From contig JAZDHK010000031.1 of NCBI GenBank assembly GCA_043806035.1, positions 1 through 10,616 of the forward strand: a DNA stretch of 10,616 nt, in the 5' to 3' direction. Shown piece by piece: positions 1 through 10,616 of this stretch; the first letter of the stretch is position 1, and the number at the start of each line of letters is the position of its first letter. Made by a program: the position numbers and the translations under genes. Below the pieces are notes generated by a model. That model ran no database searches and was not told the origin of the DNA. It worked only from the letters and a program-made list of their open reading frames with translations. This stretch comes from an archaeon (lineage in GTDB: Archaea > Nanobdellota > Nanobdellia > Woesearchaeales > UBA9642).

Positions 1-121
1 TCCCCCCACCCGGATTTGAACCGGGAACACCTCGGTAACGGCTGAGTGCAATTCATCCGATCTCTCAGAGACTGTCGTGCACCGTCTACAGCCGAGTGCT
101 CTACCGTTGAGCTATGAGGGG
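1..121 (-). tRNA. tRNA-Tyr(GTA) with 49-nt intron (37..85) at the canonical 37/38 position
   Basis: Reverse complement reads CCCCTCA TAGCTCAACGGTAGAGCA CTCGG CT GTA G [49 nt] A CCGAG GTGTT CCCGG TTCAAAT CCGGG TGGGGGG A. All four stems pair and the mature length is 72 nt. C1:G72/A73 and the short variable arm are archaeal/eukaryal Tyr identity features. Confidence 0.96.
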
Positions 122-143
122 TAGTGTCAGAAGAAATAAGCAA

Positions 144-152
144 TTTATAAAA
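144..152 (-). promoter_or_regulatory. TATA box of tRNA-Tyr
   Basis: TTTTATAAA on the minus strand, 23-31 nt upstream of tRNA position 1. Confidence 0.75.
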
Positions 153-168
153 GTGTCGTTAACTCGGT

Positions 169-238
169 GCTTGAACGTGTTTCTTTTTCCTGTGTTCTTG
201 TCCTGTTGAGTCTATACTCACAGACGAAGTATTCAAGC
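169..238. repeat. Long imperfect hairpin downstream of the T9SS-domain gene
   Basis: Outer arms GCTTGAA (169-175) / TTCAAGC (232-238). Inner stem TGAGT-CTAT-ACTCA (207-220), extendable with bulges via GTC-CTG / CAG-AC. Confidence 0.45.
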
Positions 239-296
239 TTATACGTCGTAGAAACGGTTGCTAACTGCGAGAGTGCGTTATCGAAAAGATGCAGAC

Positions 297-1541
297 TTAC
301 TTGAGCAGCACCATTTTCTTGCTGACGCTAAAATGCTGAGTCTCCAGTCTGTAAATGTACACGCCTGCAGGAAATGCTTCACCGTTGAAGGTGATGTTGT
401 AGTTCCCTGCTGCTTGTGGCTCGCTGACTAAGGTAGCAACTTCTACTCCTAAAACATTAAACACGCTAAGCCCGACAGGGCCGTTCTCTGCTAGCTCATA
501 CGTAATTTTTGTTGTGGGATTAAACGGATTAGGATAATTCTGGCATAATTTCGCTGTTTGCATAGTGGGTGCCCCGGCAGTATGCACTAGGTTAGTATGT
601 CCAATCACTTCTTCAACACCGCTCATGTCCTTCTGTGTCAGCGTGTACCAATACTCCTGATCATGCGTTACCATTTGATCTACATAGGAATACTGCTGTT
701 GCGTTTCGCTATCTCCAAAGCTTGGTACGATCACTAACCGTGAACTGTCCGTAGCATCTTTTTGTAACTTACGCCAAACGCCAAACCAATCATTATGCTG
801 TTCACTTGCCGTATTCCAATAGAGCGTAATTCCTTCAATTCCCGACTGGGCAGTAAAGCTGGTGAGCGTGACAGGAAGCACCTGATCGCGATAATACGAC
901 TCTGCTTCATGAGGAGTAAGATAATAATCAACAGCAACAAGATAATCAAGATGCATTCCCCGCGTTCCTGCACGAATAGTATCAGGTGCTAACGATGCAA
1001 GCAGCCCCGACCGTTCCGCACTTGCAATTGCCATCTCATCGCCAGAAAAATACATTCCATACACGCCCTGCCCACCCCAACTCGTCATTACAAAAAACGG
1101 ATCAGTGGATCTGCCTACACGAGGAACAAACAACGTACTATCCGGCAAAATGCCCGGATGCGTAATTTTTACACCATCAGCATTCAATGTCATGACAATA
1201 TCATGGTCAAGCCGAGCAATAACTTTTGAGCCGGATTCATGCAGTCGACCAGCGATGCCAAAAGCTCCTGCAGTAAAATTCACAGCGGTTTCACCGCCAT
1301 GATTATTCACGTATGCCAATGGGCCGTCAACAATAACTGCTGATCCCTCTACTGCTGGAACGCAGTCTACAATGTTACTTGTTCCGACGTTAACTCTTCC
1401 CTGTTCTGACATGGTGGCGGTAGTGCTTGGACAGGTGTAGTGCCACACGTCACCTAACACTTGCTGACTGGTAGAGAGCAGTAATCCAACTCCGAATACG
1501 ATACCGCTAATGATGCTTCTTGGTCGTGCTATGCATATCAC
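297..1541 (-). CDS. Secreted protein with bacterial T9SS (Por secretion) type-A C-terminal sorting domain
   Basis: 414 aa, GTG start, N-terminal signal-like hydrophobic stretch. Contains an LPVTLTSFTA...LYWNTASE Ig-like module and a C-terminal LCQNYPNPFNPTTKITYEL...AGVYIYRL...KKMVLLK, the typical FCB-group sorting domain. The N-terminal ~215 aa are not recognised. Confidence 0.92.
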   Translation of the reverse strand: MICIARPRSIISGIVFGVGLLLSTSQQVLGDVWHYTCPSTTATMSEQGRVNVGTSNIVDCVPAVEGSAVIVDGPLAYVNNHGGETAVNFTAGAFGIAGRLHESGSKVIARLDHDIVMTLNADGVKITHPGILPDSTLFVPRVGRSTDPFFVMTSWGGQGVYGMYFSGDEMAIASAERSGLLASLAPDTIRAGTRGMHLDYLVAVDYYLTPHEAESYYRDQVLPVTLTSFTAQSGIEGITLYWNTASEQHNDWFGVWRKLQKDATDSSRLVIVPSFGDSETQQQYSYVDQMVTHDQEYWYTLTQKDMSGVEEVIGHTNLVHTAGAPTMQTAKLCQNYPNPFNPTTKITYELAENGPVGLSVFNVLGVEVATLVSEPQAAGNYNITFNGEAFPAGVYIYRLETQHFSVSKKMVLLK

Positions 1542-1568
1542 TCTCGTGTGTGAAAAAACCGAGTGAAG

Positions 1569-1581
1569 ATATAAGCTTTTC
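1569..1581 (-). promoter_or_regulatory. Archaeal BRE/TATA promoter of the T9SS-domain gene
   Basis: GAAAAG-CTTATAT on the minus strand, ending about 28 nt upstream of GTG 1541. Confidence 0.6.
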
Positions 1582-1668
1582 TATTCTTGAGTAGTTAAAG
1601 AACACAGTGACTCTCGGACAGCGTTCGAGATCTTGAAGAACGGTGGAAGATTGGAAAAAAACCTTGAG

Positions 1669-2187
1669 CTACGATCCCTTCGCTCCCTTCTTTAGTATCC
1701 ACAACAACTGTTTCGTCTCTTTCCTCGTCTTGCACCACAACGCGACATTCCTGCCGAGCTTCACGAGGACGACGTTCTTGACGGCAGTTACTTGCTTCAC
1801 CTTGTCGAAAGGCATCTCAAGCAGGGGAAATGCGAGCGTACGCACGATGATTCGCTTGTCCGTTACCAGCACACGCGCCCCCTCGAGAATGCCTGGACCG
1901 TCGGGAATGCCCTTGTCCGAGGATTGCTCGTAGATGCCGAGCGGCCAGGTCACCTTGAGCAGGACACCATCATAGGCCACCTTCTCACGATGCAACGGCA
2001 TGATGTTCTTGTTGACAAACAGCAGCCAGTACCAGACTGCTCCGAGGAAAGGGGTGCAGACGACTGCAAACAGCCAGCCCGCTCTGTGCGGGATTTTTCT
2101 TTGGGCAATGTCGACAATCGCGGCAAGCCAGAAGTACATGCCAAGGAAGAACACGCACCCCATAAGGAGGATGGAGAAGAGCAGCAT
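1669..2187 (-). CDS. Membrane protein with PLDc_N (cardiolipin synthase N-terminal)-like hairpin and a C-terminal PH-like soluble domain
   Basis: Start reassigned to ATG 2187 (MLLFSILLMG), which overlaps the upstream stop (TGATG); 172 aa. WLAAIVDIAQRK...WLFAVVCTPFLGAVWYWLL fits the PLDc_N pattern. The PH-like call (VLVTDKRIIV...MPFDKVKQV) is tentative. Confidence 0.75.
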   Translation of the reverse strand: MLLFSILLMGCVFFLGMYFWLAAIVDIAQRKIPHRAGWLFAVVCTPFLGAVWYWLLFVNKNIMPLHREKVAYDGVLLKVTWPLGIYEQSSDKGIPDGPGILEGARVLVTDKRIIVRTLAFPLLEMPFDKVKQVTAVKNVVLVKLGRNVALWCKTRKETKQLLWILKKGAKGS

Positions 2188-2495
2188 CAGCTCACCCGTG
2201 CTGCCTGTGCGGAGACGACCTTGCCGCTGCTGTCGATGACGACGATGACGTCGTTGCTGACGTTCTTCCCTTCCTTGACTGCAGCGACGTGCACGGCAAC
2301 GTGCCATTTGCCATCTTGCACGTAACTGTCGACGCTCGAGAACGTCACGTCGGAGAGCGTCTGTTCCGTGCTGTTTGTGTAGAACTTGCCTTGCTGCTGC
2401 ATGAACGTCAAGGCAGATTGTTCTGCAGCCTCTTTGCTGATGCCAGCCGTGCAGGATACCAGAATGAGCAACAACAGGACGATGCTAGGTTTCAT
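2187..2495 (-). CDS. Small putative lipoprotein (PepSY-like fold possible)
   Basis: 102 aa. MK plus hydrophobic stretch plus LVSC lipobox-like motif; ISKEAAEQSA...W.V.V...VVIDSSGKVV pattern. Overlaps both neighbouring genes. Confidence 0.8.
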   Translation of the reverse strand: MKPSIVLLLLILVSCTAGISKEAAEQSALTFMQQQGKFYTNSTEQTLSDVTFSSVDSYVQDGKWHVAVHVAAVKEGKNVSNDVIVVIDSSGKVVSAQAARVS

Positions 2496-3918
2496 GGTGT
2501 TTGTGCTCGTTCAAAGGATGGATGAGCAATGCAGGCTCAGAGAATGCCGTGCGCTGCTTGCCCTTCACCTCAAACTTCACCTTGACAGCGGGCAGGGTCA
2601 TGTCTCCCACAATCTTGAGCTTGCTCTTGAGCTTGTAGCTGATGATACGCTCCTCGAACGGATCGATCTTCTCGAGATCCCATCGTGCGATCATGCCTGA
2701 GCGTTCATGCTTGAATATCTTCGTCGGCTTGAGCGTACCCAGCAATGATTCGTCGACGAGCTCTGCGATGCTGGGGATGAGGTCAATAACTTTGATGTTC
2801 TGCAACGTCTTGCCCGTCCTGTTGCGCAAGTACACCTTGAGCTTAATCGTGCTTATGCCCTCGAACGCAGAGCCGACAACGCGCGCCTTCTTCTCGACGA
2901 TGAGCGGATTCCGGAAGATGAAATAGCCGAGGATGATGAGCACGAGCAGAACACAGATCCAGAAGAGGCTCTGGTAGTTCGTCTCGTACATGAGCTGGTA
3001 GCTCTCATCAGGATTCAAGACAATGTCCCAGGACAAGTACGTCCTTCCCTTTTCCTTCAGCAACATATACGCTGGCGTTGCGCTCGTGAACATCCTGCTG
3101 AACCAGGTGCTGGGCACTTTGACGAGCTCGGATTTCTTGTAATTGCCCACATTCTTGAGCGTTGTCGTTGTCTTGGTGCTGAAGAAGCCTTTCGTCACGT
3201 CCTGGTCTTGCGGAATGGTACTATAGCCGATGACGACGAAGGAAGAGCTCGCGCTTGCAATAGTGTCATTGCCTATCACCGCCCGCACGTCCAAAGGATA
3301 CGTTCCTGGGTCTTGCAATGCATCGAGTTTCACCTTGAGCGTGTTAGACCGTTCTTCCCACGGACCTAGTTGCACGAGGTATTGCTTGGAGAAGAGGGTG
3401 CTGGAGACGTCCACGATAATCTTGTCGTACGTCTTGCCGTTCCTGTTGTTGAGCGTAATCTCGATGGGAAGTTCGTCACGGGGATCGACGTCTGCTTGCG
3501 GCGTTACTTTCATGCCCACATTAATCACGTAGTTCAACGGCAACTCGTTCTCATCGCGCAAGGCGATGGTGAGGTCTGCTGTCAAGAACTTGTTCTCTGC
3601 AAGCGAGCTCCTGAATGTCACGGGCACAAGATAAATTTGGTCTGGAGTGTTGCTGATGGGATTGATGTGCAGGATGAATGATGCCTGTTCTCCGCCTGCT
3701 ACGCTGACAGCGCTCGGCTCGATAATCCAGTACACGTCAGTGCTGTAAATTGCGTACCTGTCCTGTACTCCTAACTCATTGGAGAGGGTGATGTTGAAGA
3801 GGGCAGTCTCATTGCCGTAAATATCATTCTTGATGGGGCTGTATTGGACGTCGAACTCTCGCGCCTGAACACTCACGAGAACAACCAATGCCAGAATGAA
3901 AAAGAGCAGTTTCCTCAC
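2485..3918 (-). CDS. Membrane-anchored surface protein with several Ig-like beta domains, one internal TM helix and a cytoplasmic beta domain
   Basis: 477 aa, GTG start, signal peptide MRKLLFFILALVVLVSVQA, TM segment SLFWICVLLVLIILGYFIF. First gene of a three-gene overlapping operon. Function not assignable. Confidence 0.88.
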   Translation of the reverse strand: MRKLLFFILALVVLVSVQAREFDVQYSPIKNDIYGNETALFNITLSNELGVQDRYAIYSTDVYWIIEPSAVSVAGGEQASFILHINPISNTPDQIYLVPVTFRSSLAENKFLTADLTIALRDENELPLNYVINVGMKVTPQADVDPRDELPIEITLNNRNGKTYDKIIVDVSSTLFSKQYLVQLGPWEERSNTLKVKLDALQDPGTYPLDVRAVIGNDTIASASSSFVVIGYSTIPQDQDVTKGFFSTKTTTTLKNVGNYKKSELVKVPSTWFSRMFTSATPAYMLLKEKGRTYLSWDIVLNPDESYQLMYETNYQSLFWICVLLVLIILGYFIFRNPLIVEKKARVVGSAFEGISTIKLKVYLRNRTGKTLQNIKVIDLIPSIAELVDESLLGTLKPTKIFKHERSGMIARWDLEKIDPFEERIISYKLKSKLKIVGDMTLPAVKVKFEVKGKQRTAFSEPALLIHPLNEHKHHET

Positions 3919-3950
3919 GCCAATCCCTCATTCACTCACCAGGAGTCCCT

Positions 3951-3965
3951 ATTTATATACTTTTC
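3951..3965 (-). promoter_or_regulatory. BRE/TATA promoter of the 3918-1669 operon
   Basis: GAAAAG-TATATAAAT on the minus strand, 33 nt upstream of GTG 3918. GGTGA and GAGGG Shine-Dalgarno-like motifs lie between. Confidence 0.7.
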
Positions 3966-4002
3966 CTTCGTTGCGAAGGGAGGGAAAAGACAGCTATATA
4001 AA
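3952..4002. terminator. Inverted repeat, possible terminator after the epimerase gene
   Basis: CCTTCG-TTG-CGAAGG core (3965-3979), nested within CTTTTCC/GGAAAAG and TTTATATA/TATATAAA arms. Confidence 0.45.
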
Positions 4003-4020
4003 GAAAGCAGCCGCATGAAA

Positions 4021-4968
4021 TCATCTATCCTGTGTACAATACGTTCTGTACCAGTCTGCCACAAGGCGCATTCCTTCACCAATGCCCGTTTTTGGAGAGA
4101 ATCCTAATCGTTTTTTCGCTTTAGAGATATCCGCCATCGTCACTTTGACATCGCTCGACTGCAAGGGCAGCATGTGCATGATTGCTTTCTTGCCCAGCGC
4201 CTGCTCGATGGCAGCAATGAAGTCGAGAAGCCGCACGGGATTGTCTCCTCCAAGATTGAAAATTTCATACGGGAACGGCGTATCGAGCGCAGCAAGGACT
4301 CCCGTAACGATATCCACTATGTACGTGAAATCCCGCGCCATGTCTCCATTGCCATAGACATCGATAGGCTGGCCTTTGCTGATGCTCTCGACGAACTTCA
4401 AAGGAGCCATATCCGGCCGTCCCCACGGACCGTAGACAGTGAAGAATCTTAAACCGGTCGACTGTACGCCGTATAGGTGATGATAGGTGTAGGCCATAAG
4501 CTCGCACGATCTCTTTGTCGCCGCATAGAGTGATATGGGCTCGTTAACGGGATCAGCTTCGGAAAAAGGGACTTTGGCGTTGTTGCCATATACGGAACTG
4601 CTGCTCGCATAAACCAGAGACACGTTGTGTTTTCTTGCCATTTCAAGGATGACAAGCATCCCTCTGACGTTCGCATGCTCGTAGATAAGCGGTTGCTCGA
4701 TCGAATATCGTACACCTGCCTGCGCGGCCAGATGGCATATCCTGTCAAAAACGTGCTGCTCGAAGACCGTTTTCATGAACTCAGCATCAGCGACATCGCC
4801 TCGGATGACATTCGCTTCAGGGATGCGCAGTATCCGCTCTTCCTTACGTCGTGGATCGTAGTAGTCGTTGAAATTATCAACAATGACAACGCTATCTCCC
4901 CTGTCAAGAAGCGCTCGTGCTACGTGAAGGCCGATGAACCCTGCACCGCCAGTGACGAGGACACGCAT
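4021..4968 (-). CDS. NAD-dependent epimerase/dehydratase (extended SDR), UDP-glucuronate 4-epimerase-like
   Basis: TGGAGFIG Rossmann motif, HLAAQAGVRYS, YASSSSVYG, catalytic YAATK, and GLRFFTVYGPWGRPDMA characteristic of the CapI/GAE subgroup. Confidence 0.96.
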   Translation of the reverse strand: MRVLVTGGAGFIGLHVARALLDRGDSVVIVDNFNDYYDPRRKEERILRIPEANVIRGDVADAEFMKTVFEQHVFDRICHLAAQAGVRYSIEQPLIYEHANVRGMLVILEMARKHNVSLVYASSSSVYGNNAKVPFSEADPVNEPISLYAATKRSCELMAYTYHHLYGVQSTGLRFFTVYGPWGRPDMAPLKFVESISKGQPIDVYGNGDMARDFTYIVDIVTGVLAALDTPFPYEIFNLGGDNPVRLLDFIAAIEQALGKKAIMHMLPLQSSDVKVTMADISKAKKRLGFSPKTGIGEGMRLVADWYRTYCTQDR

Positions 4969-4988
4969 GATGCAAGGACGTACGCCAA

Positions 4989-4998
4989 GTATATAAAT
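4989..4998 (-). promoter_or_regulatory. TATA box of the epimerase gene (leaderless spacing)
   Basis: ATTTATATAC on the minus strand, 21-30 nt upstream of ATG 4968. Confidence 0.65.
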
Positions 4999-5051
4999 GT
5001 GCTACAACAATTCAAAAAAATAGTGCGGATGATTCGTCCTGACCGCAGCAA

Positions 5052-6185
5052 TCACAGCATGCTCTTCTTTATGACGTTGGCAATGAGTCTTTTGTCATAG
5101 CCTACAAGCTCCACATATGCATTTCCTTTGATGGCTTTTCCTGCTTTTGTTCCTTGCACTGTGCACGCGCCTTCCCAGTACGAGGTGGGGGTTGTCAGCA
5201 GCGCGTCTATCTCTTGATCCTGCACGCAAGGCTGTACGGTGATGTTGAGCTTGATCCGTTGCGATTGCAATCGCCAGCCTGAAGGATAGATGATGCCCGT
5301 CTTGCTGCTTTTCCAAAAATGCAAAAGAGTGATGGTGACCTCTTCAGGATAGAGGCGCAGTGTGGATGCGTCTTTTTGGATGTACGTCCCCCCAAGATAG
5401 GAGCGAACCGTGCCGTGCTCGTCTCGCAAGACGAAGAACATGAGCTCGGTATTGTCGTCGAAGATGATAGAGAACCAATCCCAGCCAATCACGCGCGGTC
5501 TTCGCGGCAGGTTGGATTTTTGGTGGTCGAACCACGCCTCTCCCTTCACCACGTACGTTTTTGATGCTGACGTGAGGGTGCCTTTGACGCTCAGTCGCGG
5601 AAACGTAACGTAATACGTCCTCTGTATAGGGTGCTTGCTGATGAGTGCAAATCCCTCATCGAAGTGCTTGATGAGCGGCTTTACTGGCTTTGCAATGAGC
5701 GAAACGGTTTGAGAACGCAGCTTAAACGCACCATTTTCAAGAAGTAGGCTCGCTTTTCCCAATGATACGTTCACGCCATCATAAGCTATGTTGTCCTTGG
5801 TTATCAGACCAGAATCCTGGAATGCAACGAAGGTCTTTTTTGTCTTGTCAGTTATGGATCCGTGATAGACGAGAAAAGGCTTCTTTCTCATCAAGGAGAG
5901 AGGGAGAAAGCCCATGCGCAGGCTTTGCGGGTGGAATTTGAAAAAGCAGTATTCGAAACCGAATTGTTTTTTCCCAGAACGTAGGTGTCCGGTGAAGTAC
6001 CACCATTCCAACGGTACTTTTTCCGCGGGAAAAAGAACGACAGGATAGTCGAGCCGTTTCTTTTTAACCGGGTCGAGTTTTGGCATCTTGCGTTCTTTGA
6101 GAATGATGTCGGCAACCCTGTCCTCCTCACGCTCCATGACATCGAGAAGATGATGCAGTCGTTGCTGGAATATCGCAGGAATCAT
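5052..6185 (-). CDS. AttH/CrtC-family lipocalin-like domain protein (carotenoid 1,2-hydratase-like)
   Basis: 377 aa with family motifs EWWYFTGHL, GEAWFDHQ, GWDWF, W.S..TG..YP.GW, YWEG and YVELVGY. Confidence 0.9.
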   Translation of the reverse strand: MIPAIFQQRLHHLLDVMEREEDRVADIILKERKMPKLDPVKKKRLDYPVVLFPAEKVPLEWWYFTGHLRSGKKQFGFEYCFFKFHPQSLRMGFLPLSLMRKKPFLVYHGSITDKTKKTFVAFQDSGLITKDNIAYDGVNVSLGKASLLLENGAFKLRSQTVSLIAKPVKPLIKHFDEGFALISKHPIQRTYYVTFPRLSVKGTLTSASKTYVVKGEAWFDHQKSNLPRRPRVIGWDWFSIIFDDNTELMFFVLRDEHGTVRSYLGGTYIQKDASTLRLYPEEVTITLLHFWKSSKTGIIYPSGWRLQSQRIKLNITVQPCVQDQEIDALLTTPTSYWEGACTVQGTKAGKAIKGNAYVELVGYDKRLIANVIKKSML

Positions 6186-6208
6186 GATTGATCAAAACTG
6201 GCGTGCTT

Positions 6209-6217
6209 GTTTATATG
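6209..6217 (-). promoter_or_regulatory. TATA box of the AttH-like gene
   Basis: CATATAAAC on the minus strand preceded by an A-rich BRE-like stretch, 24-32 nt upstream of ATG 6185. Confidence 0.6.
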
Positions 6218-6227
6218 TGTTTTGCCA

Positions 6228-6446
6228 TCAGGATTGCACGAGCCCACGGTACATGATGTCGATGTACTTGCCCCAATCACCCTTGTTCCGCACAAGAAAT
6301 CCCTTGATGCCACCCCTAAGAAAATGGATCATCTCCTCATCGACATTGATTACCTTACAATCGCCGATCTCTCGTACAAGTTCCGGAGCGAGCGTTGACT
6401 TCCCCGCACATCTCGGGCCGACGATTGCGAGGATGTCATCAGACAT
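6228..6446 (-). pseudogene. Truncated P-loop kinase (shikimate/nucleotide kinase-like) N-terminal fragment
   Basis: MSDDILAIVGPRCAGKSTLAPEL...INVDEEM gives Walker A plus the next strand and Asp. Only 72 aa long; it ends at TGA directly before the next gene's promoter, leaving no room for the C-terminal half. Confidence 0.7.
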
Positions 6447-6502
6447 AGCCACAAACACGACATTCGACTATTTACGTGTTGTCCTGCAACAAATGTGCGC
6501 AA

Positions 6503-6582
6503 GATTCGAGCTGACGGAACTACCGACGGTGGTATTGCGTCATTTCATGTTTTTTGCTCTATTCTCAACGTCTTTGAACCCA
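6503..6582 (-). repeat. 80-nt structured element, copy 1 (3' of fic)
   Basis: Ungapped 65/80 match to 9418-9497 (counted by hand). Minus strand reads TGGGTTCAAAGAC...CGTCAGCTCGAATC. Confidence 0.92.
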
Positions 6583-6599
6583 GTTTGGCCACCTCCAGA

Positions 6600-6613
6600 A
6601 AAGGTGTCTACAT
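6600..6613 (+). repeat. 14-bp direct repeat AAAGGTGTCTACAT at the fic 3' end
   Basis: Identical to 7534-7547; lies 2 nt beyond the fic stop codon. Confidence 0.88.
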
Positions 6614-6615
6614 AA

Positions 6616-7524
6616 TCACTTTCGTAGACCCCTATACTGTTTCTTGTACTGTGCGCGCAGGAATTTGAGGGTTGGAAGAATGCTGCCTGTCTGGTCAAAT
6701 GCGTGCAGGCGCGAGTAATACTGCTTGCGGTCTGTGAGTCTAACGTTCAACGGGGGATGGTCATGACTGAGTAGCACATAGTTGAGCAGCAGTCTTCCAA
6801 CCCGCCCATTGCCGTCTTGGAACGGATGGATGTTCTCGAACTGGTTGTGCACCAGAGCAGCAAGCAGCAGCGCAGGATATTTCTTTTTATGCTTGTCATA
6901 CCAGCCTACCAATTCTTGAAGAAGTTTCTGGACCTGTTTGTAGGGAGCTCCGTGGTGGATGATATGGCCTTGTGCATCACGGATGACAACGTCCACTGTT
7001 CTGAGCTTGCCGGCAAACGGCTTTGTTCCTTTGAAACAGAGCTCATGCAGCTTCAGAATCATTGGTACAGAGAATGATTCTTTCGTGGTTTTGATGTATG
7101 CGATTGCACCTGCCATGTTGATGGTTTCTTGCTCTTCATCATTTTGAGGAGGTTCCTTCTTCTCAATGAGCGCTTCAACCTCTTTGTACGCGACAGTGGA
7201 TCCTTCGATAGCATTTGTGTTGTACGTGAATTCTTTGGTGAAGCGTTCCCAGTCAACGTTCTGTAAATGCTCTATCTTTAGGTTCTGGTCGTATTTTTTG
7301 TATATCTTAATGTCCTCAGGCGTGAGTTCATAGGCATACGCTGATTTTTCTTTCATCTGCTCCAGTACGTGTAGTTCTGCTTTGATTCTCGCTTTCTGCA
7401 ACGATATCGCATCAAGACCCGACCCAAGATAACGAGAAATCCTCTTTACCTTGCCACCCACCCTGTACGTGTGGACAAGATACTGCTTCCTCACCTTCCC
7501 CTGCTTGCGGATTTCGACGAACAT
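6616..7524 (-). CDS. fic: Fic-domain protein (AMPylase) with an N-terminal basic beta-sheet module
   Basis: Canonical HPFQDGNGRVGR motif, with TNAIEGST at the inhibitory-helix position. Start reassigned to ATG 7524 (MFVEIRK, 302 aa) because a TATA box lies 23-31 nt upstream. Confidence 0.95.
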   Translation of the reverse strand: MFVEIRKQGKVRKQYLVHTYRVGGKVKRISRYLGSGLDAISLQKARIKAELHVLEQMKEKSAYAYELTPEDIKIYKKYDQNLKIEHLQNVDWERFTKEFTYNTNAIEGSTVAYKEVEALIEKKEPPQNDEEQETINMAGAIAYIKTTKESFSVPMILKLHELCFKGTKPFAGKLRTVDVVIRDAQGHIIHHGAPYKQVQKLLQELVGWYDKHKKKYPALLLAALVHNQFENIHPFQDGNGRVGRLLLNYVLLSHDHPPLNVRLTDRKQYYSRLHAFDQTGSILPTLKFLRAQYKKQYRGLRK

Positions 7525-7533
7525 ACAGAGAAT

Positions 7534-7577
7534 AAAGGTGTCTACATTTATAAAATTAGCGATATTTGTAGACACCT
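7534..7577 (-). promoter_or_regulatory. fic promoter: TATA box enclosed by an 11-bp perfect inverted repeat (putative operator)
   Basis: AGGTGTCTACA (7536-7546) and TGTAGACACCT (7567-7577) flank TTTTATAAA (minus strand, 7555-7547). Confidence 0.8.
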
Positions 7578-7590
7578 GCTAATAATTGGA

Positions 7591-7610
7591 TGGGGGTGGG
7601 AGGATTCGAA
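7591..7610 (-). repeat. Duplicated tRNA-Pro 3' end (att-like site)
   Basis: TTCGAATCCTCCCACCCCCA matches the tRNA-Pro 3' end TTCAAATCCTCCCAGCCCCA (10496-10477) at 18/20 in the same orientation. The trailers are also alike (TCCAATTATT vs TCTATTATT). Confidence 0.9.
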
Positions 7611-7617
7611 AAAACAC

Positions 7618-7666
7618 CGAAAACTATATAAATATCTATTTGTTAGTATAGATATCTTTGAGGTGA
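7618..7666 (+). promoter_or_regulatory. Promoter/operator of the toxin-antitoxin operon
   Basis: BRE-like CGAAAA (7618-7623), TATATAAA (7625-7632), perfect inverted repeat ATATCTAT-N8-ATAGATAT (7632-7655), Shine-Dalgarno GAGGTGA (7660-7666). Confidence 0.8.
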
Positions 7667-7670
7667 AAAG

Positions 7671-7933
7671 ATATTCGATGACGATCTGCGCTGGAAAGGG
7701 AAGATGCTCGTCTTCACCTGGCATTTCAAAGAGGAATGGGATTCGCTGCGCAAGCCGCTCGAATTCGTGCTGATTATTCTTGAGAAAGGAGAGCATGTGC
7801 GCGTCGCCAAGAAAGAGAACAAGTATAACGTCTGCTACCCATTCAGAGGCAGACACTTGTGCTTGTCGAACACGAGAACATCATCCTCATCCATATCAAG
7901 CCTACAACCAAGAAATTCGGAGGGAGAAAATGA
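7671..7933 (+). pseudogene. Frameshifted putative type II toxin (DUF4258/RelE-like)
   Basis: The first frame gives (I)FDDDLRWKGKMLVFTWHFKEEW...ILEKGEHVRVAKKENKYNVCYPF. The -1 frame continues ...VEHENIILIHIKPTTKKFGGRK*, and its TGA overlaps the antitoxin ATG (ATGA 7930-7933). The codon after the SD is ATA, not ATG. The family call is by motif resemblance. Confidence 0.65.
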
Positions 7934-8250
7934 AATTCATGAACACCTGCTACAAGTGCGGAACGAACGTGAAACAGGCAAAAATAGTCAAGGAAGGCAT
8001 CACGCTGACGTGCATGAAATGCCCGAAATGCGGCGAAGAATACTACACCTCAAGCGAGCTCCTGCGCTTTGACGTGCTGACGGGCAAGAGAAAACTCGTG
8101 CGCAAGTTCGGGACTCTTGGAGATAGCACCATCCTGCGCATTCCTCCAGAAGTGCTCAAGGATTTCAACATCAAGCCCGAGGACTACGCGCTCTTCGAGA
8201 AGAAAGACGACGGCATCTTCATACGGCCAGTGAGTGCAAAAGAGACCTGA
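7930..8250 (+). CDS. Putative antitoxin: MqsA/YgiT-like zinc ribbon fused to an AbrB/MazE/SpoVT DNA-binding domain
   Basis: 106 aa from ATG 7930 (SD GGAGG upstream). CYKC...CPKCGEEY ribbon, then RKFGTLGDSTILRIPPEVLKDFNIKPED swapped-hairpin motif. Confidence 0.88.
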   Translation: MKFMNTCYKCGTNVKQAKIVKEGITLTCMKCPKCGEEYYTSSELLRFDVLTGKRKLVRKFGTLGDSTILRIPPEVLKDFNIKPEDYALFEKKDDGIFIRPVSAKET

Positions 8251-8630
8251 TGAAAATAGAGAGTGACAAGACAGGACGAAGAACATACAAATTTAGCCAT
8301 TCCACTGCCCAAGGGGGAAACCTCTACGCCCATAAAGTCAAGCAGGGCACTATTGAAAACAAAGAGGGGTTAAAGAATGCGCTGCATGCAGTCTCCGTGA
8401 GATTCAAGCTCATAGATCCAACAGTAAAAGTGTACGACACCATTTTCCTTTTCTTCTTCCATATTCCTAAAGCATTAGCTCCAGCAGAACTCATCGACTC
8501 TATACAGAAAAATACTGATGCTTATGCCGATTGGGATGAGGAGTATTTATTTACTGGAGTGTACGACTTGCAGGAAAAGTACATCAGAAAAGACCTAGAA
8601 CAGTGGGAACTTGACTATGACCAAGGATAA
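8250..8630 (+). CDS. IS200/IS605 TnpA (Y1 HUH)-like protein lacking catalytic residues
   Basis: 126 aa, TGATG-coupled to the antitoxin. Colinear by eye with the TnpA consensus: HS; KVYDTIFLFFFHIP vs EVMPDHVHLLVSIP; LAPAELIDSIQK vs LSPSEIVQRLKG; WDEEYLFTGV vs WSRSYFVSTV; IRKDLEQW vs IKKYIENQ. Confidence 0.7.
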   Translation: MKIESDKTGRRTYKFSHSTAQGGNLYAHKVKQGTIENKEGLKNALHAVSVRFKLIDPTVKVYDTIFLFFFHIPKALAPAELIDSIQKNTDAYADWDEEYLFTGVYDLQEKYIRKDLEQWELDYDQG

Positions 8631-8650
8631 GTCGCCTGAGACGTAGGAAC

Positions 8651-9376
8651 ATGAGAAAAGTGACGTTTGAGCATGAGGGGAAGACATACTCGCTCTTCAT
8701 CCACAACGAGGCCAGAGATGATATGCGCGTCTCGCTCGGCAAGACAGGTGTGCACTTGCGTATCCCGAGCGATATCTCCCGTGACGAATACTTCCGCCAA
8801 GTTATGCATGCGAAGGAGTGGGCGAAACAAAGGATTTCCAATAGCCCGGAGATCCGCGACAAAGGGTGGAAAGAGTATCATTCTGGCGATGCCTTGACTG
8901 TCGGAGACAAGACATACACACTGCAGATCACACAGCGACCAGCAAGAGGCAGTGCCGCACGAATTGTCGGGAGCACTATTGAGCTAAGGCTCTCCTCACA
9001 GGATACTGATGCACAGCGCAGAGAGGCGACGTCAGTACTCTTGAGCAGGCTCATCGGTGGCTCTCGATTGCCTGCATTGCAGCAACGGGTCAAGACACTT
9101 AACGAACAGCACTTCCAGTTCCGGCTTGGCAAGATTAGCTTCAAATACAGCATCTCACGTTGGGGAAGCTGCTCGAAGAGCGGCAATGTCAACCTCTCGA
9201 CCCGGCTGCTCTTCGCTCCCGACGACGTGCTCGACTACGTGTGCATCCACGAGCTTGCCCATCTCAGAGAGCATAATCATTCACCTGCATTCTGGAAGCT
9301 GGTCGAGACAGCCATGCCAGACTACAAAGAGAAGGAGCAGTGGCTCAAGGAGCACGGGGATGCATGCTGGTTTTAG
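8651..9376 (+). CDS. YgjP/DUF45 (SprT-like, M48-related) zinc metallohydrolase
   Basis: 241 aa. SRWGSCS...NVNLSTRL...LDYVCIHELAHLREHNHSPAFWKLV...PDYK signature with HExxH. Confidence 0.93.
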   Translation: MRKVTFEHEGKTYSLFIHNEARDDMRVSLGKTGVHLRIPSDISRDEYFRQVMHAKEWAKQRISNSPEIRDKGWKEYHSGDALTVGDKTYTLQITQRPARGSAARIVGSTIELRLSSQDTDAQRREATSVLLSRLIGGSRLPALQQRVKTLNEQHFQFRLGKISFKYSISRWGSCSKSGNVNLSTRLLFAPDDVLDYVCIHELAHLREHNHSPAFWKLVETAMPDYKEKEQWLKEHGDACWF

Positions 9377-9417
9377 CAAACGTGAGGCTCGGCGCAACAC
9401 AAGCACGAACTAATGAG

Positions 9418-9497
9418 GATTCGAGCCGACGACACTACCGACGATGGCAACGCGTCATCCTCTGTTTTCTGCTCTATGCTCATGGTCTTTGAACCCA
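9418..9497 (-). repeat. 80-nt structured element, copy 2 (3' of the lipoprotein gene)
   Basis: 65/80 identical to 6503-6582. Separated from the TAG stop of 9499..10377 by one nucleotide. Ends in TCGAATCCTC, identical to 7609-7600. Confidence 0.92.
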
Positions 9498-9498
9498 A

Positions 9499-10377
9499 CT
9501 ACACAATGCTCAGAATCTGCCTTTGCACGACAAATGCTCCAGTTTCCTTATCGACTGCAAATGCGGATAGGACGTAGCTCATACGACCAACATACCCGTT
9601 ATTCGTATACATGCCAGGATTTAGTTGTGTATATTCAACAAAGTTGATAGTTATGATGTTGTTATCCTCTTGGATAGTCTCCTGGACGTAATCTCTGTGG
9701 AAGGGCGTGTAGAATAGCTGCTCCAAAAGAGACGCCCGCATGAATTCTGCGGCTTCTTTGACGGATGTAGTTGTGAGTGGTCGGAAGTCCAGCACTCCTG
9801 TCGTGACATTGAATCGCTCTGCAGGCACATCAGCGGTAAGATTCCTGAATATTTGTTGATGACCAATTATTGCCTGATAATCAAGAGAAGATATGTAGCT
9901 GCACTTGATGATGCGCAGGTGATAGTATCTCGTATGGAGATATTCTGGACTGGTTGTATCCTCATATGTGTCAACTGCTTCGAAATACTTTTCTGTTTCA
10001 CTTGTTTCGTGATTGATAAGTCTGAGGTCTGCGCCCATCGTGGCGAGCGAGAACCATTCCTGGGCTTGCGTAGCACTATCCGTGCATAGGAAGGAGGCAG
10101 TGCCATGAGAAGTGGCATTAAGGTAGTTGCTGTTAAAATAGCTCAGAAATGCTCTATCATGATAATCGTCTGACGCATGCAAGACGTCTAAGTACTCAAA
10201 CGAGGAATTCGTCAGGGAATGATCCGTACCATTCAGTTGCGGAAAGGACGGTGGGACAATAGCAGGAGAGATGTTGTTGTTCGAGGATGTTTGTATTGGT
10301 TCGGCTACTGGTTGACAGCTCGCAATAAAGAGAATAACTAGCAGTCCTCCAATCATGAGCATAGTATTGTTCCCCAT
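9499..10377 (-). CDS. Hypothetical secreted protein or lipoprotein
   Basis: 292 aa. Hydrophobic N-terminus ending FIASC, a Pro/Ser/Asn linker, and six N-x-S/T sequons after the Cys. No family recognised. Confidence 0.82.
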   Translation of the reverse strand: MGNNTMLMIGGLLVILFIASCQPVAEPIQTSSNNNISPAIVPPSFPQLNGTDHSLTNSSFEYLDVLHASDDYHDRAFLSYFNSNYLNATSHGTASFLCTDSATQAQEWFSLATMGADLRLINHETSETEKYFEAVDTYEDTTSPEYLHTRYYHLRIIKCSYISSLDYQAIIGHQQIFRNLTADVPAERFNVTTGVLDFRPLTTTSVKEAAEFMRASLLEQLFYTPFHRDYVQETIQEDNNIITINFVEYTQLNPGMYTNNGYVGRMSYVLSAFAVDKETGAFVVQRQILSIV

Positions 10378-10399
10378 AGTAAGCCATATACTCTGTGCA

Positions 10400-10413
10400 A
10401 CATATACTTTTCG
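10400..10413 (-). promoter_or_regulatory. BRE/TATA promoter of the lipoprotein gene
   Basis: CGAAAAG-TATATGT on the minus strand, ending 23 nt upstream of ATG 10377. Confidence 0.6.
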
Positions 10414-10476
10414 TTATCTTCAATTGTGTTGGCAGTCTAGTGCCTACAACATATCACTCACGTCAGAAATAATAGA

Positions 10477-10564
10477 TGGGGCTGGGAGGATTTGAACCCC
10501 CGATCTCTACCATTCTGGCGTTTTGTCCCCAAGGTAGAATCATACCAAGCTAGACCACAGCCCC
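10477..10564 (-). tRNA. tRNA-Pro(GGG) with 14-nt intron (10513..10526) at 37/38
   Basis: GGGGCTG TGGTCTAGCTTGGTATGATT CTACC TT GGG G [ACAAAACGCCAGAA] T GGTAG AGATC GGGGG TTCAAAT CCTCC CAGCCCC A. Bulge-helix-bulge central helix UUGG/CCAG with two 3-nt bulges; mature length 74 nt. Confidence 0.96.
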
Positions 10565-10589
10565 GTTTCTGAGAAAGAGTTCCCGCTAT

Positions 10590-10597
10590 TATTTAAA
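10590..10597 (-). promoter_or_regulatory. TATA box of tRNA-Pro
   Basis: TTTAAATA on the minus strand, 26-33 nt upstream of the tRNA. Confidence 0.75.
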
Positions 10598-10616
10598 GAT
10601 AACGTTGCTCGCATGT

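Follow-up and report, generated by a model that had tools for sequence, protein, structure and literature searches.

In bacteria, CIMEs of streptococcal ICEs and IMEs are bounded by att sites, lack recombination and transfer genes and are built by site-specific accretion beside related elements, and for them an autonomous relative with the same att is known. Integrons, which Ghaly and colleagues reportedly described from archaea in 2022, carry intI by their attachment site and cassettes that are mostly promoterless and served by a common promoter, while their attC sites are imperfect palindromes that fold single-stranded. Casposons use tRNA 3' ends as targets, as with tRNA-Pro in Aciduliprofundum, and generate duplications of about 14-15 bp. 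Archaeal elements and islands with a tyrosine recombinase that target tRNA genes, including tandem arrays at one tRNA, are found among the examples of PMC6563490 and PMC8371274. According to PMC6563490, such elements build arrays through re-use of one site, tandem casposon insertions are known, archaeal att sites go down to 8 bp (median of 17 bp in Thaumarchaeota) and the smallest cryptic integrated element measures 2.6 kb and has an integrase. In PMC3293823, a model for Caldiarchaeum attributes tRNA gene disruption and intron gain to the integration of a mobile element of 1.8 kb that encodes a recombinase.

Here, we analysed a 10,616-nt contig from a small DPANN archaeon (GCA_043806035.1 JAZDHK010000031.1:1-10616), called the window when the whole stretch is meant, in which three gene blocks follow one another behind a tRNA-Pro gene. 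Its features are given below.

1..121, minus strand: tRNA-Tyr with an intron of about 49 nt (Rfam 53.3 bits; ARAGORN with introns)
6228..6458, minus strand: 76-aa P-loop gene fragment just beyond J3 (weak AAA_14 and AAA_33 matches below curated cut-offs)
6501-6510, plus strand: core of junction J3, AAGATTCGAG, at the terminus of el1 (motif scan)
6503..6582, minus strand: el1, copy of the 80-nt element that ends in J3 (repeat family D1)
6616 to about 7524-7575, minus strand: cargo of unit 3, Fic/SoFic-like protein (Pfam Fic 3.8e-21; PADLOC SoFic 7.9e-30)
7589..7610, minus strand: junction J2, 22-nt tRNA-Pro 3' fragment, TTCGAATCCTCCCACCCCCATC (repeat family D8)
7611..9414, plus strand: block 2, accessory operon (Pfam; tblastn against homologues of genome G025)
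from 7704, plus strand: toxin-like ORF of block 2 (tblastn against G025 homologues)
7930-8250, plus strand: Zn-ribbon and AbrB/MazE-like antitoxin of block 2 (Pfam)
8250-8630, plus strand: conserved 126-aa protein of block 2 (59 homologues)
8651-9376, plus strand: YgjP-like metallopeptidase of block 2 (Pfam)
9415..9424, plus strand: junction J1, 10-nt core GAGGATTCGA, right-hand direct-repeat copy around block 2 (sequence reading and motif scan)
9418..9497, minus strand: el2, copy of the 80-nt element (repeat family D1)
9499..10377, minus strand: cargo of unit 1, predicted 292-aa lipoprotein, ORFan (ORF; signal peptide and lipobox read)
10475..10496, minus strand: junction J0, T-loop to 3' end of tRNA-Pro plus 2 nt, first att-like direct-repeat copy (repeat family D8)
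10477..10564, minus strand: tRNA-Pro(GGG), which anchors the array by its 3' end (Rfam RF00005, 49.9 bits)

The anchor is an intact tRNA-Pro(GGG) gene with an intron of about 14 nt. Its Rfam match contains an 18-nt insert in the anticodon region, and ARAGORN, which makes no tRNA call at this locus at default settings, calls it Ser(gga) with a 14-nt intron when introns are allowed. We assigned it to Pro(GGG) and not to Ser because its anticodon loop reads UUGGGG, its variable arm is short and relatives' tRNA-Pro(GGG) genes align with it. At the other end of the window, the contig starts exactly at the 3' end of tRNA-Tyr and overlaps contig C11 by 141 nt; of the 21 end overlaps in the bin, 3 show contig ends that fork at a tRNA 3' end.

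An initial annotation had proposed a tRNA-anchored layout with four co-oriented T-loop-like cores, and both proposals stood. J2 and J0 are identical at 20 of 22 nt and are the sole sites in a search with an 18-nt pattern and at most 3 mismatches (0.01 expected), and the likeness of the ATTATT trailers of the two tRNA-Pro 3' copies, pointed out in the same annotation, is visible in the alignment. The motif RGATTYGAR has five sites in the window, all five on the plus strand, two of them being the T-loops of the window's two tRNAs and three falling on the junctions at 6502, 7602 and 9417. By chance, 0.99 sites would be expected and five were reached in 1 of 200 shuffles: the four co-oriented cores are real and above chance. 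The acceptor strand of J2, CACCCCC, mispairs with the tRNA-Pro 5' strand GGGGCTG of its own genome and differs from the CAACCCC of relatives, which argues that the J2 fragment came in with foreign DNA. At J1 and J3, the core is reduced to 9-10 nt and the acceptor strand is absent, which counts against an att reading, since a simple attR should have this strand.

The layout also includes the two 80-nt copies, which are 81% identical (BLAST E 1e-13) and sit behind unrelated genes, the lipoprotein ORFan for el2 and the SoFic-like Fic gene for el1. The core-proximal end of el2 (GGTAG...TCGAATCCTC) resembles the 3' half of tRNA-Pro, the local alignment of el2 with tRNA-Pro being equalled by 28 of 2000 shuffles, and by our reading the element is weakly similar to a tRNA-Pro 3' half that has decayed, in other words to an att arm. 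RNA folding of el1 and el2 gave z-scores of -0.42 to -2.64, low in one of the four strand/copy combinations, and ssDNA folding gave -1.51 to +1.29, with no structure common to both copies in either case; Rfam had no match for the element. Since there is no significant fold and a weak likeness to the tRNA-Pro 3' half, an att arm fits better than an attC. The element had been expected to recur behind other genes; no further copy was found in its genome (G000, a bin of 93.7% completeness), among the 400 other genomes that were searched from the order or in IMG/VR, nor next to any integrase of the bin, a result that goes part of the way towards refuting the cassette model of the initial annotation.

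The cargo of these islets is accessory. The lipoprotein belongs to no Pfam family and is present in 1 of the 41 genomes searched, namely G000 itself. The Fic gene, labelled SoFic and PDC-S04 by PADLOC, is flanked by palindromic motifs, the inverted repeats I3 and I4 (7536-7577 and about 6600-6635); SoFic-like Fic genes were found at four different tRNAs, and of 18 fetched loci with Fic homologues, 7 have the gene no more than 2 kb from a tRNA. TATA-like boxes precede the start codons of the Fic and lipoprotein genes by 25-30 nt (AAAAGTATATG, about 28 nt upstream, for the lipoprotein), and each of these genes appears to have its own putative promoter, block 2 lying on the opposite strand. Block 2 itself lies between two identical 10-nt copies of GAGGATTCGA in direct orientation (7600-7609 and 9415-9424). 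The toxin-antitoxin pair previously assigned to it retains its AbrB/MazE-like antitoxin, but the toxin-like partner looks frameshifted near 7855. The 126-aa protein, whose family has 59 homologues overall, yet is found in 2 of 41 relatives, had been labelled TnpA-like; with no Pfam match and an hhalign probability of 1.9% for its family against a Y1_Tnp alignment, an IS200/IS605-type Y1 transposase was not supported. Just beyond J3, the 76-aa P-loop ORF is probably a gene remnant.

The description of the units as small, with unrelated accessory cargo and no recombinase, agrees with our searches. PF00589 has seven matches in G000 and none on this contig, the islet ORFs scanned in the window and in loci L018, L019 and L022 matched no integrase family, and tblastn of the seven genomic integrases on the contig gave a best E of 0.15, on el1, where Pfam finds nothing in frame. 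Of the two kinds of recombinase that the initial annotation had suggested looking for, tyrosine recombinases are thus encoded in the genome but not on the contig, and the Y1 candidate at 8250-8630 found no support. Cas1 (PF01867) has no match in G000. A classical integrase-bearing element is present in this genome at tRNA-Trp, with an adjacent integrase on contig C30 and an exact 25-nt copy of the 3' end on contig C41. Circular junctions and empty sites, which mobile cassettes had been thought to leave in reads, were not seen in low-depth Logan contigs (depth about 2-8), nor was any excision joint at the cores.

The array resembles tRNA-targeting integrative elements in its insertion into a tRNA gene at its 3' part, regeneration of the tRNA with a displaced 3' fragment at the far end, re-use of the site into arrays and accessory or defence cargo: tRNA-3'-like direct repeats surround the insert and the tRNA is intact. 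It differs from them in that its units measure about 1.1-1.8 kb, hold one gene or a small operon, retain no more than 9-10 nt of core at the inner junctions and have no integrase of their own among window ORFs, by tblastn on the contig or by PF00589. Like CIMEs, the units are att-flanked, have no recombination or transfer genes and would have accreted site-specifically beside related units, but CIMEs are bacterial and much larger, and no related autonomous element with the same att was found with the 80-nt arm in G000, the 400 other genomes or IMG/VR. As in integrons, single-gene units of the same orientation stand in series here and close with an element that can be recognised; in contrast to integrons, it has no adjacent intI, no attC-type foldable palindrome common to the 80-nt copies and genes with their own apparent promoters, while its anchor is a tRNA gene and its end element tRNA-derived, and the earlier comparison to an integron-like array is not supported. 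Casposons have the tRNA-Pro 3' end as a target in common with it, but G000 lacks Cas1 and the unit ends lack terminal inverted repeats. The Caldiarchaeum model offers a parallel in the scattering of tRNA fragments by integration and in the link to introns (spacer and intron modules of 20-28 nt here), the difference being that the units here have no recombinase.

This layout recurs at other tRNAs in related archaea. At L019, in another genus, the order is tRNA-Glu, a flavodoxin-like gene, a 57-nt element, Fic and a second 57-nt element; these elements are tRNA-Glu pseudo-3'-halves, 88% identical to each other, and each one aligned to the tRNA-Glu 3' region beats 2000 of 2000 shuffles. Fic is also enclosed at L018, by a 22-nt repeat 2.2 kb downstream of tRNA-Lys, and at L022, by a 35-nt copy 2.7 kb downstream of tRNA-Lys. 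The latter spans the anticodon arm to the T-loop and misses the 3' end, which a simple attR does not predict and which counts against the att reading. In two genomes of one family, G000 and G005, the 3' end of a tRNA is repeated in direct orientation (an echo) no more than 160 nt downstream for 5 of 38 and 5 of 30 tRNAs, respectively, with control values of 0/38 and 0/30 for the reverse complement, 0/34 and 1/15 for the upstream side and 0/38 and 0/30 for a shuffled query. The spacers are 38-128 nt long and differ between species: within one genus, tRNA-Gly(TCC) has an echo in 2 of 6 species, with unrelated spacers, and none in the other 4. One spacer behind a tRNA has 20-28-nt modules in common with three tRNA introns.

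The repeats at these junctions are of tRNA origin, and an integrase-less tRNA-Pro array with miniature units is an unusual form of the usual integration scar. We consider it probable that the locus was built by site-specific integration events that followed one another at the tRNA's T-loop and 3' end; it now has no integrase. Two, probably three, horizontally acquired insertions would have accreted behind tRNA-Pro(GGG), with crossover within the segment from the T-loop to the 3' end in the manner of a tyrosine integrase, the likely enzyme class. Each integration would rebuild the tRNA 3' end and displace the old one downstream as a fragment, the 80-nt element being the core-adjacent arm of the attachment site and the ATTATT trailer the other arm. 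The Fic and lipoprotein units, with their related arms, may have integrated one after the other, and the operon at 7611-9414 may have been inserted later, into the displaced tRNA fragment that lay between the two, with 10 nt of core duplicated in the process. Deleting 7611-9414 and one copy of the 10-nt repeat restores el2 followed by TCGAATCCTCCCACCCCCA, that is, an arm and a full displaced 3' end. The units could be deletion remnants of larger integrase-bearing elements that decayed while selection kept one useful gene, or an integrase may never have been present; we slightly favour a remnant origin. The Fic module nearly fills the space between the arms in both the window and L019, with margins of 5-25 nt, which is neater than random decay predicts and counts against such decay.

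A doubtful but substantive alternative, which is the model of the initial annotation minus its integron label, is that the units are active non-autonomous cassettes composed of trailer, promoter, one gene and arm, which a recombinase from another locus excises and inserts at the T-loops of tRNAs. Such cassettes would act like cis-mobilizable or satellite elements, whose empty form would be the short spacer and echo behind many tRNAs. The window's two units have both arms in common and unrelated cargo, as do the two units of L019; in two genera, and at two different tRNAs, the Fic module is separated from its arms by 12-25 nt on one side and 5-15 nt on the other; echoes with 38-128-nt spacers are common and species-variable; and the genome has seven tyrosine recombinase genes at other loci. 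This reading has to contend with an 80-nt arm that has no copy beyond el1 and el2 in G000, the 400 other genomes or IMG/VR, with low-depth Logan contigs that showed no circle, excision joint or empty site, with arms that are unrelated at different loci, so that no common recognition sequence is evident, and with the 19% divergence of el1 and el2, which points to old events or different sources.

The nearly equal spacing of the two repeat pairs (2915 and 2886 nt), together with repeats that pass the tRNA end into the flank at L018 and at the tRNA-Arg of G005, would suit flanks duplicated in place with the genes between them later swapped by homologous recombination, no site-specific recombinase being needed. 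We find such a local origin very improbable: the two 2.9-kb spans are dissimilar apart from the two short repeats, the tRNA fragment at J2 is of foreign type, and the pattern is found at many tRNAs, always on the 3' side. It is even harder to credit that the 80-nt element has been maintained for an independent role, as a terminator or small RNA of both genes, with the tRNA-like cores incidental. Both copies do have a short hairpin and, after it, a run of T on the plus strand (a terminator-like site at 9443-9459 in the scan, a comparable one in el1 by eye), but this strand is opposite to the Fic and lipoprotein genes, and the two copies, the sole ones in G000, share neither a fold better than shuffles nor an Rfam match. 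Least credible of all is a chimeric contig joined at tRNA-like repeats. Depth is about 2-8, and contig ends coincide with tRNA 3' ends and assembly-graph forks; against this, the internal repeats, with 22 nt and with 80 nt of 81% identity, fall well short of the assembly's 141-nt overlaps, J2 lies inside a separately built contig that covers 7290-8138, and GC content is even along the window.

Beyond serial integration at this tRNA-Pro, we put forward, as a speculative proposal that is rather unlikely to hold in full, that woesearchaeal tRNA genes host lineage-wide, integrase-less micro-elements, for which a trans-acting recombinase would carry out insertion at the T-loop. Their empty form would be a hairpin-rich spacer of 40-130 nt with a 3'-end echo and their loaded form a single, stackable defence or accessory gene such as SoFic, and spacer modules common with tRNA introns would tie integration to intron gain. 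DPANN archaea have tiny genomes, and their routes of gene gain are little known. If integrase-less single-gene units do stack behind tRNAs, they would provide a compact path to defence genes such as the SoFic-like Fic gene, and a handle on why many DPANN tRNA genes have introns and 3'-end echoes. Should the units be no more than decayed remnants, the locus would still document clearly how integrated elements in a streamlined genome are pared down until one useful gene is left.

Rfam, BLAST and motif scans of the window bore out the repeats and junctions that the initial annotation had described at tRNA-Pro. The tRNA at 10477-10564 scored 49.9 bits with Rfam and, since it carries a UUGGGG loop with an intron of about 14 nt, a short variable arm and a clear likeness to the tRNA-Pro(GGG) of relatives, it is a tRNA-Pro(GGG); the same loop, variable arm and relatives led us to reject the Ser label given by ARAGORN with introns as a mislabel. 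The locus is laid out as follows.

10477-10564: tRNA, assigned as tRNA-Pro(GGG)
9499-10377, minus strand: lipoprotein-like gene
9418-9497, minus strand: 80-nt element, copy 2
9415-9424: junction J1
7611-9414, plus strand: block 2, an accessory operon
7589-7610: junction J2
6616-7524, minus strand: Fic gene
6503-6582, minus strand: 80-nt element, copy 1
6501-6510: junction J3

At J2, a 22-nt tRNA 3' fragment shares 20 of its 22 positions with 10475-10496 and is the sole other such site in the window, where 0.01 would be expected. The core motif RGATTYGAR occurs five times in the window, always on the plus strand, twice in tRNA T-loops and three times at junctions, against 0.99 expected (a count of five was reached by 1 of 200 shuffles), and just 9-10 nt of core are retained at J1 and J3. 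Integrative elements that target tRNA genes keep the target functional by bringing their own copy of the tRNA tail. Because the J2 acceptor strand, CACCCCC, is expected to mispair with the 5' strand GGGGCTG of this genome's tRNA and also differs from the CAACCCC of relatives, the J2 fragment is foreign and arrived with incoming DNA that brought a tRNA-Pro tail of its own. Block 2 has a perfect 10-nt direct repeat, GAGGATTCGA, on both sides (7600-7609 and 9415-9424), which the initial annotation had missed. When the block and one repeat copy are removed, copy 2 of the 80-nt element is followed by TCGAATCCTCCCACCCCCA and TCCAATTATT, that is, by the whole of a displaced tRNA 3' end plus trailer. 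Before block 2, the array would have consisted of tRNA-Pro, the lipoprotein gene, copy 2 with its tRNA tail, the Fic gene and copy 1 with a truncated tail.

The two copies of the 80-nt element are 81% identical (BLAST E 1e-13), and the genes that precede them are mutually unrelated. No further copy was found in the bin (blastn-short and nhmmer), in 40 relatives (BLAST), in another 400 genomes from the order (23-base pattern, up to 3 mismatches) or in IMG/VR (25-base pattern). The 26 core-proximal nucleotides (GGTAG...TCGAATCCTC) align with the 3' half of tRNA-Pro from the anticodon stem to the T-arm, an alignment equalled by only 28 of 2000 shuffles, and we read the element as an attachment-site arm descended from that 3' half. 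As RNA or as single-stranded DNA, it folds no better than shuffles in any way common to both copies, and it has no Rfam match; we do not read it as an attC-like site or as a small RNA gene. The plus frame reads ...LRH... and ...TRH... in the two copies and in copy 1 weakly resembles the box II region of the integrase of contig C30 (tblastn E 0.15). A coding remnant was nevertheless rejected as unsupported, given that Pfam finds nothing in this frame and that mismatches between copies fall 7, 8 and 1 by codon phase, the opposite of coding constraint. The minus frame past the TAG stop of the lipoprotein gene is open for about 41 codons through copy 2 (9373-9501), probably by chance since copy 1 has a stop there.

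The strongest new evidence is the recurrence of this layout elsewhere. Two further species of the family have Fic homologues, with 62-64% amino-acid identity. At locus L019, the order is tRNA-Glu(CTC), a gene for a 165-aa flavodoxin-like protein, a 57-nt element, Fic, a second 57-nt element and a large convergent gene that has no orthologue in 12 other genomes in a synteny comparison within the genus. The 57-nt elements are 88% identical to each other, both have the tRNA-Glu acceptor strand at their end, and the alignment of each with the tRNA-Glu 3' region beats all 2000 shuffles. Copy 2 of the 80-nt element and one L019 element share a 9-nt match next to the core, GTCGTCGGC, which does not reach significance (121 of 3000 shuffles). 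No other pair of arms from different loci is related in sequence; each arm is derived from its local tRNA. At L018, tRNA-Lys and a 22-nt copy of its 3' end enclose a 2.2-kb islet that carries an HEXXH-like gene and Fic. At L022, the islet measures 2.7 kb and includes Fic; tRNA-Lys bounds it on one side, and on the other is a 35-nt copy of the tRNA-Lys stretch from anticodon arm to T-loop, without the tRNA 3' end. The repeats run past the tRNA into the flank at L018 and at a tRNA-Arg of G005, a related genome. None of the islet ORFs scanned in the window, L018, L019 and L022 matched an integrase family. Seven of 18 Fic loci, fetched from genomes as well as metagenomes, lie within 2 kb of a credible tRNA, and among the remainder many are contigs shorter than 2.6 kb; other Fic neighbours are a TraG/VirB4-like ATPase or a MazE-PIN pair. 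Fic is thus a travelling accessory gene.

The Fic protein of the window matches two defence candidates, SoFic and PDC-S04. A single palindromic motif (GGTGwCwACA ... TGTrGwCACC) is copied upstream and downstream of the gene, the upstream copy enclosing the TATA box, at the following positions in the window and in three further loci.

Window: 7536-7577 and 6600-6635
L031: 4946-4988 and 5893-5935
L026: 2162-2186 and 3089-3113
L030: 5928-5959 and 6029-6060

Homologues with as little as 45% identity still have the pair, so the two copies may serve as operators or as a site of recombination. The 292-aa lipoprotein-like ORFan was found in this genome alone among 41 searched. In block 2, a toxin-like ORF (7704-7930), upstream of a Zn-ribbon/AbrB antitoxin, loses its frame near 7855 relative to its G025 homologue and the remainder of the protein continues in another frame; the gene is a pseudogene, or else the assembly is wrong here owing to low depth. 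The ORF at 8250-8630, initially called TnpA-like, is not a detectable Y1 transposase. It belongs to a 126-aa family of uniform length with 59 homologues at 54-81% identity (from Woesearchaeota or Nanoarchaeota where a source is named), patchily present in 2 of 41 relatives; it has no Pfam match, its best PDB sequence hit has an E of 0.48, and the ESM Atlas gave no usable hit. Its gene adjoins YgjP here; in G033 a gene for type I restriction specificity is close by. A 76-aa P-loop gene fragment lies just past J3.

The bin (1.50 Mb, 42 contigs, 93.7% complete), which belongs to a DPANN archaeon as the initial annotation assumed and in which introns are frequent in tRNA genes, contains the window as one entire contig, C31, with an even GC content. 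Each end of C31 overlaps another contig by exactly 141 nt: the left overlap begins where the tRNA-Tyr at 1-121 (minus strand, with an intron) has its 3' end, and the right one begins one base past the 3' end of tRNA-Pro. Out of 21 such end overlaps in the bin, three begin exactly at a tRNA 3' end, namely Pro (C31/C4), Tyr (C11/C31) and Cys (C32/C37). The sampled strains may thus diverge directly behind these three tRNAs, at forks whose third branch is absent from the bin and whose side is not provable from contigs. In population data from three runs of one study, used as Logan contigs with a depth of about 2-8 on the window, J2 is bridged by an independently built 849-nt contig (7290-8138). 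The single joint, from 10509 to 10545 within the tRNA (one contig, side 21), probably comes from another organism's tRNA.

The T-loop/3' crossover, the regenerated tRNA, the displaced and foreign tails and the accessory cargo argue for a tyrosine integrase that would have re-used one site, crossing over in the T-loop and 3' segment; each integration would regenerate the tRNA and leave the displaced tail downstream. We consider site-specific integration with accretion a reasonably probable account of the window array as a whole. Arrays from a re-used site, with att sites down to 8 bp, are known in archaea according to PMC6563490, and PMC9897764 terms tRNA fragments left behind by integration pervasive. 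A classical case exists in the same genome, where an integrase adjoins a tRNA-Trp whose 3' end recurs on another contig as an exact 25-nt copy. What is unusual here is the small size of the units (about 1.1 and 1.8 kb in the window, 0.6 and 1.0 kb at L019) and their lack of an integrase. We lean slightly towards reductive decay, in which larger elements were whittled down, selection kept one useful gene and short arms survived by chance; a decaying island of this kind fits with the P-loop fragment past J3 and with the toxin-like ORF that has lost its frame. Non-autonomous units moved in trans are the other reading. It is favoured by the neatness of the Fic module's margins in two genera and by arms shared between unrelated cargo, and weakened in that neither a further arm copy nor a partner element was found. 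The short J1 and J3 cores, the L022 copy and the flank-extending repeats do not fit integration with accretion neatly; they may be due to insertions that entered the displaced tails later, like that of block 2, or else closely related loci may have supplied the attachment sites by capture.

Part of the initial interpretation stands: the locus is a serial array anchored at a tRNA and works like tRNA-anchored arrays of integrative elements; its integron-like character does not, since the locus has no intI and no attC-like fold; its genes appear to have promoters of their own. A casposon was rejected, with no Cas1 in the genome and no terminal inverted repeats at the unit ends, and transposon-type terminal repeats were not found. 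Like a CIME, the locus is att-flanked and without recombination genes; unlike a CIME, it lacks a cognate autonomous element, the third criterion for that class. The array is a small-scale variant, without an integrase, of a type of locus already known.

Copies of tRNA 3' ends, here called echoes, are found behind other tRNAs. An echo was scored as a copy of the last 22 nt with a score of 20 or more within 160 nt downstream, leaving out tRNAs with less than 160 nt of downstream sequence, those with another tRNA there and duplicates at overlapping contig ends.

Echoes of tRNA 3' ends and controls in two genomes of the family
G000 (this genome): echo 5/38; reverse complement 0/38; upstream 0/34; shuffled query 0/38; sites C1:47205-47420, C39:139-272, C39:4399-4556, C33:82879-83067, C7:24733-24952
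G005 (6 contigs): echo 5/30; reverse complement 0/30; upstream 1/15; shuffled query 0/30; loci L060, L061, L063, L069

The echoes are 11-17 nt long and begin in the T-loop, their spacers are hairpin-rich and 38-117 nt long, and a T-run follows both tRNA and echo in most examples inspected. Within one genus, the echo of tRNA-Gly(TCC) is present in 2 of 6 species (at +76 and +128, with unrelated spacers) and absent in 4. In G005, a LAGLIDADG-type ORF (motif LAGLIDGDGH) lies between tRNA-Arg(TCG) and a 23-nt echo 723 nt behind it (L058, C4:145000-151090), and the flank past this echo repeats the flank past the tRNA. The spacer behind a tRNA-Ala (our own reading; Ser with ARAGORN) contains 20-28-nt modules (CTGACCTCAGnTAGCACGGA and the GGGCTGCAAGCCC hairpin) common to the mutually related introns of tRNA-Glu, tRNA-Gln and tRNA-Lys and also present directly after a tRNA-Trp 3' copy (shared sites C1:47313-47405, C41:2887-2906, C13:4319-4357, C40:1683-1702 and C24:2743-2770), which hints at a small element family landing both inside and behind tRNA genes.

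Open-access articles searched in full text yielded no earlier description of such echoes or of single-gene tRNA-anchored units in DPANN, and the echo pattern is possibly both general in this lineage and undescribed. In view of the echoes, the window array looks like a loaded version of something that is common and changeable in these genomes.

Follow-up and report, generated by a model that had tools for sequence, protein, structure and literature searches.

The contig and its genes

The window analysed here, 10,616 nt in length, is an entire contig (C31) of a 1.5-Mb genome that is assembled in 42 contigs and estimated to be 93.7% complete. With introns allowed, ARAGORN finds 43 tRNA genes in this genome, most of them interrupted in the anticodon loop, a tRNA set that identifies the genome as archaeal. 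The contig has a tRNA gene at either end, both on the minus strand: a tRNA-Tyr(GTA) gene with a 49-nt intron occupies positions 1 to 121, and a second intron-bearing gene occupies positions 10477 to 10564. The latter is labelled Ser-GGA by ARAGORN, with an intron of 14 nt; in our own reading, in which the intron stands at the canonical position 37/38, it would be a tRNA-Pro-GGG.

The first 141 nt of the contig are identical to the start of contig C11, at the tRNA-Tyr gene, and the last 141 nt to the end of contig C4, at the tRNA gene at 10477-10564; overlaps of exactly this length at both tRNA ends indicate that the assembly graph branches there. Other contigs of the same sample share the tRNA and then diverge, at positions 10472 and 10476. 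The sample is a biofilm from a single study; two of the three listed sequencing runs belong to it and contain part of the window, and none listed as containing it is RNA. The sample contigs matching the window are short and have a depth of 2.5-5.5; one of them spans positions 9345-9525 without any difference, and no joint touches the repeated element that is the subject of this work.

Followed along the minus strand from the tRNA gene at 10477-10564, the features succeed one another in the order tRNA, 292-aa gene, repeat copy E2, a block of plus-strand genes, a tRNA fragment, a Fic gene, repeat copy E1 and a P-loop fragment. The 292-aa gene (9499-10377, minus strand) is an orphan: its product has a hydrophobic N-terminus and matches no family, the gene was found in none of 400 other genomes of the order, and a protein atlas gave no usable lead. 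The plus-strand block (7780-9376), which extends from the tRNA fragment to E2, comprises a zinc-finger/AbrB-MazE-like gene (7780-8250), a gene for a protein of 126 amino acids (8250-8630) and a YgjP-like metallopeptidase gene (8651-9376). The tRNA fragment is followed first by the Fic/DOC-domain gene (6616-7575, minus strand), which shows no relationship to the 292-aa gene (BLASTP E-value 0.45); relatives of neither were found in viral contigs. Finally, the truncated P-loop gene (6228-6458, minus strand) retains a 76-aa N-terminal part of an ATPase or kinase, and its truncation is a sign of decay in the region.

The tRNA fragment (7591-7610, minus strand) runs from the T-loop to the acceptor end and has two mismatches to positions 10477-10496 of the tRNA gene. 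It belongs to a 22-nt repeat (7589-7610 and 10475-10496) of 91% identity, for which chance would predict 0 matches. The fragment is an orphan, as its end recurs in no complete tRNA of the genome, and no further decayed tRNA 3' fragment better than chance exists in the window. Elements that integrate site-specifically into tRNA genes usually leave such 3'-end fragments behind, and this one looks like an att-type direct repeat of that origin. There is no integrase on the contig; seven tyrosine-recombinase matches occur elsewhere in the genome, at the C20, C39, C1, C34, C30 and C24 loci.

The YgjP part has a GC content of 52-55% and the adjoining 292-aa gene one of 43-46%. Together with the tRNA fragment, the branching at the contig ends, the divergence among contigs of the sample and the presence of a Fic gene, an AbrB/MazE-like gene and a truncated ATPase, these shifts identify the region as a variable, mosaic island.

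A repeated element behind two unrelated genes

A repeat finder run on the window yields a single strong repeat family, made of E1 (6503-6582) and E2 (9418-9497), two direct copies of 80 nt that are 81% identical and spaced by 2915 nt (about 2.8 kb). In a blastn comparison against the whole genome the pair reaches an E-value of 1e-13, which rules out chance similarity. The 15 differences, nine transitions and six transversions, are scattered over the element, and the longest identical run is of 13 nt. The likeness is cut off sharply at both borders, beyond which the flanks have no similarity at all, and the longest conserved blocks are those at the two ends. The first-pass annotation, which had proposed an 80-nt repeated element from the letters alone, was therefore describing a real one, as the identity, the borders and the blastn value attest.

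Both copies have the same orientation and lie directly behind minus-strand stops. E2 is found 1 nt past the stop of the 292-aa gene and 41 nt past that of the YgjP-like gene on the plus strand, filling the convergent intergenic gap of 122 nt between the two, while E1 sits between tandem genes, with the Fic stop 33 nt before it and the truncated P-loop ATPase gene starting 44 nt after it. The order "tRNA 3'-end sequence, one gene, element" is found twice, over spans of 1079 and 1108 nt.

The minus-strand fold and its statistical weight

When the two copies are aligned in minus-strand orientation, RNAalifold gives a consensus of 19 pairs in four helices at -15.8 kcal/mol: GGGTTC/GAATCY on the outside, then GAGC/GCTC, then TGACG/CGTCR, and finally TRCC/GGTA, which closes a hexaloop. 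This is exactly the four-helix structure that the first-pass annotation had drawn. The consensus fold of the plus strand is a different and weaker one, at -8.45 kcal/mol. Standard pairs fill 38 of the 38 pair cells; shifting the 3' partners by 1-3 columns leaves 24-45% of the cells with standard pairs. The pair count also agrees with the earlier statement that 13 of the 15 differences fall outside the stems and that the two inside them are G:U-compatible on the minus strand only; the same applies to the Y just beyond the repeat. There are thus three one-sided pair changes (G:C to G:U, U:A to U:G and A:U to G:U, in minus-strand terms), and two-sided, compensatory changes are seen in none of the 19 pairs, a count to be read with the fact that only two sequences are available and that 500 of 500 shuffles equal the observed value. 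The covariation evidence had been called weak, rightly so. If either strand is eligible, three one-sided changes would all favour the same strand by chance in about one case out of 4.

With respect to energy, the minus-strand consensus stands at z -2.32 against 1000 column shuffles, 1.9% of which are as good, whereas the plus-strand consensus, at z +0.26, is no better than its shuffles. Of the proposal that selection acts on a minus-strand structure, what survives is this mild strand preference; no compensatory change comes to its aid. The differences avoid the paired columns with a hypergeometric P of 0.004-0.011, a value that is inflated because the stems were picked after the conserved letters had been seen. 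Taken one at a time, the copies are ordinary: the minus-strand minimum free energies (MFE) give z -0.60 and -0.42 over 96 nt, and z -1.17 and -0.69 over 81 nt.

The four helices differ markedly in their pairing probabilities. Helix 4 is formed with a probability of 0.92-0.93 in every RNA context. Helix 3 reaches 0.99 in E1 and 0.06-0.52 in E2, in which the ensemble favours a shifted register; the claim that both copies fold identically holds for the consensus, but not for the ensemble of E2. The outer GGGTTC/GAATCY stem has a probability of 0.56-0.82 only when the element is excised exactly, and of at most 0.05 as soon as 10 nt or more of flank are included, or under DNA parameters. The pair probabilities and the shuffles single out a core hairpin composed of helices 3 and 4 (9427-9457 in E2 and 6512-6542 in E1, minus strand), an imperfect palindrome TGACG...CGTCA with TACC/GGTA nested inside it in E1. 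This hairpin of 31-32 nt, with MFE z of -2.2 and -2.9, is the sole thermodynamically robust part of the element, and no other instance of its pattern occurs in the genome. On the predicted folds, we read the element as containing a real hairpin and as mildly preferring the minus strand, and we regard its outer stem as unsupported.

The search for further copies

No third copy was found in the genome itself, in about 1000 related genomes or in three public collections. In its own genome, a blastn search with the element returns E1 and E2 only, the next best match having an E-value of 0.44; among 60 relatives the best is a 17-nt match at 0.03, and 400 genomes of the class give none at an E-value of 0.001 or below. 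The covariance model R1 recovers both known copies in the genome and nothing further. In 18 genomes of the family its best E-value is 0.92, and in 150 genomes of the order the best per-genome E-value is 0.006; these latter matches are AT-rich, have no core hairpin and are due to chance. A pattern spanning the element end to end has no match in 400 other genomes of the order. Exact patterns are equally absent from public genome contigs (two patterns) and from metagenome contigs (two patterns), and the exact core pattern from public viral contigs. A loose pattern of the element's ends has four matches in viral contigs, about what chance would give by our estimate, and their interiors are unlike the element. 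The genus contains this genome alone, and a fast-evolving non-coding piece could therefore be out of reach of such searches.

Known RNA families were equally silent. The comparison with Rfam recommended by the first-pass annotation gave no family, the best matches in Rfam 15 scoring 11-12 bits (E-value 3-6) against gathering scores of 60-66. By eye, the boxes of C/D-box and H/ACA sRNAs are not present in both copies.

A possible remnant of two integrated modules

The explanation that we tentatively prefer is that the element is a possible backbone remnant of two related integrated gene modules, with a hairpin that would mark or protect a transcript 3' end. Two such modules, now devoid of an integrase, could have been laid down in series at the 3' end of the tRNA gene, each consisting, along the minus strand, of a tRNA 3'-end sequence, one cargo gene and the element. 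The position of both copies directly behind minus-strand stops, at 1 and 33 nt and in the same orientation, argues for it, as does the fact that each of the two unrelated cargo genes is preceded by tRNA 3'-end sequence. The spans of 1079 and 1108 nt, the signs of an island, the robust core hairpin, the better minus-strand consensus and the improbability of coding also speak for it. The element would have been brought in with each module and not by local duplication, which cannot account for shared pieces that enclose unrelated genes.

Once transcribed, the hairpin would form at the 3' end of the minus-strand transcript of the cargo gene. There it may act as an end mark or as a protection of the transcript, and as an insulator between the cargo gene and its neighbour. 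In the convergent gap, the hairpin of E2 could also serve the plus-strand YgjP operon. Considered without regard to its origin, the element is possibly a 3'-UTR or 3'-flank motif.

We infer the mobile origin of the element and its role at the transcript end from this arrangement, and several observations weigh on the other side. Both mobility and function are deduced from two copies only, with no homologue elsewhere, and no integrase accompanies them on the contig. No tRNA fragment can be recognised on the distal side of the second module, and E2 lies 1.8 kb inside the segment that is bounded by the two tRNA sequences, not at its end. The ordinary z-scores of the whole element also count against this explanation. 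As to the role at the transcript end, its main weakness is that the minus-strand hairpin of neither E1 nor E2 is followed by a run of at least five T, the usual archaeal termination signal; the T runs that exist are on the plus strand.

Alternative readings

It is also conceivable, if rather unlikely, that the element has no present function and is a decaying leftover of something once common to the two modules, its fold being due to an inherited palindrome. By our estimate, a longest identical run of 13 nt is about what 19% random divergence over 80 nt would leave, and the lack of compensatory pairs, the unremarkable energies of the single copies and the failure of every search to find a homologue all suit a relic. 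Decay of this kind is less easily reconciled with two sharp ends that bear the longest conserved blocks while the flanks have no similarity, or with differences that avoid the paired columns, even if that test is biased. Furthermore, the retention of two copies in a genome of 1.5 Mb, in the same place relative to a gene, wants explaining.

The opposite strand offers another function, that of a plus-strand or bidirectional terminator made of a hairpin and a T run, with which E2 would end the MazE-like/126-aa/YgjP operon and which E1 would have kept after the loss of its plus-strand gene. We regard this as unlikely. A terminator scan of the plus strand picks a hairpin of E2 (9443-9459) with the tail CTCTGTTTTC, which, following the core hairpin, looks like a terminator tail; the plus-strand T runs are a T6 in E1, 8 nt past the hairpin, and a T4 in E2. 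A 96-nt plus-strand window at E2 folds at z -2.64, and a truncated gene does lie beside E1. E2 thus shares with intrinsic-type terminators a hairpin followed by a T-rich tail within a convergent gap. E1 does not share their situation, for it stands between tandem genes where no plus-strand gene ends, and its own plus-strand fold is at z +0.24, in line with the poor plus-strand consensus. All three one-sided stem changes become A:C mismatches on this strand, and the conservation of the element reaches well past the terminator hairpin. Moreover, the number of terminator-like sites in the region, five against 3.2 +/- 1.9 expected, is not above chance.

The first-pass annotation had likened the element to the attC sites of integrons. 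These sites are 57-141 nt long, a range that includes the 80 nt of the element. The likeness extends to its placement 3' of unrelated open reading frames in a fixed orientation, to its conserved, mutually inverted ends with an imperfect inner palindrome, and to a consensus that folds better on one strand. One could accordingly imagine a folded, strand-specific site that delimits single-gene cassettes and on whose minus strand a tyrosine recombinase encoded elsewhere would act; the seven recombinase matches of the genome and the toxin-antitoxin-like genes between E1 and E2 would fit such a system. In archaea, integrase-less attC clusters are reported to be more common than any other form, and the attC copies of one genome are said to resemble each other, as E1 and E2 do (PMC9668308).

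This reading is nevertheless distinctly unlikely. An attC site has an R' box at its 3' end and an inverse R'' box at its 5' end. The R' box, with the motif 5'-G|TTRRRY-3' (PMC9892861), is present in neither copy at the R' position of the 3' end. The only match to GTTRRRY touching the element (9493-9499, minus strand) straddles E2's 5' edge, with nothing corresponding to it in E1, and the window as a whole contains 16 matches where 18.5 are expected. No protein of the genome qualifies as an integron integrase: all ten matches to TIGR02249 stay below the cut-off of 265 bits, and the best of them reaches 114.7. This absence weakens the case for attC membership without excluding it; it is not decisive because the genome is 93.7% complete and integrase-less clusters are known. 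Nor is there a cassette array: the two sites are the only ones, and what separates them is four genes, three of them on the opposite strand, and a tRNA fragment. In addition, the outer stem, in which the R boxes would have to pair, is not stable as single-stranded DNA, with a probability of at most 0.05 under DNA parameters. Set apart by box, integrase, array and stem, the element is not filed here as an attC site, although a similar working is possible.

A bolder variant, for which we see only a very slim chance, places the element outside the integrons altogether, as the folded strand-specific recombination site of a different cassette-capture system. A resident tyrosine recombinase would there capture single genes beside the tRNA by reading the T-loop-like palindrome of the paired ends (GGGTTC and GAATCC), the T-arm of the tRNA and the element being interchangeable to it.

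A related set of proposals makes the element itself tRNA-derived or tRNA-targeting, be it a T-arm that an insertion has interrupted, an att scar at a T-loop or a miniature element that targets T-loops; we consider them very doubtful. They start from letters, and the letters are right: GGGTTC and GAATCC join to GGGTTCGAATCC, as the first-pass annotation had seen, and this 12-mer is present ten times in the genome, nine of them within tRNA genes. The ends, GGGTTCAAA and TCGAATCC(TC), agree with the T-arm of the tRNA next door and with the orphan fragment over its first 10 nt. That fragment does derive from a tRNA 3' end and lies within the same island, in which the stretch from the T-loop to the 3' end does serve as a repeat boundary.

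The likeness of the element to tRNA ends runs out, however, after 9-10 nt, and the shape of a split T-arm is not supported. In the consensus fold the T-loop letters are not looped and pair with each other as helix 1, the least stable one. The tRNA covariance model (RF00005) finds the two true tRNA genes of the window and leaves the element unmatched at an E-value of 1 or below, nor does it give a match even at 10 or below in 151-nt windows. T-stem partners, an acceptor end or a 5' tRNA part are absent from the flanks, as inspected by eye. The four viral-contig matches to the pattern of the ends have interiors unrelated to the element, no other genome of the order among 400 carries the pattern, and target-site duplications are lacking, unlike in the genome's own miniature elements. 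The T-arm look is a likeness of letters only and is not supported as a T-arm. On the preferred explanation, that of a remnant of two modules, it would arise incidentally from the short inverted repeat of GGRTTCRA type at the termini; TTCGAA is its own reverse complement, so that the look need not be tRNA mimicry.

There is barely a chance that the element is part of a small protein. Plus-strand open reading frames at 9413-9577 (54 aa) and 6495-6668 (57 aa) run across both copies in the same frame, with start codons 5-8 nt before the element, and their products match at a BLASTP E-value of 1e-12. The amino-acid identity, 19 of 26 or 19 of 28 residues, is nevertheless below the nucleotide identity of 81%, and of the codon changes in the better of the two open plus-strand frames 3 are synonymous and 7 non-synonymous. 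In their C-terminal halves, which overlap opposite-strand genes at the 3' ends of the latter, the two products show no relationship, and Pfam has no match at an E-value of 1 or below; judged by these changes, the element is unlikely to be coding.

That E1 and E2 could be the template and variable repeats of a diversity-generating retroelement (DGR), as a pair of about 80 nt and 80% identity in a genome with two DGR-like reverse-transcriptase loci, whose adenine-specific repeat pairs are of similar length and identity, has a practically negligible probability and is rejected by the substitution pattern, since at best 8 of the 15 differences fall on adenines of one copy, a figure that is 15 of 19 and 17 of 22 for the two genuine pairs of the genome; the element is also non-coding, and the contig has no reverse transcriptase.

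Place among known repeats and meaning

Broadly, the element can be grouped with the intergenic repeats of mobile islands that carry a hairpin. REP/BIME sequences are intergenic hairpin repeats at the 3' ends of genes, and with these and with miniature inverted-repeat transposable elements (MITEs) the element has in common that it is short and non-coding, has a hairpin core and sharp borders and lies just behind stop codons; it differs from them in having two copies, where they have tens to hundreds, and no target-site duplication.

MITEs proper were considered and set aside. The terminal inverted repeat of the element is imperfect and of only 6-8 nt, without a flanking duplication and in two copies, while the two MITE-like families of the genome have inverted ends of 12-13 nt, duplications of 9-11 nt and at least 7-13 copies. 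Hairpins next to the C8 gene, examined as ends of a Y1 transposase, are unlike the element, and no TnpB match exceeded the cut-off.

If the modest reading is true, the element would be one more short repeat with a hairpin that marks the mosaic gene modules of a tRNA-linked island; it would help to follow the assembly of such islands in small archaeal genomes and have little further use. If units of one gene plus the element were to move with junctions at the ends of the element, they would point to a cassette system outside the integron family.

Sequence signals within the repeat

On the minus strand, both copies of the 80-nt repeat, E1 (6503-6582) and E2 (9418-9497), carry the motif YCGTC twice, 12 nt apart, inside and just 3′ of the loop of the 31-nt core hairpin, with an inverted GACG upstream of the pair. 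In E1 the two motifs begin with C, in E2 they both begin with T. Such a concerted change within a direct repeat could mark a protein-binding site.

Directly downstream of E1 lies a truncated gene, a 76-aa ORF (6228-6458, minus strand) that retains no more than the N-terminal P-loop portion of a protein of the AAA/kinase type. Elsewhere in the window, a 414-aa protein (297-1541, minus strand) bears a C-terminal Por_Secre_tail domain (E 5.8e-08), a type IX secretion sorting domain that is unusual in an archaeal genome.

Mobile elements in the source genome

The source genome encodes a Y1 (IS200-type) transposase (C8:2016-2354), and fragments of another such gene are located at overlapping contig ends (C19:61695-61859 and C35:5-169). 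The hairpins flanking the Y1 transposase gene bear no resemblance to E1 or E2.

Two MITE-like families are also present. The first has a unit of about 133 nt and at least 13 copies of 75-100% identity (e.g., C1:39731-39864, C20:8044-8173, C22:9072-9205 and C10:5410-5543), with inverted ends GGCTTCATCCTGAG... / ...CAGGATGAAGCC and flanking duplications of 9-11 nt; several of its copies occupy contig ends. The second has a unit of about 105-125 nt that ends in the inverted sequences GGCCTTGTTGAA.../...TTCAACAAGGCC and is flanked by duplications of 9 nt; it counts at least seven copies, including C19:15511-15633, C23:30253-30376, C23:51392-51514 and C22:3412-3534.

Furthermore, two loci resembling diversity-generating retroelements (C34:19844-21239 and C1:1718-5254) each contain a reverse-transcriptase gene, that of C1 with one in-frame TAG, and a pair of repeats of about 85 nt whose differences lie almost exclusively at adenines in one of the two copies (15 of 19 in one pair and 17 of 22 in the other). 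The two loci share a 238-nt non-coding stretch at 90% identity.

tRNA genes and the limits of the contig

Introns of 13-66 nt occur in many tRNAs of this genome, and ARAGORN assigns one of 368 nt to a tRNA-Gln(CTG) (C7:21381-21839). The tRNA at 10477-10564 (minus strand) is labeled by the same program as Ser(GGA) with a 14-nt intron; in our own reading, the anticodon would be GGG (Pro) if the intron occupies the canonical 37/38 position, and its variable region, being short, is more in line with Pro than with Ser. An orphan tRNA 3′-end fragment (7591-7610, minus strand) matches positions 10477-10496 of this tRNA with two mismatches, and the source genome has no parent tRNA for it. This fragment and the intact tRNA bound an integrase-less segment of 2.9 kb.

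The two ends of the window (1-141 and 10476-10616) lie at tRNA genes, and each shares precisely 141 nt with another contig, C11 for the first and C4 for the second. This indicates that the assembly graph branches at the tRNAs and, thus, that the contig represents a variable segment with a tRNA gene on either side.
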